Positions 1-64,000 of a stretch of DNA of 64,000 nt are shown piece by piece. The DNA is taken from positions 1-64,000 of IMG/VR virus record IMGVR_UViG_3300050821_006280; one strand, written 5' to 3'. A program made the translations under genes and the position numbers. Position 1 is the first letter of the stretch; the number at the start of each line of letters is the position of its first letter. Origin of the DNA: a virus. The notes beneath the pieces were generated by a model. The model was not told where the DNA came from and did no database searches. It saw only the letters and a list, made by a program, of their open reading frames with translations.

Positions 1-143
1 GTAATTTGTTCTAGTAATCGGCGGCCCAAGATGTCTATCTCGAATGTCACTTCTTGCACATCAGCGCCATCGTCGTAGTCACGAGCGGATTGATCAGAGA
101 TATAAAATCTTGCTGTTCTTTCGCTTAGAACCACAACATCCAT
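1..143 (-). CDS. Hypothetical protein, partial (runs off left edge)
   Basis: Open minus-strand frame MDVVVLSERTARFYISDQSARDYDDG... read manually; not in the ORF track. Confidence 0.35.
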   Translation of the reverse strand, partial: MDVVVLSERTARFYISDQSARDYDDGADVQEVTFEIDILGRRLLEQI

Positions 144-351
144 CCTCCACCACATGAGCGTGCTGCGCTCTGATCATACCGACTACAACATCTCTTCTTT
201 TTGGTTTAACAGACATTGAACGCCATAAGCAAACCCAGATGACCAGTACGAAATTGGTAGCAAATATAAACATACACAAAATCATATACTTATACGGATG
301 TCGTAATCTACTGATCTCTGGTTCGTATAAGACGAAGAGAGGTTAACGAAC

Positions 352-885
352 ATGTCCAATCAGAACGGGATTTTCGCCACGATACTAGGCTGCCTACTGT
401 CCTTGCTCTTTGGTGGTTGCATTCACTACCCGTCGCACGGCTACGTCATCGTCGACGTGGCACCTGAAGTCACCGCGATGATCGCCCTGGATGACCAGGG
501 TCAGCCGACCATCCGAATCGCCGACTATGTTGGCAAAGGGATCCACTACTGGGACGTAGTGGGGTGCCAGTTCGTGCTCCCGCAGGAAGCCCCGAACGCG
601 CTCGGCCAGCACCTCCAGATCGTCGAAGCGTCAACGATAGAAGCAGACATAGTTGCCGGCGGCGACGCCGTGGCCTGGTACGATTCAACTGACGGCAAGA
701 TCAAGCTGAACGCGGCGAATCTGCCAGAAGCCTTCCCGGGCTACTGGGCGGATACCTGGGCACATGAGATCGGCCACGCGCTGGGTCTAGGCCACTTAGA
801 TGGATCAGCGATCATGAATCCTTACTTCATCGACGATCACTTAGAATCCGCCGATATCATAGCTTTTGAAAACATGACTCACTAG
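352..885 (+). CDS. Matrixin-like (metzincin, M10-type) zinc metalloprotease, probable lipoprotein
   Basis: HEIGHALGLGH (HExxHxxGxxH) followed by Met-turn SAIMNP; hydrophobic N-terminus ending LLFGG-C; upstream RBS GAGG. Confidence 0.8.
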   Translation: MSNQNGIFATILGCLLSLLFGGCIHYPSHGYVIVDVAPEVTAMIALDDQGQPTIRIADYVGKGIHYWDVVGCQFVLPQEAPNALGQHLQIVEASTIEADIVAGGDAVAWYDSTDGKIKLNAANLPEAFPGYWADTWAHEIGHALGLGHLDGSAIMNPYFIDDHLESADIIAFENMTH

Positions 886-3191
886 AGCGCGGGAAGGCTT
901 AACCTGCGATTGAAGGATATCTTCAATCCTCCAATTATGAGAGTCGACGCAGACGCAGCCGCGCCAGCAAACATCTCGAAAACCATATTAAGAGGGAATA
1001 CTAGCGGAATGTTGCTCGATGAAGCGACTTGAACCTCGTTCAAGAACACAAGTCCTATCTTTCCCAACGGACTAGAAGCTCCGTGAGCCTCTATTCTCAC
1101 TCTTAGCGAACTAGCATCTGTTGCCCCCGGGTCGACTGCAACACCGCTGTCGATCGTCGTTGTTGTTGCTGATTGAATAAAATCCACCTGCCAGTTCGCG
1201 CTACCAGACTGCGCACGAATATGAATTGCGTTCGTTGAAGACGATTGCGGATCATTATTGCTATCCAGACCAGCGTATGCCGTGTATGTCCCATTCGCAC
1301 TCAATCCAAGATCGAATTCAATCACGATCGAAGTAGTAGTCCCAATTCTTACCAACGGACCAGCCGAATACAAAGATGCCTTGCTTCCGTTGGTGGCTGA
1401 CGTTTCAATTCCTACTGCGGGTGCCGCATAGTTTGAAGACGGTCCGCCAGCCGATGGGAGAATGGTTCCGCCAGAGGCAATTAGAGCAGACCAACGCGGA
1501 AGGGTAGCGATTGGAGTGGCTGACGCAACAATCGCTACCGCAGGGGTCACCCAGTTTTCGACCAGATCAAAGGTACGGCCCATACGATAACCGTTATGAT
1601 CGATGAGCCCACGAATATTGCCTGCTGCATCTTCCCAGGTCTGTTGTGGTTTCGTGTTGCTGACTGTCCCATGGACGATTATGCCAATTCCAGTCACTCC
1701 ACCAGTGAATTCCCCGCCAATTCCACTTCCGTTTCCGACTGCAAGAATCGATGTCTGATTTGCAGTATTACCTGTCGCAAGTGTTACCTGATTATTGGTC
1801 CAGCTTGACCACGTACCTGGAGGATCGTTAGTTCCAGCTGGCTCGCTAAACAGATCTATGGCATTCGCCGTATAGCGCATTAAGGATGCAGCACCAGCCA
1901 CATCCTTCGTCCATACAACGCCATTACGATAAGCATTCTGAGTCCAATAAAGGGCTCCAGCGCTATCTGTGTAGAGACGAGAGTTGCCAGTGCCATCCGT
2001 CCCAGGAGAATGCAACAGAAGCGAATAGTCCAGAACAGAGTGCGGCATATAGATCATAGGCGCCTGATCAAACGGCGCTTCTGTGATCATGCGAACGACG
2101 TCGATTACACCTGCACGCTCGTCAAACCTATAATAGGACGTAGGATCAAGAATCTGAAGATACGCTTGGAAGTTGTCGAGCTGTAGAACTGTACCCGCCG
2201 TCGGGAAGACACAGCTACTGAAGAAGAAACCAACTCGAATCAAAGTGACAGTATTCGCAGGAGCAGTGAATGTCGCGTCCACCAGTCTGTAAACACCGTC
2301 GATCGTATTCGTGTTACTTACGAACGTCGAATAGACCTCGGTCAGCACAGCTCCAAACTGATCGCCCCAGTCAACATAGACAAAGATATTTCCGCTCGTT
2401 GGCACTTGCAGTAACTTCATGTACAGGCGATAACGCAGAACCTGCCCGGCCGTTGCCGGTACATTCTGATCCTGATATATGGTGCCGTTGACCGTGGCGG
2501 GGCTCGCTGTGGTCACCAGCTCCAAATCTTTGAAGCCACCGCTCGGAGCTGGATTCGTGTTCAGCTGGAGATGAGCGCTCCCGCCGCCAAAACCACTTGT
2601 ATACGTCCAGAACGGTAACTGCTGTGGCGCAAGAGCAACGCCTCCAGGGCCACGCTCAAAGCCACCGTTTCTAATCAACGGGTCCCACGGAACAGCTTCC
2701 AATGGTCGATTCAGGAATGCTGAACTACGAGTAGCGTACGTGATATTAGCAGCTGGGATTGTGCCGCTTGCTGGCACCGTCACCTGGCCAAGAACGATGA
2801 TGCTACCAGCTGGAGCCGCATTGTACTGAGCCTGCGTATAGGCATTCAGTGTCGCAGTGGAGTCCACGCCGATGCTGTATGTAGCCTCGATTCCGATGTA
2901 GATGGTTTGGCTTGTGAACGCAGCCAAGCTCACATCGAAGTCTCCTGACATGTGCACAGTCAGTGAGTAACGAGGGGCTGCTTGCGTCTCGTACACCGCC
3001 ACATGGTCATCCGTGGTCGCGTCGGACTCAATCGTGATACTAAGGACAGTCGCGCTTGGAGTGATCGCGAACCCGCGGTAGATACCGGCAGCAATCGCCG
3101 TCATCTTCTGGTTGAGACCCTCGGAGACGTAGGTCTCGCGCCACCGCATCCTTAGGTTGTTCGTAATCGTGCTCAGCAGCGTACCAGCCAT
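882..3191 (-). CDS. Tail fibre / receptor-binding protein with carbohydrate-binding-like domain
   Basis: Last gene of the baseplate block; G/T/S/A-rich beta composition; LIRNGGFE...LQLDNFQ resembles a CBM4/9-like jelly roll. Confidence 0.6.
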   Translation of the reverse strand: MAGTLLSTITNNLRMRWRETYVSEGLNQKMTAIAAGIYRGFAITPSATVLSITIESDATTDDHVAVYETQAAPRYSLTVHMSGDFDVSLAAFTSQTIYIGIEATYSIGVDSTATLNAYTQAQYNAAPAGSIIVLGQVTVPASGTIPAANITYATRSSAFLNRPLEAVPWDPLIRNGGFERGPGGVALAPQQLPFWTYTSGFGGGSAHLQLNTNPAPSGGFKDLELVTTASPATVNGTIYQDQNVPATAGQVLRYRLYMKLLQVPTSGNIFVYVDWGDQFGAVLTEVYSTFVSNTNTIDGVYRLVDATFTAPANTVTLIRVGFFFSSCVFPTAGTVLQLDNFQAYLQILDPTSYYRFDERAGVIDVVRMITEAPFDQAPMIYMPHSVLDYSLLLHSPGTDGTGNSRLYTDSAGALYWTQNAYRNGVVWTKDVAGAASLMRYTANAIDLFSEPAGTNDPPGTWSSWTNNQVTLATGNTANQTSILAVGNGSGIGGEFTGGVTGIGIIVHGTVSNTKPQQTWEDAAGNIRGLIDHNGYRMGRTFDLVENWVTPAVAIVASATPIATLPRWSALIASGGTILPSAGGPSSNYAAPAVGIETSATNGSKASLYSAGPLVRIGTTTSIVIEFDLGLSANGTYTAYAGLDSNNDPQSSSTNAIHIRAQSGSANWQVDFIQSATTTTIDSGVAVDPGATDASSLRVRIEAHGASSPLGKIGLVFLNEVQVASSSNIPLVFPLNMVFEMFAGAAASASTLIIGGLKISFNRRLSLPAL

Positions 3192-3202
3192 GATCTGTGC
3201 TC

Positions 3203-3664
3203 CTAGAAATCGATGTAGATGAAGTGTTCAAGCGTCTTGTCGACCGTCTTCACTTCCATTGGGAAAGTCGAATACACCAACATCACGTTGCTGGCGTCGA
3301 ACACCCCTAACTCAAAGAACTGGGGCGGATTATTGTTCGACGTGAGATTCGCTTCGCCTGTGTCAACAAAGCAGTGAACCCTGGCGCGACGCGGCGCTAT
3401 GTATACAAGATCAGAAATGATCACGAAGTTCTTCGTGAAGATAAAGCTATAGTCACCGCCGGTATAGATTCCTGTTCCGGCAGTCAGCGCCGTCAGTGTC
3501 GGATCAGGGCTATTTGGCTGGTGGCCATTTACTGTATTTGTCCAACCACCGCAGCCGATGATGAAATGGTGTGGCAGAGTAATAGAGGCTCCGCCGTTAC
3601 CATAGAACTGAGCCAGCTCGGACCGCCAGCCATTGCTCACGACTGCGTTTACGATATTGGACAT
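3203..3664 (-). CDS. Baseplate/tail-fibre attachment protein
   Basis: FFELGVFD...MLVYSTFP..VKT motif typical of tail-collar/fibre N-terminal anchor domains; position in baseplate block. Confidence 0.6.
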   Translation of the reverse strand: MSNIVNAVVSNGWRSELAQFYGNGGASITLPHHFIIGCGGWTNTVNGHQPNSPDPTLTALTAGTGIYTGGDYSFIFTKNFVIISDLVYIAPRRARVHCFVDTGEANLTSNNNPPQFFELGVFDASNVMLVYSTFPMEVKTVDKTLEHFIYIDF

Positions 3665-3677
3665 CAGCTAGATCCTT

Positions 3678-6600
3678 TCACGGCACAACGCGAACAACGA
3701 TATCATCCAAGAACCATCCTTCGTATGTCGGATCAACGACTACGCTCGTAACGGTGTCGAAGTTCCACCTTACTCTGAATTGTCCAGCACCAACAACAGC
3801 TGTCGTTATATTGAGAACGATATATGCCCATTGGGCAGGAGTCGAATAACCGCTCCCAGCTCGCACTGACAGGCCAGTGGCGTCCAGGTTCCCCACTTGG
3901 TTTTTGTTGAAGTGCTGTAGAACGACGCCGACCGAGTTGACAATATCAACTGATGCCAAGTAGTTAGTCATGCCGGATTCGGCAAAGAAGTAGTGCCAAA
4001 ACTCAGCTGTCACTGTGGTCGCTGCGCTAACTGGTCCGATCAAGGGCGAAGACAAAGACCCCGCATTCGGCCTGGCGCCAAGATCAATTCGATTCTGGAA
4101 CGGAGTGTTCGGGTCGGTGATTCCATATGCAAACAATGCCGATCCAGAAGGCTTCAATCCAGCGGCCAAGAAATAGCTCTCGCCGGATGGTCTGGTCTGG
4201 CTTACATGCCAAAGGCCCGTCCCCAGCCAACTATTCGCCAGTGGCGACGTTCCATCGACGTGCTCCTCCAAGATGAACGGAGTCACCTGGTTCGAGGTCG
4301 ATGTCGCCACCATCTGATCAAACCCGTTACCCGTTCCACCTGTAGTGGTTCCTGGAGTCGCTAACGCATCCGCTGTCCATTCTTCTGCATCATCGTAAAG
4401 CGGCGCGAAAGACACGGGATCCAGGTTGTCTTCTTTGATCGAGCTGGATGCCATAAATGCTGGAAACGTCGCGATACCTGGCCCCGGATCGTAGACGAAT
4501 TGTGCGAAGCGAATATGGACCGGCACCAGCGGCTTGAGTCGGTTCGTCAGTCTGGTTCCAGGATCATCAGCCAAGGCCGCTGGATCGGCCAGGATGGCAT
4601 CTGGGGTCATGAGCACGCGGATAATGCTCGCCCGGCACCAATCGCACTCAGGGATGATATTGGGTACGTAGCTGATGTAGATCGATGTCCCCTGGACAGG
4701 AATCACCGCAGTTACCAGCTCGATGTTCAGACGGGTCCCATCCCAGGCCATCGACTCGATCCATGCCGAGGTCCCGTCGCTAAATGTCACTTCCCAGTTT
4801 CCCTGCTGGACCGGCGCAAGCAGCGGCTCATCGCCAGCGTAGGGACCCGACAGATTAGTCATCACCCTGACGCGATGACCAGTGAACCCCGTGTATTGCG
4901 GGCCGAAATTCTGTACTGCGGGAGTACCAGAGATTATCGTCGGAATTGTCGCCGCTAACGGTACGGCTCTCCACGTAACCGTACCAGCTCCAGCAACAGG
5001 AGTATTCGGAGCGAGCACCTCGAACGAATACTGGGTATTGCTTAGGAGCTGGAAATTCTCTACCTTGAACGAGTTCGCCGCCACATCAACGAATACTGCC
5101 TGAGGGAATGCGAGCGAGCGATTCATCTGCCCCGCATTCGGGGTGACTACGACGCTGTTCCTAAAATCCGTCCCCTCAGTCCGAATGAAGGTAACGGAGT
5201 TAACCGTCACATTCTGGATCAAGTCTGGGAACGTTGGACTGAAATCAAACAGATCAGTCGTAACGAAATCTGCTGGAATCTCATCCATTACAGCTCGTCG
5301 CGGATCAATATCAGTGTAGTACCCGGTGAATGACACCGCCTGCTCAAGTTTTAGTGGACTGACAGCACCAATAGTCGCCAAGACGATCGCTGTTTCAGCA
5401 ATTGTCGACGATACTGTTGCCGTGAAGACTCCGCTCCCATTTGTTATTCCACTCGTGGCAGAAAATGTTAGACCCAGATCTTGCGTCGATAGCGATACAG
5501 GCTGGCCGACAATAGGATTATTAGTGTTATCAAGAACAGTTACCGTAAGCGTTATGGTTGCAACGCCATCAGCCAATGCCGATGGAGGCGAAAAAGTAAA
5601 TGTCGAATGCCCGCTCCTCGATGGCAACGTGAGCGACGATCTGTTTCTCGGAATGACGATATTAAAGACATTGATTACCGGCAGAAGGGGCACCCAGTAC
5701 GAGGCGATCCGATAAAGTCCGAAGGAGCGTACGAAGAATCCCGCAATCGCCCCCATGTACTTGTAGCCATCCGCGGAGCCCTTGATATCCCAGAGCTGGA
5801 ACGAATGGTTGACAAACGAACGTTGAAAAGGAATCGGATCGTGACGATCTATCTCGACAGCGAAATCGGACCCCAAGATTGCCAGAATGTGCTGTGAATT
5901 AACTGTTCCGTCTTCTGGGTACGAAACAGATATCGAGAGATTGTCAGCAATCCCCGCATCCTTCGTGTACAGCACAATCGTACCCGTCGAGAAGTTGACC
6001 GTGCTCCCATTCCCTAGATCACCAGTCAACTGACCCGTCGGCGTGAATACACCGACCCGAGGAGTAGCCCCCTCGGTCCACCGAACGGTTGTCGGTTTCT
6101 CAGCAAGATCTGGTGCTGAGAGAGTGAAGATGTATGGAGGAGCAGTCACTCCATCAGCGACGTGCCCTGCCGCATATTGTCCGGCATTTGGTGTCTCAAC
6201 GATCGGGATCCGGGTGTACGTCAAAGTGATTGAAAGATTGTCTGCTGTCTTGAAGTCTTTGGTATAGACAGTGATCAATCCGGTCAGAAAGTTGACCGAG
6301 CTGCCGAGCCCAAGATCCCCGTTTGGTTGGCCCTTGTTGTTGAGACTACCTGCTTTAGCAGCTCCCGATTCCCTCCACGTTATCTGAATCGCATTGGCAG
6401 CAATGGGCGGGAAGGCAACGGTAAAAATATATGGCGGGGCTGTTGTTCCATCGTTGACATGTCCAGCCTGATACTGACCAACGATTGGATTTTCGTTGAA
6501 AACAAGCGCGCCAGAGACCATGGGAACCGTCTCTTGAGCAGCCTGAGAGATATTGCTGACAATGATATTCTTTGCGGTCGCCATCCCTGTGAATGGATCA

Positions 6601-7040
6601 ATGGGGATTGGGCTAGTGAAATCCCCAGGGACTGCTGACGAGTTGATCTCGACGATATTGAAGCGGGTCTGGGTGAAATCCTGAAGAGTCTGACCGAGGC
6701 GAATTGAAGTGAACTTGTCGCCATTTATGCCGTTACTGATGAATACACGCGATGTTCCGTCCCCGAGATTATCAACCTGGAGGATCTGGATTGTCTCGCT
6801 GAAAGTCTGATCGGTAGGAGCAAGAAAAACATCACGCAAGTCATCAAAGTCACGTATTTTCCTACGTGACTCGTCCATGGATTGCCCAACCACCTGGAGC
6901 AGCTCGCCAAGTCTATTGTTGCCAACGCTCTGATCGAGATCCTTATAAATATCTGGCACAGCTCCAGCTATGGCCTTTAATGCCCATGGCCACTGGCCAA
7001 AGCCGCCGCTACCAAATGGTCCTTTGCCAAATCCAGGCAC
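3678..7040 (-). CDS. Baseplate wedge protein (P2 gpI / T4 gp7-like) with inserted repeat and Ig-like domains
   Basis: VPDIYKDLD, LAILGSDF, LWDIKGS and LKPLVPVHI motifs; two ~95-aa repeats; Big_1-like segment. Confidence 0.65.
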   Translation of the reverse strand: MPGFGKGPFGSGGFGQWPWALKAIAGAVPDIYKDLDQSVGNNRLGELLQVVGQSMDESRRKIRDFDDLRDVFLAPTDQTFSETIQILQVDNLGDGTSRVFISNGINGDKFTSIRLGQTLQDFTQTRFNIVEINSSAVPGDFTSPIPIDPFTGMATAKNIIVSNISQAAQETVPMVSGALVFNENPIVGQYQAGHVNDGTTAPPYIFTVAFPPIAANAIQITWRESGAAKAGSLNNKGQPNGDLGLGSSVNFLTGLITVYTKDFKTADNLSITLTYTRIPIVETPNAGQYAAGHVADGVTAPPYIFTLSAPDLAEKPTTVRWTEGATPRVGVFTPTGQLTGDLGNGSTVNFSTGTIVLYTKDAGIADNLSISVSYPEDGTVNSQHILAILGSDFAVEIDRHDPIPFQRSFVNHSFQLWDIKGSADGYKYMGAIAGFFVRSFGLYRIASYWVPLLPVINVFNIVIPRNRSSLTLPSRSGHSTFTFSPPSALADGVATITLTVTVLDNTNNPIVGQPVSLSTQDLGLTFSATSGITNGSGVFTATVSSTIAETAIVLATIGAVSPLKLEQAVSFTGYYTDIDPRRAVMDEIPADFVTTDLFDFSPTFPDLIQNVTVNSVTFIRTEGTDFRNSVVVTPNAGQMNRSLAFPQAVFVDVAANSFKVENFQLLSNTQYSFEVLAPNTPVAGAGTVTWRAVPLAATIPTIISGTPAVQNFGPQYTGFTGHRVRVMTNLSGPYAGDEPLLAPVQQGNWEVTFSDGTSAWIESMAWDGTRLNIELVTAVIPVQGTSIYISYVPNIIPECDWCRASIIRVLMTPDAILADPAALADDPGTRLTNRLKPLVPVHIRFAQFVYDPGPGIATFPAFMASSSIKEDNLDPVSFAPLYDDAEEWTADALATPGTTTGGTGNGFDQMVATSTSNQVTPFILEEHVDGTSPLANSWLGTGLWHVSQTRPSGESYFLAAGLKPSGSALFAYGITDPNTPFQNRIDLGARPNAGSLSSPLIGPVSAATTVTAEFWHYFFAESGMTNYLASVDIVNSVGVVLQHFNKNQVGNLDATGLSVRAGSGYSTPAQWAYIVLNITTAVVGAGQFRVRWNFDTVTSVVVDPTYEGWFLDDIVVRVVP

Positions 7041-7052
7041 TTACATCACCGC

Positions 7053-7232
7053 TTAAAGAGCCTTGATTCTGCCAGTTATTGCAGGCACTAAGACGATCAG
7101 TCCAGTCACAGGAATCTGTTGGATCATTTTATGACCCACCTGATTGGCATAGTTGATCATTGCCTTCAGCCGAGGCACTTCGTGAAAGGTCCCCGTTGGA
7201 ATACTGATCGGTTTCACTGTCGCAGTAATCAT
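7053..7232 (-). CDS. Hypothetical protein (59 aa)
   Basis: Re-started at ATG 7232 with RBS AAGGAG; fills the gap between structural genes. Confidence 0.55.
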   Translation of the reverse strand: MITATVKPISIPTGTFHEVPRLKAMINYANQVGHKMIQQIPVTGLIVLVPAITGRIKAL

Positions 7233-7245
7233 CGCTGGGATCTCC

Positions 7246-7971
7246 TTACAGAGCCGCCTGCCAGCTAACAATGCCCACGAAGGTCGGATCATCGACATAC
7301 ACATCCATGAAGGTGCCATTCGTGTCGATATTACCGATCCTGCAATTTGTACGCGGAGTTCCTGGACCCATGGAGCACTGAAAGTTAAATACCGATGCTC
7401 CAGCAACTCCAAAGCTTTGAGCAAACGTCACGCGTCTCGATCCTGTGGTGCTATCAGGACCGACCGTTACTCCGTCAAACGAGACTCGACCTCGCTCCTC
7501 GTGGCCTGGTCCAGCAACCGCAGGGAATGGATTGATGACTTGACCGTCAGTAATACTGTTCCCACGAATGAAGTACACCGATGACGCCCGGCGAATGCAG
7601 AATACGAGCGCATCATTCGTATTCGGCACGGAGGTCGCCACCGTCAACGTTACATTCATGTTCGTGAGCGGAGATCTCGTTAGAACCAGATAAGCCATCT
7701 GGCCGTCACTGAGGACCACGCTGCCAGCAGGAATCGTGAGTACGTGACCCGTGATCATATTCACGAAATCGATTCCCGCTGACCACGTCAATGCACCGCT
7801 AGATGCAACGAATGAAAACGTCGCAGTGCTGCTGAGGATCAAATGGCGATCTTCGCGAGACGCATATCCCGAGGCATCGACCTGAGTAGCAAAAGCCTGA
7901 AAGTCGTCAAACCACGGATCCGCATCTTCTTCTGGGTACGGCCACTGCATCCTGTCGGTGATATTAGCCAC
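7246..7971 (-). CDS. Putative virion structural protein (fibre/baseplate associated)
   Basis: Beta-rich 241-aa ORF inside the baseplate operon. Confidence 0.5.
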   Translation of the reverse strand: MANITDRMQWPYPEEDADPWFDDFQAFATQVDASGYASREDRHLILSSTATFSFVASSGALTWSAGIDFVNMITGHVLTIPAGSVVLSDGQMAYLVLTRSPLTNMNVTLTVATSVPNTNDALVFCIRRASSVYFIRGNSITDGQVINPFPAVAGPGHEERGRVSFDGVTVGPDSTTGSRRVTFAQSFGVAGASVFNFQCSMGPGTPRTNCRIGNIDTNGTFMDVYVDDPTFVGIVSWQAAL

Positions 7972-8010
7972 TGATCGTACCCTTTCTGGCGTGTCGCATC
8001 GATCCGCTGC

Positions 8011-8436
8011 CTACCCAGCTATGATCGTTACTGGCTGCTTAACGATGAACTCGGATACTTCTATCACGGGGTAAGTCTTCCCGCCACTGAGCACAACCCA
8101 GACATCGAATACGTAGGTATCCGCTTCCAGTTTGTAGGTATCCAATGGGCCGAAATGGATCACGGCAACACCGGAAGTCGTTGGCGCCGTAAAGGAAATC
8201 TGGGTCACGTCGGTTGAAACCTTCTTGATCAGCAGGATTGGATTTCCGGGCTCACTGCGAACGGAGCAGTACATCACCGCTCCGGCTAGATCTACAGACA
8301 CATCCGCTGGTAAATTTGTCCGCGGATCGATACCTGGCTGGGTCAAATCGACTTCGATATCCTTCGATTGACCCTTGTAAATCTCGATCGCATTTCCGCT
8401 CTTTGTGATTTTTGAGTTGACTGCGGTCAGTGCCAT
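8011..8436 (-). CDS. BppU-N-like / Ig-fold structural protein
   Basis: IEIYKGQS...VDLAGA...YVFDVWV pattern typical of the phage baseplate upper-protein fold; RBS AAGGAGG. Confidence 0.55.
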   Translation of the reverse strand: MALTAVNSKITKSGNAIEIYKGQSKDIEVDLTQPGIDPRTNLPADVSVDLAGAVMYCSVRSEPGNPILLIKKVSTDVTQISFTAPTTSGVAVIHFGPLDTYKLEADTYVFDVWVVLSGGKTYPVIEVSEFIVKQPVTIIAG

Positions 8437-8446
8437 AGCGTCCTCC

Positions 8447-10690
8447 TTATGACACTACGAATGTCACGATATTGAACGCTAAGTTCTGCCCGATATCGGT
8501 ACCGCGTGTAGCGACCTGCGACGCATCAACTTGCAAGTTACCAACTTCATCGATCTGCAATGCACTCCCGGAAGTCACCAACGCTGGAGTGATCAGAATC
8601 CCTCTCGCGTCGTAGACCCCGGTACCAATCTTCGCCACTGGATCGCCTGGAACAATACTGATATTGACACTCGAAAGACCGTCGATCGTAGCAGTACTCG
8701 GTGTAACTGGCCCGTAAAGCTCATCGAGATAGAGCGTAGCTCCAAACGATCGACCCTTCATCACGTTTAGCACCGCTGCCTGAACCTGTGCCTTGACCGT
8801 ATCTATGACGAATCCTGTCAAGATGCCGATCTTTACGCTCAGCCATACCTGCACCAGCTGATCGTACGCTCCGACAACCTTAACAACTTGTGATACTTCT
8901 TTGTTTTGATCCAAGAATGACTGGAGCGACTTCATCAGACCGAATGTCGGCGGCACATAAAAGCCATCAGCATCCAGGGTGAGTACAGGTACCTCGACCA
9001 AATTGGCGCTACAGTCTGCTGACAAGAAGGCGTTGACATGATCGAAGATATTCTTGACGAATCCGCTGCCTAGCTGAATCGATCCGATATCAGCCACGAG
9101 CGTTCCAACTGATGCTGTCAGGTTATTTACTTGGGTCTCTGCGGCTGCCTCTTGCGTTAGAACGTCCGTTGCCTTTGCCGAGATAGACCCAGAAAAACCC
9201 GTTGCCTCTGCCGCCTTAGAAACAATAGAGCCATTCTGAGTGGCGATTGTCGACGGGTCCACCGCAGCAGCCCCAGTCTGGACGACAGTCACCTGCGCCG
9301 TCAGTGTTGCCCGAGTCGCCGCAGTCAATCCATCCGATACAGCCGTTGGGATTCCAGCAATGGCCGTTTGCAGAGCCGTGGCTGCGGTGTTGATCTGTCC
9401 CTGCCCCACCTGGATTTGAGAAATCGCGGTCTTGATCGTGCTGGTTGAGCCAGCAATTGCTGTGAGATCGGTATTCAACAAACCTAACAACGCTGTGATC
9501 CCCGTGGACGGATCGTTGATATCCGTTTTGATGTTGGCAAGAGGCCCTGCCAACAGAGATGCAGCTGTATTGTCGATGTTCCTCTCAAGGGTCTCTGTAT
9601 CGCTTGAGATCGAATTCAGCTGTGAATTCAAATATGCATCATCGCCGGCCGATTTGACCGTGATGGCATGAGCTACCGCAATTGCTCCTTGGGTACCATC
9701 ACGGAAGGTCCCAGCGCGAGACTGGTAATCCTCGGCCGTGATGTTGACTCCACGACTCTTGAAGAAAAGCGGCGCGTTCGCCTTGGCACTTGCAATACTT
9801 TCAGCGTCAGAGCCACCAACGCTAGAACTCGGGTTGTTGATAACCAAGCCGATGTTCTGGGTATTAACGACCAGAGGAGTATTGACAGACTGAATCGTGT
9901 TCGCCAGAACTTGGCCGTTGATACCAGTCGAGGCGAAGTACGTTATAACGACGGACGCATTCTGAGGAGGAATGTTTCCCGCAACGCCATCGCCGAACCT
10001 CAACGTTGGTGGCGAGTCGTTATATCCGATCTCGAATTGATTCGTTGCACCAAAAGACAGCAATTCACTTTCGGTCCACTTCACGCCATTGACAGTCACC
10101 GTTACCTGCGACTGACCATTTGATCCTGGACCAACAACAAACTTACCGACCGGGACGTTAGCGATCGGGAAAATCTGATTTGCCAAGCCATTCGACGTGA
10201 ACGTAGCTGATAGAGTCTGTCCCTCAGAGCAAGTAATACTTGCCGTTGAGTTTGTGAATTTCGGCCACGTATAGGCCTGCTGCGCCTCAAAGATCAAACC
10301 ATTCGGGCCTTTGAACTCAAATCCAATCGGAAGCGGAACATCGAATGGATACTGCTGCTGGAGAGAAACAGCCACCAGGACGCTAGAAGCGACCGCCGGT
10401 CCCATCTTGTACCCGATTTGGCGAGCTGCGCGGGCAACAGACTTCCTAGTGCGTGCAGTGGAAAGGAAGTTATCGGTCGCACGTCGATCAAGATAAAACG
10501 CCAAGGTATCGAGACCGAAGGCAAATAAATCTACCAGCATGATCCCAAGCGACGAAACAACGAAGTCGTTGTAAGACGCCGCATAGGTGATCTGCAAACG
10601 AGCAAGAATCTCGTCTTCGTAAGAATCGAAATCGAGCCCAGCGTACTGGACGCGGTTCAAATTCGCCCTGGAGACCGTAGTGTTAGCCAT
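8447..10690 (-). CDS. Baseplate wedge subunit (T4 gp6 / baseplate J-like)
   Basis: YAGLDFD, DNFLSTAR, LRFGDGVAGNIPP, GGSDAESI and ITAEDY motifs. Confidence 0.88.
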   Translation of the reverse strand: MANTTVSRANLNRVQYAGLDFDSYEDEILARLQITYAASYNDFVVSSLGIMLVDLFAFGLDTLAFYLDRRATDNFLSTARTRKSVARAARQIGYKMGPAVASSVLVAVSLQQQYPFDVPLPIGFEFKGPNGLIFEAQQAYTWPKFTNSTASITCSEGQTLSATFTSNGLANQIFPIANVPVGKFVVGPGSNGQSQVTVTVNGVKWTESELLSFGATNQFEIGYNDSPPTLRFGDGVAGNIPPQNASVVITYFASTGINGQVLANTIQSVNTPLVVNTQNIGLVINNPSSSVGGSDAESIASAKANAPLFFKSRGVNITAEDYQSRAGTFRDGTQGAIAVAHAITVKSAGDDAYLNSQLNSISSDTETLERNIDNTAASLLAGPLANIKTDINDPSTGITALLGLLNTDLTAIAGSTSTIKTAISQIQVGQGQINTAATALQTAIAGIPTAVSDGLTAATRATLTAQVTVVQTGAAAVDPSTIATQNGSIVSKAAEATGFSGSISAKATDVLTQEAAAETQVNNLTASVGTLVADIGSIQLGSGFVKNIFDHVNAFLSADCSANLVEVPVLTLDADGFYVPPTFGLMKSLQSFLDQNKEVSQVVKVVGAYDQLVQVWLSVKIGILTGFVIDTVKAQVQAAVLNVMKGRSFGATLYLDELYGPVTPSTATIDGLSSVNISIVPGDPVAKIGTGVYDARGILITPALVTSGSALQIDEVGNLQVDASQVATRGTDIGQNLAFNIVTFVVS

Positions 10691-10693
10691 GCT

Positions 10694-11074
10694 CTATAGG
10701 CCTCCCACAAGTGCAACTGCCTGCGCAGTCTGGCTGGCGATGACTGTGTAATAGATCGTGATCAGAATCTGCCCTGGGGCAGTGATATCGTCACCGCTTT
10801 CGACCGTCACGGCATCCACCTGAATCCGCGGCTCCCACTTAGCCAAGGAGCTACGGACCTCTCGCTCTACCAGGCGCCTGAAATTGTCGTCGTTGTTCTC
10901 GAAGACGAACGAGAATGCGTCACATCCAAAGTCTGGTCGCATCACCCTAGACTTCTTCCCGGTACAAATGATCTGGATGATTGACGACATGATCGCATCG
11001 TCATCGAACGCTGGGTTTGGAAAGGCCTGTGTTCCGGCCTTAAAAGGGAACTGTATGCTGAATATCGTCGGCAT
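10694..11074 (-). CDS. GPW/gp25-family baseplate protein (sheath initiator)
   Basis: RVMRPDFGC...KWEPRI signature; start reassigned to ATG 11074. Confidence 0.9.
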   Translation of the reverse strand: MPTIFSIQFPFKAGTQAFPNPAFDDDAIMSSIIQIICTGKKSRVMRPDFGCDAFSFVFENNDDNFRRLVEREVRSSLAKWEPRIQVDAVTVESGDDITAPGQILITIYYTVIASQTAQAVALVGGL

Positions 11075-11078
11075 CGTA

Positions 11079-11543
11079 TTATTGCAATGTCCCTGGTGGA
11101 CCAAGGATTGGCGGGTATGTCACCACCACTGTCTTGGTCGCCAGATCCAAAGCATCCGCCAGCGTTTGGGCTGACTCTGCATAGGAGTTTGCCTGGATAG
11201 CTGATAGCTTTGCAACCGCAGGTGGAGTTATGATCGCGGTACACACCCCGCCAACGGCAGTCATCACCGGAGGAACAAGCCAGAACTGCATGACAGCCAA
11301 GCCGATCTGCTGGGATGCACCAGCCAGCGGTATCTGGTGATCCATTATCTGCTGAAGAACATTCTTGAGCTGCTGCATCTCAATCCCCTTGAGAAGTACA
11401 GGATCACCGTGTGGACCCTGTGCAGCTGTCGCATAAATCTGGTAAGCAGTTGCAATTCGCTGGGCAATCGCAGAACTACTATCGAGCGTTTGATTGAAAA
11501 TCTGAAGGATTTGGGCATAAAGCCCAGCGGATACAAGAGCCAT
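11079..11543 (-). CDS. Hypothetical protein (between spike and gp25)
   Basis: Abutting ORF within the operon. Confidence 0.6.
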   Translation of the reverse strand: MALVSAGLYAQILQIFNQTLDSSSAIAQRIATAYQIYATAAQGPHGDPVLLKGIEMQQLKNVLQQIMDHQIPLAGASQQIGLAVMQFWLVPPVMTAVGGVCTAIITPPAVAKLSAIQANSYAESAQTLADALDLATKTVVVTYPPILGPPGTLQ

Positions 11544-12224
11544 CTAGCTTGTCTCGGTATCGCTGCTTAGCGCATTCTGCGGAAGCGGGGTTAGAGGCTT
11601 CTGCGTCGGCCCATAAGCGTGTGGATGCGTATGGTTATCAAGCCAGTTTTTGACTTGCTTGCCGAGCAGCATTGGCTCGAAGGAGCCATCTTTACTGCCT
11701 ACGCTGATCTTATCCTTTGTAATCCGAACGATTTTTCCTGACTTCTGCTTCACCAGGATCGATTCTGATCCATTGGTGTCATCGATGATGATCTTGTTCC
11801 CTCCAGGAGTCACCCAGCCACGCTTTTTCGGAGCATTCTTTGGGGAGGGAGCAAGCTCGGAGTCGATGTCAGAACCGTGATACCACCCTCCCAGGTAACA
11901 TGCTGGCTCATTCGGGTCCCCATTATCGAAGAAGATCCAGACCGCATCACCCTTCTCTGGCGGAAAGAACTCGCCATGACCTGGTCCAGCTCCCGCGGCC
12001 ATGGGAAATAACCAGTGACCATTGTCCTTCAGCATGCGTGCACGCGGACATGAAACCGTGACCCTCCCAAGTCCAGCCGGATCTGCGTTGTCCTCGACGA
12101 TCGCGCGGTAGGGGCCATAGTACCTACGGAAATACTCCAGACCCAGTCTCTTCAGGTTCCCGGTAAATTCATCAAAATCAGACCCGAGCTTCCGAAGATG
12201 ATCCATTACTGCCTCAAACAGCAT
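11544..12224 (-). CDS. Baseplate central spike (gp5/gpV OB-fold)
   Basis: DNADPAGLGRV, PPEKGDAVWIFFDNGDPNEP; C-terminal HTHPH metal-binding tip motif. Confidence 0.88.
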   Translation of the reverse strand: MLFEAVMDHLRKLGSDFDEFTGNLKRLGLEYFRRYYGPYRAIVEDNADPAGLGRVTVSCPRARMLKDNGHWLFPMAAGAGPGHGEFFPPEKGDAVWIFFDNGDPNEPACYLGGWYHGSDIDSELAPSPKNAPKKRGWVTPGGNKIIIDDTNGSESILVKQKSGKIVRITKDKISVGSKDGSFEPMLLGKQVKNWLDNHTHPHAYGPTQKPLTPLPQNALSSDTETS

Positions 12225-12227
12225 CGG

Positions 12228-13730
12228 TCAGCCTCCCGGCAGGGTGGTCTTGCCAGTGGCGATCGGATCTATTTTGATCCTCGTTCCCTGGACCTGATTG
12301 CTTAACAAGCCAACACTTGGAGAAGGATCGATATTGGAGGCCTGGCCCTTTTGGGCAGTAGCCATGGCCATGACTTCAGGCAGGTAGTTGCCAATCGCCT
12401 TGAAGTGGCAAGAATACCCACCGATCCCTATGGTATGGATCACGTTCACCACGCCATAGTCTCCATTAAAGACCCCTCTACCATTGCTGCTGGCAGACTC
12501 CGTTCCAAGAACTGTGATTACTTCCCCAGGAACTAGGTCTGGAATTCCGACTGTCTCAACCTCGATATTGATCCCCTTCTTGTAGTTCTGGTTCTTGAAT
12601 TCTCCCCTGGCATACTCGATAGCCGCGGTCTCAGGATTGCCCGGGAAGTGGAGCCCGAAGTTCTGTGTCCTACCAAATGCCTTCTGGGTCTTGTCAACGG
12701 TTCCCTGTCCAGTCTGGTTGATTGGGTTTGACTGATCATCGATCGTCACCTTGTTAACCCCAGAGCTGTCAGGCCCTTTGCGATCTGCTGGAACATCCTG
12801 CTGGAGTACTTCGCCGATACCAGCTGAGAGCCATACAGCCGTCGTTGGAGACGATAGATCGAGGATCGGGAACAGCAGACTCTGCGGATCCATCCCTCCG
12901 CGCACCACGAAACGCTTGACTCCCTTGTTCGGCTGGTTCACGTACCAGTTGTTGCGGTCCTTTATCTGAACGTTCTTTCCGACCACATAGAGATCAAGTC
13001 CATAGTTCTTGCACTCTTCCTGGATAAACCACCAATCGTTCCGCGGACCGACTTCAATCGTGACCGGCGTCTGCACGTCGTTACCATTGCTATCCTTGAC
13101 CTTGACACTCTGCGGAGCTTGGAAGAATGGATGTTTCACTCCAGAATTTCTCGCCGACTGGCTCTTTGAAAGTCCGAAGTCCTTCCAGAGATCGTCAAGG
13201 ACGAACTCCGTATAGTCCTTCAATACAGTCTCAACCGCTTCTGCCGGCGACGTGCCAGCTGGAAACTGGCGCCCGTTGACGCTGTTGGCGGTGTCGAGGG
13301 CATACCCAACACCAAGAGCATTCAAGGTGATCGTGATATCGCTTCCGATTCTGACATCTGGCTTCTGGAGTAATCCTCCATATGTCAGCGTTCGTAAAGC
13401 AGCATTATTGCCGTTGAGTGGCGTAGTGTAACCGATGACAACCTCAAGCTGACCAATGCCCCACTGAACCAGCGGTGAGTTGATGATCTCTAGTGCGTCC
13501 TCGAACGGCGGTGTCATCGTCACAGAAACGCGCGAGTTACGCGCCATTCCGACTTCGATCTGTACTTCTGAAACGTAAGCCAAGTTCGCAAGTGCCTTCA
13601 GCTGACTCGGCAAAGCACTACCATTCGCAGAATCTGTCCAGAGATCGAATTCGCGTTGGCCGCCAATCTCCTTGCCTGCGAAGGTTTTGATCTTGCCTGC
13701 GATGTAACAACCAAATAGGTCTAGCGCCAT
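12228..13730 (-). CDS. Baseplate hub protein (gp27/gpD-like)
   Basis: VGIPDLVPGEVI...FNGDYGVVNVIHTI motif; precedes the spike gene. Confidence 0.78.
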   Translation of the reverse strand: MALDLFGCYIAGKIKTFAGKEIGGQREFDLWTDSANGSALPSQLKALANLAYVSEVQIEVGMARNSRVSVTMTPPFEDALEIINSPLVQWGIGQLEVVIGYTTPLNGNNAALRTLTYGGLLQKPDVRIGSDITITLNALGVGYALDTANSVNGRQFPAGTSPAEAVETVLKDYTEFVLDDLWKDFGLSKSQSARNSGVKHPFFQAPQSVKVKDSNGNDVQTPVTIEVGPRNDWWFIQEECKNYGLDLYVVGKNVQIKDRNNWYVNQPNKGVKRFVVRGGMDPQSLLFPILDLSSPTTAVWLSAGIGEVLQQDVPADRKGPDSSGVNKVTIDDQSNPINQTGQGTVDKTQKAFGRTQNFGLHFPGNPETAAIEYARGEFKNQNYKKGINIEVETVGIPDLVPGEVITVLGTESASSNGRGVFNGDYGVVNVIHTIGIGGYSCHFKAIGNYLPEVMAMATAQKGQASNIDPSPSVGLLSNQVQGTRIKIDPIATGKTTLPGG

Positions 13731-13733
13731 GGC

Positions 13734-14060
13734 TTAGGACTGCTGCTGGGTGGTGGGAGCCGGAAGGAACGAATTGATGATGAAATCAGGATCTGGAATC
13801 ACGATATCGTGATCGGCCTTGAGATCTGTTGGCAAAATCTCCATGCCGTTCGCCCACGCAATTACCCACCAGAAACCAGCATCGTTGTAATACTGGAATG
13901 CCAGGACATCGATTCGATCGCTTGAATCCACTCTATGTTTCAGATCGCCAGGACGAGCTACGAAATCTGGTAGATCGAGCGTATCCCAGAACTCAAACCC
14001 GCTGATACTAAGCAGCTGGTTGAACAGTAATCTAGAAACTGGGGAGATCCCAACTGACAT
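13734..14060 (-). CDS. LysM-like / gp53-like baseplate protein
   Basis: DRIDVLAFQYYND..FWWVIAWAN...IVIP. Confidence 0.8.
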   Translation of the reverse strand: MSVGISPVSRLLFNQLLSISGFEFWDTLDLPDFVARPGDLKHRVDSSDRIDVLAFQYYNDAGFWWVIAWANGMEILPTDLKADHDIVIPDPDFIINSFLPAPTTQQQS

Positions 14061-14069
14061 CTAATTCTC

Positions 14070-16517
14070 CTAATGACTACTGACGCCTGTCGTGTTTCTG
14101 CCACTGTCGCCAACTGATCCACCGCTCCTGCCACCACCGCCTCCTCCACTTTGAAGTCGGTTTGCGATCTGGTCGGGCAAGCTCTGGAGCGCCGACAGTT
14201 GGGCACGCTGAATGTCGTTGCTCTCTGTCGCCCATTCAGGATGGTGTGTGGCCTCGACGAGCGCCTTGGTAGTCTGTGAAGCCTTCGACATCGGAGTATC
14301 CGATCCAGCCGAATAACTAGCGACAGACGCTGGCTGAAGAGGCTCGGACGCATTGGGCAGAGACACAGTCGCCCCGCTTGATTGCAAGATCGTTCCTGGC
14401 TTCGGCAGCTGCCCCAGCAACTTCTCGTAGCCAAGATCGGGCGCGAGCTGCTTGAGCTGCTCGTACCGAAGATCCTGCATCTTCTTGTCATTGCTCCTGA
14501 GCGCTTCCCAGTAGTCGTGCTGGTACTTGTTCCAAGTTAATGACGATGCTCCCTTAGGATCATCCCCTGCGTGCTTCATGCTAAGGAAGTCGGGAGTGAT
14601 TGCATCCCAGAACGCATCCATTGCGGCATCAGCAAGCGCATGGAAAGCCTGCTTTGCGTAGGGGGTAACCATCTTCATCAGGCTATCGAAGCCACTCTTC
14701 ATCGCACTCGACGCTTGATCACCACCAAGATCCTTGTAGAGATCGCTCAGCAGCTTTGTCAGCCCATGCCACCAGATCGGGATATTCGTCCGCAGGTATT
14801 CCATGGTGTGATCCCACAGCTTCGTCATTGCCTCTTTAGGCGTATGAGCAGGATCATCCTTATACAAAGCATTGTAGAGAGCCATCAGCGCCTTGCTACC
14901 TGCGTCCTTCATCACAGGCCAAAGAACCTCGAAACCCCTGATCATGTCGTTAATGAACTCGCCGACACCCGCGCCAAACTTCGACATCTGGGTTTTCATA
15001 TTGTCGAACATGGAGGTCATCTCTTTGCCTCCACGGCCAGCCCTGACAAACAGCATGCCCAAGTTGACGACGCCAGCTCCCAATGGACCCATGTTCTTAG
15101 TGAGGGCCTGCGTAGCCAGCAATGACTTATCGAGGTGACCAAGAAACCCACCAAATCCGTGGTAATTGATCTCCTGGATCGCATCGAAGAATTTTCCGAT
15201 CCCCTTGTACTCGCCCTTCATTGCGGTGATGCTGCCCTCCATCACCTTGATCGAGCTACGAAGACTATCGTTGAAGGCGCTGTCATTGACCTTGCCTAGG
15301 TGTTTCAGCTTAGTCGCCATCTGATCTAGGATTCGCCCATACTCTTCCTGAGTACTGATGCCGCTCTTGAAGCCCTTGTTCAGAGCGTCAATTCCACCTG
15401 GACCACCGAGCCCGCCGGCACCAATCGCCTTTATTAGCTCCGTCGCCTTGTCGTGCATTGGCGTCATGCCATGCGTGATGAAGTCAGCAATAGCGGGGCT
15501 GGCCTCCTTCGAGATCTGCTGCGAGAAGCGACCGATTGCCTCTTGAAGCTTGTTCTTTGGAATGACCTTCTCAGCCTTCGTAAAGGCTTCATTGAGCTTC
15601 TGGGAAAACTCCAAAGGCGACTTCTGCAATAGCTCGAAGGCTTCCTGGACCCCGCCTCCCATGTTCTGGGCAAGAATGTCGGCCGCGGGTCCCAGATCCT
15701 GCGCCAGGCCATCATAGAGCGACTGGAAGTCATTCACGCCACCAACAACGACCTTCGTGAGTCCTTGGGCCAGGGACTGAGCTTCCTTCGCGCTATGACC
15801 TGCCTGCATGAACATGCCAGCCAAAGCAGTCCCGGACTCGATAAACATCTTGGTGCGCTCAGGACCCCACTGGGTGAAGAGACCCTGTCCCTCCTCCTGC
15901 ATCAGCTTGGTCATGTCGATCATGCCCTGCATCGACTCCGAGCCCATGTTGAACATGCGACCAACGTTGGCGGTCGTTTGGATCATCGACTTGAGTTGCT
16001 TGTCGTTTAATCCAACCTCTTTCCTCAAGTGACCAATGGTGGCAGCCATCTCAGCGCCATTCACATCAGCCACATCCATAATTTTGATGAACTTTGATAG
16101 ACTTCCAAATCCGATCTTGCCAACGTCAATGCCTTGTTGCTCCAAGGCCTTCATTGACTCTGCGATACTGTCAATCGGACGATTGAGGCTGTAGGCAAGA
16201 CCGCCAGCAGTCTTCTTTGCCTTCTCCAGGCTCATCGACATGTGCCCCATGCCGGCGAAGACCTTACTGGTCACAACGTCGTACCCGACCCATCTGGATT
16301 CAAGATCGGTGAGGTTGTTTTTCATGTCTCCCATCGCTTGGGAAACACTGTCGGCACGTGCGAAGCCCGTGAACATCTTCTTCGCACTGGTCATCGCGAT
16401 ATCTTTTACGGATCCAGCGAGACCGACAAATCCAGCCTTAACTGATCCGATTGTCTTCGACAGCCCGGTATCCCGGCCCGTGAAGTTGAAACCGACGCCC
16501 ATGTTATTCAGGGCCAC
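14070..16517 (-). CDS. Tail tape measure protein
   Basis: 815-aa helical A/G/M/K-rich ORF downstream of the tail chaperone; N-terminal GFNFTGRD. Confidence 0.8.
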   Translation of the reverse strand: MALNNMGVGFNFTGRDTGLSKTIGSVKAGFVGLAGSVKDIAMTSAKKMFTGFARADSVSQAMGDMKNNLTDLESRWVGYDVVTSKVFAGMGHMSMSLEKAKKTAGGLAYSLNRPIDSIAESMKALEQQGIDVGKIGFGSLSKFIKIMDVADVNGAEMAATIGHLRKEVGLNDKQLKSMIQTTANVGRMFNMGSESMQGMIDMTKLMQEEGQGLFTQWGPERTKMFIESGTALAGMFMQAGHSAKEAQSLAQGLTKVVVGGVNDFQSLYDGLAQDLGPAADILAQNMGGGVQEAFELLQKSPLEFSQKLNEAFTKAEKVIPKNKLQEAIGRFSQQISKEASPAIADFITHGMTPMHDKATELIKAIGAGGLGGPGGIDALNKGFKSGISTQEEYGRILDQMATKLKHLGKVNDSAFNDSLRSSIKVMEGSITAMKGEYKGIGKFFDAIQEINYHGFGGFLGHLDKSLLATQALTKNMGPLGAGVVNLGMLFVRAGRGGKEMTSMFDNMKTQMSKFGAGVGEFINDMIRGFEVLWPVMKDAGSKALMALYNALYKDDPAHTPKEAMTKLWDHTMEYLRTNIPIWWHGLTKLLSDLYKDLGGDQASSAMKSGFDSLMKMVTPYAKQAFHALADAAMDAFWDAITPDFLSMKHAGDDPKGASSLTWNKYQHDYWEALRSNDKKMQDLRYEQLKQLAPDLGYEKLLGQLPKPGTILQSSGATVSLPNASEPLQPASVASYSAGSDTPMSKASQTTKALVEATHHPEWATESNDIQRAQLSALQSLPDQIANRLQSGGGGGGRSGGSVGDSGRNTTGVSSH

Positions 16518-16551
16518 GTGGACAGCTCCTTTTCGCTCGGAAGCGTCGGCT

Positions 16552-17070
16552 CTACGCTACGTCGATTCCAATGATCGTGCTACCGGGGATGATCTGCGCA
16601 TACGCAAACCGACGAACGTTTCCGAGTTGCTTACGCCTGCACGTCACTGTTCGATGGCAGTTAGCACAAAGAAGATCGCATTTCGCAACCTCGTCCATAA
16701 CTTTGATCTTTAAAGCATCAAAAGATGGGAACTTCTTGGCAGGAAAATTAACCGCCTCCGAGACGTTGAACTCCTTGATACCTCGGACATGATCCCACTC
16801 AAATGCTTCCCAATCCCAGAACTCATTCGGAATGGACGGACAGCGCGAACACCCGCCTCTGCTTATTTTCAGTTCAAGCAGAAACTTTTTAATCGGAGTC
16901 CTTTTCTTCTCCTGCCTTAGCTGTCGCTTCTTGTATTCGCACTGACGGCATATCCTGGTCTTACGACAATTTCGTTTCCATATTTTAAGCGGATCAGCAG
17001 GACCAGTCATAAACAACGACTCGTCATTCTCACCGCAAATAGTACAGACCCTGGTCATCGACAACACCAT
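16552..17070 (-). CDS. HNH homing endonuclease
   Basis: CxxC pairs; FEWDHV...KCDLLCANCH motif; visibly more AT-rich than flanks. Confidence 0.82.
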   Translation of the reverse strand: MVLSMTRVCTICGENDESLFMTGPADPLKIWKRNCRKTRICRQCEYKKRQLRQEKKRTPIKKFLLELKISRGGCSRCPSIPNEFWDWEAFEWDHVRGIKEFNVSEAVNFPAKKFPSFDALKIKVMDEVAKCDLLCANCHRTVTCRRKQLGNVRRFAYAQIIPGSTIIGIDVA

Positions 17071-17106
17071 GTACGCAAGCGTTTGCGCAGATCGATCTTC
17101 ATCTTG

Positions 17107-17301
17107 CTACCGTCGACCCCGCAGCCTCTCTAAATGCTTCCTTCGTTCGTTCTCTAGATCGCCCTTCTGAAGCATCATTCGTAGTCGTCTCGATGACGGC
17201 ATTTCCATTAGATCTCGATACGACGAGCCCGGCCATACCTCCATCAGGTAGAAGATTTCTTGTTCCAGCGTTTCAATACTGCCAAAGGGTTGAAGAAACC
17301 C
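17107..17301 (-). CDS. -1 frameshift extension of tail assembly chaperone (gpGT-like)
   Basis: Open -1 frame PFGSIETLEQEIFYLMEVWPGSSYRDLMEMPSSRRLRMMLQK..., stop at 17107; heptamers G-GGT-TTC (17295-17301) and C-CCT-TTG (17283-17289) are in the correct phase. Confidence 0.8.
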   Translation of the reverse strand, partial: GFLQPFGSIETLEQEIFYLMEVWPGSSYRDLMEMPSSRRLRMMLQKGDLENERRKHLERLRGRR

Positions 17302-18032
17302 TCCTGGCTTGGATCTACATTCGCTTGATACTCAGCGGCACAGCTTGGACATTCCATGTCTATACTTGTATCGATACCCCCTTCGTTATCCTCCCAGGCA
17401 TCCCGAAGAAAGTTACGATCCATGAGTCCAAGCACCTTTAAATCTTCTAAGGTACATGGCTTGTCGTTCATGGAATCAATCCGAGCCAGCAACGAGGTTG
17501 AAATCCTATCCTTGCCCGATTGAAGTGCCCTTGCGATCGAATCCTCACCGCGACCTGTCAGTACCTTCATTAGGACTTTGTGACCAGACTTCGGCAGGAC
17601 AATCGGATAGGTTCGTCTCTTCGGATCCGGCATAGCCTTCACCTCCAGCTCCGAGAGATCGACCACGATCTTCTGCTCCTGGTCGCAATGTGGGCACTTG
17701 GAAATGAATGGCATATCGTTTCCTAGGCTCACTCGCCGAATCGCAAACATGATGAAGAAGCGATCACCCTGACAGAGGTCGGGAATGATCTTCTCCATTG
17801 CCGCCTCGCCTCGATAAGGCCCGATAGCGGCTGTACACGCGATCATGAGCCTATTGAGTCTCCTAAACGCCATCATGTTGGTGGCAGCTAAGATCTCCTC
17901 CTCTGGTCCAGTGATTTCACGAATCTCGACCTGAGTGTGAAGCTTTCCGTCTTGATCGATATAACCGCACGGCAGCTCGAAACCATCGACCGAAGACTTC
18001 GGGAGTTCCACTGCTGGGTTCACAGTCTCCAT
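17244..18032 (-). CDS. Tail assembly chaperone / baseplate hub assembly protein (gp26/gp51-like)
   Basis: FELPCGY, IREITGPEEEIL, two CPxC motifs, GFF near the C-terminus; lies between tube and tape measure. Confidence 0.8.
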   Translation of the reverse strand: METVNPAVELPKSSVDGFELPCGYIDQDGKLHTQVEIREITGPEEEILAATNMMAFRRLNRLMIACTAAIGPYRGEAAMEKIIPDLCQGDRFFIMFAIRRVSLGNDMPFISKCPHCDQEQKIVVDLSELEVKAMPDPKRRTYPIVLPKSGHKVLMKVLTGRGEDSIARALQSGKDRISTSLLARIDSMNDKPCTLEDLKVLGLMDRNFLRDAWEDNEGGIDTSIDMECPSCAAEYQANVDPSQEGFFNPLAVLKRWNKKSST

Positions 18033-18596
18033 CTAGTTGTCCTTGGTATATCCGTCGACTGCCATCAACAGAAGCGACTTGAGGGCATCCGTATAGGATA
18101 TCCCTCGATCGTTACACATGTTTTTGAATAATTCGTACTGATTTCCATCGACCCAACCGTTCACCTTCACGTCGGAACCGATGTCCTGCCAGAGCGCCAT
18201 ATCCTCGAACAGCTCCGGGCTCGCGATAAACGAGTTCATCATTCCCCTAACGACAGAGGAAACGCTCCCGTAGTTGGAACCGTTGCTCGCATAGTCCATC
18301 ACGACCTTGTGAAGCTTGGCGCTGATCAGAAAATTGATTGGTGTCTTGTTGTCGATTCGGGTTGGCAGAACGCGAGCACCTTCAGCAGCGATCCGACAAT
18401 CGCGGCATACTGTTACTCCGTTTTGAGTACGCAGCTTGCCTCCAACTTCAGGAGGAATGATGAAACAAGCAGTGACCTTTCCGACGTTTGTGCAATTGAC
18501 GCACTCGCCCTTGTCACGCTCGATTACTTTTTGCTTCCATTCCTCCAGCGTCTTTACGTCGGAGAGATGTCCAGCTCTGATCTGATCGGTCAACAC
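18033..18596 (-). CDS. Degenerate HNH Zn-finger fused to tandem ribbon-helix-helix-like domains
   Basis: WKQKVIERDKGECVNC...NGVTVCRDC with the catalytic His residues absent; two RHH-like units (PINFLISAKLH..., VKVNGWVDGNQY...). Confidence 0.6.
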   Translation of the reverse strand: MLTDQIRAGHLSDVKTLEEWKQKVIERDKGECVNCTNVGKVTACFIIPPEVGGKLRTQNGVTVCRDCRIAAEGARVLPTRIDNKTPINFLISAKLHKVVMDYASNGSNYGSVSSVVRGMMNSFIASPELFEDMALWQDIGSDVKVNGWVDGNQYELFKNMCNDRGISYTDALKSLLLMAVDGYTKDN

Positions 18597-18653
18597 GATA
18601 TCCGCAGATAGAAGTAACTATGATTTCTACTTCTATCTGGGGATATCAGTCAA
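18597..18653 (-). promoter_or_regulatory. Palindromic operator overlapping a sigma70-like promoter
   Basis: 20-bp inverted arms 18597-18616 / 18628-18647 (1 mismatch, 11-nt spacer); TTGACT-N18-TAGAAA. Confidence 0.6.
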
Positions 18654-18680
18654 GTTGATTATTTGAATATGAGATCAGAT

Positions 18681-18917
18681 CTATCGCCTGTGTTTGATGA
18701 GAGCATCCCATTGCAACCCGAGAACCTCCATGTAATCGGGATCTATGATGTACTGATCATCCTCAAGCGACAGCTCGTCATGGCCTCGGCTTGGATGTCC
18801 ACCTGTCAATGGGAAGCTGTGATAACTGATCGGCGTTCTCTCCCCAGACTCGATACGCTCATCACGATCACGCAGCAGCCCAGCGATGTCCGGCGTTTCC
18901 CATTTATCGTTCGGCAT
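18681..18917 (-). CDS. Hypothetical protein (78 aa)
   Basis: RBS AGGAG; follows the tube paralog. Confidence 0.6.
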   Translation of the reverse strand: MPNDKWETPDIAGLLRDRDERIESGERTPISYHSFPLTGGHPSRGHDELSLEDDQYIIDPDYMEVLGLQWDALIKHRR

Positions 18918-18926
18918 TTTGTTCTC

Positions 18927-19577
18927 CTACGGTTTCAGCCCAAAGCTAAATTCCTCAATCCACTCCGGCTGAACCTCCAGCGACATTATTGAGATTCCTG
19001 CTGACGAGCCGTCGAAATCAGATCCAGCGACGTAACTTGTGGGAATGCAGTTATGAAGCAACCACGCGCGAGCTGGTATTCTGGCAGCAAATTCAAATGG
19101 TCCAAGAGACACTGCTCCCGGCGGACCAGATGAACCCGGTCCAAGGTTGATCGCTCCGTTTATCCCTGGATTGATTGTCGAGAAGTGCAACACAACGAGA
19201 TTCCGACGAATACCAGGAGCAAGCACATCCACCGTAGACGTGCTCAAGCCTTTTCCAGCCAGCGTGCCGGATACATTCTGGTCATTGGTAATTTTCTGGC
19301 CATAAATCGCGTATGCAATCCAGTCGTAGAAATCTGAATCGAAGAAGCTCGCACCCCGCTCGAACCCAACCGGCTGCACCGACGCACCCTTAATTACAGA
19401 ACGCTGGTACAAGAAAGTACCGTCCTTGAACGTTTCTACGTCAGCATCGATCTTCGGACTTGTAATCCGCGCAAAGCCAAATAGCGGTGTGAATACAGGC
19501 GCTACGATCGGCGCAGAGGCGTCGAAAGCCCAGAATGTGTGTTGCTGGAGAAAATCGGTGATTCGGCTACGAGGCAC
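18927..19577 (-). CDS. Tail tube-like protein 2 (gp19 family; probable tube initiator)
   Basis: Paralog of the tube gene: DFLQQHTF, FERG..FFDSDFYDW, WLLHNCIPT, DFDGSS. Confidence 0.8.
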   Translation of the reverse strand: MPRSRITDFLQQHTFWAFDASAPIVAPVFTPLFGFARITSPKIDADVETFKDGTFLYQRSVIKGASVQPVGFERGASFFDSDFYDWIAYAIYGQKITNDQNVSGTLAGKGLSTSTVDVLAPGIRRNLVVLHFSTINPGINGAINLGPGSSGPPGAVSLGPFEFAARIPARAWLLHNCIPTSYVAGSDFDGSSAGISIMSLEVQPEWIEEFSFGLKP

Positions 19578-19615
19578 GATCAGAAGGATAGCAGAAAGCT
19601 TTACCTCATTGATCG

Positions 19616-20197
19616 CTATGGAGTGGCAGATTGATTCGGGTTCTCGATATCGAAGTATTCGTAGGCAAGATCAAGCTCTTGAATCGAAACCTCAGAAGCC
19701 GTCGAATCGAGATCACCAGCAACCTTGTGCCGGGTTGGGAATGCCTCGTGGAGATGGTAGATCATCGAGCCCTTGCCATCCCCGACTCCAGCAGCGCCAC
19801 CAACTCCCATCTGCGTCGTATTCGTTGGCGACGATTGGGTCTGCTGCTTCGCATCGCGGTGGAAATGCTTGATGTCTACGTCTGCGCGATACTCCTCGTT
19901 GCCTTCGATGCAACGCTTCATCCACTGCCAGAAAGTACCATCCGTCATCGCAACACCACGAGAAAGCGTGATGTCAGCGATCGATGGAAGACCAACGAAC
20001 TTCTTCGTGTAGATGTAGTGTCCCTCTCGATACTCGACCGCTTCCTCAGAGGCCTCTGGAGTCGAGCACGCGTTGAACCCTGCCTGTGGCTTGTCTCCGC
20101 CGCTTTGCAGTGCCGGAGATGTCGTCGCCCCAAATCCATTGACAATCACATGGAATCGGAACGAGTGGAGAAAATCCGTTGCCTTAGGACGAGCCAT
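19616..20197 (-). CDS. Tail tube protein (T4 gp19 family)
   Basis: FRFHV, AGFNACS, VEYREG, ITLSRG, EAFPT...DLDSTASEVSIQEL. Confidence 0.9.
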   Translation of the reverse strand: MARPKATDFLHSFRFHVIVNGFGATTSPALQSGGDKPQAGFNACSTPEASEEAVEYREGHYIYTKKFVGLPSIADITLSRGVAMTDGTFWQWMKRCIEGNEEYRADVDIKHFHRDAKQQTQSSPTNTTQMGVGGAAGVGDGKGSMIYHLHEAFPTRHKVAGDLDSTASEVSIQELDLAYEYFDIENPNQSATP

Positions 20198-20217
20198 TTA
20201 CCGTCTCCTGTTCCCGA

Positions 20218-22371
20218 CTAGGAGGTCAACAACTTCTGTTGGAAGCGGAATCTGATGAACTCACCTGGCTTGTTCGGCGCCAACGCGACATCGCAAATAA
20301 CCTGGCCTGCGTTCACGACATCAGGCGGGTTGTTATCTCCATCGCACTTCACGAAGTACGCTTGCGTAGCCGACGTTCCGGCAAAGTAGCCCTGATTGAA
20401 CAGGTTGCCCAGGAAGCTATCGAGCTGGCTCTTGATCTGGCTGTATAGCGTTTGTCCGATATTCTCGAAGACAAACTGATGCGTCGAGTTGAATACTGAC
20501 TTCTCGACGAACATGAAGAGTCGTACTGCGTTGATGTATTTCCACGCCGAGTCCGCCGATAGCGTTCTCGCACCCCAGACAGCCCTACCTGTCTGCGGTG
20601 TATCGATCATTGAATTGATGCGAGCTGGCGAGACAGTGTCTCGCTCGCCCTTGTCTGGAATATGCTCCAGAGCCGTAAGGAATTGCAGCGCACCATCCAC
20701 CGTCCCAGCCGGCGACTTACCGACATTCTTCGTCAAGTCGGTACGAGCAATCACTCCAGCAACATGGGCCTGGGGCGGAAATAGAATGCTACGGTTGTTT
20801 CGCAGCGGGTCCGCCACCTTGAGCCACGGCCAGTAAATTGCCGCATACTTCGAGAAGCGGTTGAACGTGATCCGCACGTAATCGACCGCCTGCTGAGCAG
20901 CAAAACCACTTGGCGTCGACAGGATCACAAAGATATCGCGGCGTGCTTCTGCAAAGTCGACCTGGTCTCCGCCAATGGTCGTATCGCCAGCGAAGTCCGG
21001 GATGATCAGCTGCATCATCTCGTCGACACGATTCAGTGCGAATAGGCCAAGTTTGTTCGGAGAAAGTGTTGGACTACTGAAGACGTTCCGTCCAAATTGG
21101 CTTGACCCGATCGTCAGGGTTCCATCGGAACCACCGGCGAATGTATAGGTCACCGAACTCGTCGCCGGCATCTTGATGTAGTCGATCGTGATCGTAGTCG
21201 TGTTGTCAGGTGCAGTGGCGAAATTCAAGGTGATCACGCCAGTTGCATAGACAATGCTATTCGTCTTTGTGGCATCAAAGTCAGTGCCAGTGAAATTACC
21301 TGATGAATCTGGCGTAGCCGTCTTCACTACGGCGCCGATCGTGTAATGCAAAACTGGCGAGACCTGCACAATAGGAAATTGTGCAGCGGTGTGAGAGAAG
21401 TTCTTGATGGTTCCGTTTCCTGTACCAATCGACTCAGCCGTAACGGTCGTCGGCTTGAATGTCGACGGAACGTCATGGATGTTGTTGTCGGTGATCACGA
21501 TGTAATTACTGGCATCATTGATCACCGCAGGCGCAAACAACGGATCGGTAGGATCGGTGAAGCTCAGCTCATCGTAGGTCTCGACGATTGAGACTATGTT
21601 CGTCACTGGATCTGTGATCTGAACCAGCAAGTCATACTTGGTCCACGTTCCAGCATTCGCAACCCCTGGAATACCGTAGACAAAGTCATTCTGGCTGCCA
21701 CGCAGCACCACGCTCAGATTGAGGCTCCATTCGCCGACGTTCGCTGCGACAAGGGGCCACATCGAATACGTGTAGTCGAGACGAATCGAATCGACCGCCG
21801 GAGGCGCCGCATTGAAAGTGATCGTGAGGACGCCGGTCGTACGATTCAGGGTCGCGGACGACACAGCTGATGCGTTCGTACCTCCGATTGTTGACGTTCC
21901 AGTGATCGTCGCGACTTTCGATCCCGTCGAAGTCCAATGGACCGTAACCACATCTGCCGTCAGAGGAAAGTGCGATAGCTGGATCGTAAACGGACCATTG
22001 GTGGTCCCGTCCTGCGCAGGCGAGATCGACGCACCTGGTGCTGTCGAAGGATCTTCACCAAGAAGGACAGTAGAAATTCCAGAGACGCCAGCCACGGCGT
22101 CGGTAGGAACCACGCGGACTACGTAGCAGCGGGTTCCACCATTCGCAAAGAACGCACTGACCGATAGAGGAACACGGGACTCAACCGTCTGATCGCCGAA
22201 TTGACGTGCGTAGCTATCCGTGCTGGTCACAAGGGAGGCCCGATTAGCAACGCCAAACGTTGTCCATCCAACGATAGCCATCGTCGACGTTCCGACAGCC
22301 TGGACAGTTTGGCCGCCAGAATTGACCTCTTCGATGAAGACTCCAGGCGACAGAAATTCCGACATGGTCAC
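20218..22371 (-). CDS. Contractile tail sheath protein
   Basis: SPGVFIEEV, FFANGGTRCYVVRV, AAIYWPWL, VWGARTL, WKYINAVRL, APNKPGEFI. Confidence 0.95.
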   Translation of the reverse strand: MTMSEFLSPGVFIEEVNSGGQTVQAVGTSTMAIVGWTTFGVANRASLVTSTDSYARQFGDQTVESRVPLSVSAFFANGGTRCYVVRVVPTDAVAGVSGISTVLLGEDPSTAPGASISPAQDGTTNGPFTIQLSHFPLTADVVTVHWTSTGSKVATITGTSTIGGTNASAVSSATLNRTTGVLTITFNAAPPAVDSIRLDYTYSMWPLVAANVGEWSLNLSVVLRGSQNDFVYGIPGVANAGTWTKYDLLVQITDPVTNIVSIVETYDELSFTDPTDPLFAPAVINDASNYIVITDNNIHDVPSTFKPTTVTAESIGTGNGTIKNFSHTAAQFPIVQVSPVLHYTIGAVVKTATPDSSGNFTGTDFDATKTNSIVYATGVITLNFATAPDNTTTITIDYIKMPATSSVTYTFAGGSDGTLTIGSSQFGRNVFSSPTLSPNKLGLFALNRVDEMMQLIIPDFAGDTTIGGDQVDFAEARRDIFVILSTPSGFAAQQAVDYVRITFNRFSKYAAIYWPWLKVADPLRNNRSILFPPQAHVAGVIARTDLTKNVGKSPAGTVDGALQFLTALEHIPDKGERDTVSPARINSMIDTPQTGRAVWGARTLSADSAWKYINAVRLFMFVEKSVFNSTHQFVFENIGQTLYSQIKSQLDSFLGNLFNQGYFAGTSATQAYFVKCDGDNNPPDVVNAGQVICDVALAPNKPGEFIRFRFQQKLLTS

Positions 22372-22395
22372 TGTCCTCCCTTACGGCACTCGGAA

Positions 22396-22441
22396 CTATC
22401 AACTTTTCTCATGAAAAGTTCGGGAGATGTTCTCCCGATAG
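22396..22441 (-). promoter_or_regulatory. Structured 5' leader element (three-way junction) upstream of the sheath gene
   Basis: Closing stem CTATC/GATAG encloses two hairpins: GGGAGA/TCTCCC and AACTTTTC/GAAAAGTT. Confidence 0.45.
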
Positions 22442-22608
22442 CGATTGGTCGATCAACATATAACCATCGTGGACCTTACCATGCCGATCATGATGACGAC
22501 TGGAAGTATCTGAAATGCTTCTAGTTGTAGAGATTTGATCACTTATACGCGCGATACACCGCCGAGGATAGAGCTGCTGCTTTTCCGGCGCGAAACTATG
22601 GCGCGTAA

Positions 22609-23349
22609 CTATTCAGAGAAAGAGAAGCGGAACATGGGAAGACTGGTGAGCGCTTGGATCGTGTAGGGGTCATTCAGGTCGATCTCCGCCTCAACCCGGA
22701 GACTGATATTGAATGTGGTAGTCCGGTTCGCAACGTCCGTCTTCGTATCCACTGGATTTGGACTTTCATTGAAGGCATCGTAACTGCGTAGGTCACCAAG
22801 ACTGTCCTTGACGAACAACGTCGTGTATGGCTGGTACTTCCGCAATGCATACTGAAGCATCTGCATCGCTTCTACCCGCAAATTGTTCCGATATCGTGCC
22901 CGAATCTGAATCGTATAGAGCAGATCTGCCGGAACGGCCTGACTCTTCTCTTCGTAGTGGTCCCAGCCGGTCTTGATCGGGTTTCCAGTAATTGGATGAT
23001 ACACCGTTGACTGGTGTGCTCCAGGTGCCGGGACTCGGTACTCGGTTACCCCAAGATGCCACCGACTCATCGCCCACGAGATGCTGTCACGTCTGATCAC
23101 AAACGATGGCAGGATCTTTTGATCGATGGTCTCCTCTGGAAACGCGAAATAGATTGGCACTCCCTCGAAATCTGGCGGAGGACTCACATTCGGTACATTT
23201 GTCAAGATGTACGTGTCGCCAGCAGTATTAGGGACGCCTCCCAGCGTCTCAAACACGCCACGATCGAACTCTACGAGCCCAATAGTCCCGGTGCGTGCGC
23301 TGCCGTCATCGGCAGAGTTAACGTGCAATGGAAGAGGCGGCGCGGGCAT
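22609..23349 (-). CDS. Tail terminator / sheath stabiliser (gp15-like)
   Basis: Position upstream of sheath; LPSFVIRR, VPADLLYTIQI, FNISLRVEAE pattern. Confidence 0.65.
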   Translation of the reverse strand: MPAPPLPLHVNSADDGSARTGTIGLVEFDRGVFETLGGVPNTAGDTYILTNVPNVSPPPDFEGVPIYFAFPEETIDQKILPSFVIRRDSISWAMSRWHLGVTEYRVPAPGAHQSTVYHPITGNPIKTGWDHYEEKSQAVPADLLYTIQIRARYRNNLRVEAMQMLQYALRKYQPYTTLFVKDSLGDLRSYDAFNESPNPVDTKTDVANRTTTFNISLRVEAEIDLNDPYTIQALTSLPMFRFSFSE

Positions 23350-24194
23350 CAGATGAATCCTAGCTTCTTCATAAATGGAGTGAAGCCACGGGCTACACCA
23401 ACCTTAACCTTGTCCTTCACCTTGGGCCACCGCTTCCATTGGGTGCTATCAGGATCGGACAGCGCCTTCTTCAGCTCCCGATACTTTCGCGGAGCTGTCT
23501 TAATGCCGCTCCGCATCACGTCACCAACACCAACACGCCACGCCGGTATTGGCCGATGACCCTCGCCGCCATACTCCAGCTGAATAGCAACAAAGCTGGT
23601 ATCGGGAACAGCCTTGTTCATCCTCAGACGCTGGGAAGCTGTAGCAGCTTTGTCCTTCTGGAGCTTCTTGATCGAGAGCTTTTGCATCAGCGCTGAAATC
23701 TTGCCGCTCTGACTGCGTTGCATCCTAGCGATATGATCCGCTTCTCGCTTGGAGACCAAGCGCTGGACCACTACCGCCCATTTCTTAGAAGGCCAAAAGG
23801 GGATCGTATCTGTAGTCCACGGTCCATTGTCTTCCAAGAATTTGATGCGCTCTGGAGCTGGATTAAGAAGGCCTCTCTTGACACGAACATATAGAACGGT
23901 CTTCTGCTGGTCGACCTTCTTGACCTTCCTGCTTTTCAGCGATGCATGAACAGAGAATGAAGGTTCATCTCCACCAGGAATCTCTGACAATACGAGCGAA
24001 TCGCGAAGATCACGATACTCTGCCGTCTTAGGAATCTTATCCTTGAGGTTCGTCAGCAGCTCCTGAGCTGCAACGTATACAAACATCCGCTTTATGGATT
24101 TGAGTCTGTCTTCAAGCTGATCGACATAGCGCCATCCTGGTCCAGTCTCGCTGTCCTTCAGGATGTTCCATTCAAAACCGTTATCAATCGCCAT
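23349..24194 (-). CDS. Putative neck/tail-completion protein
   Basis: Basic protein between neck and terminator genes; LEYGG..HRP.PAWR motif. Confidence 0.45.
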   Translation of the reverse strand: MAIDNGFEWNILKDSETGPGWRYVDQLEDRLKSIKRMFVYVAAQELLTNLKDKIPKTAEYRDLRDSLVLSEIPGGDEPSFSVHASLKSRKVKKVDQQKTVLYVRVKRGLLNPAPERIKFLEDNGPWTTDTIPFWPSKKWAVVVQRLVSKREADHIARMQRSQSGKISALMQKLSIKKLQKDKAATASQRLRMNKAVPDTSFVAIQLEYGGEGHRPIPAWRVGVGDVMRSGIKTAPRKYRELKKALSDPDSTQWKRWPKVKDKVKVGVARGFTPFMKKLGFI

Positions 24195-24609
24195 CGTCCA
24201 GTCTCATTCGCAGAGTGCCAGATATTTTCTGTGGCTTCCTCTCGTCTGAGACGCTCTCGCCATTCTTCCCTATGATCACAACACTGACGGTCTTACCCTC
24301 AGCGCGGAGGTCGTTAACCAGCCGTATATGGGTTGAACAGCAGCCAATAACCCGAACGTACCCCTTGACTCGAATTGCATGAGTCGACTTCAAGCCGCAC
24401 ACGAAACAGAACTCACCAAACTGGGTCATCGGACCGACGTACTGGTGAAACACATCACCAGCAATCGGAGAACCACATGGGCCAACTGCGAGGCACTCGT
24501 GCCCCGGCTTCCCGTTATCACGAGCTTGCCAGTACTTTTCACACGTGGCACAGACTACGGAAAGTCCCTGAGAGACTACGAGGGCTACCTTGGTTCCATC
24601 GAGCGGCAT
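24184..24609 (-). CDS. Cys-rich hypothetical (Zn-binding) protein
   Basis: CATC, C..C, CFVC and CCSTH motifs. Confidence 0.6.
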   Translation of the reverse strand: MPLDGTKVALVVSQGLSVVCATCEKYWQARDNGKPGHECLAVGPCGSPIAGDVFHQYVGPMTQFGEFCFVCGLKSTHAIRVKGYVRVIGCCSTHIRLVNDLRAEGKTVSVVIIGKNGESVSDERKPQKISGTLRMRLDDGD

Positions 24610-25374
24610 CTACGAATGCCTTGCACGCTCACGCATCAGATCTCGGTAGAGCATCGGGAACATTTCTTCCGGCGTACTGCCAGCTTTCTTCGCGAGCTTG
24701 GCTAGTTTCTGGATCTCTTTCTCTACCGCCTTGAGATCTCGCTTCTGAGCAGCTTGTACCTTCTTCGCATCCTGGAACATTCTCGTCGTCATGACCTTCG
24801 CCCTGGAAGTGGGGCGATCGGTCGCTGGACGGTGCGGCAACATGTATCTTTCTGTATCCGCTTTTTCCTTGGCTGCTTTCTTCGCGTTCCCAGCTGGCGA
24901 AAATACCGCCTCTGCCAGTCGCGGATTCTCCTTCGTAAGTCTGGTCTTCACGCGCGAATCAGCCTCGTCGACCATCTTCGCAGACCAAGAAACGAGTCGT
25001 GTAATGACGTTGTCGTCACGGCTGATTTTATTCATCATCAGGAACGACCCACGTCCAAGATCCTCTGGGACCTCAAATTCGCGAGCAAATCCTGACCAGG
25101 CAGCACGAAACGACGCCGTTCCCTCCCAGAGGGCACGATTCAACCCGATAACAGCTTCTGGTGGGTACATCCCGAAGGCTGCAATCTGGAAAACTTCGTT
25201 CCATTCCAATCGGGACAGCGACTCCAGCACGGCGTCGTCGACAAGCGTATTGCCAGGCTGCTGGAATGTGGCAGCGATAGCAGCCGGCGTCGGAGTCGCT
25301 GCTTCCATCTTGTCAGCTACGTCTTTGTAGCCGAGGATCTCGTTCATCTCCATCAAGAGCGCAGTCTTGTCCAT
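24610..25374 (-). CDS. Hypothetical protein, possible internal head protein
   Basis: RBS AAGGAG; basic C-terminus; located in the head-neck block. Confidence 0.6.
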   Translation of the reverse strand: MDKTALLMEMNEILGYKDVADKMEAATPTPAAIAATFQQPGNTLVDDAVLESLSRLEWNEVFQIAAFGMYPPEAVIGLNRALWEGTASFRAAWSGFAREFEVPEDLGRGSFLMMNKISRDDNVITRLVSWSAKMVDEADSRVKTRLTKENPRLAEAVFSPAGNAKKAAKEKADTERYMLPHRPATDRPTSRAKVMTTRMFQDAKKVQAAQKRDLKAVEKEIQKLAKLAKKAGSTPEEMFPMLYRDLMRERARHS

Positions 25375-25383
25375 CTCGGCTCC

Positions 25384-26982
25384 TTATCGGCGACGGAATT
25401 GCGTGCCGCCAGCGCCGACTGACGGATCTCGACCGGCACCTGCCGGAAGGCGACGACGCGGCGAGTATCGAGTATCTCCCCGCATATACGCCACCTCTGC
25501 TTTGCGCATATTGTTGTTGTGGACCATATCGCCGTACCTACGCTCGCGCTCTCCAGGCCCACCAAAGACCTGCGCGAGCACGGGGTGATTGGAGCGGAAA
25601 TGATGCAGAGCAGCGGCGCCGACGTTCTTGGCAATACCACCGACCAGCTTGCCCGCCCCACGCACTAGCCGGCGCAACATACCTGGCTTCCTCTCCGCGG
25701 GAGACTCGGGCGCTCCAGCATCTGGTGCAGCTGGAGACCCGGACGTTCCCGCCGCCTGTCCCATAGCCGGCGCTGGAGTCTCCGCGTTGCCGCCCTGCAT
25801 CCGATTCATGGCATTGCTGGCGGCGCCACTGATTCCCTGGGCGGCACGCTTTGTAACATCTCCCAGAGCCCCTAGAGCCGATTTGCCCGCAGCCTTGAGT
25901 CTTGCTCCAAAACCGGGGGCAGCAGGCTGTGGGTCATCAGGAAGGTTGGCGGGACCGTCGTTCTGTCGAGCCACGATATCGTTCGTCGCAGCCTGGACGG
26001 CTTTCTTCTTAGACTTTTCACGTCTGGCAAGACGGTTCGCTTCAACGCCATGCAGCGCTGGATCATCCTTGCGAAGGTCGCCGATTTCATCTGGCGTACC
26101 AGATGACGCGCCCAAATTTGCAATATGCCCTGGCTGTCGTGCCGCAAGCGGATCCTGTCCCTGCGATGACCTCATCTGAGCGCGACGCTGACGCTTTGCC
26201 TGCGCAACTGGATCGTTTGCCATATCCCCTGGTTTGTTGATTTGGGGCGGTGGCGTCCCGCGTCGGGCATGAGCCACGCTGGAGAAATAGCCAGGAGCAG
26301 CACCAACTTCCATAAGCTCATGTTGGGTACGCTCCTGGAGGAACCGATATGTATGTGGACGCGATGCTACGTCAAACCAGGCCTCAGCGAGTGGTTGTCC
26401 TCCGCGCTCAAGACACGCCTCAACCTGCTCGAAATCAGACTCCGAAAGCATCGTGTCGAGCGAAGCAATCGCCTCAACCGTCGCAAATGGCAATGTCGCG
26501 AGCTTGGCGATTAGCAGCTGATCGATTTCATCATGAGCTTCATTGAAGACCGATTGGACAACGCCATCGTACTGTTTTGTTAGCTGTTCCATAGAAGGGA
26601 CAGATCCCTTCTTCAGCTTCGACTTACAGTTACACGCACCCATGCAACTGCATGTACGAGGATTGTTGTAGTCCTCGCTGAGAACACGTGTCAGCTCCCC
26701 AATCAAGTCCATCTTCTTGTCCTCATCGAAGGTTGGAGTGACTCCAAACATATTACGAAGAACAATGGCCACATCAGGAGCAAGCAATGCGCCCACGCCA
26801 CGCTTCTCCAAATACGAGACGATATCTCTCTTTGAGATCGTGTCTCCCTTTTTGAGCTTCTTCTCACCAGCAAGGGCTATGGCCATTTCATCCGGTATAT
26901 ACGGCTCGCCCTGCGAAGTACCTGGTCCCAGATAAAGTTGCATGTCCTGGCCTCTAGGGAGGAGTGATGCGCCGTTCCGCAC
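25384..26982 (-). CDS. Hypothetical low-complexity protein, possible internal/ejected head protein
   Basis: 532-aa ORF; CSCxxxCNC motif; A/G/P-rich C-terminal half with basic amphipathic helices. Confidence 0.65.
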   Translation of the reverse strand: MRNGASLLPRGQDMQLYLGPGTSQGEPYIPDEMAIALAGEKKLKKGDTISKRDIVSYLEKRGVGALLAPDVAIVLRNMFGVTPTFDEDKKMDLIGELTRVLSEDYNNPRTCSCMGACNCKSKLKKGSVPSMEQLTKQYDGVVQSVFNEAHDEIDQLLIAKLATLPFATVEAIASLDTMLSESDFEQVEACLERGGQPLAEAWFDVASRPHTYRFLQERTQHELMEVGAAPGYFSSVAHARRGTPPPQINKPGDMANDPVAQAKRQRRAQMRSSQGQDPLAARQPGHIANLGASSGTPDEIGDLRKDDPALHGVEANRLARREKSKKKAVQAATNDIVARQNDGPANLPDDPQPAAPGFGARLKAAGKSALGALGDVTKRAAQGISGAASNAMNRMQGGNAETPAPAMGQAAGTSGSPAAPDAGAPESPAERKPGMLRRLVRGAGKLVGGIAKNVGAAALHHFRSNHPVLAQVFGGPGERERRYGDMVHNNNMRKAEVAYMRGDTRYSPRRRLPAGAGRDPSVGAGGTQFRRR

Positions 26983-27445
26983 CGAATTCGGTGCGACGCT
27001 TCAAATAGAGCTTAAACTGAACGAAAGAGGCCGTGTCATTGACATGGCCATCATTATTCACCTTGATCACATCAAAGAACATACCCTTTCCCAGCGATTT
27101 CGCATCGTGATATGGCGTTCGCCATGCCTCGATGACATCTGCCTCGCTAGGGTACGGAGCTTCTTGTTCATCAAGATCGATCCGTGAAATTACACATAGA
27201 CAGTCGAAGTTATAGCCAAATCCTTGCTCGCCAGCTTCTGGTTCCAGGTTCGGCCACTGAAACCATGCCGACACGCGGAACGGGCCTAAAGTCTGGCGCT
27301 GGATTGGTTCGCCGTATAGAGGATCAATCTTATACTTCGCCCGATTCATGGCGTAGTAATTGATATCGTCTCCGGCCAAGGCATTCAGCTCAGAGGCAAT
27401 GCTGTCGAAGTACTCCAGCTCGCTATCGTCTAGCAGCTTACCCAT
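26954..27445 (-). CDS. Head closure / neck protein (gp14-like)
   Basis: AGDDINYY...IDPLYGEP...PSEADVI pattern. Confidence 0.75.
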   Translation of the reverse strand: MGKLLDDSELEYFDSIASELNALAGDDINYYAMNRAKYKIDPLYGEPIQRQTLGPFRVSAWFQWPNLEPEAGEQGFGYNFDCLCVISRIDLDEQEAPYPSEADVIEAWRTPYHDAKSLGKGMFFDVIKVNNDGHVNDTASFVQFKLYLKRRTEFGAERRITPP

Positions 27446-27858
27446 TAGTCCTGGCGTGCGGCCTTTACCTGCTTCTCAAAGTATTTGAACTTAGCTGGAT
27501 CGTCCTTAGCCCGCGACTTCGAGGCGCTCTTGGCTGCACCCTTCTTGGTCAGATCCGCCGATCCTTTTTTATAGTTCCCTGCCTTCTGCATCGACGCACG
27601 GCAGATCGCAAAAGCACCGGACATGTCCCTGCCCTGCTTCTTCATTACATCTGCAACGCAGCGCCGTTCGATTGTTGGCGTGTGTTTGCGTTCCTCAGCA
27701 AATAAGGAGCGAACAAAGCTCTCACCCATCGCAACGCTTGGAGAGATCAATGGAGGCGACGAAACAATGTTCGCGTCATAATCGTTCCGTCTTAGCCACT
27801 CCGGCCAATCCTCATCCTTCTCTGGCTTCTTTGGACTCTTGGCCATTCGACGCCTCAC
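27445..27858 (-). CDS. Basic hypothetical protein (paralog of 63503-63922)
   Basis: RRCV...AFAICRASMQKAG...LTKKG motif. Confidence 0.65.
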   Translation of the reverse strand: MRRRMAKSPKKPEKDEDWPEWLRRNDYDANIVSSPPLISPSVAMGESFVRSLFAEERKHTPTIERRCVADVMKKQGRDMSGAFAICRASMQKAGNYKKGSADLTKKGAAKSASKSRAKDDPAKFKYFEKQVKAARQD

Positions 27859-28271
27859 TTGTCTAGCATTCCGCGGACCTTGGTGTAGGCCATCCCGAGT
27901 GGTGTGTACTTCTTCCAGGCACCGACGGCCTTTGGAGCGAGCTTACCCCCAACATATGATCCAGCAGGACCAAGCTCAGCACCCGCCATCTTCCCAACGG
28001 TCGACGCAACAGCAGCTTCTCCAGGCGTTGTCTCATCTGGATTGTAGGCCTCTTCAGGACTATGGATCATTGCCTTCCCGAGCCGGCGCTGAGCTTTATT
28101 GAAGCGCTTAGCAGTATTTCCACGATCGGTGGCGTTCGAGAGATGCTTTCGCCAGCGTGTTTGATAGGCCTTTTCACTGCTTGCCTTGGCCATCTTCGTT
28201 ATCGCCGATTGCATAGGCCCCTCACTGAGAACGGTCCGAGCTTCAGCAATAATCTTGGCGAATGCAGACAT
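27855..28271 (-). CDS. Basic hypothetical protein, possible internal head protein
   Basis: RBS AGGAG; N-terminal IIAE/VLSE; glycine-zipper-like stretch. Confidence 0.65.
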   Translation of the reverse strand: MSAFAKIIAEARTVLSEGPMQSAITKMAKASSEKAYQTRWRKHLSNATDRGNTAKRFNKAQRRLGKAMIHSPEEAYNPDETTPGEAAVASTVGKMAGAELGPAGSYVGGKLAPKAVGAWKKYTPLGMAYTKVRGMLDK

Positions 28272-28279
28272 GGTCGCTC

Positions 28280-29017
28280 CTAGCCCACAACGAAGGGCAT
28301 TGGCATTGCGCTGTCGACAATCTCCTGCTCCAGCTTTTCAAATTCCTGGGCCGCTTGCTGAAGCAATTCATTGCCATTCAATCGCGTCATGCCTTGGGCA
28401 GTTGGATAGGCATCATACTTGGAGCGGATCATCCCCAAGTCTCTCTTTGCCCACGCCAGAGCAAATCTCTTCACGAGATCGTGATCTCGTTCTGGAAGTT
28501 GCTCAATAGTGTTGACCGTACTCTTGTACTCAACGACTGCTAGACCGCCCCCCTTTGGATCAGGCAGAATGAGCAACTTCTTGCGATAGGGGAAGAATAG
28601 CCAGTTGGCTTCGGCGTTAAGTACCCGCTTAGCCATGTCGGTGTATTGAAGGGCTTGTACAAAGGAACTGTATAAGCCAACTGAGCTTGGAGCGGCAAAG
28701 ACGTTGTACGGGATCTTCTCGTCGGCAATGATGTTTGGCGCAAAGATCAGGCTGATATCGAGAGGAGACACCTGAAACGAGACATCGATTACCGCGTCAC
28801 AGTCTGGAGGGACGTCGTATTCCGTCTGTCCGCCATAGAGCGGGATGTTAACCATCCGCTCTACACCCTTCTTAGCGGCGAACCAGCGCTTTGCTTCTTG
28901 TACTGCGTCCGTTAGATGATCCTCGTCAAGTTCGACTTTGAGGACTGGAGCACCAAGCCGACGCTTGATCCACTTTTTTAGTTCCGGCTCCTTAAACAAC
29001 TGAAGATCGGCGGCCAT
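28280..29017 (-). CDS. Neck protein / head-tail adaptor (T4 gp13-like)
   Basis: LKKWIKRRLGAPVLKVELD...AKRDLGMIRSKY...LNGNELL. Confidence 0.9.
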   Translation of the reverse strand: MAADLQLFKEPELKKWIKRRLGAPVLKVELDEDHLTDAVQEAKRWFAAKKGVERMVNIPLYGGQTEYDVPPDCDAVIDVSFQVSPLDISLIFAPNIIADEKIPYNVFAAPSSVGLYSSFVQALQYTDMAKRVLNAEANWLFFPYRKKLLILPDPKGGGLAVVEYKSTVNTIEQLPERDHDLVKRFALAWAKRDLGMIRSKYDAYPTAQGMTRLNGNELLQQAAQEFEKLEQEIVDSAMPMPFVVG

Positions 29018-29035
29018 GTTCTAACTCCTAACCGA

Positions 29036-29383
29036 TCAGCTGTTGCTTCCAGAACTACTACCCTCGTCATTCGGTGAGAGGACGCGACGACGACGAGAAG
29101 CTCTTTGCGCCTCGCGATGGTCGCTGAACTGCTTCTCCGGCTGTGCGTCAGGAACGACCACAACTGGTTCGATTGGCTGCGGAACGATCACTACAGGTAC
29201 GTCCACCGGATCTGTACTGACCTCCGCCGTTGCAGGAGCATCCACTTCCACTCTGACAACGTAGTCCAACGCAACGAATGGTTCCCATTCCTCGCCATAA
29301 ACGATCTCGTCATGCAGTAGCATCCCGGATCGATCTGGATAAGGAACCGGACCACTATTAGGATGCCTCTTATAGGCGTTCAC
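29036..29383 (-). CDS. Hypothetical protein
   Basis: GTG start with RBS GGAGG. Confidence 0.6.
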   Translation of the reverse strand: MNAYKRHPNSGPVPYPDRSGMLLHDEIVYGEEWEPFVALDYVVRVEVDAPATAEVSTDPVDVPVVIVPQPIEPVVVVPDAQPEKQFSDHREAQRASRRRRVLSPNDEGSSSGSNS

Positions 29384-29418
29384 GTGGCCCTCCAGTTACA
29401 GCCCGTCGCTTCCAGCTA

Positions 29419-30399
29419 CTAGGCGACGACCATGTACCAAACGTTGACCACGACATTACCAGCAGTGCATGTGCTCATATTGACGGTCGAGCTGACGTGA
29501 GCATGCAGCTGTTGGGTGCCCTGAGGGGCCATTGGGTAACCAAGAGCACCTGCCACGCCAGCCTTCGGAAATCCAGACTGACCAACTGAGACGTTGACGT
29601 TCGCTGCAATATCCGCAGCGCCAGCTCCGCCAAGCGACACGTTCCATACGGCATGCGTCGCATCGTCAACGCCAGTGAAAGTTCCCTCGCCAACGTCATA
29701 GCCAATGATTCTGGCATTCGCTGGGAGAGCGGCACCGATGTTGATATTCCCAGAGGTTGCAGCGCCCAACGCTGCAATGGTGGTGTTCGTGAGGGTAACC
29801 GTAACCTTCTGGGGCTTCGTTGGAATGGTTGGGTTTGGATAGCTTCCCGCCAGATCGCCGCCAGCAGCGCCGGTTGGTGCGCCAGCAGGAGCCACTAGGC
29901 TTCCCAACCACTCCGTGGCGTATCGAACGAACCGAGCACGGCCGTAGTTGGAAGCGATGACCAGGTTGGCGCCACCGTTGACAGTTCCAGCGGCAGGCGT
30001 GACCGTGATATTGTTCGTTCCACCGTCACCAGTTGCGTCGATAACTTCCACCACCATTCCCACATAGGGAGTCGGTGGCAAAGTGACAGCCACGGCGCCA
30101 GGCGCTGCCAGCTTGGTCAAAACGACCGAGTCTAGCTGGGTCATCACCACCGGAGTAACCGTAGCCACTCGCGTTGTTGATTGGTTGATGTCATATCCAA
30201 CCGGCAATGCGTCGTGGGTCTCCTTGGCGAGAACCACGCTGACCTTGCCAGCGAGGACCAAATCCTTCAGCTCAGTCTGCCGATCCAGATCGGACGACGT
30301 GTACGAGAACGTGACAGCTGCGCTCGGCGCAAGCGTCTTGTCGTCCAGAAAGGCAATATCGACAGGAGCGCTTGAAATGTTCGTAATAGTGACCTGCAT
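29419..30399 (-). CDS. Capsid decoration / head fibre protein
   Basis: Directly after the major capsid gene; beta-rich; GAAGGDLAGSYPNPT fibre linker; RBS GGAGAGG. Confidence 0.6.
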   Translation of the reverse strand: MQVTITNISSAPVDIAFLDDKTLAPSAAVTFSYTSSDLDRQTELKDLVLAGKVSVVLAKETHDALPVGYDINQSTTRVATVTPVVMTQLDSVVLTKLAAPGAVAVTLPPTPYVGMVVEVIDATGDGGTNNITVTPAAGTVNGGANLVIASNYGRARFVRYATEWLGSLVAPAGAPTGAAGGDLAGSYPNPTIPTKPQKVTVTLTNTTIAALGAATSGNINIGAALPANARIIGYDVGEGTFTGVDDATHAVWNVSLGGAGAADIAANVNVSVGQSGFPKAGVAGALGYPMAPQGTQQLHAHVSSTVNMSTCTAGNVVVNVWYMVVA

Positions 30400-30501
30400 G
30401 GTGTCCTCTCCGGTGGATTATTTACCCAGTATCATATCTGACCTATCACCGCAAATCGTCTAGCAGTAAAGCGATCAGATGTTACCTGGATTTACCCCTG
30501 A

Positions 30502-30543
30502 TAAACGGAAAGGCCAGCAAAGTAGCCCTGGCCTTTCCGTTTA
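30502..30543 (-). terminator. Hairpin downstream of the major capsid gene (terminator-like)
   Basis: Perfect 16-bp stem TAAACGGAAAGGCCAG / CTGGCCTTTCCGTTTA with a 10-nt loop. Confidence 0.7.
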
Positions 30544-30561
30544 CTACTATCTGCCTACCGC

Positions 30562-32037
30562 TTACAGGCCGCTAACCGTCAGCTGCCCGTAGTACTCGGT
30601 ACGGAGCACCTTCTTGCCGTAACGAGTACGCAGACCCTTGCGGAACGAGAAGTCCGCCGGATCGAGGAAGGTTGGCGTGACCTGGAGCGGGATGTATGGC
30701 GCCCACACGTAGCCAGCGTCGAGGAAGCTTGCTCCCTTGAGGCCGATCAGCATCGCGTTCGTGGTGAAGAACGGATCCTCGTACACCACCCACTTGTTCA
30801 TGAGGGTGCCGACCTTATAGATGCCGAACTGGCCATGCTGGGTCAGCGGACGCGGCAGATCAGCCGGACCGTACGGCGAGGCTCCGCCCGACACCCATAG
30901 CGGACGGAAGTCGCCATGCGTCGTAAGCTGAGCCAGACGCGCGCTGATCTCTGGCGAGGTGACGATGAAGTTCGCCGGAGCGCGGAGCGTCTTCTTGTGG
31001 ATCAGGTTCGAGATCGTGCTGATCTTGGTGATCATTGCACGCAGATGGTCGATCTCGGGGATGCCAGCAGGCGGCGTCAGCGAGAACGTATCCGTGGTTC
31101 CACCCGAATTGACATAGAGATCATTGATGATCTCGCGGTCGATTTCGAGCGCGATCTCCTGGGCAATGCCCGATACCAGCTCGGTCTCAGCGTCCAGACC
31201 GTGGAAGGCACGGAGGTCTTCTGCTGCTTCCGAAGACCACAGAGCCTTGAGGCGACGCGGAACTGCCTCGATCGGGCTCTTGCTGATATCCAGGTTGACC
31301 TGGGGGATCTTGGTGTTCAGCTCACCATCATAGTAGTACGTGGCGATGATCTGGTTGTTCAACGCCGGAGCGGCCGTGAACTTGAACGCCGACAGCGCGC
31401 CGTTGCCGTAGTTCAGGGCACCACCAGTCACGGCACCAGTAAAGCCACCTGCACCGTTGTCAGTCGCAGACTGAATGATGTTGCCCGACGAATCGACTTC
31501 CTGGATGATCGTCGAGTAACCGCGCGATACGTCCAGAGGACGCAGCGGGGTCCACGCCAGAACTGCTGCGAGAGCAGCACCAGCGCCACCGAAATTGGTA
31601 CCATCACCGATCGCGAGCACTTCGCCGGCAACCTTCTCCGACGAATAGTCACGATCGAAGTCGCGCGGGAAGATGTTGCCAGCCTGCGTCTTCCCCTTGT
31701 TCGATCCATACTTGTAATCGAAGAAGAAGACCGCTCCAACGGGGGCCGTCATCGGCTGAACCGAGACGATCTCGTTGGCAATCAGGTTCGGGAACACCCG
31801 GCGCAGAACCGGGAAGATGAACTTGGTGAAGGAGCCGACGTTGATCGTCTTCGTCTCCTCTTCCAGGCTTTGGAGCCACTGGCTCTCATTCTCCATGAGC
31901 ATGGCTGTGACACCACGCGTATATGGATCCTTGATTCCTTCCAGAAGCTCATGCCACTTACCCACGAGCGACTGGACGAAACCCTTATCCGCAATACTGC
32001 GGCGGGCCTCGGTCAGCTGGATGTCTCTCGCTTCCAT
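30562..32037 (-). CDS. Major capsid protein (T4 gp23 family)
   Basis: VLRRVFPNLIANEIVSVQPM, RRLKALWSSEAAEDLRAFHGLDAE, IALEIDREI, APYIPL, RTRYG; start at ATG 32037 with RBS GGAGG. Confidence 0.97.
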   Translation of the reverse strand: MEARDIQLTEARRSIADKGFVQSLVGKWHELLEGIKDPYTRGVTAMLMENESQWLQSLEEETKTINVGSFTKFIFPVLRRVFPNLIANEIVSVQPMTAPVGAVFFFDYKYGSNKGKTQAGNIFPRDFDRDYSSEKVAGEVLAIGDGTNFGGAGAALAAVLAWTPLRPLDVSRGYSTIIQEVDSSGNIIQSATDNGAGGFTGAVTGGALNYGNGALSAFKFTAAPALNNQIIATYYYDGELNTKIPQVNLDISKSPIEAVPRRLKALWSSEAAEDLRAFHGLDAETELVSGIAQEIALEIDREIINDLYVNSGGTTDTFSLTPPAGIPEIDHLRAMITKISTISNLIHKKTLRAPANFIVTSPEISARLAQLTTHGDFRPLWVSGGASPYGPADLPRPLTQHGQFGIYKVGTLMNKWVVYEDPFFTTNAMLIGLKGASFLDAGYVWAPYIPLQVTPTFLDPADFSFRKGLRTRYGKKVLRTEYYGQLTVSGL

Positions 32038-32056
32038 TGAAATTTCCTCCGTGTTC

Positions 32057-33721
32057 CTAGTTTGTGATCCCCGAGAGAGCACGGAGCTGCTCTAGCGAGA
32101 GCCCGAGCCCGTGGTAATCTTGGGAGTTGCCGTTCTTCGCAGAACCGTTCTGGTTTCCGCGTTCCTCGTGTTCGAGGACTGCTTCACGCGTCTGAGCCGA
32201 TCCGGCTAGCTTGCGCACGCGTTCACGTGCTTCTTCGATCGTCACCGGATCGCGACGCGGCTCTCTGAACTTCGAGAGAAGCGTGTCAACATCCTCTTTC
32301 GAGCCGATGTTGGCGTTTTCCAGGAGAACGCGGACTTCGCCAGCGCGAGGGTGATTCGCCAAGCGCTGCTCGACGTAGGTCTGGAGGCTGAGCTGCTTCG
32401 TTGCCTCCAAAGCCTTTTCTGTCGCGAGGCGGAGTTTCTTGTTCTCCTCCTCCAGCCGCATGATCTCGGAATCACGCTCCTCCTTCTGCGAAGCGGTCTT
32501 CTGGATTTCCTCAACGATCGCTTCAACCTTGGCGTTGATCGCCTCGACCGACTCGTAGACCTTCACGTCACCGACGAGCTTGCGAATCAGCTCTGCCTGT
32601 GGAATCCCATGGAGCAGACCTTCGAGATGGAAGCGGTAGCCGGCTTCCTTGGCAATAGCGGCGAGCTTTTCGTTCTCCTCTGCCAGCTTCACCATCTTCA
32701 GCTCTTGCTCGGCAAGCTTCGACTGAAGGGCCTCGATCTGCTGTTCTTTGGTCTTCACCACCGACTCGACATCCGATGGGATCACGAACGGCCGGAGCAT
32801 CTCCTTGACCTGCTCCAACGCTGCCTTGGCACCTGCAACAGCTGGATCGCTGAGAAGCTTGTTGCGCTCCTCTTGGGCAATCTGCTCGCGTGCATCGGCA
32901 AGAGCCTGCTGGAGTTGCTCAGCAAAGGTTCCACGAAGATCGCTTGCAGCTTCCTGACGTGCTGCTGTGATCTTTTTCGCCCAGATATCCGCGCCCTTCT
33001 TCTCGTACTCACGCTCCGCGTCGTGCATGAACGACTCGTACAGCGCGGGATTCTCCTTGCGGAGCTTCTCCAGGGTCAGATCCTTGCTCATCACTGCCTC
33101 CACCTGGACCGTTTCCGGCCGCGGCTTAGTCGTCGTCTTGGTGATCGTCACGGGTGCTGACGGCTTTGCTTCCACCACGTTTGCAGGCTCAGACTTCTTC
33201 GCTTCCGCGTGAATCGTCGGATACGAAGTGACATTGGCCGGCTCAGCCACGAAATCGAAAGTCATGAGCCGGTAGTCTTCCTGCACTACATCCTCACCCT
33301 TCATGTTCGGGCGAGTTGTTCCAAAACCACGCGAAGACACACCGACCTGTCCACTCGCGTCAAGGATCGCTTTCAGGTTTCGACCTTCAGCGGTATCGAG
33401 GATCTCTGCCTCGCCCACCACCACGCCGTTCTCCATATGGAGACCAGTAATGATGTGCGAGACACGCTTGAGCTGGGTACGTCCGTCCATCGGGTGATCC
33501 AGCTCGCCATAAACTTTGCGTTCTTGGATCGACTTCGAGAGACGAGAGAGTTCACGCTCCCAGAGCTTCAGTGGGTAGACACGCTTGTTCTCAGTAGCGA
33601 GATCCGCCCGCGCGAATTCACCTCGGGCGACGATCCTTGGACGACCGCCTCCCTTGCTACTGTTGTCCTCAAGGAGCTGCACCTTGAAGTTCAGCGTGTC
33701 GACGAGAAGTTTCTTTTCCAT
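32057..33721 (-). CDS. Prohead protease (gp21 family) fused to coiled-coil scaffold (gp22-like)
   Basis: NKRVYP, GELDHP, VSHII, GVSSRGFG, DFVAEPA; C-terminal coiled coil ending LRALSGI; ATG 33721 overlaps the upstream TGA. Confidence 0.92.
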   Translation of the reverse strand: MEKKLLVDTLNFKVQLLEDNSSKGGGRPRIVARGEFARADLATENKRVYPLKLWERELSRLSKSIQERKVYGELDHPMDGRTQLKRVSHIITGLHMENGVVVGEAEILDTAEGRNLKAILDASGQVGVSSRGFGTTRPNMKGEDVVQEDYRLMTFDFVAEPANVTSYPTIHAEAKKSEPANVVEAKPSAPVTITKTTTKPRPETVQVEAVMSKDLTLEKLRKENPALYESFMHDAEREYEKKGADIWAKKITAARQEAASDLRGTFAEQLQQALADAREQIAQEERNKLLSDPAVAGAKAALEQVKEMLRPFVIPSDVESVVKTKEQQIEALQSKLAEQELKMVKLAEENEKLAAIAKEAGYRFHLEGLLHGIPQAELIRKLVGDVKVYESVEAINAKVEAIVEEIQKTASQKEERDSEIMRLEEENKKLRLATEKALEATKQLSLQTYVEQRLANHPRAGEVRVLLENANIGSKEDVDTLLSKFREPRRDPVTIEEARERVRKLAGSAQTREAVLEHEERGNQNGSAKNGNSQDYHGLGLSLEQLRALSGITN

Positions 33722-33939
33722 CAGTCCTTCCGCCACCTGAATCGCCCACGCATCTGAAGTCTCGCGATTGGCGATTTGCTCTGATTCGTTACCCGACGCT
33801 TTACTTGTCCAACGTCAGGCTTCTCGTACCCGATCAACTCCTGGCGACCGGAGGAGTACTGAGTTCTCCTCCCGCGCTGCCATTCGTTAGTAGGCTCCTT
33901 CTTCCTCGCCTTTCCGAAAGGGCGCTTTGTGGCCCCCCA
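33721..33939 (-). CDS. Start-less basic reading frame, candidate +1 frameshift extension of the upstream gene
   Basis: 72 open codons filling the intergenic gap, ending in a TGATG overlap with the protease; CCC-TTT-CGG at 33914-33922. Confidence 0.55.
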   Translation of the reverse strand, partial: WGATKRPFGKARKKEPTNEWQRGRRTQYSSGRQELIGYEKPDVGQVKRRVTNQSKSPIARLQMRGRFRWRKD

Positions 33940-35353
33940 TCATCGAATCGCGCTTGGACTTGAGGGCATGCATCTTCGCCATCATGTCCTGACGATCACC
34001 ATCGGTATCACCCTCTGGTGATGTGTCATCGTCGCCATCGTGATCGGGATCGCGGTCATCCATCCCGTCATCGTCGCCACCGGCAGCCATTCCATCCTCG
34101 CCGCCATCCTCACCGTCGCCTTCGGCTCCATCGCCCTCGGCATGGTGATGGTGATGAACATCGGAATGGTGATGGATATGGACGTGCGCTCCACCCTCTT
34201 CTCCATCCTGACCATCTTCATCGCCCTGGCCGTCGTCGGCCATGCGCGGATCTTCTTCGTCCTCGTCGTCTGTCGCTGCGTGACCTAGGGCGCCACCTGC
34301 GGCAGCTCCGACTGGACCACCAGCCATTGCTCCGAGCCCAGCGCCGACAGCTGTTCCGAGTGCGCCTTCTTCCTGCTCGCCCTCGTCAAGAGCGGAGTCG
34401 TACGCCTCAAGCGCATCCATGAGCTTGTCGACCATTGCCGAGAAGACCTTCTCCGCCTGCTCCTTGAATGCCGGTGACGGAATGTCATATGGCTTCTCTG
34501 GATCATGGTCCTTGGCCGACTCTTCCTCGGTCTCGTCCATGTCCTCGACGTGCTCATACTCGTCGGCAGCCGAATTCTTGATGGCAGCGTTCTCGTCACC
34601 GTCATCGCCGACATGAGTCATCTCGGTTTCGACGATATCGATCGCCTCAGCGGCAGCCCGCGAAAGCTCCTCCATCTCCGAAACGAGCTTCTCGACGTGA
34701 TAAACGTCAGCCATCTCCGTAAGGCGATCGGCGAGGAGAGCCGCGTCTTCACTGACAAGACGGAAACCGCGCATCAGGTTGTCTACGGCTTCGTCGATCT
34801 GGACTCCGCGAAGCAGCCCGGTGACCTCTTCGATCAGCGTCGCAGCCTTACCCAGAGTACCTACGCTCTCCATCCGAGAGCTGGTCTTGCTCATGCCACC
34901 AATCTTCTTGGCCGGCTTGAGACCCTGAGCAACCGCAGGTGCTTGTCCCTTTCCCTTACCCTTGGGATGGACATTCTTCTTGGCGAGCATGTAGCCCTTG
35001 TTCTCGCCCTTGATCGAAGCTTCCTTCCCTCCAGGAACCTTGTGATAGCTGCCCTTGGACTTGTGAGCGCCCTTCGAGCCACCATCCTCGATCGGATCCA
35101 TGACTGCCGAATCGTCGTCGTCAGGACCCATCGCCGGCTTCGGCTGCTTTGCCGTCTTGTGGTTCGCAGACTTGTCTCCGCCGCTGGTATCCAGACCAGG
35201 AAGCGTCGATGGTTCGGGTGATGGGATGTCTCTCGGCTTGGCCGGATCATCCACTTCGGACAGCTGCTTGCCCTCATTCAAAGGCGGAAGCAATCCGATC
35301 TTGCGGAAGTCTTCTTCGACGGTGGTGAGAATTCTTGGATATCTGTGGATCAT
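33887..35353 (-). CDS. Acidic prohead core-like protein with His-rich tract and glycine zipper
   Basis: Between portal and protease (T4 gp67/68 position); D/E-rich; HVHIHHHSDVHHHHH. Confidence 0.7.
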   Translation of the reverse strand: MIHRYPRILTTVEEDFRKIGLLPPLNEGKQLSEVDDPAKPRDIPSPEPSTLPGLDTSGGDKSANHKTAKQPKPAMGPDDDDSAVMDPIEDGGSKGAHKSKGSYHKVPGGKEASIKGENKGYMLAKKNVHPKGKGKGQAPAVAQGLKPAKKIGGMSKTSSRMESVGTLGKAATLIEEVTGLLRGVQIDEAVDNLMRGFRLVSEDAALLADRLTEMADVYHVEKLVSEMEELSRAAAEAIDIVETEMTHVGDDGDENAAIKNSAADEYEHVEDMDETEEESAKDHDPEKPYDIPSPAFKEQAEKVFSAMVDKLMDALEAYDSALDEGEQEEGALGTAVGAGLGAMAGGPVGAAAGGALGHAATDDEDEEDPRMADDGQGDEDGQDGEEGGAHVHIHHHSDVHHHHHAEGDGAEGDGEDGGEDGMAAGGDDDGMDDRDPDHDGDDDTSPEGDTDGDRQDMMAKMHALKSKRDSMMGGHKAPFRKGEEEGAY

Positions 35354-35389
35354 TTGGCGATTCCTCTCCTGTTTCCGTCGCTTGGTGGA

Positions 35390-36358
35390 CTACTTGGCCT
35401 CAGTGAAACGCTTTGACATATGCTCGACAAATGTCCCAGCGATCTCGTAGTCAGTCAGCGCTTCAGCAAGCGCGTCATGGATCTGTCCGAGGCACATGAC
35501 GCACTGCTCATTCTTGAGAGCGAAGGCCAGATGTTCCCGGGCCTCCTGAAGATCCTCGAAGTAGTCATTTGCAAAGCTCTCGAACTGCTGAAGAACCTGA
35601 TCGTCCTCCGCGGTCCGAGTCACGTTCGCAATCGACTCCGCAAACGGGAGGAATGCCGTCTCTGCTCCCGTTTGAACCTTATCAAGACGGTCGGCAATCA
35701 CGCCGAGATCCATCCCAACAGCATCACGATAGGACTCGAACTTCTCTTCTGGGATCGTTCCGTCGTAGAGGGGGACGTACTTCGCATCAACCTTCCGAGC
35801 GACAAAAGCCTCAGCAAGATCTTTGATCTCTGCCGAGATTGCTTCCTTCTGCTCGGAATAGATGGAACGCCATTGCCGGCTTGTCTGATTCAGGTGATTG
35901 CGGATGATGTCGGTGAGACTCTCTTCTCCCGTCTCAACTGCCTCCTCTAGCTTAACCAGCGCCAGCAAGCGCTCACGCGACTCTGTCTTGTTCCCAGCGA
36001 GAATCGCGTCAACTGCACCAAGGGCATACTCACGGATGTAGTCTCCCGCGTTGCTGCTCTCAACAACCGGAACATCGAGTCTCTCTGGGAGACCCATCTT
36101 GATCCGACCGTTCACATCTTCGTACTTCGCTTTGAAGTATTGGCCGTCCTCAGTGCCAACCAATACGTGACTCTGAAACGTTGCCAGGCGCGCAACATCA
36201 ACTTCGCGCTTGCCGACGAACATGTGTCGGTTCTCTGCAATCGTATCGTCGAGTCGGAAAGAGAGATGCTCGAATGAGCCACGCGACAACTCGCGGAGCA
36301 CATCCACCGGCACCATCTTCTGTGACCCTGAAGTTGCCGCTCTCGTTTTATCGCCCAT
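35390..36358 (-). CDS. Hypothetical protein (putative prohead core/assembly)
   Basis: Helical acidic 322-aa ORF after the portal gene. Confidence 0.65.
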   Translation of the reverse strand: MGDKTRAATSGSQKMVPVDVLRELSRGSFEHLSFRLDDTIAENRHMFVGKREVDVARLATFQSHVLVGTEDGQYFKAKYEDVNGRIKMGLPERLDVPVVESSNAGDYIREYALGAVDAILAGNKTESRERLLALVKLEEAVETGEESLTDIIRNHLNQTSRQWRSIYSEQKEAISAEIKDLAEAFVARKVDAKYVPLYDGTIPEEKFESYRDAVGMDLGVIADRLDKVQTGAETAFLPFAESIANVTRTAEDDQVLQQFESFANDYFEDLQEAREHLAFALKNEQCVMCLGQIHDALAEALTDYEIAGTFVEHMSKRFTEAK

Positions 36359-36371
36359 CGATGTGATGGCG

Positions 36372-36401
36372 ATACTATTGGAACGATCAAAACACTGTCA
36401 A
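36372..36401 (-). promoter_or_regulatory. Sigma70-like promoter
   Basis: TTGACA-N18-TAGTAT in the intergenic gap. Confidence 0.55.
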
Positions 36402-36411
36402 ACTAACGATA

Positions 36412-38241
36412 TCATCGATTATTCGAGTAACCGTTACGCGGCATCGAGTGGCGAAGCTCGTGTACTAATTCGCCCAACTCGCCGAGTCTATTAGCCATTC
36501 CACGATTGGACTTCAACACTTTTTCCATGTTGTCCTCCATCCGTTTCTCGTGATCTCGATTCCCGGCCATCAAATCTTTCTCAGTGATTGGCTGATAACC
36601 GGCCAATTGTCTCTTTAGTGGCCACATACGGGACAAAGAGCCTGCTTCGCGCATGTAGGCGCGTGCTTCTTCGGCCTGAACCGTTCCCGGCTTTGCAGTC
36701 ATCGCGTTTTGCAGCGGACCCATGCCGGCCATCTGTGCTTGTTGCTGCGCCTGGACAGCACCCTGAACCTGCAACTGCATGCCTCCAGCCTTCGCTTGGA
36801 TCTCGGCATCAGCGAGCATTTCTTCATGCCGTTGCTTGATGATGTATTCAATCTCGTGATCGCTAAGTCCGAATATCTTCTGGAGAATCCAATGCAGAGA
36901 AACAAACTGAGACATACGCCCTGCGAAGTCTGCCTTGGCGTTCCGAACCTCCAGCTGAGCCAGCTCAAAGATCGAGCTAGGCACGGTCATATAGATGTTG
37001 TAGTCGACCGCCGCGGGGTTGATATTCAGTGCTGCAAGGTGAACTCGCGCGACCTTAGAAAGTCCATTCCGTAGTTCTCGCTGTAAACGCAGGACTGTGC
37101 GAGCAAACCGAACGTCCTCCTGCGAAAGAACTCCTTTGCCGGTGGACTCTGCAAATCCGAGATATGTCTTCGGTACCTTGATCGCCGCGAAAAGCTTGAG
37201 ACGAAAATACTCGATGTCGTCCATGTGCTGCCAGGACGGTGATCCGAGCACGTCGATTCGTGTTCCCTGAACTCCCTTTCGGATTGGCAAGAAGAAGTCT
37301 TCATCTTGCGAAAGGGGATTGAATTTCAGGTCCAGCTTCCCCGTGGACGGATTGTAGAACTTCGTCTTCTTGTATTGCTGGCGAACCTTGTTGAGATACG
37401 CGAAGGCTTCCTTCGGAGGGAGATCGCCAACATCAACATAGAAGGCATACCGCTCAGGAGCGCGCTGAAGGCGATAGACCATGGCCGCGTCTTCGAGCAG
37501 CATCAGGCGCTTCCAAATCCATCGTGCAGGCTCTAAAACCGAGTGCCCGTAGATAGACCGCCGATGCTTGGATCGCATACGCATGTGGACAACTTCCCAG
37601 TCCTCAAGCGCAGCCATTTTCTCCCAGCCTTGGCCAGTTTCTCCGTACGCAGTACGCTGCGCCAAAATCTGCTTGAACTCATCTGGCGAGTATCCAAACC
37701 GACCTTTGAAGTCCTGGATAAAGCCAAACAGCTCTCCTCTGCGACCCTCAATACGTCGCATCGTTGGAGGAGGCAGAAAGTTGAGTCCTACGACACCATC
37801 ATTCGCAACGAGCAATTCCTCATAGTCGTTCCCGTACTTCACCAACGTGCGCGCCATCGACCAGATTTCTTCGTCGATGCGGAGCCGACGCTCCATTAAG
37901 TCGGTAATGATGGTCTCGATGGTCTTGTCTTGTGAATCACACCAGACAGTGCGGTTCTGAAGCGATTCATTCTGTGTGGCGTCGTCGGCGTAGATGTCGA
38001 TCGCAGATGCTAGTTCTGGATAGTCATCCATCTCCTCGTAGTCGACGAACCTCGCCATGAGGTCATGTTCGAGCTTGAGGTAATCAGAAAGTACGTCATA
38101 GCCATAGGCCTGAAGAAGATCGAAACCTGTCTGTGGATATGTAGAAGCCGTACCACCCTTAGCGAGCTGGAGAACAACCTTCTCTTTGTCCCATTGGAGA
38201 AGACTGCGAACCCGACCTGATACAGTTCCCCAGAAGCCCAT
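36412..38241 (-). CDS. Portal protein (T4 gp20 family)
   Basis: LEDAAMVYRLQRAPERYAFYVDVGDLP, EDFFLP, DIEYFRLKLFAAIKVP, EDVRFARTV. Confidence 0.96.
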   Translation of the reverse strand: MGFWGTVSGRVRSLLQWDKEKVVLQLAKGGTASTYPQTGFDLLQAYGYDVLSDYLKLEHDLMARFVDYEEMDDYPELASAIDIYADDATQNESLQNRTVWCDSQDKTIETIITDLMERRLRIDEEIWSMARTLVKYGNDYEELLVANDGVVGLNFLPPPTMRRIEGRRGELFGFIQDFKGRFGYSPDEFKQILAQRTAYGETGQGWEKMAALEDWEVVHMRMRSKHRRSIYGHSVLEPARWIWKRLMLLEDAAMVYRLQRAPERYAFYVDVGDLPPKEAFAYLNKVRQQYKKTKFYNPSTGKLDLKFNPLSQDEDFFLPIRKGVQGTRIDVLGSPSWQHMDDIEYFRLKLFAAIKVPKTYLGFAESTGKGVLSQEDVRFARTVLRLQRELRNGLSKVARVHLAALNINPAAVDYNIYMTVPSSIFELAQLEVRNAKADFAGRMSQFVSLHWILQKIFGLSDHEIEYIIKQRHEEMLADAEIQAKAGGMQLQVQGAVQAQQQAQMAGMGPLQNAMTAKPGTVQAEEARAYMREAGSLSRMWPLKRQLAGYQPITEKDLMAGNRDHEKRMEDNMEKVLKSNRGMANRLGELGELVHELRHSMPRNGYSNNR

Positions 38242-38252
38242 CTATGGTGTCC

Positions 38253-38558
38253 TCACAGTGCATCCTCGCCGAGCCGTGCTAAAACAACTCTCGCGATCCA
38301 GCACCAGCCACTCGCCACGGTCCCTGCGACCGCAACGTCCATCCATCGAGACAGGTGGCTGCCAGGACCAAGCCCCAACAGGCACCAAACGGTTCCGACC
38401 CAGAGGCCCATACACATGGGACACTTGATCCAGTAGCCGAGAACCTTCGATCTCCGATCGAGTAACTTCCTAAGCCACTCGAAGATCTTACCTGAGGTTA
38501 CAATATTCGTAACCCCGTATGACGCTAGAAGAAAGATCAGAAGCTGCATTTGATTCAA
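38253..38558 (-). CDS. DUF1360-like membrane protein
   Basis: LASYGVTNIV...IFEWLR...CPMCMGLWVG with hydrophobic segments. Confidence 0.7.
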   Translation of the reverse strand: MNQMQLLIFLLASYGVTNIVTSGKIFEWLRKLLDRRSKVLGYWIKCPMCMGLWVGTVWCLLGLGPGSHLSRWMDVAVAGTVASGWCWIARVVLARLGEDAL

Positions 38559-38659
38559 TAGATAAGCCGACCCGAATTAACGGATCGGCTATCGTATGCA
38601 ACCGTTCTTGCAGCGGCGGACTGGTCGGAGCAAGCGTTTGCGCGGAGTCGAGTACTGAT

Positions 38660-38962
38660 TCATTTTTTGTCGTCTCCTTCAGCGACGGAAACGATACTAA
38701 CCGCCTCGACGGGAATCGGCTCGTGATTACCGAAATCGGCTGGCTTTGGCGAGTCAAGCAATGCGCGCTGATCGCGTTCCGTAACTGGCTTCATCGCTAG
38801 CTTGATCGTATTTGGATCCAATGCTGCTCGTAAGATAGAGCCACTGGAATCTCTAGGACTTTTTTCGACAGTCGTCTGCGGATCTACGGAGCAATATGCC
38901 TCCGTGCGCACGTTCTCCACTGTCTTGTGCTTAAACTCGTCGTTCGATACTGGTTTGTCCAT
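38660..38962 (-). CDS. Hypothetical protein
   Basis: ORF in the operon; extended -10 (TGGTATTGT) 7 nt before the ATG. Confidence 0.5.
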   Translation of the reverse strand: MDKPVSNDEFKHKTVENVRTEAYCSVDPQTTVEKSPRDSSGSILRAALDPNTIKLAMKPVTERDQRALLDSPKPADFGNHEPIPVEAVSIVSVAEGDDKK

Positions 38963-38992
38963 CAATCGGACAATACCATTGAGAGGATCTAA

Positions 38993-39313
38993 CTACCAGG
39001 CTTCGATCTCAAAGGCGCCGTTTCCACCAGAGCCCCGAACTGAAATCCCACCCTCGTGACGATCGAAATAGAAGTATTCGTTTCCTGCTGGCACACGGCC
39101 ATGGACGTTTTGTCCATCAAACGAGAACTCAATATCGGCCGTTGTTGCAACGATACGAAGACCCTGAGACCACGCCTGACCACCGCTTCCATTCGGATGA
39201 ACGAACAGGAACGCATTATCAGTAAAGTTTGCTGTCGTCGTCCCGGTCGCCGCGAACCGAAGCGAGTACATATTGGTTGGGATTGGCGGCGGCCAACCAG
39301 TGGGGAATGGCAT
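38993..39313 (-). CDS. Hypothetical beta-rich protein (possibly structural)
   Basis: RBS AAGGAG; all-beta pattern. Confidence 0.6.
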   Translation of the reverse strand: MPFPTGWPPPIPTNMYSLRFAATGTTTANFTDNAFLFVHPNGSGGQAWSQGLRIVATTADIEFSFDGQNVHGRVPAGNEYFYFDRHEGGISVRGSGGNGAFEIEAW

Positions 39314-39326
39314 CGGTCAGTGCTCC

Positions 39327-39713
39327 TTAGCCGTTGAGCGCAGAAGGAACAGCTGTCGGTGGAGTCACAAGCTTCGACAGAGTTGCATCGACCAGCTTCG
39401 ACAACGAATCGCCAGCCTTCTGCTCTAGGTTGTGCTGCGCCAGTTCAGTGTTGACGAAGTCAATGACGGACTTCAGCTTCTGCTCACTTGGAGTTTTCGG
39501 TTTTCCAGCCTTGACTGCATTCTGCGATGCTTTCTCGGCAGCGAGGATTCCCTTCGTCACGAGATCCTGCACCTTGTCTTCGTAGGCCATCGCAGCGTCG
39601 AGATGGAACTTCTTGGCCAGCGCCGTGAATAGATCACGGGCAAGCACCAGAACTACTGGCGTTGCGATGGTGAATACGATCGGAATCAAGTTCTCCAGAA
39701 TCATCTTGAGCAT
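39327..39713 (-). CDS. Putative holin (LL-H-like)
   Basis: Single N-terminal TM segment followed by AAEK...EQKLKSVIDFV amphipathic helices; RBS GAGGAG. Confidence 0.6.
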   Translation of the reverse strand: MLKMILENLIPIVFTIATPVVLVLARDLFTALAKKFHLDAAMAYEDKVQDLVTKGILAAEKASQNAVKAGKPKTPSEQKLKSVIDFVNTELAQHNLEQKAGDSLSKLVDATLSKLVTPPTAVPSALNG

Positions 39714-39725
39714 GAACAGCTCCTC

Positions 39726-39992
39726 TTATGACTTTCGTCGTCTCACCACAAGCGCTGGCTGAATCCGAGGTCTTTGTTCAGAAACCGGCTCTTTCTTCGC
39801 TTGATCGGCATTGCGAAGATACTGCAAAAGTGCCGTTTGGAAAACCTGGGCTGCCGTGCATCCCTCTTTTGCCGCCTGATCAGATATCAATCTATAAGTC
39901 GAAGCTGGAAGCACAAGAAACATGAATTCTGTCTCGGGTGCTTCACCAAGAATTTGGCTAGCCTCTCGAAGCGGCTCGCCTTTCACCTTCAC
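39726..39992 (-). CDS. Ribbon-helix-helix-like DNA-binding protein
   Basis: FMFLVLPASTYRLISDQAAKEGCTAAQVFQTALLQYL; GTG start with RBS GGAGG. Confidence 0.6.
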   Translation of the reverse strand: MKVKGEPLREASQILGEAPETEFMFLVLPASTYRLISDQAAKEGCTAAQVFQTALLQYLRNADQAKKEPVSEQRPRIQPALVVRRRKS

Positions 39993-40822
39993 GATCCGCC
40001 TCCGACCGGAGCTGGTGTCCCAATAGCTCCAGAACCACCATCTCGTTTTGCTGCAAATGGAACGGGGTCGCTCATGTACCACTGGATGCCCATCTCCAAT
40101 AGACGGACTTCTGCCGGATCCATTTGCGGCATCTTTACTGCCGCACGCTGGAAAGCTGCCTGGAGGATTGCTCCGGTCGGAATCGTTTTGTCTTTCGACA
40201 TGATCTCTAGCGCAGCCTTCCAAACCCGCCACGCCCCTTCACTCCGAAAGCCGAGGCCAGGAGATTTCGCCGGATCGTAAATTCCGCCCTGAGGCTGTCC
40301 ATCGCTATTATTCGAGAACCCAGGACCACCAATCGTTGGACCACCCTGGCGAATATTGACGCTGAGCGGATTCGGGACGGCAAATCCTGTCCATGCTACT
40401 GCACCTGCGCCGCTGCCCCCGGAAAACTCCAATAATCCCAACGAACGCCTCATCTCATGAATGACCCTGACCTTAGACGGCGGCACCCAGGAGGAACCCA
40501 TAGCTCCGCCACCAGGCCCAGCCCCAGCTCCGCCGGCTCCAGCTCCGCTGCCAGATGGAGATGCGCCACCAGCCGCTGGCGCATCGTCAGCGTCATGATC
40601 TCCGTCGTTGCCCGAATACGATCCAGGAGTCTTCGGGGTTCCAAGGCTTCCGCGATAGAACAGAGGAGCAAATGCCGCCGTATAGTGTTTTCTCTTCTTT
40701 TTCTTTGACTTAGTCTCTTCCTTCTTCTCTTCTTGGAAATCTGGCTCGAACACTTGGGCCTGCCGCGCTGATCTTGCAGCGCGATTAAGAACGCTTCCGA
40801 GGTTGTCGAATGAAATCGCCAT
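39989..40822 (-). CDS. Gly-rich hypothetical protein
   Basis: Follows the terminase gene; low complexity; poly-Lys tract. Confidence 0.65.
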   Translation of the reverse strand: MAISFDNLGSVLNRAARSARQAQVFEPDFQEEKKEETKSKKKKRKHYTAAFAPLFYRGSLGTPKTPGSYSGNDGDHDADDAPAAGGASPSGSGAGAGGAGAGPGGGAMGSSWVPPSKVRVIHEMRRSLGLLEFSGGSGAGAVAWTGFAVPNPLSVNIRQGGPTIGGPGFSNNSDGQPQGGIYDPAKSPGLGFRSEGAWRVWKAALEIMSKDKTIPTGAILQAAFQRAAVKMPQMDPAEVRLLEMGIQWYMSDPVPFAAKRDGGSGAIGTPAPVGGGS

Positions 40823-40825
40823 TGT

Positions 40826-42856
40826 TTACCCCGTGAGAAACGGCATAAAAAAGTTCGATGGCTCTACAATTTCGCGCTGTTGATCAACCATCGGATCTCC
40901 ATACTGAGAGATGCCTCTAACGATACCCATAGGTGCACCACGATATTTCGTCGTCAGAGAATACACGACGCCAGCGAGCGCATCGGACACGTCCTTAGAT
41001 CCGAGTCTCGGGTGATCGACCTTGTTCCGTATCCTGTCATGTTGCAGAGCGCGAAGTTCTTTGAGAACAGGCTCATATCTGTACATCATCAATCTATTTT
41101 CGTAGATAGCAGCCTTGAGTGTGTCATAGGCATCCATCGGCTTATCGACAGACACCCGTTCTGCTTCGATCCCTTGTGTTGTAAAAATCTGGAGAGACGC
41201 AGCCGAGTTATATTGATCCATAGAGAGATATCCGACCGCGAATCCGTGTTGCCTCATCTGATGGACCAGTCCTCTAACTTGCGCCTGATCGATTTCCCCG
41301 CCAATGGGCGGAATGATTCTCAACATCAGGTCGATCCAAATGATCGGAGCAGGCTCCGTATATGTCTCGCCAGTCTCCATGTTCCGTCGCTGAACATTTT
41401 TGAATCCCACCACGCAGCCACAGCAAAAACCAGTTGCGTCACTTGTAAGAGATGGGTCGATATGGACATGCCGCGTAGTGCCAGGATGGAATTTCGGAGC
41501 CCACCCATCGAATAATTCGGCCCCATCGCGTACCCTTACCTGGCTTGCAACCCGGTCCCACAGGAACTTGCCACTACCTTTCTGATCCCATTCCTCTACT
41601 GAAAATGGATGTTGATGTGGCGAATCGCTAAGCGAAAGACACTTTTCGAGAAGATCACGCTGCTGAATGAACGGGCTGATCGATACGGTTTCAACACCAG
41701 CAACGTCTCGAATGGACCCTTCTAGATCTGCCTCGAAGTCTTTGCGAAAGTCTTCTGGTACCGAGATGATGATGACACTGTCAAACTGACCGCTCTCCTT
41801 CAGCTTTTCACGGACTGGCTCGACTTCCTCGTCCTTCAAAATGCGTGATGGAACCGTCTCGTTACCGACCAATACGTGGAATGTCTTCTGCCCGTAAGCT
41901 TCCCGCTTTACGTCCCACATAGCGTAATCGCGGACAAAGACCTCGGGGTCATCCTTTGAGTCCCGAATCCTCTTCGCAGTAAAGTCTTCTTTCGTGCGCT
42001 TCGATGACACTACGATCATGAGGCCCGGCATACGGCCGCCTCTCATGAAGCGGGACTTCATACGTCGGACTAGCTGATCGTATAGCGCTTGTGCTTTATC
42101 TCTGTTGCCCCATCTTTCGTTTGCTGACGCTCCACGCTTGAGATTCTCGAAAAAGTTACCTTCGTCCATGATGCCGCCAAAGACGTTCAAACCCAGGGCA
42201 GCCGTATCAGTGGATGCTCGCGGAGCGACCCAGACGTTGTGCGGGAATCGAATTTCGCGTTTCGTTACCTCGAACGGGAAATTCTCCATAAAATATGGGG
42301 ACTGCTTGATTTTCGTGACAATATTCTCGAACACAACCTTCATCGCCAGCTGTTCACTGACGGAGATTGCGATCAGAGCAATGTTGGTGTCTTTAGCAAT
42401 ACCAAAGCTACGGTGTGGATCGCGAAGACAAGAGATCTCGTACAACACTCGGATCAATGCGATCGATGCAAAGAAGGTTTTTCCCCAACCGATCGATCCA
42501 GTGAGAATAGCCTCCCTGTAGCCACCATCAAAAAGCTCTTTAAGATCCTCGACTAACTGAGGATACAGGTTGTCGCATGTGGTGCCGAGGTAATAGGGGT
42601 CCTTGATGAAAGTCTCGATATCCACCATTGGGCGGAGGTATTCTCCGTCGCTGAGCGCATCGTAGATGCGAACTGGACCACCCCCGGTCTGAGCCTCAAT
42701 CGGACTTCGCATCGCAGGATCGCCCATCTCTCGAATCGTGAGAACAAGCGCCTCCTGCTCGGACGGAGATAGCTTCTGAAACTCCTTGAGAAGCATCGAA
42801 AGATACTCCTCGTTTGTCCTCTCAGAATGTACCCGGCCCCCTTTGTCCTTGATCAC
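40826..42856 (-). CDS. terL: Terminase large subunit
   Basis: Walker A GSIGWGKT, Walker B GIMDEG, nuclease HVHIDPS...DHP..GSKDVSDA. Confidence 0.93.
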   Translation of the reverse strand: MIKDKGGRVHSERTNEEYLSMLLKEFQKLSPSEQEALVLTIREMGDPAMRSPIEAQTGGGPVRIYDALSDGEYLRPMVDIETFIKDPYYLGTTCDNLYPQLVEDLKELFDGGYREAILTGSIGWGKTFFASIALIRVLYEISCLRDPHRSFGIAKDTNIALIAISVSEQLAMKVVFENIVTKIKQSPYFMENFPFEVTKREIRFPHNVWVAPRASTDTAALGLNVFGGIMDEGNFFENLKRGASANERWGNRDKAQALYDQLVRRMKSRFMRGGRMPGLMIVVSSKRTKEDFTAKRIRDSKDDPEVFVRDYAMWDVKREAYGQKTFHVLVGNETVPSRILKDEEVEPVREKLKESGQFDSVIIISVPEDFRKDFEADLEGSIRDVAGVETVSISPFIQQRDLLEKCLSLSDSPHQHPFSVEEWDQKGSGKFLWDRVASQVRVRDGAELFDGWAPKFHPGTTRHVHIDPSLTSDATGFCCGCVVGFKNVQRRNMETGETYTEPAPIIWIDLMLRIIPPIGGEIDQAQVRGLVHQMRQHGFAVGYLSMDQYNSAASLQIFTTQGIEAERVSVDKPMDAYDTLKAAIYENRLMMYRYEPVLKELRALQHDRIRNKVDHPRLGSKDVSDALAGVVYSLTTKYRGAPMGIVRGISQYGDPMVDQQREIVEPSNFFMPFLTG

Positions 42857-43632
42857 GGCGCACCAGGCGGCAACACCGGTGCAGATCCACCTTCGTTCTC
42901 GTTCCCCTCCGCATCGTCTATTGGCTTCGCATCGATCACGTCAGGTTGCTGAACGTCGCTAACTCTCCCCAGCACATCGACGACATCCAAGCTGGCCTTT
43001 GCTCCGAGCTGAAACAGACGCTCTGCAAGACCTAAGACCTTACGCCGCGAGTCTGGATCGGAAATGACCTTCCCAATGGAATCCTTGCCGTAACGCTCAG
43101 TAACTTCTGCGGCGACCTGGCCGGTGACTTCCATCGTTCCAAGCTGTCGTTTTACAAGCCCAAGGTCCATCTTCAGCTCAGCTGATTGCCGCAGGATCTT
43201 CATTGCAACGAAGACTTCTCTGCCCGTCGTCGCAAACAGCTTGCCCAGCTTTTTTTCGTTCTGAAAGTCGATCTGGATACGTTCTTCCTGAAGTTTGTAG
43301 AGCTTCTCTAGCTCATCCAGCTCGCTGATCCCGTCAGCTAGCTTTCTCGTAGCGTTACGAGCCACCAAAGAATTTGCCGAGACCATCGACAGCTCAGCTG
43401 CTGGAATCGTACCGCGGTAAGTATCAATGAGCTTCTTGATGTACGTGGCCGATAGGTCGGTCCACTCGCCAAACTCTTGCTGAATCGCCTTCGTCAAGGC
43501 TGGCGTCGTCCATCCAAGACGAAGCCTACGATCAATCTCGCTAAAACACTCAAGATCACCAAGCCGTCCCATCCCACCGCCGCCGCCACGGCTGATCGGA
43601 GTGATCCTTGGCTTTCTCGGCTCATCATTCAT
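42853..43632 (-). CDS. Putative terminase small subunit
   Basis: Helical ORF overlapping the terL start; N-terminal HTH-like region plus coiled coil. Confidence 0.6.
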   Translation of the reverse strand: MNDEPRKPRITPISRGGGGGMGRLGDLECFSEIDRRLRLGWTTPALTKAIQQEFGEWTDLSATYIKKLIDTYRGTIPAAELSMVSANSLVARNATRKLADGISELDELEKLYKLQEERIQIDFQNEKKLGKLFATTGREVFVAMKILRQSAELKMDLGLVKRQLGTMEVTGQVAAEVTERYGKDSIGKVISDPDSRRKVLGLAERLFQLGAKASLDVVDVLGRVSDVQQPDVIDAKPIDDAEGNENEGGSAPVLPPGAP

Positions 43633-43677
43633 CAGGAATGTCCTTACCCGATATAAATCGATCGGGTTATATAGACA

Positions 43678-43707
43678 ATCCTATATCAATAACGAGACTT
43701 ATCGCAA
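43678..43707 (-). promoter_or_regulatory. Sigma70-like promoter upstream of the terminase operon
   Basis: TTGCGA-N18-TAGGAT. Confidence 0.5.
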
Positions 43708-43755
43708 CCTGGCGCTAGGTAGGGGAGATCTTCGACGCAAGTGTCTGCGCGGAAG

Positions 43756-45108
43756 CTACTGCTGGGGAGGCATATCATCCGCGGGCTGTTCTTGGATGAT
43801 CGAAAGAAAATCAAATCCTTCATCGCTGATTTGGCCAATCATCGCATTGACATATTCGATGATATTGACGTTCGTAGGGCCATCTGCACCATACCCTCGA
43901 CGCAGAGGTACAAGGACATTGGATACAAACTCGATCGGTCTCTCCAAAACAGAACGAGATTCCATCTGGAGGTATGCCATCCTTGCATAGAAACCTGCGA
44001 TGCCCTGAAGAGGGATATCCAGAGCCGCCAGGACACGTCCAGCATGGAGGGCAATGTCGTCGCTAAGAGCTTCGCATACTTGATCAAACGTTACGAGTGC
44101 CTCCTGGACGTTTATCGGCGAAAGACTCTCTAGCAAAAAAGGAAGATCCCACGAGCTTGCTGGCTGAGCTGACGCAGCCCTGTCCAGTCCTGAGTAATTC
44201 TTCCTGCCCCAGCCCTTAGCCCGTTGGTTCGCATAGGCCTCAGCTGTCATTCCAGGATGCGGAAACGATAGCTGAAGATTCGGAATCACTAAACGATCGG
44301 TATTCATGTTGTACATGTAACTACTGAGCGGGCGCTCTTGTACGCCGAGTACGAAATCGATTGCATAGGCGCGATAGATGCTGTGGCGCAGCCGATCGCT
44401 TGACCGCGCCCACCTCTCTTGGTCTGAGACTCCAAGAGTTCCCCAGTATTCAACAAAATCATCCGCATCCGTGGGACAGAGCTGGAGTATTGCTGCCATC
44501 CCTAAACGCTCATCAATTTCGATAGGAGAAGTGCGCAGCTGGCGAGCCATGCGTTCACGAACCGCATCCGAAATAAGCGGGACGGGATCGATATCCCTCA
44601 CCACCAGTGGTGGTACTAGATCTTCGGACCCGAGGGCCTTTACAACCTCGTATGCAGCCTGCTCGCGACGTAGCAAGGCATAGTCTTCATCGAGCTGGTA
44701 CTCCTCACCCCACCGCTTCTGAAGGCCGTCTGATGGGTCCTCGAACTTGAGCCAACAGCTTCTGAGAGCTTCCCCGAGCCGCACGCGTGCCCAGAAGACA
44801 CCACCAGAGCCATCTAGCACCCTCTCTTCGACAAGCTCGATAGGAGCCTCTAGAAGCATCTCCCAGAGATCAGCCTCCGGCTGATTCCACGGAGGTGCTC
44901 CTGCGTCGCCATCGAACCGAACAGCTGGGAAAAGAACCATACCCGTGTGCGGCGAAATCGTTGGGTGCTCCGGTAGCTCAACTATGCCCTCCGCAGGAGG
45001 TTCCTGGCTTTGAGCTTCGATCTCGGTTGGGATTGGAGCTGGCGGGGAGTGGCTGAGAGTGCCGAAGACGTTGCTCAGCTCAGACAGCGGTCTCTTGCTC
45101 TGCGACAA
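43756..45108 (-). CDS. PI3/4K-HipA-fold kinase-like protein, probable pseudokinase
   Basis: GSGGVF, WLKFE, RREQAAYEVVKALG..LVPPLVVR; catalytic loop DFVLGVQERPLSS and LVIPN lack the usual Asp/Asn/Asp. Confidence 0.75.
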   Translation of the reverse strand: MSQSKRPLSELSNVFGTLSHSPPAPIPTEIEAQSQEPPAEGIVELPEHPTISPHTGMVLFPAVRFDGDAGAPPWNQPEADLWEMLLEAPIELVEERVLDGSGGVFWARVRLGEALRSCWLKFEDPSDGLQKRWGEEYQLDEDYALLRREQAAYEVVKALGSEDLVPPLVVRDIDPVPLISDAVRERMARQLRTSPIEIDERLGMAAILQLCPTDADDFVEYWGTLGVSDQERWARSSDRLRHSIYRAYAIDFVLGVQERPLSSYMYNMNTDRLVIPNLQLSFPHPGMTAEAYANQRAKGWGRKNYSGLDRAASAQPASSWDLPFLLESLSPINVQEALVTFDQVCEALSDDIALHAGRVLAALDIPLQGIAGFYARMAYLQMESRSVLERPIEFVSNVLVPLRRGYGADGPTNVNIIEYVNAMIGQISDEGFDFLSIIQEQPADDMPPQQ

Positions 45109-45379
45109 GTTCAGCCTCCGGGAGAAGTTCGATCAGTTCCGACGACTTCCCAAGGTACTTGAAAGCGGTGCGCACGTCATTCACCTGAGCAACGTACAAA
45201 GGGTTCATCGACGACCGAAGATCGTCATGAGCCGCCTGGAGAGAATCATATGGCAGCTCCTCCTGCGCGATCTTCCCGTCCGACATCAACCGCCTAACAG
45301 CGACCATCCCTTCGTCGTCGATGTAATAGACAGCCGAAACCTTTGAAAAATCCCCTGAATATCCAAACATCACCGTCAT
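45080..45379 (-). CDS. Small partner protein of kinase-like gene (99 aa)
   Basis: RBS AGGAG; overlaps the start of the downstream kinase-like gene. Confidence 0.65.
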   Translation of the reverse strand: MTVMFGYSGDFSKVSAVYYIDDEGMVAVRRLMSDGKIAQEELPYDSLQAAHDDLRSSMNPLYVAQVNDVRTAFKYLGKSSELIELLPEAELVAEQETAV

Positions 45380-45425
45380 CTGTTACCAGTCTCCTGGCCT
45401 ATTATACGAACGATAATCACACGGA

Positions 45426-46637
45426 TTACCGGCTTTGGTTCCCATGATCTGTCTGTGTTGCATCGTTCTGCCGGAATCTATCTGGTTGATTTATTGCGCG
45501 ATTGGCAAGCGTGCCTTCCAATCCATGAGTTAAAAGCTCATGCGCATTTCGTTGGATCAACGAGGCGTCATCGGGATGGATGCCATGTTGCCCAAAATGC
45601 TCTCCACGCACGTAGGAGTGTAGTTGAGCTTGGACCTCGGGAGGGAAATTCGTCCCCCACTGCATCCCGTTCTTGTCATACGCCAGCTTTCCCCCTGGCA
45701 AGAAGTGAGAACGGACGCTCTCCTTGCCATGCATCTCTCTCCACGCACGCTGCGCATGCGATTCGCCGCCGATATCGTTGTCGAAGAGAACTGGGTGCAC
45801 CTTCCCATTCTGTCCGCGGGACAAACGAATATTCCCACCGTGACCATCTGTCTGACTGTGAAGAACATGAGCGACGGCGCCGATCATTCGATGCTGATCA
45901 TCAACCGCATCAATATCCCCCTGGCTCGAATGAGAGAGATTTTCGCCTGGAGAAAATTCGACAACATGCGCCGGCTGGCCTGCATGCGACCTTGCCATCT
46001 TCAACTGCTTTTCAGGCGTATCACTCTCGTCGGGATATGGGTGGCGCTTCGTCAACTGTCCGTGACCATGAAACGTACCGACGAAATTCGGCGTACCCAT
46101 GTGATGAGCACCGACCGCAGATAGGAAGTCATAGAGATGGGCGTTCTTAGCCCCGATTCTCTCGGGCTGATGAGTTGGATCAATCGTGGCCAACGGCTTC
46201 AAGATGGCCTGGTGACCGTTGCTCATTCGGGAATGAAAAACAGCATTCCGTGAGTCACCGAGATGTCGGACATTTTCAGCACTGGCTTGCTGATCGTTAT
46301 ATCGCTCCATGTGCTGCTGCTGGCGGATATGGCCATGCGGCAAATCTGGGCGCGTCTGCTGTGCAAGCGTCGGCTGCCCCGTGTCATGAGCCATAAATGG
46401 CTGTCGGACAGGCTGAATAGGTGATGCCATAGGCTCAACAGCAGGCGCTCCTCCCGGAACTCCCGTCGCAATTGCCTTCTTCCTAGCCTTTGGAGCCGCG
46501 GCATTTGTTCTAAAATCCGCCATTGGCGGTGCTGGCGCCTTTGGCTCTTTCCTTGGCATGTCCCGCAAATAGGAGAGATCTGGTGTTTCCTCGAACAATG
46601 CCGATACAGGCATTAGCGGCAACTTAGGCGCGCGCAT
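45426..46637 (-). CDS. PI3/4K-HipA-fold kinase, catalytic motifs intact
   Basis: LGDSRNAVF, AILKP, QTDGHGGNI (D-x-H-x-x-N), VLFDND; start reassigned to ATG 46637. Confidence 0.75.
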   Translation of the reverse strand: MRAPKLPLMPVSALFEETPDLSYLRDMPRKEPKAPAPPMADFRTNAAAPKARKKAIATGVPGGAPAVEPMASPIQPVRQPFMAHDTGQPTLAQQTRPDLPHGHIRQQQHMERYNDQQASAENVRHLGDSRNAVFHSRMSNGHQAILKPLATIDPTHQPERIGAKNAHLYDFLSAVGAHHMGTPNFVGTFHGHGQLTKRHPYPDESDTPEKQLKMARSHAGQPAHVVEFSPGENLSHSSQGDIDAVDDQHRMIGAVAHVLHSQTDGHGGNIRLSRGQNGKVHPVLFDNDIGGESHAQRAWREMHGKESVRSHFLPGGKLAYDKNGMQWGTNFPPEVQAQLHSYVRGEHFGQHGIHPDDASLIQRNAHELLTHGLEGTLANRAINQPDRFRQNDATQTDHGNQSR

Positions 46638-46917
46638 ACCCCATAACCTCGACGGACACACCAGGGCAGCAAGCCAGTTTTTGGCGTAGTAGCTCTAGTG
46701 GGGAGACAAGCATCTCCCTGGCCTTAATCTCTAGATCTTCTTGCGAAGGTACCAGCAACCCTTCCCAGACGCTGGATACAGCAATCTTGCCATCGAGCGT
46801 CTGCCAAGCATCGCAACCTTGATCCAGTATCATCTCGCCTCTGACGAGCTTCGCCCTGAATATACGAAGGCGTCTCGTATCACTGATCGCTGGCATCTTC
46901 TTCCTTGTCTTCCGCAC
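46624..46917 (-). CDS. Small partner protein (paralog of 48546-49016)
   Basis: DAWQTLDGKI...SPLELLRQKLA; overlaps both neighbours; start may be ATG 46896. Confidence 0.65.
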   Translation of the reverse strand: MRKTRKKMPAISDTRRLRIFRAKLVRGEMILDQGCDAWQTLDGKIAVSSVWEGLLVPSQEDLEIKAREMLVSPLELLRQKLACCPGVSVEVMGYARA

Positions 46918-48559
46918 GCATTTCAGCTGAGAAGTCGAACGTTCGGCCTACCACGTTCGACATCACCTCGTTCACATAGTCCTCAACTTCCATGAACTCA
47001 GCTTCAATCGGCGTTGGATCTATGCTTTCTGCCAGGGCGGTAAAGTAGTCGAGCACCAAGAATGGATTCCTCGCGAGCTGCTGGTGATGAGTCCACAGCA
47101 TCCCGACACGAGCAAGCATGCCAGCAATGCTCAGCAATGGAATCTGATGTTCCATAAGCGACCGCACAAGCTCTGGCGATCGGTCATTACGGAGGTGACG
47201 GACAGCTGTTACAGCGATCTCCTCATAGTCACGAAGCTCTTGGTCACCACCACGAGTAGCAACCATCATCACCGGATCGCTCCATAAGAGCGGAAACGCA
47301 TTGGCCTCCACTGGTGGATCAAGATAGGTCTGACCATACTTCGATCGCAGAAGCACAAGACCATGCGGATTGGGCAGCGACAGCTCGTTGTCTCTCAAGA
47401 CAATGGCATGTCGATTATTGATCCCACCTCCCCACCCAATGCTGCCGAATGTTCGATCTCCAGTCCAAAGGATGAAATCGAATACAGCAGCCCGCAAAAT
47501 CGCCATGCGTCGTTCTGTCGGCATCACTTCAAAAAGACGATTCAGAGCGTCGTTTTCTACCCCTTCTGGCTCCTCGAATAATTCATGGAACCACTTTTCT
47601 CCATCTATGCCATGAATTCCATCTACATAGAACTGCACAGCGGCATAGCCCTGGAGATGGCGGCGAATCTTGTCAGGCTGATCGCCAACCACACGAGAAA
47701 TTGACTCCTCGAAGCGTTGCTTCCTCTCGATCAGCTCGTCAGACATAATGGCATCGAGACCACCGAACTCATCATGACGGAGCACTGTCGGTGGCACGAT
47801 ATCGTCAAATCCAGATGCCTTGGCGATCTCATACGCTGCTGCGGCCCGACGAGCAAAACCACCTTCTTTTTGCTCAGCGTCATACAGGTCACCCCAGACA
47901 TCATAAAGGTACGGGTCGTTGAGACCTTCGATCTTCAGATATCCTTTATGGATGTACCCATCACCACCTTCGATCTTGACGAGCATACAACCCGTTGAGC
48001 TGCCAGCCACCCGGAACTGAGTCATCCTTCCCGTACGTAGCCGTCCAACTAATTCTGGCTCTGTAACGCCCCACAGCATCTGCTCGCCAGCAGTTACAGT
48101 GTTTGCAGGGACGTACATCGACAGCGGATTCGTTGCCCGCGCCGTCTTGTTATTTACATCGTAGCGACGACGGACCTCCGGCGGGACTGGGTCTTCTGCG
48201 TCTTTGCCGTCACCAAGCTCCCAGGCTAGGTCCAAAACCTTCACGCTCACGCGAGATGGTAGAGGCGCTTGAATCTGCTCCTGAGGAGACTGCGCAGCTG
48301 CTTGGTCAGAGGCAATCTGATCTGCCGGCTGTGGTTCCTCGTCAGGAACCTGTGACTGTTGAGTTGCTGGCCCACTCGCCGCCGGAAGCTCATGTTCCTT
48401 CCGTTGAGCATAACGATCGCCGGGAGCAGCCTTCTTCACGTGGAATGACTGCTCATACTCATACGTCTTGCCGTCAGGTCCCTTGCGCTTCAGCTTGCGA
48501 ATGACACGGTGAAGCCCTGCGGCCAGATCCTCAGACACCACCTTCTCACTCTGGCTCAT
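46880..48559 (-). CDS. PI3/4K-HipA-fold kinase-like protein (paralog of 43756-45108)
   Basis: GSSTG, YLKIE, RRAAAAYEIAKASG..IVPPTVLR, AAVFDFILWTGDRTFGS, VLRDNELS; start reassigned to ATG 48559. Confidence 0.78.
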   Translation of the reverse strand: MSQSEKVVSEDLAAGLHRVIRKLKRKGPDGKTYEYEQSFHVKKAAPGDRYAQRKEHELPAASGPATQQSQVPDEEPQPADQIASDQAAAQSPQEQIQAPLPSRVSVKVLDLAWELGDGKDAEDPVPPEVRRRYDVNNKTARATNPLSMYVPANTVTAGEQMLWGVTEPELVGRLRTGRMTQFRVAGSSTGCMLVKIEGGDGYIHKGYLKIEGLNDPYLYDVWGDLYDAEQKEGGFARRAAAAYEIAKASGFDDIVPPTVLRHDEFGGLDAIMSDELIERKQRFEESISRVVGDQPDKIRRHLQGYAAVQFYVDGIHGIDGEKWFHELFEEPEGVENDALNRLFEVMPTERRMAILRAAVFDFILWTGDRTFGSIGWGGGINNRHAIVLRDNELSLPNPHGLVLLRSKYGQTYLDPPVEANAFPLLWSDPVMMVATRGGDQELRDYEEIAVTAVRHLRNDRSPELVRSLMEHQIPLLSIAGMLARVGMLWTHHQQLARNPFLVLDYFTALAESIDPTPIEAEFMEVEDYVNEVMSNVVGRTFDFSAEMRAEDKEEDASDQ

Positions 48560-49016
48560 TTTCGCCTTCCAGAAGTTCCGTCCTGAACCAGCTTGCACGA
48601 GCCAATCGCTTCTCCAAGATTGCCAATGGAGAAAGATCCCTGGCCAGTGACGCATTCAAATATCGCTGCTTTGCTTGGGGCTCAAATAGCATCACAGCAA
48701 CCATCCCAGAGCCCTGGATCTGGCCAGCGTCATCCTGCCATGCGTCACCAAGGGGTGCTTCACCGGGCTCGTAATCTGGCCGGAGAGCGTAGACCATCAG
48801 GTGTCGACTATCGCCTACTGCCTGATCTTCTGTTGGTCCCGAATATTCATCCGGCTCTTGTTCCTCATCGGGCACGCTTTGCGGCTCTTGAGGCTGTTCC
48901 GATTGGTCTTGATCCTCTGGAGGCAAATCCTCAGGACCAGGCTCTTGCGGCGTGTCTGCCATTGCAGGATCCTGAGCTTCCCCCGAAGAATCAGCCGGCG
49001 CATCCATGTTAGCCAT
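48546..49016 (-). CDS. Small partner protein with acidic N-terminal tail
   Basis: DAWQDDAGQI...SPLAILEKRLA; abuts the ParB-like gene and overlaps the kinase start. Confidence 0.68.
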   Translation of the reverse strand: MANMDAPADSSGEAQDPAMADTPQEPGPEDLPPEDQDQSEQPQEPQSVPDEEQEPDEYSGPTEDQAVGDSRHLMVYALRPDYEPGEAPLGDAWQDDAGQIQGSGMVAVMLFEPQAKQRYLNASLARDLSPLAILEKRLARASWFRTELLEGENEPE

Positions 49017-49871
49017 TTACGCCCTCGCTGCGCCTGTCTTTCCGTTCGCCTTCTTCTCATCGAACGAATCAGCTGCCTTCTGAATCGCTTCTCCAATCAA
49101 TTCATTGATATCGACATTCGCCGTTCGGCACTTAGTCATGATCTTCTTCATTGCATCATGAACTTTCTTGGACATGGCGATATAGGTGTGTTCCTTGCCG
49201 CCCCATGCAAAGACCATGAAGTTGAACCTGATTGAATCCCCATGCTCCTGGAAGAGGTGCTGAATGATACGCTCCAGGTCATTGATGGTACGGGCTTCCT
49301 TGGCTTGTGCCTCAAACTGCTGAGCCATCTCAGGGGGAAGCGTCGCCTTCATCTCTTTCGAGATTTGCTTGATGATCTTCTTCAGCGGCGCATCGCTGGT
49401 ATATCCCATCATTCCAGCGACTTTATCCTTCCCGTACTTGTCCGCCATCTCTGTGTAGAGTTTGGCCATTTTTTCCGGGTTCATCTCGCCATGGATGATA
49501 TTGAGACGCAGGTTCTGGAGTTTTTGATAGTCGAGATCCTTCCACTTCGCGTTCTTGGGGACATCGACTGGAATCTTTTTTAGACCCAGCTCCTTAGCAG
49601 CCTGCCAACGATGATGTCCGCCGATGATGATGTGATGTTCCCCATCCTCGTGAGGGACAGCGATAACTGGATCGATGAAACCGCATTCTGCGATGTTATC
49701 TTTGAGCTTCGCATACTTATCTGGCTTCATTTCATTTGGGTTATATTCCGTAGGGATCAGCTCATCTGGAGAGAGAATGATCCTGTAAGTATCCAGAAGA
49801 TCCTCTGCCTTGATCTCTGCTTCCCCGTTCTCGTCTCCCGCGGCGCGCTTTTGGTCATCCTGCTTATTCAT
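49017..49871 (-). CDS. ParB/Srx-like N-terminal domain protein
   Basis: YNPNEM...GFIDPVI...IIGGHHRWQAAKELG. Confidence 0.85.
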   Translation of the reverse strand: MNKQDDQKRAAGDENGEAEIKAEDLLDTYRIILSPDELIPTEYNPNEMKPDKYAKLKDNIAECGFIDPVIAVPHEDGEHHIIIGGHHRWQAAKELGLKKIPVDVPKNAKWKDLDYQKLQNLRLNIIHGEMNPEKMAKLYTEMADKYGKDKVAGMMGYTSDAPLKKIIKQISKEMKATLPPEMAQQFEAQAKEARTINDLERIIQHLFQEHGDSIRFNFMVFAWGGKEHTYIAMSKKVHDAMKKIMTKCRTANVDINELIGEAIQKAADSFDEKKANGKTGAARA

Positions 49872-50088
49872 CCAACACCTCGACGATCGATGTAAGACGA
49901 TTCGCCGCTAGCATCAGCTCGCCGCGCAGCTGCATCTCGAAGACCTCCGCATCCAAGTCATTGGCCGGAAGATCTTCGCCGGGGATTCCCTCTTCAAGTC
50001 TCTCTTTCCATTTGGAAATGATGTCAAGGATCTGTGACATCTCTGATCGAAGGGTCTCCGCCCGCAGCTTCATCGCCATGACGGCCAT
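49864..50088 (-). CDS. Hypothetical protein
   Basis: Overlaps the ParB-like start and supplies its RBS GAGG. Confidence 0.55.
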   Translation of the reverse strand: MAVMAMKLRAETLRSEMSQILDIISKWKERLEEGIPGEDLPANDLDAEVFEMQLRGELMLAANRLTSIVEVLDE

Positions 50089-50138
50089 CCTATCCCAAAA
50101 TCTGATCGCTGTTGTCCAGTAAAGAGAAATCGTCGGTA

Positions 50139-50939
50139 TTACTTGGCGATTTCTCCCACGCTAACAAACAAGATCGGTTCTTCGATGTGGATTTCTACGA
50201 CTTCAGAAGTATCCGAAGATATCGTTCTCCAGATATCCTCGGTCAAAAGCACTGGTCGATTTTTGGAAAATGCAGCAACGATCCAAGACCTGGTATGACG
50301 ACGACGATCCCAACAGCGCTTGCACAGCCCATCTCCAGAATGCCGCTCGCGCTCGCCAGTGCCACTAGCACTGCACTGAATGCACCTGTCGATGTCGTAT
50401 TGGCGAGACCACTTCCTCTTCTCGTTCTTTAGATACTCGATGATTTCATGAACCTGGTCATCGGTAATCATGTACTTCCGTAGGCCATAGCGTTTCCAGG
50501 TCTGACCTATCGCATCGCGCGCCCGACGAATCTGACGCCAGTCATAACCAGTTTCTCGCTCGATACGACCACGTGTAAATGTCCCCTGCGTCGGTGAGAA
50601 CCCAAGTTCATAACAACGACGTTCGATTGCTACGCGGTTCCGCCGAGGAAGAAGATCCATCAATTCAAAAATCGACAGATGCCCAACATTCTTGACAAGT
50701 ACTAGATCTTCCTCTCGGCTCCACGGATAGGTTACACGCCCTGGCCTACAACCGGCGCGACGACCCTTTTCCTCTCTCAGCTTGAGAACACTTGCTTTGA
50801 ACCGAACCACGGACACGGTCTTGTTCAACGCCTTGGCCACGTCGGCATCACGCATCGTGCCCCATAGCTCTCTAAGCTTGGTCAGCTCATCCTCCGTCCA
50901 GGTGCTGCGCCTACCAGAAGCCCGGAGTTTGAATCTCAT
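50139..50939 (-). CDS. DNA-binding protein with two Myb/SANT-like repeats and a C-terminal Zn finger
   Basis: WTEDELTKLRELW and WSREEDLVLVKN repeats; CIQC...H..GLCKRC. Confidence 0.65.
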   Translation of the reverse strand: MRFKLRASGRRSTWTEDELTKLRELWGTMRDADVAKALNKTVSVVRFKASVLKLREEKGRRAGCRPGRVTYPWSREEDLVLVKNVGHLSIFELMDLLPRRNRVAIERRCYELGFSPTQGTFTRGRIERETGYDWRQIRRARDAIGQTWKRYGLRKYMITDDQVHEIIEYLKNEKRKWSRQYDIDRCIQCSASGTGERERHSGDGLCKRCWDRRRHTRSWIVAAFSKNRPVLLTEDIWRTISSDTSEVVEIHIEEPILFVSVGEIAK

Positions 50940-50949
50940 CTTGTCGCCG

Positions 50950-50978
50950 ATCCTATACCAGCATATCGGTGAGCGCAA
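50950..50978 (-). promoter_or_regulatory. Sigma70-like promoter
   Basis: TTGCGC-N17-TAGGAT, 10 nt before ATG 50939. Confidence 0.5.
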
Positions 50979-51056
50979 ATACTAGCGTATCGCCGTTAAA
51001 CTACCACGGACGAACTTCTGATCGTTTTATCTGTAAAAGAGGAAGGGTTGTGGTGA

Positions 51057-51632
51057 TTAAGGAAGCTGATCTTGATACGAGTCGAGAAGATCTTTTGTTG
51101 ATAATGGCTCGCCAGCCATGACCGCAAGACAAGCCTTCCATGCCCATTCAGCCTGAAAAGCTAGAGGCGCAAATTGGACATGCCAGAAATCGGCAACCTC
51201 CCTCTCCTGGTCCGTGGCGAATGCCAGGAGCGCTGCATCTTCCGTAGTCGGCCAGTGGTCGCCCATTATCTTCAGCGCCTCAAGTGCCATCAGATTGCAC
51301 TGAGCAATGAATGGCGCCTTATTTGGCTTTGCCGTGATTTTCGGATCGCCTAGCTCATAGGCTTCGATTCCGTTCAGGCAGCGTCCATCCTTCTGTTCTG
51401 AGAAGTAGACCTTCTTCCAGAATTGGATAGCTCGATCGACCTTATCCCACGGCGTCGGGACTCGTTGAGCGATGACCTTACGGGTCTCAGAGTCTTTTTG
51501 ACGTTGGATGTTTTCGAGGATCTTGGCGACATCATCAGGCGTCTGTACGTCGACCTTGTATTGCGGCTTTAACTTCTCCAGTCGCTGAGCAATCTTCTCC
51601 TGGGTGAGCGAATCTGTTTCCTGATCCTTCAT
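51057..51632 (-). CDS. Hypothetical protein
   Basis: ATGA overlap with the upstream gene; RBS GAGGAG. Confidence 0.65.
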   Translation of the reverse strand: MKDQETDSLTQEKIAQRLEKLKPQYKVDVQTPDDVAKILENIQRQKDSETRKVIAQRVPTPWDKVDRAIQFWKKVYFSEQKDGRCLNGIEAYELGDPKITAKPNKAPFIAQCNLMALEALKIMGDHWPTTEDAALLAFATDQEREVADFWHVQFAPLAFQAEWAWKACLAVMAGEPLSTKDLLDSYQDQLP

Positions 51633-52123
51633 GACGTTCGTTTCTCCTCTTGCTCAGGCGCCTGCGATTCGCCATGAAGTGAGCACGGAGCAGCCGGCGC
51701 CACGCCGTCAAGGCCGTTTTGGATGTTCTCGAACTGCCCGCAGACGTAGTGATCGACCATATCTGCAATCCGAAGCTTCTTTAGCGTGCGCCTGATCTCA
51801 GCGGTGCCAGGAATCTGCCGACTCTCAGCAATCTGCATCGCGACCCCGACTGATCGAACAACCGGCCGACCCAGCTTGTCAGCTACCTGAGCAGCCTGAT
51901 GAACTACATGGGCGACAGCTGGGAACCGAGAATCCATCCGGCCATGGTGAGTCTTCCTGCATTCTTGCGACTTCTGGCAGATATCGAGACAGACAGACCT
52001 ATTATGGAGTGGCTTTTCGGTGAATTCACGGATGGCACGTCCATGCCCATAGCCAAAATATCCGTTGCACTGCCAGCTCGGAATCTTATCCTTGATCCGA
52101 TTCCGCTCCTTGCCGAAGCCCAT
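51629..52123 (-). CDS. Cys-containing hypothetical protein
   Basis: RBS GAGGAG; CNG...CLDIC...C..H. Confidence 0.65.
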   Translation of the reverse strand: MGFGKERNRIKDKIPSWQCNGYFGYGHGRAIREFTEKPLHNRSVCLDICQKSQECRKTHHGRMDSRFPAVAHVVHQAAQVADKLGRPVVRSVGVAMQIAESRQIPGTAEIRRTLKKLRIADMVDHYVCGQFENIQNGLDGVAPAAPCSLHGESQAPEQEEKRTS

Positions 52124-52126
52124 CGT

Positions 52127-53314
52127 CTACTCCTCGTCGTTGTCCTCTGGAGCCTCGACAAACCCGGGATCTTCGACCAGCTCTACATCGCCGTGAGCTT
52201 CTAGGATCTCGTCCGCTTTAGCTTCCAGGACATTTTCCTTCTTCTTTCGCTTCTTGCCGCGGATCGGAGTGACATTGCTCGGTTCCTCAGCAATCTCACC
52301 GGCACCATTTTTCTCTGCCATCACTCGCTCCTGGACTAACTTCCAGAGCAGATCTCCGCCGTATACCGGCTTGCCAGCCTTGAGGTCTACCGCCACCAGC
52401 TTGAGACCCAGCAGCTTCTCCATCTTGTGGATGTACTGCTTGAGATCTGTTTCTGGCTTCTTACCAAACTCATTGTTCGACAAGAAATCAGTGCAGATCA
52501 TCTCCAGATTGTGACCGATCTTGTCGGAGTGAGACATCCCTTTGGCGCGGTCGAGCGCTGCCTGAACCGTATCCCACTGGCCTTTGTAGAGACTCGTATG
52601 GAACTGGTGCATCTCCTCTGGCTTTGGCGGTGCATTGGGCTCGTCGTCATTGCCATCGCTCCCACCCGTGGCACTTCCGCCAGGGCGCGTCCCGCCCGCA
52701 AGAGCAAGGTCGGTATCACCCTCCATCTCATTGCGATCTGCTTTCGCAGCCTTGGCAACCCTGATCGCCTTCTTCAGCTCGTCATGCGTCATCTCCTGGG
52801 CCTTCTCTAGCCACGACATAACATCGTCTTCGCCGACGAACCCAGAAAGGAGGTAACACTTCGAGCGACCTAGAGCCTTGATCCGCTCTTTGACTTCCTT
52901 CGGCAAGTGCAACTTGATCTCGAACCAGTAGTAGGCATAGCGCATATTCTCTGCCGAACGCTTCAGGATGCCGATCTCCTGTTCGCAATACTCGGCAAAC
53001 GACTTGAATCCCCACTTGTCGAACAGCGCCTTCCTTGTCGCCCGCGCACCTTCGCCATTCATGAGAGCACGATAGCCACCGGGCACGCCGTCAAACACAT
53101 CGTAGAGACACTGGCCCAAATCCCAGTAGCTCTCCTCGATATCCTTGAACAGCTTCTTGGCCTTGGCCCTTAGCTCGTTCTCCGCTCGCTCTAGCTCCTC
53201 GACGGAGACTTCTCGCTTGGGAACAACGACGATCGAGCCATTCATAGCCTTCGGCTTGTTCTTGTCGTCATCGTCGCCAGTGAGAATTGCCAGACCCGTT
53301 GTGTCCGTGCTCAT
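52127..53314 (-). CDS. Hypothetical DNA-binding protein (DUF3102-like helical)
   Basis: SYWDLGQCL...WGFKSFAEYCEQEIGI..RSAENM pattern. Confidence 0.55.
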   Translation of the reverse strand: MSTDTTGLAILTGDDDDKNKPKAMNGSIVVVPKREVSVEELERAENELRAKAKKLFKDIEESYWDLGQCLYDVFDGVPGGYRALMNGEGARATRKALFDKWGFKSFAEYCEQEIGILKRSAENMRYAYYWFEIKLHLPKEVKERIKALGRSKCYLLSGFVGEDDVMSWLEKAQEMTHDELKKAIRVAKAAKADRNEMEGDTDLALAGGTRPGGSATGGSDGNDDEPNAPPKPEEMHQFHTSLYKGQWDTVQAALDRAKGMSHSDKIGHNLEMICTDFLSNNEFGKKPETDLKQYIHKMEKLLGLKLVAVDLKAGKPVYGGDLLWKLVQERVMAEKNGAGEIAEEPSNVTPIRGKKRKKKENVLEAKADEILEAHGDVELVEDPGFVEAPEDNDEE

Positions 53315-53364
53315 CGAATTGATCTCCTATTAGGAAGAAGCGTTGCTGGCTACCAGGCGATTGT

Positions 53365-53562
53365 CTACTTCTCTTCAGGCTTTTTTTCGATCGGAAGCAG
53401 ACTGTCGCGTCGACCATGAACGATGAAGTCCGCCTGTTCGATGCTATGGCCCTGCGCCTTCAAAAGCTCGATAAACTTCTTAGTCGCGAGATCCGCATCG
53501 ATATCCTCACGACTGTTGTGATGGCAGCCCTGTCCATTGATCAAAATTGTCCAGTTTCCCAT
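53365..53562 (-). CDS. Hypothetical protein (65 aa)
   Basis: Start reassigned to ATG 53562 (MGNWTILING), RBS AAGGAG. Confidence 0.6.
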   Translation of the reverse strand: MGNWTILINGQGCHHNSREDIDADLATKKFIELLKAQGHSIEQADFIVHGRRDSLLPIEKKPEEK

Positions 53563-53569
53563 GTTCGGA

Positions 53570-53728
53570 TTACTCCTTGGCTGGAAGGACGAAGTCCTCA
53601 GGTTCGGAAAGCGGATTGCACTTGGTGCTGCCGCAGCCCGCACAGCGCTTCGGCGCATTCATGTCCTCGGTCAGCATCTCCTGCTCTGATCCGCACTTTG
53701 TGCATTTACGTGTCCGCTGGTCCATCAT
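53570..53728 (-). CDS. Small zinc-ribbon protein (52 aa)
   Basis: Read manually: MMDQRTRKCTKCGS...KRCAGCGST...; RBS AAGGAGG; below the ORF-track cutoff. Confidence 0.7.
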   Translation of the reverse strand: MMDQRTRKCTKCGSEQEMLTEDMNAPKRCAGCGSTKCNPLSEPEDFVLPAKE

Positions 53729-54041
53729 TTGCCTCCTTTGAATCTGAGGATAGGGTCGGAAAAAAGAGAATATCTCTTGCCCGAACCTCGGTCAGCTCGC
53801 CATGTTTCCCCTGCCTGTTCATCAACTCGCCGATGATCGATACGTAGAGACCCTTGGAGACATTTTGCTGACACTTCTGCGCAAGCGCTCCATAGACATT
53901 GATGCGGACCCACGTTGTACCTCGCCCCAGCTCCTCAGCAGCAAGAGAGAACGAACACGCAGGGTTATTGTCTCGCGTCTGACCAGCAACGATCGGCCCA
54001 CCAACATTCCCGCTTACGAGGACGATATTGTGTCCTCTCAC
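53706..54041 (-). CDS. ssb: Single-stranded DNA-binding protein (bacterial SSB type, short)
   Basis: NIVLVSGNVG...TTWVRINVYGALA...SKGLYVSIIGEL. Confidence 0.85.
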   Translation of the reverse strand: MRGHNIVLVSGNVGGPIVAGQTRDNNPACSFSLAAEELGRGTTWVRINVYGALAQKCQQNVSKGLYVSIIGELMNRQGKHGELTEVRARDILFFPTLSSDSKEANDGPADT

Positions 54042-54613
54042 GATCCACCTGCTAGCTGATCCCAGCCGAAACGAGCACAGACATACGCATCCATTTCATC
54101 CTGGCTTTGAAAGGTAAGGCCTTGATCCTTTAACCTCATCCCGATCACATCTTTCACGGTAGCCGGTCGCATCTTTCCATTCTTCCCGGCAATCTTCCCG
54201 TAATCCCTCTTCTTCTTCGCTTTGCCCTTCGCGTCCAACACCTGATCGACCTTGAACGAGATCGAACCTACCACATGACTTCGCAGTTTTGTGGCCTGCT
54301 CAACCGACGGGACGATGCCACATGCCAGATATAGCTGCATCCTTACGCAGTAATGGAGGCCTCCTATCCTTGCCATTTGCCATACTTGGTTCATGGCTGG
54401 CGCCTCGATTACAACTAGATTTGGTGGATGATCTTTTACAACGCGAATGATCCTTGAGCAGATCGAGACAAGCCGATCTAGCTCCGCCTTCTCTCCCTTG
54501 ACCTGCACTTGTTCAACGAGGAAGGTGTTGACCACCGGCGAAGCATTACTATCACCTTGAAGAATACAGATCCCGGTCGAAAGCAGACTGAGATCAATAC
54601 CAATGACAATCAT
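54038..54613 (-). CDS. RuvC-like Holliday junction resolvase
   Basis: IGIDLSLLSTG, VVIEA, DEMDAY. Confidence 0.85.
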   Translation of the reverse strand: MIVIGIDLSLLSTGICILQGDSNASPVVNTFLVEQVQVKGEKAELDRLVSICSRIIRVVKDHPPNLVVIEAPAMNQVWQMARIGGLHYCVRMQLYLACGIVPSVEQATKLRSHVVGSISFKVDQVLDAKGKAKKKRDYGKIAGKNGKMRPATVKDVIGMRLKDQGLTFQSQDEMDAYVCARFGWDQLAGGS

Positions 54614-54614
54614 T

Positions 54615-54959
54615 TCAGCGATTACGTAGCTTCTCGAAAACTATCTTGGCAGCGGAAGTCTGTCTGATTGCCACCAGAATACGATCAGCTTCCTCCTCTA
54701 AAACGAGTCCGTCCTCATCAGAGATTTTTCGGCCAAGCTCCTGCTCAACCGCAGCCACAAGCTTCATGATCGAGAATTTGTTCTGCCGTCCCCATTCAGT
54801 CTTCCTGAGGATGCAAAATGAGCACTCGGTCTGGATATACGGACCATCCTGACCCACTCGCCACCGCGCTCTCTTTTGAAGACAGCGCATGCAGATCTCC
54901 GGCTCTTTGCCTTCTAGCGGAGTTAAATGCCTAGGATCAATAAACAAAACCATGGTCAC
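54615..54959 (-). CDS. Zn-finger hypothetical protein
   Basis: CMRC...CSFC. Confidence 0.6.
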   Translation of the reverse strand: MTMVLFIDPRHLTPLEGKEPEICMRCLQKRARWRVGQDGPYIQTECSFCILRKTEWGRQNKFSIMKLVAAVEQELGRKISDEDGLVLEEEADRILVAIRQTSAAKIVFEKLRNR

Positions 54960-55831
54960 GTCTTGATCTCAAAGCAATAATCCCGCGCCTTGCAGCCGAT
55001 CGCACGCGGGCAGCTGTAATCAGCGCAGACCATCCGCTCGGGAGCTATCCCGCCGACAATACCCCCTCTGATCTGCTTAATCGCCTGGTGAACACGCTCG
55101 ATCACCTCTGGATCGAAATTCATATCGTGCTCAACGATGAAGGTCCCCTTCGCGCCGTTTTTGTTGAAGTAGACGATCTTCGCCTTCTTCAGACCCGTCA
55201 GCCACAGATAACACTGAGCTTGGATCACATGTACGAAGTCTGGAGAATCTTTGTACTTATAGAAATTCCTGTCATTGGCGCTCTTGAACTCCAAGAGCCA
55301 CACGTCCTCGCCGACCGCAAGGTATCCATCTGGGTGACCGCCGATCTTCCACTCGTCATTGCCAACAAATTCTTCGACATACAAGAAGGCGTTCGGATGT
55401 GATCCTTGCTCAGGACGGCCATTGACCCGAGGCGCATCTCCAGCAACGGCACCACAGCGGATGCATCGCGTTGGCATCGCCACTAGGCCACGTTCTCTTC
55501 CCCCGTAGATCTCGCCGCACCATGTGCACCGCCAAGCCCCCACGAGCAGCCCGGTTGGTCCTACGGCGCGATTCTGCATCATCCAATGGACTGCATGGCC
55601 GAGAGCGAAGTTGATCCCCTGATCGCCAGTGATGTCTTCCTCGCGCATGATGTCGTGCTTAGCCACGAGCACTTCTTCGCGAGGACACATAGAACCGATT
55701 CCCGAGACGCGTATCCAGTCATCTTCCCGAAGCGGATGTTTGACCCGGTGCTCAGCCAACGCCCCATGGATCAGAGCTACAAGGCTGACATCCGTTTCGT
55801 TCTTCCGACGAATAACCGTGACAAGCGCCAT
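54956..55831 (-). CDS. Cas4-like PD-(D/E)xK exonuclease (solo)
   Basis: N-terminal CPR, GHAVH, GHPDG, LEFKS, QAQCY, C-terminal Cys cluster; inserted CxxC..CxxC. Confidence 0.82.
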   Translation of the reverse strand: MALVTVIRRKNETDVSLVALIHGALAEHRVKHPLREDDWIRVSGIGSMCPREEVLVAKHDIMREEDITGDQGINFALGHAVHWMMQNRAVGPTGLLVGAWRCTWCGEIYGGRERGLVAMPTRCIRCGAVAGDAPRVNGRPEQGSHPNAFLYVEEFVGNDEWKIGGHPDGYLAVGEDVWLLEFKSANDRNFYKYKDSPDFVHVIQAQCYLWLTGLKKAKIVYFNKNGAKGTFIVEHDMNFDPEVIERVHQAIKQIRGGIVGGIAPERMVCADYSCPRAIGCKARDYCFEIKT

Positions 55832-56130
55832 AGGAACCCTCTCTTTTTCCTCGTGATCGAAGCAAGTGTCTGGACACTTCGGATCGTGTCATCGCAGAGG
55901 ATCGTCGCCTCCTCTGCGGTCAGCTGGTATCCACAGCTCAGGCACTCAAAGAATCGCTCGCTCTCTCGCCACTCCAGCCGATCAGCACATGTCACGCACT
56001 GGTACCATGGCGCAAGGCCAGGATTACCCTCCTCGGGTGGCAAATAGGTCACACGGATCTCGACAGCCGCGTGCGGCTTGACCATGAATCTCTCTCGGTA
56101 CTTCACGAGATCAGCCACTGACGGCTCCAT
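55777..56130 (-). CDS. Zn-ribbon hypothetical protein
   Basis: CVTC...FECLSCGY. Confidence 0.6.
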   Translation of the reverse strand: MEPSVADLVKYRERFMVKPHAAVEIRVTYLPPEEGNPGLAPWYQCVTCADRLEWRESERFFECLSCGYQLTAEEATILCDDTIRSVQTLASITRKKRGFLWRLSRLFVGRTKRMSAL

Positions 56131-56968
56131 TGAACAACCCGAGCTGTCGACGATCCTGCATTGGTGGGATCGCGGTGATAATCACCTCGTCAACATCTTT
56201 TCGACTCTCTGCGGTTTTCCCGATCTTATGTCTGACCTTGATGATATCGATCTGAGACCAGCTGCTATACAGGCCACGGATACTCTCGCAGTCGATGTTG
56301 GATGAGAACACGCTCACGCCTCTCTTCACGGCGGACTGAAGACGACGTGCTAGCTGACGCTGATCTTTCTCCGTAAAGCTACGACCAGCGTATCTGTCAT
56401 ACGTCCCCCAGTATGGAGGATCAGCAAAAACCACATCGCCCTTGTGCGTTGCACGGAGTACTAAGCTGTACCCGTTGGAATACAGCGAAGCGCGCCCGAG
56501 CAAATCAGAAGCCCGACGTAGCTCCTCGCGAGGAGGAAACGTCGGCATCTTCTCCATCTTGCCCCAGGCGGCGTTGAACCACAGCTCCTCGTTCAACCGG
56601 AACAAGCCGTTGAAACAAGTGCGATTAAGATACAGCAGTCGAGCCGCAAACTTCACTCCGTAGTCGTGACCGTTCCACTCCTTCTTGAGAGCGTCATAGG
56701 TCTCTTTACAGAAAGGCAACTCCTGTAAGCGATCTAGCTCGTCACTTACCGCGTCTGGCTCACGACGAAGCGCCTCATAAAACGCCATAAGAGGCTTGCA
56801 GATATCAACCAAGACTGCCTTCTTAGGTTCCAGGTGAAAGAAGACAGCTGCCCCGCCAGCAAAGCACTCGACATATCGTCCCCTGTCGTCCATATAGGGA
56901 CGAATACGTTGTGCAATATTCTCAGCAATTCGGCGCTTACCGCCAGGCCATTTCAACAGCGGATTCAT
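56111..56968 (-). CDS. dam: DNA adenine methyltransferase (Dam/D12 family)
   Basis: LLKWPGGK, YVECFAGGAAVFF, YLNRTCFNGLFR, FADPPY; start reassigned to ATG 56968. Confidence 0.92.
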   Translation of the reverse strand: MNPLLKWPGGKRRIAENIAQRIRPYMDDRGRYVECFAGGAAVFFHLEPKKAVLVDICKPLMAFYEALRREPDAVSDELDRLQELPFCKETYDALKKEWNGHDYGVKFAARLLYLNRTCFNGLFRLNEELWFNAAWGKMEKMPTFPPREELRRASDLLGRASLYSNGYSLVLRATHKGDVVFADPPYWGTYDRYAGRSFTEKDQRQLARRLQSAVKRGVSVFSSNIDCESIRGLYSSWSQIDIIKVRHKIGKTAESRKDVDEVIITAIPPMQDRRQLGLFNGAVSG

Positions 56969-57246
56969 CGTTTGATCCCCATCATCGTGAACTGAGTCGG
57001 TGCAGACTCGGCTCCATCTGGATAAACGAAACACATGCCTGACCACACACTGGCGCGAATGTGATCCCCGGCGAGATTTGTCAGTTGCTCGATGAAATAC
57101 TGGATATCGTCGGCCGTTCCGATCATCTCAACGGGTACTCCGAATCCTTCTCCGGCCTGAAGCGCGATCAGAGCTTCCTGTTGAAGACGCTTGAGAATAC
57201 GAAGCTTCTTCCCTGCTGCCCACCATCGCTTCAGACCGGAGAACAT
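56965..57246 (-). CDS. Hypothetical protein
   Basis: TAATG coupling upstream and ATGA coupling to dam. Confidence 0.6.
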   Translation of the reverse strand: MFSGLKRWWAAGKKLRILKRLQQEALIALQAGEGFGVPVEMIGTADDIQYFIEQLTNLAGDHIRASVWSGMCFVYPDGAESAPTQFTMMGIKR

Positions 57247-57485
57247 TAGCCAGCCTTGATCCTTCCTGTAGGGCCAATGGGAATCACGAACAGCGTCTGC
57301 CACATCTCGCTGGAATTGAAATGCACCGCGATCTGGCTCACCGTGTACGCGATCACTTCCCCGTTCTCGCTCGTCTCATCGAGAACGCGCGTCCCAGGAT
57401 TGTCAACGAGCGGCAGATCTCCGCTCCATATTACCTTGCCCTCTTCTCCATAGCTCCCGCCAGCAACTCTGATCTTTGTCTTCAT
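57246..57485 (-). CDS. Hypothetical protein
   Basis: Translationally coupled at both ends. Confidence 0.6.
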   Translation of the reverse strand: MKTKIRVAGGSYGEEGKVIWSGDLPLVDNPGTRVLDETSENGEVIAYTVSQIAVHFNSSEMWQTLFVIPIGPTGRIKAG

Positions 57486-57853
57486 TCGCCTTGTTCCTTG
57501 TACCAGTCGATCAGCTCTTTGAGAAATGGAGCTGGAACAGCAACCCAGTCCTTCTCAATCAGCGGCGGCATGGCATTAAATTCTAGAGACAATGCCGGAA
57601 CACGACCAGAACCCATAGCCTCACGGCTGATCTTGATCAGCCACTTCTTGTCTACTCGAATAGTCTCTTGTTCCGTTCTCTTGCACTCAGTCAGCAGCTC
57701 AGTCGTCTTCACATCGCCCTTATGGAAGACAAGCGCACCCGAGCCTTTTTGGACCTTGCCTCCCAGTTTCTTCGCGACCCGCTTTTCCTGAAACTTTGAT
57801 TTCTTTCGTTTCTGGTAGTTCGGATCATCCTTCATGTATGTCGGCAAGCCCAT
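57482..57853 (-). CDS. Hjc-like PD-(D/E)xK endonuclease / resolvase
   Basis: QEKRVAKKLGG...GSGA...KGDV...LTECK. Confidence 0.8.
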   Translation of the reverse strand: MGLPTYMKDDPNYQKRKKSKFQEKRVAKKLGGKVQKGSGALVFHKGDVKTTELLTECKRTEQETIRVDKKWLIKISREAMGSGRVPALSLEFNAMPPLIEKDWVAVPAPFLKELIDWYKEQGE

Positions 57854-57854
57854 G

Positions 57855-59006
57855 TTAAACTGCCAACAGCACGGGCATCAGCTCATTGCGAAACTCTTCG
57901 TAGGCTCCACGATTCTGCATGAAGTGCTTCGCGAGCGCAGATCCACCTCGATAGGGCTCTCCCTTCCACGACCTCATGGAACCATTGACATCGACGAGAC
58001 CAGCCTTCTCGCCCATATCAATTGCCCACTCTTCGTCAAGGACATCACCAACGTTCTTTACCTCTGTCTTCGACAGGACGAGCTTGTATTCGCCTTCCAT
58101 CTTGGCTGGCGCTGTCTTGTTCTTTTCGATCTTGAAGCGCATCTCAGCAGAAAGCGGCTTCCCTGTGATCTCATCCATCACGTACTTGCCAGATGAGCAG
58201 CGCACCTCAACAGACGTGGCGAAGCCTTGGGCCATTCCGCCAGGCACCGTCTCCGGGTTCCCAAACATAACGCCCACCTTCATGCGTAGCTGATTCGTCA
58301 GCCAGATCGTTGGGCGACGCCCTTCCTGTTGGGCAATCAGGTTTACACCACTGACAAACTTGCGGAACATGACGCCATTCAATCGAGCCTGTGTTCCGAC
58401 GGTCTGCTCGGTCGACGACTTCTCCGTCTCGACGAACGGTGTCATAAAAGCAATGGAATCAATCACGATGATATCGACCTCGCCAGTACGCAGCATTGAA
58501 TCAGCTGTGTCGATCGTCTGCTCAGCCGTCGATGGCTGTGTGAGGATCACATCTTCGGCCTTGAGAAATTTTGCCGCCCATTGGTGATCCCACACTCCTT
58601 CGACATCGAGCCAGCCGATGACAACCTTTCGATTATCGCCGCACTTGCACTTCGGCTTGCCACCTTCGACATCGGCTTTGGGGAACGTCCAGCACAGCGA
58701 ACACAGCCGCTGGGCGATCCCTCCTGCGCGAAGATACTTCGTGCTCTTGGATGAGGATTTCGGACCAAAAAGAAGGCTGACGCGGCCAACAGGTAGGCCA
58801 CCGCCGAGCGCATAGTCGACCTGAAAGATGCCGGTCGGGATCCGCGCCAGCTCCTTCACGTCGAAATCATTGGCCTGGTAGATGGCGCGCTCACCGAACT
58901 TCTTGGTAGTTGCTTTGATCAGCTCCGAGAGCTTCGCCTCTCGTGCCTTGATCGGGTCAAGCGCCTCTGTTCCCTGGTCTACTTCTGCCGCCTTCTTCTT
59001 CGCCAT
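57855..59006 (-). CDS. recA: RecA-family recombinase
   Basis: IPTGIFQVDYALGGGLPVGR, WLDVEG, IVIDSIA, GTQARL, NQLRMKVGVMFGNPETVPGG, KNKTAP. Confidence 0.93.
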   Translation of the reverse strand: MAKKKAAEVDQGTEALDPIKAREAKLSELIKATTKKFGERAIYQANDFDVKELARIPTGIFQVDYALGGGLPVGRVSLLFGPKSSSKSTKYLRAGGIAQRLCSLCWTFPKADVEGGKPKCKCGDNRKVVIGWLDVEGVWDHQWAAKFLKAEDVILTQPSTAEQTIDTADSMLRTGEVDIIVIDSIAFMTPFVETEKSSTEQTVGTQARLNGVMFRKFVSGVNLIAQQEGRRPTIWLTNQLRMKVGVMFGNPETVPGGMAQGFATSVEVRCSSGKYVMDEITGKPLSAEMRFKIEKNKTAPAKMEGEYKLVLSKTEVKNVGDVLDEEWAIDMGEKAGLVDVNGSMRSWKGEPYRGGSALAKHFMQNRGAYEEFRNELMPVLLAV

Positions 59007-59015
59007 ACTATCCCC

Positions 59016-59387
59016 TTACAGAGGGTTGACTTTCTTGGACTTGTCCTGAAATGTCCTGATGAGCGACTTCTCGTGCTCGATCTTTTTCTCAACCCAGGAC
59101 TGCACAAATTTCGCAGTCTCTTCCACCTCTTCTTTGTAACAAGGCATCGTGAGCTGAATGTTGATCTTCGCTGACTCCCAATTACCCAGGTTGATGGTCA
59201 GCCCAACAGCAACACTGACCTTCGCCGGCTCAGTGACGAACCTATGGACCGCCAGCATTTCCTCTTCGGCTGTGGATTCTGGATCGGCAGCTTTGTCTCC
59301 ATTTCGAGAGACAGTCCTATTGACAATAGCCGTCGAAGCACGAGCGATTAGCTCATCCATTGGCGACTTTTCCATCGTTCTCTCCAA
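59016..59387 (-). CDS. Hypothetical protein
   Basis: GLTINLGNWESAKINI motif; adjacent to recA. Confidence 0.65.
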   Translation of the reverse strand: MERTMEKSPMDELIARASTAIVNRTVSRNGDKAADPESTAEEEMLAVHRFVTEPAKVSVAVGLTINLGNWESAKINIQLTMPCYKEEVEETAKFVQSWVEKKIEHEKSLIRTFQDKSKKVNPL

Positions 59388-59940
59388 TCTCTAAAGTTGC
59401 GTCGATATCAACGCCTATACCCTTCCATCCATTTACGATCTCTTCGTGGAAGGTACGGTCGGAGATCGAAATGGTGCCACTCCTTGCTTCCATCGCAGAT
59501 CGGACCACTGCGATCATTTCAGACGTATAGAGGCGCTCCTGCTTGTTCCTTCCAACCAGCGTAAACGGTGTCCTTGGCAGAACCCCTGATCTTTCCCATT
59601 GATGTACAGTTGGAACGCTTCTGCTGATTGCACGAGCAAAATAGCCCACGTGCACGAGTTGCTTTAGCGTTAGTACACCGTTGATCGGCACATTGATAGC
59701 GACTGGCTTCCGATGGCGTGGGATACGCACCCTCGGCTTAGGGATCTTCTTGGCCTCAGCCGACTTCTTCTCGCGATAAGCACGATTTTGTTCGAGAACT
59801 TTCTGTTTGTATTCAGGATCGTTCTCATACCGCTGACGACGCTTCTCGGCCAACTCGGCGGCATGCTTTGCATACCAATCCTTGTAACTCCAAGTCGTCT
59901 GATCGTCCTTACCGTTTTTCATCACATACTCCGCGATCAA
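59353..59940 (-). CDS. MerR-like HTH DNA-binding protein
   Basis: FARAISRSVPTVHQWERSGVLP...RLYTSEMI. Confidence 0.75.
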   Translation of the reverse strand: MIAEYVMKNGKDDQTTWSYKDWYAKHAAELAEKRRQRYENDPEYKQKVLEQNRAYREKKSAEAKKIPKPRVRIPRHRKPVAINVPINGVLTLKQLVHVGYFARAISRSVPTVHQWERSGVLPRTPFTLVGRNKQERLYTSEMIAVVRSAMEARSGTISISDRTFHEEIVNGWKGIGVDIDATLEIGENDGKVANG

Positions 59941-59987
59941 CCTTTGCGGGGCGCTCTCCTGTTGTCAAGAAAGACTCCGTATCCACT

Positions 59988-61334
59988 TCACCCATTAACA
60001 GCCACTGCTTGCTGAGGATAGAACCTCGCATATGCGCGATCTCTACACTCGGCATATTCCTTACAGAGCGGGATCTGGTCTGCTCGGATATCAACGATCA
60101 CTGGGTCCTTCTTGCCTGGATAGGCCGTCAGTGCCCAGCCGACAGGAGCTTCTGGAGTCTTTATTGGAGACGCCAGCACAACTGTGTCAATCGCCGGGAT
60201 GTCGAGAGTCTTCGCCGAAGTCTTGTAGGACGCAAAGATCACATCTGCCACTGAAGCTGCCTCAATGTCAGAGTCAAGCATGTCTTCAGTGATATGATCC
60301 GTTTTGATAATCCGATCCTTAAACTGCGTCTCTACCTCAGTCCTGAGACGCTTCAGATGATCGAACGTCTCCGAAAACACGACAATCTTCCGACGGGCTG
60401 CTAGTGCCTGAACAATCTGATTTGTAACCTCTTGGTTGTAATTAGTGTTCTTAGAGACCACTTCAACCACAAGCTCACGCGACGCCAGCTGCGGATTGAA
60501 GTATGGATGCGTGATCCTAAACGACGTGAAAACCCTTCTGATTTTCGGCGTCAGTCGCTGCACTTGGCTCGTATATAGACGACGGCCAAGGTGATACTCA
60601 AAGACCTTGTCTGCCTTGTCATCGCGTGCAGGCTTGGAAGATAAGCCCAGGCGCTTCCCCGCGTGGAAGAAGCCAATAGCCCTTGAAAAGTTGGCTGGGT
60701 CTACGGAGTGACACTGGTCGACCACGACTAATCCAAAGCTTCGCTCTATCGACTCGGGCATCGTTTCCTTGACGACTTGCGACGCCACGCCATCAATCGG
60801 CGCCACGACCACATGACATCCATCAATCTCCCACTTACGATTTGCGAGCTGGCCGACCTTCATTGTTGGGCAACGCTCGTTCAATCGCTTTTTCCACAAC
60901 GCAAGTCGCTGAGTGCTATTGACCAGAATCACCGTCGTTGTCTTCAGGCGTGTGATTGCTTCGATGGTGGTGTTAATCTTCCCCCAGCCCGGCGGGGCGT
61001 AGACGATTCCTCCCGTGACCTCACGAGATGCAAGCGACGCAATCAGCATTCGCAAAGCAGTCTCGTTCTCATCTACAACCTTTAGTGCCGGCTCTACATC
61101 AGCGAACTCGGTTCCGGTGCTATGAGCCAATCGGATCTCGTGCTTGCGCGTGAGCTTACTGTAGAAGAATTCACGAGCGATCCCGAGTCGACCTTCCTGT
61201 TCAAGGAAGCAGTTGACGAGAGAGCAATCCTGCCCGACGCGGGGTACGGCCAGTTGACTCTTGAGCCAGCCAAGCTGAACAGGCTCAAGCTCCGATGTCG
61301 AGATCCATGCATATCCAGCGATGACGACTTCCAT
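59988..61334 (-). CDS. SF2 (UvsW/A18-like) helicase homolog with degenerate catalytic motifs
   Basis: APPGWGKI, VVVDQCH, LGLSSKPARDD, LDIPAIDTVVLASP, motif VI APVGWAL. Confidence 0.8.
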   Translation of the reverse strand: MEVVIAGYAWISTSELEPVQLGWLKSQLAVPRVGQDCSLVNCFLEQEGRLGIAREFFYSKLTRKHEIRLAHSTGTEFADVEPALKVVDENETALRMLIASLASREVTGGIVYAPPGWGKINTTIEAITRLKTTTVILVNSTQRLALWKKRLNERCPTMKVGQLANRKWEIDGCHVVVAPIDGVASQVVKETMPESIERSFGLVVVDQCHSVDPANFSRAIGFFHAGKRLGLSSKPARDDKADKVFEYHLGRRLYTSQVQRLTPKIRRVFTSFRITHPYFNPQLASRELVVEVVSKNTNYNQEVTNQIVQALAARRKIVVFSETFDHLKRLRTEVETQFKDRIIKTDHITEDMLDSDIEAASVADVIFASYKTSAKTLDIPAIDTVVLASPIKTPEAPVGWALTAYPGKKDPVIVDIRADQIPLCKEYAECRDRAYARFYPQQAVAVNG

Positions 61335-61429
61335 AGCCTGAGGCCTCACCAAAAAGGAACAAGGCCTCAGGCCTCTGGCGGCAACGCAAAGCCTTGACTC
61401 GACCAATCCGCTCAGAAGGCCTGAGGCCC
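61335..61429. repeat. Three copies of a quasi-palindromic AGGCCT(C/G)AGGCC motif
   Basis: Copies at 61335-61347 (imperfect), 61362-61375 and 61417-61429 in intergenic DNA. Confidence 0.5.
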
Positions 61430-61448
61430 AGTTTCAGCCCAACAGGGC

Positions 61449-62249
61449 CTAGAACGGAACGTCGTCCGTCTGCGTGCCGCCCGAGCTGCCGCCGGACGAG
61501 CCATTTGCCTGGAACCCACGGGCGCCAGACATAGCTGCCCTCATTGCAGCCGGCTCCATCGGGGCATGAACGTTGGCATAGTTGAATGGCGGAACGGAAG
61601 CTGGGATCTCTCCCGTCTCTGGGATCTGGAAGTGATGAGCAAGATAGCGGCGAACTCGTGCCGAGGTTGGGTCCGACGGGTTGTTCGCTGCGTCGATCAT
61701 GTCCTTCAGCTTCTTGCCCTTGTACGAAACGACTTCGTAGAGCTTGACCATATCGACTTCACGCTTGTGCTCGAAGTCATCGCCGGTGCTCGCCGAGTTG
61801 TCGTCCGTACGAAGAACCTGGAACAGCTGTCCGACCAAGCTTCCTTTTGCTTCCTTCTTGGCCTTGAGCTTGTTCAAGACCTTGGTCTTCGGCGACAGCT
61901 CGACCAGCTCGTACTTGTGTTCCTTGCCGTCCTTCGAGACGTATCCGGTCACGTCCACGATCGTGTAGTGACCGATATACTCAGCCTTTTGAACACCCTT
62001 GGCGGCATCGCCTGGACAACCTTCGGGATTGATCTTGGAGATGCAGGTCGCGTATTGGAAGTTCTTGTCATCACCAACGCGCCAGCTGTGCTCCCAGATG
62101 CAGAACGGAGAATCGTCGATGAATACGATCTCCTTGGAGGCACCAACCTTCAACCAGAAGCGACGCGGAGCGGCACCAAGATCTCTTCGCTCCTGTTCCT
62201 TCTCTGCGCCGGCATATCCGGTTTCGTACCACGACTTGTTTGCACTCAT
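61449..62249 (-). CDS. gp32-like single-stranded DNA-binding protein
   Basis: RRFWLK..KEIVFIDD, WEH, C...CP; Gly/Ser linker and acidic DDVPF tail. Confidence 0.75.
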   Translation of the reverse strand: MSANKSWYETGYAGAEKEQERRDLGAAPRRFWLKVGASKEIVFIDDSPFCIWEHSWRVGDDKNFQYATCISKINPEGCPGDAAKGVQKAEYIGHYTIVDVTGYVSKDGKEHKYELVELSPKTKVLNKLKAKKEAKGSLVGQLFQVLRTDDNSASTGDDFEHKREVDMVKLYEVVSYKGKKLKDMIDAANNPSDPTSARVRRYLAHHFQIPETGEIPASVPPFNYANVHAPMEPAAMRAAMSGARGFQANGSSGGSSGGTQTDDVPF

Positions 62250-62330
62250 ATGCGCCCTCCGCGCTGTAGGGGGTCCCTTATGGTGACCCGTGGTAAAGCC
62301 CAAGATCAGATCTTAGGCGAAACGAATTCC

Positions 62331-62359
62331 ATTAAGCGCGTATGACGATCGAATGTCAA
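62331..62359 (-). promoter_or_regulatory. Sigma70-like promoter
   Basis: TTGACA-N17-CTTAAT. Confidence 0.4.
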
Positions 62360-63468
62360 CCGACAAACTTAGATCGGATCTCGTCTAGATGATGGTCACT
62401 TAGCTGATCTGGATCGAGCCCATCAGGTGTCGGAAAAATCTGGGTGTTTATTCGTTTTCCTAACGAATCCGCGATCTGATTTGCGACCTTCCTGCCAGCT
62501 GCGTCTCCGTCGGGAATTATCACCAGACGATCAAACCATCGTACTATCTTCTCACGCTGGTACCTACCAAGGTCTGATCCGAGCATTCCGGTTACATTCT
62601 GTATCCCTCGGTCATCGAGCCAAATCACATCGAACATCCCCTCCACCAAAAACACTGTTCCACGACCTGAGCCATCATACGTGAGATGGTCCTCACCGAA
62701 GAGATACACCTCCTTCTTGAAGCCGGTAGCGTGCATCCATGGCGGTGGCTCCCAGTTATCAAGGGAACACGGCAGAAATCGTCCGCCAATATTCACCAGC
62801 CTCCCGTTACGATCATACTGCGGGATCGCTATGCGTTTAGCGACTGGATGCCAACCAAGCTTCCATTTCTGTATCGCAGCGAGAGAGAGATTTCGGCCCT
62901 TCTCCAAATATAGAAGAGGGTCCACTCCAGTTGCTTCGACCCAGCTACGATCAACGAGCATCGCACGCATATCATCCATGGCTTTGACATGCGTATCTGG
63001 TAAGCTCGGCAATGCATCAGCTACTGAAAGAACGTCACCGTAGTCGCGCCCCTGCGTGTAGAGCTTTGAAATGCTATCATTCGGATCTGGCATCGCGTAG
63101 ATACCGGATCCGTGTTTCAAACGTTCCAGCTGTGGAAGTGGATTGCGCTGGTCCCCGTCCTGAAGTTCATTGATGAGACGATCAATCTTATCTTTCGATT
63201 TCCTTTCAGTGTGCTGTCGTTTGATTCGATAAAGCAGGTCTTTCATCGTCCCGCGGAACATGCATGTTCCCGACAGGCACTTGCATTTGCTCTCATCGTT
63301 ATCGACGGCAAATACAGCGAACGACGGCCTCTTGTCCCGCCCCATCTTATGAGTCCATGGTGCCAAAGGACAAGACGAACGAACGATCTGCCCCGTTGCC
63401 GTGGCTGTCGTGGTGATCCGATCCACATGCAGAGCACGTAGAATTCGTTCGATTTTATCAGCCTTCAC
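62356..63468 (-). CDS. DNA primase (DnaG type: Zn finger + TOPRIM)
   Basis: CPLAPWTH...PSF...CLSGTC; GGRF; LVEGMFDV; PDGDAAG; LDPD. Confidence 0.9.
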   Translation of the reverse strand: MKADKIERILRALHVDRITTTATATGQIVRSSCPLAPWTHKMGRDKRPSFAVFAVDNDESKCKCLSGTCMFRGTMKDLLYRIKRQHTERKSKDKIDRLINELQDGDQRNPLPQLERLKHGSGIYAMPDPNDSISKLYTQGRDYGDVLSVADALPSLPDTHVKAMDDMRAMLVDRSWVEATGVDPLLYLEKGRNLSLAAIQKWKLGWHPVAKRIAIPQYDRNGRLVNIGGRFLPCSLDNWEPPPWMHATGFKKEVYLFGEDHLTYDGSGRGTVFLVEGMFDVIWLDDRGIQNVTGMLGSDLGRYQREKIVRWFDRLVIIPDGDAAGRKVANQIADSLGKRINTQIFPTPDGLDPDQLSDHHLDEIRSKFVG

Positions 63469-63502
63469 CGACGATCAGTGTCGCGTTCGTCGACGAGATT
63501 GT

Positions 63503-63922
63503 CTACTTCTTAGAAGGTGATTGTGGCTGCGGCGCGGCTGGATTGATCCCCGCTCGTTCTTGATCTTGACTGTCCTTGGCGTTGGCTGGCTTTGGTGGCT
63601 GCCGTCCACCAGGCCCATCCAGCTCATAAAGCTTGGGCTCGATCATTTTGAACAAGCGCTCAAACTGGAGATCTTTATTCGAGCCCTGAAAGCCTTCACG
63701 AATATGCTGCTGGTTCCGGGTCCAGCCTTTGCCAGTAAGCCTGATACCTTCAAGAACCTCTTGCCCGGCGGCCGGATAGAGGTATCCCTGCTTACCCAGC
63801 TGAGCACGAGCAATTTTCATTGCCCGGACTACCCCGTCGGCCCCACCGCCGGTGACACCTTTGTTGAAGATCGCTACGACGCAATGCCGAAAGAGAGGAG
63901 GGATGTCACGCCAGCCCGGCAT
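63503..63922 (-). CDS. Hypothetical protein (paralog of 27445-27858)
   Basis: PPLFRHCV...RAMKIARAQLGKQG...LTGKG; start reassigned to ATG 63922. Confidence 0.6.
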   Translation of the reverse strand: MPGWRDIPPLFRHCVVAIFNKGVTGGGADGVVRAMKIARAQLGKQGYLYPAAGQEVLEGIRLTGKGWTRNQQHIREGFQGSNKDLQFERLFKMIEPKLYELDGPGGRQPPKPANAKDSQDQERAGINPAAPQPQSPSKK

Positions 63923-64000
63923 GACTCGATCGTAGCACGAGTAACAGCTAGCTGGCCGCGGAGGCGCTCTTTTCTTTCTTCGGGTTCGCCTTCTTGGCAT

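Follow-up and report, generated by a model that had tools for sequence, protein, structure and literature searches.

Organization of the locus

The window analyzed here is a 64,000-nt stretch of DNA from an uncultured T4-type phage (IMGVR_UViG_3300050821_006280, positions 1 to 64,000), within which no phage tRNAs were found. On its minus strand, a gene for an acidic head-core protein is followed by the gene for the prohead protease, and no promoter- or terminator-like sites were found in the gap between them. This gap is crossed by a stop-free frame, displaced by +1 relative to the acidic gene, that joins the two genes and encodes a basic tail peptide. The features of the locus are as follows:

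35353-33887, minus strand: acidic head-core gene, zero frame, 488 aa, stop TAA 33889-33887
33887..33939, minus strand: overlap stretch of 17 codons available for the change to the +1 frame, between the tail-frame TGA and the zero-frame TAA
33933..33938, minus strand: G6 run (GGG_GGC), present; alternative slip site
33916..33922 (to 33914 with CGG), minus strand: candidate slip site CCC_TTT_C, then GG (CCC_UUU_CGG)
33724..33915, minus strand: tail-specific coding sequence, +1 frame, 64 residues, from alignment with relatives' tails
33850..33872, minus strand: hairpin GGAGGAG/CTCCTCC, 7-bp stem, 9-nt loop, present
33844..33870, minus strand: tail core RRTQYSSGR, from the invariant columns of two alignments
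33719..33723, minus strand: TGATG, tail stop over protease start
32057..33721, minus strand: prohead protease (S77, gp21-like) with a coiled-coil, scaffold-like C-terminal part, 554 aa

The first-pass annotation of this DNA had described a 72-codon stop-free +1 frame without a usable upstream start, entered within the acidic gene's final 17 codons and ending in a TGATG overlap with the protease, and each of these points was borne out. The frame occupies 33939-33721 on the minus strand and is directly preceded by a TGA (33942-33940), while its own TGA (33723-33721) has its A in common with the protease ATG (33721-33719). A TAATG or near-abutting tail stop and protease start recurred in nearly all relatives when the junctions were compared. 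The protease itself matched Pfam PF03420 (5.6e-14) and PHROG 207 (2.9e-42), and the alignment of relatives to its start at 33721-33719 begins only at residue 3.

The +1 frame encodes a conserved basic peptide

The length of the frame alone proves nothing, since at 57% GC a stop-free run of 72 codons arises by chance roughly 1 time in 10. What places it beyond chance is the retention of its peptide in more than 60 contigs together with purifying selection. The tail has 64 residues, a pI of 11.6, and 19 Lys and Arg residues, and a tail peptide with the core RRTxYSSGR and a C-terminal FRW recurs in over 60 distinct contigs of environmental T4-type phages, located without exception between the acidic gene and the protease. 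The window tail was aligned first with 14 and then with 54 relatives' tails, and in both alignments the columns R, R, Y, S, G, and R of the core were invariant. Pairs of relatives gave tail dN/dS values of 0.09-0.28, indicative of purifying selection, and the window tail compared with that of L023 gave a pN of 0.35 and a pS of 0.83. Judged by this conservation, the +1 frame is a genuine coding sequence for a conserved basic peptide. The peptide was thus conserved as the first-pass annotation had proposed to check, with the frame being +1 in the window, L023, and L026 and mostly -1 elsewhere.

Database searches returned little outside this family. Matches of a tail profile were confined to the acidic-gene/basic-tail family, a PDB profile search with the tail found nothing, and neither the acidic protein nor the tail matched Pfam or PHROG. 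Among 50,697 phage records searched by blastn and tblastn, there were no cultured relatives of the locus or the tail, the protease giving only gp21-domain matches at <41% identity. A neighborhood search found no called ORF for the window's tail, and AlphaFold2 modeling from a 55-sequence alignment predicted mostly coil (pLDDT 68, pTM 0.23).

Between the upstream stop and the core, the window tail frame contains no ATG, GTG, TTG, CTG, or ATH; the frame has just two start-type codons, a TTG that encodes the L of ELIGY within the core and an ATG lying 10 codons short of the stop. With no start and a TGA upstream, the frame can be entered only within the final 17 codons of the acidic gene, a stretch that holds both G6 (33938-33933) and CCC_TTT_CGG (33922-33914). 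An independent start, which the first-pass annotation had named as an observation that would refute recoding, was found in distant clades and not in the window's own clade: in those distant clades a separate ORF, opening with ATG or GTG, encodes the tail behind a short leader that terminates in L-x-E, which implies that the peptide need not be fused to work. Many relatives carry a Glu 4-5 residues before the core, often inside [LIVM]-x-E. Release of the tail by the prohead protease at this Glu is only speculative, because just 29 of the 63 tails have [LIVM]-x-E ahead of the core and the window's tail reads T-N-E there.

The acidic head-core protein

The acidic protein has a pI of 4.5, and its short form ends in ...APFRKGEEEGAY. 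We found 37 protein relatives. An N-terminal EEDFRxIGLL motif and a C-terminal PFR motif are conserved, and Phe479 is invariant in the 19 relatives that were aligned. Compared as protein sequences, 28 relatives (41-78% identity) have a Phe at or near the C-terminus, followed in all 28 by R, Q, P, or H. C is the first base of every Q, P, and H codon and of four of the six for Arg. Several relatives terminate exactly at PFR. An in-frame fusion of the acidic protein to the tail was absent both from 1.84 billion representatives and from a search for longer forms, an absence that fits a need for two forms.

Related junctions join the same genes mostly by a -1 shift

In 40 of 63 distinct junctions, the tail lies in the -1 frame without an ATG, GTG, or TTG. 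The -1 relation holds for 53 junctions, and the short overlap of 41 of these contains an X_XXY_YYZ heptamer in register (G_GGA_AAC in 21, C_CCT_TTC in 10, G_GGA_AAA in 5, and others in the rest), against a background rate of 13 in 16,006 codons. In L014, L018, and L020, the tail frame opens just 2 codons ahead of the heptamer, and a hairpin follows 8 nt after it. The heptamers, the startless tails, and the late-opening tail frames together indicate that recoding is the normal route by which this family joins the two products, mostly in the -1 direction. A literature search found no paper describing a -1 frameshift family of T4-type acidic head-core genes.

The window shares with this family the homologous acidic gene, the basic tail (RRTAYSSGR...FRW), the position before the protease, and the tail stop that overlaps the protease ATG; compared with the -1 junction L016, CCCTTTC and the next six bases are identical. 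The family, however, reads C_CCT_TTC or G_GGA_AAC with a hairpin 8 nt downstream, whereas the window reads CCC_TTT_C, is displaced by +1, and has no conserved structure. A canonical -1 shift of the lambda G/GT type was rejected for the window, since CCCTTTC is read there as CCC_TTT_C and not in the X_XXY_YYZ register. In the window, the -1 frame closes at 33834 and does not include the tail, and in place of a stimulator 5-9 nt downstream the sole hairpin lies 44 nt away and is not conserved. The tree requires at least two changes of shift direction in the window's clade. One tentative and, in our estimation, unlikely extension is that CCCUUUC could act as a two-way tandem slippage site, taken backward as C_CCU_UUC in L011 and L016 and forward as CCC_UUU_C in the window by the same Pro and Phe tRNAs. 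If this were true, small flanking indels could flip the relation between -1 and +1 around an unchanged slippery sequence while function is kept.

The +1 junction and its candidate slip site

The +1 type is known in three DNA sequences, namely, the window, L023, and L026, which come from three independent metagenomes; scans of viral contigs (with the tail subgroup and with the acidic protein) or of genome contigs added no further members. No start codon occurs in at least 50 codons ahead of the core in L023 and L026 or in the 23 stop-bounded codons of the window. All three sequences contain an in-frame TTT_C, placed 24-33 nt ahead of the zero-frame stop (33919-33916 in the window), from which the +1 ORF is open, and this is the sole candidate site common to them. 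The first-pass annotation had proposed CCC-UUU-CGG as the shift site, and of that cassette only TTT_C is common to the three DNAs. The following codon is CGG in the window and CAG in L023. TTT occupies the candidate slip site in all three, yet phage Phe codons are TTC 459 times and TTT 270 times.

The motif alone is weak evidence, because CGG is not rare (8.7 per 1,000 in phage genes) and TTT_C is common in genes: the window's genes have TTT_C in frame 56 times and TTT_CGG 3 times, although the coding strand holds only one in-frame CCC_TTT_C. By itself, TTT_C cannot be strongly shifty. No Shine-Dalgarno-like element was found at a consistent upstream position in the window, L023, and L026, and no stimulator of the +1 shift was found in the window. 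The hairpin anticipated downstream does exist, starting 44 nt after TTT_C as the only hairpin found, but neither L023 nor L026 has it, and the window's local sequence folds no better than shuffled versions (z-score -0.65). Folded jointly by RNAalifold, the three +1 sequences reached -3.6 kcal/mol and showed neither convincing covariation nor a conserved structure. Rfam gave no matches of note. The window hairpin is probably a by-product of the RGRR..YSS codons.

Two other shifts were considered and rejected. A -2 shift would require re-pairing that is impossible on G_CCC_UUU, and a stop-codon shift of the RF2 or PSA tsh type fails on the codons before the stops (TAC_TAA, GGT_TAA, and TAC_TGA), which cannot re-pair in +1.

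Alternative explanations for the junction

Separate translation of the tail, as a product of about 55 residues from a non-canonical start or by re-initiation after the acidic stop, is an unlikely alternative that draws on the ATG- or GTG-initiated ORFs of the distant clades and on an AAGGAG located 11 nt ahead of the zero-frame ATG at 33883-33881. The window nevertheless offers none of the start codons sought from the upstream stop to the core, and the 40 startless sister junctions carry slippery heptamers instead. The nearby ATG and GTG codons are out of frame and are by-products of conserved Glu-Trp codons (GAR TGG), with no such codon in L026; the frame of the zero-frame ATG at 33883, rejected as a start, ends after 22 codons. 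A +1 shift elsewhere in the 17 codons, by a ribosome on GGG_GGC, CCC_U, or AAA_G or by RNA-polymerase slippage on G6, would be compatible with the position of these sequences, all of which lie inside the permitted stretch, and CCC is the rarest Pro codon in the phage, CCC_N being +1-prone in bacteria (PMC5009743). We regard such a shift as distinctly unlikely, given that none of these sites is common to L023 and L026, which share only TTT_C, and that G6, not conserved in either, is missing in relatives and short for transcriptional slippage.

That the tail might be a decaying, unexpressed relic in the window lineage is suggested by the lack of a start and of a strong stimulator, and by a tail that is shorter than most and without the middle KST..PKRRKK..D block. 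This reading is highly improbable, as three lineages retain an intact frame even though their tails have diverged to 38-58% identity, every invariant residue is kept, the pN remains well below the pS in the comparison with L023, and the overlap of the tail stop with the protease ATG persists. If the contig carried an assembly or sequencing indel, recoding would be unnecessary: a one-base change in either of two homopolymers, both of which exist, would place the true tail in frame (G6 minus one G) or under a start at ATG 33883 (GGG 33873-33871 minus one). We find this scarcely credible and treat it as excluded, because independent contigs repeat the same zero-frame C-terminus past both runs: P0024 (78% identity) ends in ...PPFRKGGEAEGGAY, and P0025, P0040, and P0043 end in ...FRG(D/E)n..SY. 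Furthermore, L023 and L026 have the +1 relation without the G6 and GGG runs, and the databases contain no in-frame fusion.

Proposed mechanism and its significance

A conserved tail without a start codon most likely means that some ribosomes slip forward by one base. We consider programmed +1 frameshifting at UUU_C to be the probable explanation, yielding two forms, a long one of 543 aa and the short one of 488 aa, and the window lineage would thereby make the basic peptide only as a C-terminal extension of the acidic protein. Most ribosomes would reach the TAA of the acidic gene and release the short form, while a minority with P-site tRNA-Phe on UUU (33919-33917) would slip +1 onto UUC and go on from GGA... 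through 64 further codons; their product would comprise residues 1-479 and the tail, with Phe479 as the last residue common to both forms. Shifted ribosomes would stop at the TGA and may re-initiate at the protease ATG, with which this codon overlaps by one base. If T4 head biology is a guide, the basic peptide would enter the prohead fused to the core protein, and the prohead protease may then free the tail at the Glu just before the conserved core. The slippage itself, its exact site, the ratio of the two forms, the coupling to the protease, and the role of the peptide are inferred.

In bacteria and phages, programmed +1 frameshifting is uncommon and difficult to recognize from sequence. The proposed +1 case described here sits within a large family whose members make the identical protein join through textbook -1 sites, some of them with the identical heptanucleotide in another register. 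This provides a natural homologous pair for comparing backward and forward slips and the survival of recoding sites through indels. For annotation, the locus points to a conserved head peptide that gene callers overlook in all lineages whose tail lacks a start. Should the peptide be cargo that is packaged by way of the core protein, the arrangement would show how the amount of a basic head protein can be set relative to that of an acidic scaffold.

Comparison with known systems

UUU_Ynn is a documented +1-prone site in bacteria, as in the Yersinia YopN-TyeA fusion, and influenza A PA-X arises by a +1 shift at UCC_UUU_CGU (PMC5009743). The window likewise presents a zero-frame UUU followed by a pyrimidine, so that tRNA-Phe can re-pair on UUC, and the predicted product is a fusion with the downstream ORF. 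Its CCC_UUU_CGG closely resembles the PA-X cassette, although CGG is not rare in this phage and L023 has CAG.

A parallel for the mixed directions is found in the Listeria phages, in which a C-terminal extension of the capsid protein is produced by a -1 shift in A118 and A500 and by a +1 shift in PSA (PMC5009743). As in those phages, a homologous structural-protein extension appears to be reached through -1 in some lineages and +1 in others. PSA, however, shifts on CCC beside a pseudoknot or stop, whereas the candidate site common to the window, L023, and L026 is UUU_C, and the Listeria gene encodes a capsid protein, whereas the window gene encodes a head-core or scaffold-like protein.

In T4, the prohead core includes gp67 and gp68, and internal proteins carry capsid targeting sequences (PMC9026906). 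The first-pass likening of this locus to gp67/gp68 held for gene position, between the portal (gp20-like) and the protease (gp21-like), and not for sequence, there being no similarity to any T4 protein. The tail resembles the T4 internal proteins in being a small, basic, cargo-like peptide whose relatives have a Glu, often in [LIVM]-x-E, 4-5 residues before the core. T4 uses no frameshift at this position, and the window reads T-N-E instead of L/I-x-E.

Genomic context of the frameshift candidate

The window derives from a 109.5-kb IMG/VR virus contig with an estimated completeness of 68%, and every gene surrounding the frameshift candidate lies on the minus strand:

38241-36412, minus: T4 gp20-like portal
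between portal and acidic gene, minus: 322-aa gene
35353-33887, minus: acidic 488-aa gene, pI 4.5
between acidic gene and protease, minus: apparent gap of 165 nt
33721-32057, minus: gp21-like S77 protease with a fused coiled-coil part
30562-32082 as listed, minus: gp23-like major capsid gene

No DNA match to the window was found among 50,697 phage records, and all protease matches in phage records fell below 41% identity, indicating a phage without a cultured relative. Roughly the first 180 aa of the protease form the gp21-like domain, followed by a fused coiled coil some 370 aa long; all relatives (505-675 aa) keep this fusion, which probably takes the place of a gp22-type scaffold encoded separately. 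For the major capsid gene, the listed GTG probably lies 15 codons too far upstream, since relatives start at the ATG of MEAR.. (about 32037). Within the Asp/Glu/Gly-rich C-terminal third of the acidic protein sits a His-rich stretch (residues 390-404, 11 of 15 His; 34142-34186, minus) that may bind metal.

A conserved basic tail is encoded between the acidic gene and the protease

The hidden +1 frame noticed in the first-pass annotation was borne out: 72 stop-free codons run from 33939 to 33721 (minus), directly preceded by a TGA; the closing TGA and the protease ATG have one A in common. The upstream stop closes the tail frame of the window 23 codons ahead of the conserved core (RRTxYSSGR), and no ATG, GTG, TTG, CTG or ATH stands in the window's +1 frame upstream of that core. 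The only place for entry is the final stretch of 17 acidic-gene codons, with its G6 run (33938-33933, minus) and CCC_TTT_CGG. A zero-frame ATG at 33883-33881 was rejected as a start, being a by-product of conserved Glu-Trp codons (GAR TGG); its position holds GTG in L023 and nothing in L026, two loci on related viral contigs, and the frame behind it closes after 22 codons.

The peptide is found at this position in every relative recovered through the protease, and across an alignment of 15 tails E, R, R, Y, S, G, R, K and R are invariant. The tail-frame dN/dS was 0.09-0.28 among relatives with unsaturated synonymous sites, and the window and L023 tails differ with pN 0.35 against pS 0.83. Such conservation shows that the +1 frame is a real gene segment. 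A tail profile run against 1.84 billion representative proteins gave 22 matches, nearly all of 55-93 aa and none a fusion of tail with acidic protein, and scanning viral contigs with the small tail proteins yielded 80 further loci. P0005 and P0008, called small ORFs from the tail subgroup of the window, open with a stretch (..RFAEMKRSL.., ..KRMTSL..) that resembles the helix at the C-terminus of the acidic gene and is read in the tail frame; the phages that encode them may have their shift site or gene boundary further upstream.

Most relatives join the tail by a -1 relation

Relation of tail to acidic gene at 63 distinct junctions
-1, no start codon: 40
-1, some ATG, GTG or TTG within 130 nt: 13
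Separate in-frame ORF with own ATG: 3
+1, with start: 4
+1, no start (window, L023, L026): 3

An in-register X_XXY_YYZ heptamer lies inside the short overlap at 41 of the 53 junctions of -1 relation (G_GGA_AAC 21, C_CCT_TTC 10, G_GGA_AAA 5), against a background of 13 in 16,006 upstream codons. At L014, L018 and L020 the tail frame opens just two codons ahead of the heptamer, and at these loci, L011 and L016 a GGGCUC(C)...(G)GAGCCC hairpin begins 8 nt past it. Our literature search found no publication describing this -1 family of acidic gene and basic tail.

Some -1 lineages lack a canonical heptamer (L002:3582-3625, L004:3746-3790, also L029 and L039); there the gene ends in CGC_CCT_ATC/ACC plus stop, and directly after it comes a hairpin of 7-9 bp in which L002 and L004 differ by compensatory changes. 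The hairpin loop holds an ATG in L004 and ACG at the same place in L002. Either slippage on C_CCU involves only tRNA-Pro, or L004 has acquired a start of its own. Stand-alone tail genes with their own ATG or GTG occur at L049, L055, L104, L063-L065, L064, L079, L083 and L102.

The window represents a +1 variant

The tail relation is +1, not -1, in the window, L023 and L026, which come from three different metagenomes, have tails only 38-58% identical and contain no tail-frame start codon within 50 codons of the core. At 24-33 nt ahead of the zero-frame stop, all three have an in-frame TTT with C as the next base (window CCC_TTT_CGG, L023 CAG_TTT_CAG, L026 AAG_TTT_CGG), the sole potential slip motif common to them. 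The Phe codon at the site is TTT in all three; TTC is commoner in this phage. An acidic-protein search returned 37 relatives, of which 28 (41-78% identity) end in ...PFR, ...PFRG(D/E)n..Y, ...FQ.., ...FP.. or ...FH... At the amino-acid level the residue after Phe is R, Q, P or H without exception; the Phe is invariant in an alignment of 19 acidic-protein sequences. All codons for Q, P and H, and four of the six for Arg, begin with C. The acidic protein of -1 relatives ends in ...GPFGK instead. Judged by protein sequence, the +1 subclade extends beyond the window, L023 and L026. Comparative evidence supports the proposal that a basic tail is attached through a hidden +1 frameshift at CCC_UUU_CGG, and the window adds a +1 variant to a -1 frameshift family.

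An assembly error is an alternative account, in which the window carries one base too many in the G6 run or in the GGG at 33873-33871 and the tail needs no recoding; one base fewer in either would indeed abolish that need. However, P0024, a protein relative of 78% identity on an independent 9.4-kb contig, has the same zero-frame ending past both runs, the endings of P0025, P0040 and P0043 are clearly homologous to it, and the +1 relation is present in L023 and L026 although they lack both runs. Independent contigs with the same zero-frame ending exclude an assembly indel.

The event behind the long form would most likely be a slip of tRNA-Phe from UUU to UUC at the candidate site CCC_TTT_C (33922-33916, minus), with a predicted 543-aa product composed of residues 1-479 and 64 tail residues. 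Tandem +1 slippage on CCC_TTT_C is a minority possibility only, because L023 and L026 lack the CCC. CCCTTTC and the next six bases are identical in the window and L016, yet L016 reads C_CCT_TTC and goes -1, whereas the window reads CCC_TTT_C with its tail in +1; Pro and Phe tRNAs could re-pair perfectly in both directions on this sequence. Against this reading of the slip, TTT_C is common in the phage's genes (56 in-frame occurrences), and CGG is not a rare codon in this phage. Moreover, no conserved RNA structure was found downstream of the site in the window, L023 and L026. The GGAGGAG/CTCCTCC hairpin noted downstream of the shift site is present in the window (33872-33850), but a stimulatory role for it is not supported, as L023 and L026 lack it and the region folds no better than shuffles. 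The efficiency of the +1 shift is probably low.

In a quick maximum-likelihood tree of 61 proteases with midpoint root, the window, L023 and L026 take basal positions in a 15-row clade with full support, whose remaining 12 rows are all -1. The sister clade (30 rows) is -1 throughout, and tails that stand alone with a start of their own fall mainly in a further clade, of 16 rows. On this tree, frameshift direction would need to have changed at least twice.

Possible tail function and comparison with known systems

The tail has a pI of 11.6, compared with 4.5 for the acidic protein; its AlphaFold2 model is of low confidence and mostly coil, and no relatives were found in PDB, Pfam or PHROGs. The evidence supports neither a fixed ratio of the two products nor, beyond the hint given by the conserved stop/start overlap, a coupling of protease translation to shifted ribosomes. 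In T4, gp21 cleaves after L/I-x-E, a motif that also closes the short N-terminal leaders by which internal proteins are targeted to the prohead (PMC9026906). An [LIVM]-x-E stands exactly 4-5 residues ahead of the core in 29 of 63 tails, and most others have Glu there. In stand-alone tails a hydrophobic leader of 10-15 residues, with L-x-E at its end, resembles the capsid targeting sequences of T4. Such a pattern would fit a basic head peptide brought into the prohead either on a leader of its own or as a passenger of the acidic core protein, and then released by cleavage; with T-N-E at the putative cleavage position, the window makes a weaker case. Listeria phages offer a precedent for a change of direction inside one phage family, as between the -1 relatives and the window: a homologous capsid extension is made by -1 frameshifting in A118 and A500 and by +1 in PSA (PMC5009743).

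Follow-up and report, generated by a model that had tools for sequence, protein, structure and literature searches.

In HipBST toxin-antitoxin systems the small protein HipS is homologous to the N-subdomain of HipA and inhibits HipT (PMC10627512, PMC9325769). Few kinases of phages have been studied, a 2021 survey counting only two characterised phage protein kinases, T7 gp0.7 and the 933W kinase, while the 'Gratiaviridae' gut phages encode a HipA-family kinase between portal and capsid genes for which a role in host modification has been proposed (PMC8008677). For effectors fused to MuF, delivery into the host has been suggested (PMC5512222), and a survey of MuF toxins mentions no kinase (PMC5576092). 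Phage kinases of the HipA/PI3-4K type are as such already known; here we describe an unannotated, strictly conserved module in which three kinase-like proteins (K1 to K3) are each encoded behind a small partner (S1 to S3), in a 64,000-nt stretch of viral DNA (IMG/VR record IMGVR_UViG_3300050821_006280), referred to below as the window.

Results

The module and its neighbours are arranged as follows, in coordinates of the window.

49017-49871, minus strand: ParB-like protein (PF02195, 1.8e-9; phrog_26387, 2.3e-55), conserved upstream neighbour
48546-49016, minus strand: S1, ORF of 156 aa, small partner 1
46880-48559, minus strand: K1, ORF of 559 aa, PI4KII/HipA-superfamily kinase-fold protein
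46624-46917, minus strand: S2, ORF of 97 aa, small partner 2
45426-46637, minus strand: K2, ORF of 403 aa, predicted PI3/PI4K-like atypical kinase
45080-45379, minus strand: S3, ORF of 99 aa, small partner 3
43756-45108, minus strand: K3, ORF of 450 aa with a TTG start, PI4KII-like fold, probable pseudokinase
42853-43632, minus strand: gene of 259 aa in the small-terminase (TerS) position (phrog_35167, unknown function, 2.6e-11), conserved downstream neighbour
40826-42856, minus strand: large terminase subunit TerL (phrog_2)

A preliminary description had recognised here three two-gene units, each small gene overlapping its kinase-like gene, placed between ParB and the packaging genes. This layout holds: all six minus-strand ORFs are present, in the order S1-K1-S2-K2-S3-K3 from 49016 to 43756, with the ParB-like gene (PF02195, phrog_26387) on one side and the TerS-position gene and TerL on the other. 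The ParB stop abuts the S1 start, each S gene runs at its stop into the start of its K gene (14 nt for S1-K1, 14 nt for S2-K2 and 29 nt for S3-K3), and K1 overlaps S2 by 38 nt; the six genes are best explained as a translationally coupled operon. A longer K1, starting at an ATG at 48655, was considered and found to be without support from homologs. TerL is 35-37% identical to the TerL of Vibrio and Rhizobium phages (tblastn). None of the six proteins has a match above threshold in Pfam, PHROG, NCBIfam or PADLOC.

The same gene order was found in all of about 17 related viral or metagenome loci, with 9 IMG/VR loci and 9 further metagenome loci compared wherever the contig reaches, and the pairing of partner and kinase is kept in related genomes, as the preliminary description would have it. 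The order ParB-S1-K1-S2-K2-S3-K3-TerS-TerL is identical in L001-L009 and L012-L024 where the contig covers it; ParB is syntenic in all loci, the 259-aa gene lies between K3 and TerL in every one, S1 orthologs always precede K1, and S3 orthologs are always directly upstream of K3 and overlap it. Since the order is the same in all loci reached, the six-gene arrangement is not due to chance, and the operon makes up a fixed module in the core of its clade, a group of large T4-like myoviruses without cultured members. Identity between orthologs is 29-48% for the S and K proteins, 56-60% for TerL and 73-83% for the portal, so that the S and K genes diverge faster than the structural genes, yet they are lost in none of the loci. 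A recent tandem duplication is ruled out, because positional orthologs are far closer to one another than the paralogs are, and any duplication is older than the whole clade. No relative of K2 or K3 was found among 50,697 GenBank phages, and no K3-family relative among 185,579 reference prokaryote genomes. The members of the clade are environmental myoviruses of 100-200 kb.

The structural model of K3 has the bilobal atypical kinase fold of the PI4KII type, and resembles PI4KIIalpha far more than it does HipA or HipT. The next-best structural matches are Fam20, actin-fragmin kinase, CtkA, CotH and HipA, the last aligning only from HipA residue 99 onward. K1 and K3 are paralogs, as had been proposed (BLASTP E 1e-12, 25% identity over 388 columns). 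Matches to PF00454 occur below threshold in 11/35 K3 homologs. Membership of the SCO1664 family (TIGR03843), for which the cut-off is 172.4 bits, was rejected: K1 scores 17.3 and K3 13.3, with the match confined to the alphaC motif. The long disordered N-terminal arm noted earlier is modelled with low confidence in K3, where residues 1-41 have pLDDT below 50; that of K1 is about 165 aa long and carries, at residues 8-10, a conserved hydrophobic-x-Glu motif that resembles a prohead-protease site.

Across K1 and K3 three residues never vary, namely the alphaC Glu, the LDF Asp and the Arg after it, and catalytic positions are poorly kept. In the K1 family the catalytic-loop Asp is present in 12/16 members, the DFG-position Asp in 5/16, the loop Asn in 1/16 and the beta3 Lys/Arg in 10/16; in the K3 family the catalytic Asp is present in 12/34, the DFG Asp in 9/34 and the Asn in 3/34. 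The K3 of the window is substituted at these positions (E258, S263, N277); its G-loop is kept, as are the basic character of the beta3 residue and the alphaC Glu. Judged from these alignments, K3 is probably a pseudokinase and the K1 family probably catalytically degenerate, comprising pseudokinases or weak kinases. Some members of either family may not deserve so strong a term as pseudokinase, as both Asp are kept in some K1 and K3 orthologs, including the K1 of the window, which itself carries K209, D368 and D390. Atypical kinases may also relocate catalytic residues.

The full catalytic set (beta3 Lys, loop Asp and Asn, metal-binding Asp) is conserved in the K2 family only, which goes against the earlier assumption of three equivalent kinases. 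In alignments A2 and A8, K147 is found in 28/28 members, D264 in 27/28, N269 in 28/28 and D286 in 28/28; the loop with Asp264 and Asn269 reads D-G-H-x-x-N, and Asp286 is part of I-D-H-D. BLASTP detects no similarity of K2 to K1 or K3, and its profile links to them are weak (E 0.0015 and 0.017). The PF00454 matches of K2 homologs are also sub-threshold. The top-scoring homologs stand at 26.5 and 25.7 bits against a gathering cut-off of 27.1, and the sub-threshold matches fall on profile positions 133-179, which cover the catalytic and activation loops; remote relatives found with the K2 profile do pass the PF00454 gathering cut-off, P0101 reaching 40.9 bits. Through the motifs, the weak profile links to K1 and K3 and this transitive homology, K2 is predicted to be a catalytically competent atypical kinase. 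Searches of PDB sequences with K3, K2 and their profiles returned designed helical repeats or nothing. The assignment of the kinases to the PI3/4-kinase/HipA superfamily by the preliminary description is upheld in part, by the PI4KII-like fold of K3 and the motifs of K2; no window protein reaches the Pfam threshold, and none matches HipA_C or HipA_2. The N-terminal arm of K2 is about 120 aa long and proline-rich. For the arms of K2 and K3, a conserved cleavage site of the T4 type (Leu/Ile-x-Glu) was looked for and the idea dropped, the Glu being confined to the closest relatives.

S1 and S2 are paralogous, as previously suggested (BLASTP 6e-5; hhalign probability 98%, E 1e-13). S1 consists of an acidic low-complexity N-terminus of about 65 aa, present only in the window copy and in L001, followed by a domain of about 90 aa of the S1/S2 family. 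No sequence relation of S3 to S1 or S2 is detectable, including by profile comparison, and at the level of sequence S3 is a family apart. With S1 resembling S2 but K1 resembling K3, K2 far removed from both and S3 without sequence kinship to the other partners, the pattern does not fit the simple triplication of one unit that had been proposed. When the S2 model was compared with 48,161 chains, 4 of the top 10 matches were two HipS entries and two of the HipA N-subdomain, with alignments that took in the HipS chain from end to end or, in HipA, exactly residues 2-109, and the fold of S2 is predicted from this model to be HipS-like; a Foldseek search of the PDB with the S2 model gave nothing at E 0.001 or better. 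The ESM Atlas gave no usable lead for S3 and S2, the Atlas models being poor (pLDDT 0.61 and 0.53). Prediction of the K2-S2 complex from alignments A2 and A4, run without controls, gave an ipSAE of 0.00 in both runs, a value that does not bear on binding either way. No S-like domain was seen elsewhere in the window, the loci or the fetched proteins, and no S-K fusion.

Distant relatives of the K proteins occur in head proteins. P0103, P0104 and P0105 are MuF/head-morphogenesis proteins with a C-terminal K2-like kinase, and in L010 a TerL-portal-MuF arrangement includes a 625-aa ORF with a C-terminal kinase of the K1/K3 type, which retains VYKP, DRHxxN and IDHG. The BFVD neighbours of K3 likewise include phage 'head morphogenesis' and portal fusion proteins. 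The MuF-fused kinase of L010 has no S-like neighbour gene, so kinases of this sort do not in general need an S protein. Nothing was found in the IMG/VR neighbourhoods of P0105 and P0092. K1, K2 and K3 themselves have no MuF domain (PF04233) or other known virion-anchoring domain in Pfam or PHROG.

Discussion

We favour, with slightly better than even confidence, a reading of the operon as three units of the S-K heterodimer type, with K2 the working kinase, K1 and K3 pseudokinases and S HipS-like, that together form a head-linked, host-directed effector. In each unit an S protein of about 100 aa would be made just before a K protein of the PI3/PI4-kinase, HipA and actin-fragmin-kinase superfamily. 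K2 would be the phosphotransferase, acting through Lys147, Asp264, Asn269 and Asp286, while K1 and K3 would have kept the nucleotide-binding features of the N-lobe and lost catalytic-loop and metal-binding residues, and could by analogy serve K2 as scaffolds, allosteric partners or substrate adaptors. Fam20A plays such a partner role for Fam20C. [quoted passage not shown] The module would then be an effector made together with the head and packaging genes and directed at the host, and the K proteins might plausibly be packed in the capsid and delivered with the DNA. The head-associated role and this delivery step are suggested by MuF-fused, catalytically intact proteins that are distantly related to both K types; because the K proteins of the window have no MuF domain, capsid delivery is an analogy only.

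The S-then-K order with overlap mirrors hipS-hipT, HipS antitoxins are the best structural matches of S2, HipS inhibits HipT and is a homolog of the N-subdomain of HipA (PMC10627512, PMC9325769), and the catalytic residues of K2 are intact, all of which would agree with three HipBST-like toxin-antitoxin or toxin-immunity pairs, in which K is a growth-arresting toxin and S its antitoxin, serving superinfection exclusion, host shut-off or addiction. We nevertheless regard such pairs as distinctly improbable: the cassette has no HipB/HTH gene and no PADLOC, HipA_C or HipA_2 matches, K3 is much nearer to PI4KIIalpha than to HipA or HipT, two of the three putative toxins are catalytically degenerate while their partners are still kept, and the cassette keeps strict synteny within a late operon, whereas toxin-antitoxin modules are patchy and mobile. 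Rather unlikely, though to be taken seriously, is that the kinases are expressed late and act inside the cell without being packaged. Their targets during morphogenesis would be proteins of the host or the phage, and the benefit might be counter-defence or immunity to superinfection, as has been proposed for the 'Gratiaviridae' kinase, a published precedent (PMC8008677), or T7 gp0.7. The operon adjoins the late genes and is co-directional with them, S and K diverge faster than the structural genes, as expected of host-interacting proteins, and the window proteins have no MuF or known virion-anchoring domain; but the recurrent MuF and portal fusions of relatives, and the long N-terminal arms with conserved short motifs, would be left unexplained.

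The invariant position between ParB and the terminase genes, and the loss of catalytic residues in two of the three K families, could also be expected of non-enzymatic accessories of packaging or head assembly, kinase-fold scaffolds working with ParB, TerS and TerL in which the K2 motifs are a relic. This is very improbable, as four catalytic residues kept in 27-28 of 28 diverse K2 members imply selection for catalysis, divergence is much above that of TerL and portal, and no homolog is found in the 50,697 GenBank phages, which package with related terminases. It is also doubtful that K2 is a PI4K-like lipid or small-molecule kinase acting on host membrane lipids, envelope sugars or signalling nucleotides, given that protein kinases make up the next-best fold matches (Fam20, actin-fragmin kinase, CtkA, CotH, HipA) and that fold similarity does not fix the substrate; this proposal concerns the substrate only, and is compatible with the head-linked effector that we favour.

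In a more elaborate and unlikely form of the effector reading, the module would be a capsid-loaded machine, with K2 flanked by two ATP-binding pseudokinases, silenced in the producer cell by HipS-like S proteins, targeted by its N-terminal arm into a T4-like head and injected with the DNA, to phosphorylate targets of the host ahead of any phage gene expression. If true, this would be a MuF-independent delivery route for a regulated multi-subunit enzyme. If K2 is active and gated by S, the HipS principle would extend beyond toxin-antitoxin systems, and the module would offer a tractable case for pseudokinase function in viruses. The MuF-kinase fusions, for their part, suggest that kinases of the PI3/4K type are a recurrent, undescribed class of phage-delivered effectors.

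The module unites three ideas known separately, the split kinase of the HipS/HipT type, the kinase-pseudokinase partnership and head-associated effector delivery, and the preliminary view that it has no described equivalent was too strong, given the 'Gratiaviridae' kinase (PMC8008677), MuF-fused effectors (PMC5512222, PMC5576092) and the MuF-kinase fusions found here. Sequence identity to type II phosphatidylinositol 4-kinase (PI4KIIalpha; PDB 4hnd, 4pla) is about 13%, and in contrast to it the phage proteins have separate small partners and long disordered N-terminal arms; relative to the PF00454 superfamily at large, the window proteins fall below the Pfam threshold and K1 and K3 are without catalytic residues. 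HipBST (HipS and HipT; PDB 7ab3, 7vkb) is alike in that the gene of a protein of about 100 aa immediately precedes and overlaps that of a kinase from one fold superfamily; the window K proteins have no sequence match to the HipA_C or HipA_2 kinase domain, no HipB-type HTH gene lies in the six-gene operon or beside it, and none of the S proteins matches an HTH. With effector fusions to MuF (SPP1 gp7/Mu gp30) there is likeness in that distant K relatives lie beside TerL and portal and the window cassette at the head and packaging module; unlike MuF polymorphic toxins and polyvalent proteins, the window K proteins are free-standing, have S partners, and include two that are catalytically degenerate. 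The Fam20C/Fam20A kinase-pseudokinase pair is a mechanistic analogy only. The 'Gratiaviridae' kinase, compared by its description, is similarly a HipA-type phage kinase in a late head-gene region, and differs in occurring as one gene, with an AAA ATPase and a glycosyltransferase alongside, rather than as an array of small partners and pseudokinases.

Genomic organisation and conservation

The source virus record comprises 109,558 bases, with an estimated completeness of 68%, and nearly all genes in the window lie on the minus strand. Six open reading frames encoding three small partner proteins (S1-S3) and three kinase-like proteins (K1-K3) are tightly packed between a ParB-like gene and the packaging genes, and the genes, positions, overlaps and paralogies (K1 with K3, S1 with S2) given in the preliminary description were confirmed.

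Features of the cassette region
50139-50978: D5-like regulator, 279 aa (ORF279; phrog_323)
49017-49871, minus strand: ParB-like gene (PF02195, phrog_26387), bounding the cassette on one side
48546-49016, minus strand: S1 ORF
46880-48559, minus strand: K1 ORF
46624-46917, minus strand: S2 ORF
45426-46637, minus strand: K2 ORF
45080-45379, minus strand: S3 ORF
43756-45108, minus strand: K3 ORF
42853-43632, minus strand: 259-aa gene in the TerS position (packaging)
40826-42856, minus strand: TerL (packaging)

Each K gene starts within its S gene, with overlaps of 14 nt (S1-K1), 14 nt (S2-K2) and 29 nt (S3-K3), and K1 also shares 38 nt with S2. In relatives the cassette genes likewise overlap or abut, by 4-44 nt, a layout that argues for translational coupling and co-production of the predicted S and K products. 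No sigma-70-like promoter was matched in window positions 42500-51500 (9 kb), where shuffled sequences gave an expectation of 6.2; a single long transcription unit would fit this result, as would promoters of a non-sigma-70 type. Downstream of TerL lie genes for a T4-type portal, a head-maturation protease and a major head protein. As the nearest cultured portals, those of Flavobacterium phage immuto and Microcystis phage Mel-JY01, are only 34-36% identical, the virus is by its gene sequences an uncultured, distant T4-like myovirus.

The order ParB-S1-K1-S2-K2-S3-K3-TerS-TerL-ORF277-portal is the same in nine IMG/VR loci (eight distinct; contigs of 25-200 kb) and identical, over the extent covered, in nine more metagenome contigs, so that the proposed pairing of S and K genes is indeed conserved. 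None of the six genes is missing from any related locus, and their products are more divergent than TerL (56-60%), portal (73-83%) or ORF279, the best-conserved non-structural gene nearby (62-71% identity among relatives). No relatives of K2 or K3 were found among 50,697 GenBank phage records, nor of K3 among 185,579 reference prokaryote genomes. HMMER, run exhaustively with the K2 profile on 1.84 billion representative proteins, gave only 79 matches, 30 of them strong. The TerL gene of the window is uninterrupted, unlike those of two related loci, L002 (three pieces; L002:10225-14607) and L005 (two pieces; L005:10243-13878), which are split by insertions of ~1.1-1.5 kb, probably inteins or homing-endonuclease introns. 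In a third relative, L009 (L009:14961-17150), a gap of ~1 kb divides the portal match into two pieces and suggests a further insertion.

Fold, relationships and predicted activity

The structure of K3, predicted from a 35-sequence alignment, was modelled confidently (pLDDT 83.1, pTM 0.84; residues 1-41 disordered). After PI4KIIalpha, its structural matches were Fam20 (14.8), actin-fragmin kinase (13.9), CtkA (12.9), CotH (11.1), HipA (10.8), MavQ (10.6) and HipT (10.1). Among the 35 K3 homologs, 11 matched the PI3/PI4-kinase family PF00454 just under threshold, as did two homologs of K2; these matches cover the catalytic and activation loops (profile positions 133-179). Both K1 and K3 weakly matched the SCO1664 family, through the motif A-A-Y-E..K-A.G..V-P-P. 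On this evidence the kinase fold originally assigned to all three proteins is correct for K1 and K3, and for K2 very probably so.

The picture of an equally triplicated kinase, in contrast, does not hold. K1 and K3 are clear paralogs (BLASTP E 1e-12, 25% identity over 388 columns), as are S1 and S2 (hhalign probability 98%, E 1e-13). By BLASTP, K2 resembles neither K1 nor K3; its profile aligns weakly to theirs (E 0.0015 and 0.017) in the correct topology, alphaC motif on alphaC motif and catalytic loop on catalytic loop. Because S1 resembles S2 whereas K1 resembles K3, and no relation of S3 to S1 or S2 was detectable by sequence or profile comparison, the array is not a set of three copies of a single unit. 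Positional orthologs across genomes (29-48% identity) are far closer than paralogs, placing any duplication, on sequence grounds, before the clade.

Catalytic residues were counted at aligned positions, the mapping being checked on a catalytically canonical relative.

Catalytic residues retained in the three K families
Beta3 Lys: K2, K147 28/28; K1, Lys/Arg 10/16; K3, Lys/Arg 30/34
Catalytic-loop Asp: K2, D264 27/28; K1, 12/16; K3, 12/34 (window, E258)
Loop Asn: K2, N269 28/28; K1, 1/16; K3, 3/34
Metal-binding (DFG) Asp: K2, D286 28/28; K1, 5/16; K3, 9/34 (window, N277)

We read K2 as a predicted active kinase, and K1 and K3 as predicted pseudokinases that may still bind nucleotide. Both latter families still have an invariant alphaC Glu with its neighbouring Lys, as well as the Asp of L-D-F and the Arg after it, and K3 keeps the glycine-rich loop. 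The window K1 itself retains K209, D368 and D390, and may show residual activity.

The N-terminal arms of the K proteins contain conserved short motifs, and a hydrophobic-x-Glu triplet near the N-terminus is reasonably conserved only in K1 (11/16 orthologs). In these orthologs the triplet (window K1 residues 8-10; 48530-48538) is followed by Leu/Phe, resembling a T4 prohead-protease site, and then comes a conserved basic motif of ~45 aa.

S2, predicted from an 18-row alignment of S1 and S2, was also modelled confidently (pLDDT 87.6), as a long beta-hairpin followed by a short strand, two helices and a last strand. Foldseek found no PDB match for this model with E of 0.001 or lower. When chains were ranked by structural similarity to it, the HipA N-terminal subdomain came sixth (4pu3_A residues 8-109) and tenth (5k98_A residues 2-107). 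HipS is homologous to this subdomain and inhibits HipT via an inserted conserved Trp (PMC10627512). In S1/S2 proteins a Trp within an A-W-Q motif, a candidate counterpart, is near-invariant. The suggested HipS/HipT-like design is weakly supported. S1 residues 1-65 (48822-49016) form a strongly acidic, Pro/Glu/Gln-rich extension common only to the window and the related locus L001, S1 being ~100 aa in other relatives.

Relation to head proteins and known systems

Some remote matches of the K2 profile are genuine PF00454 members. The remote matches also comprise three proteins (P0103, P0104 and P0105) that join a MuF or head-morphogenesis N-terminal part to a K2-like C-terminal kinase with intact V-K-P strand, D-R-H-x-x-N loop and I-D-H-D motif; P0104 (984 aa), with a phrog_13868/MuF-like N-terminus and Hint/intein modules besides its kinase, has a polymorphic-toxin-like layout. 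An unrelated viral contig, L010, carries genes for TerL, a portal and a MuF protein of 625 aa (L010:4189-6066). The C-terminus of this MuF protein matches the K1/K3 profile with a probability of 96.9% (E 1.4e-10), shows the K1/K3 alphaC signature and has all catalytic motifs intact. Phage 'head morphogenesis' and portal fusion proteins are among the BFVD neighbours of the K3 model, as is a haloarchaeal-virus PI3K/PI4K-domain protein. MuF proteins belong to the head, and enzymatic domains fused to them are believed to be delivered to the host (PMC5512222); a survey of MuF toxins does not mention kinases (PMC5576092). In the 'Gratiaviridae' a HipA-family kinase gene lies between the portal and capsid genes (PMC8008677). 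Given these fusions, structural neighbours and precedents, the best available reading of the K/S module is a head-associated, host-directed effector, and by analogy its proteins may be delivered from the capsid.

The giant metagenomic proteins P0119 (1553 aa; N-terminal HipA_C/HipA_2 domain) and P0130 (1227 aa; N-terminal NUDIX domain) carry 3-4 tandem PI3_PI4-kinase domains per chain, a single-polypeptide parallel of the three-kinase array. With the 'Gratiaviridae' kinase (PMC8008677) and the MuF-fused enzymatic domains (PMC5512222) as precedents, the proposal that the cassette has no described equivalent does not hold; the cassette belongs to an already known sort, the phage-encoded kinases of the HipA/PI3-4K superfamily. 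What distinguishes it is the fixed array of one predicted kinase and two predicted pseudokinases, in which every member has a separate small partner.
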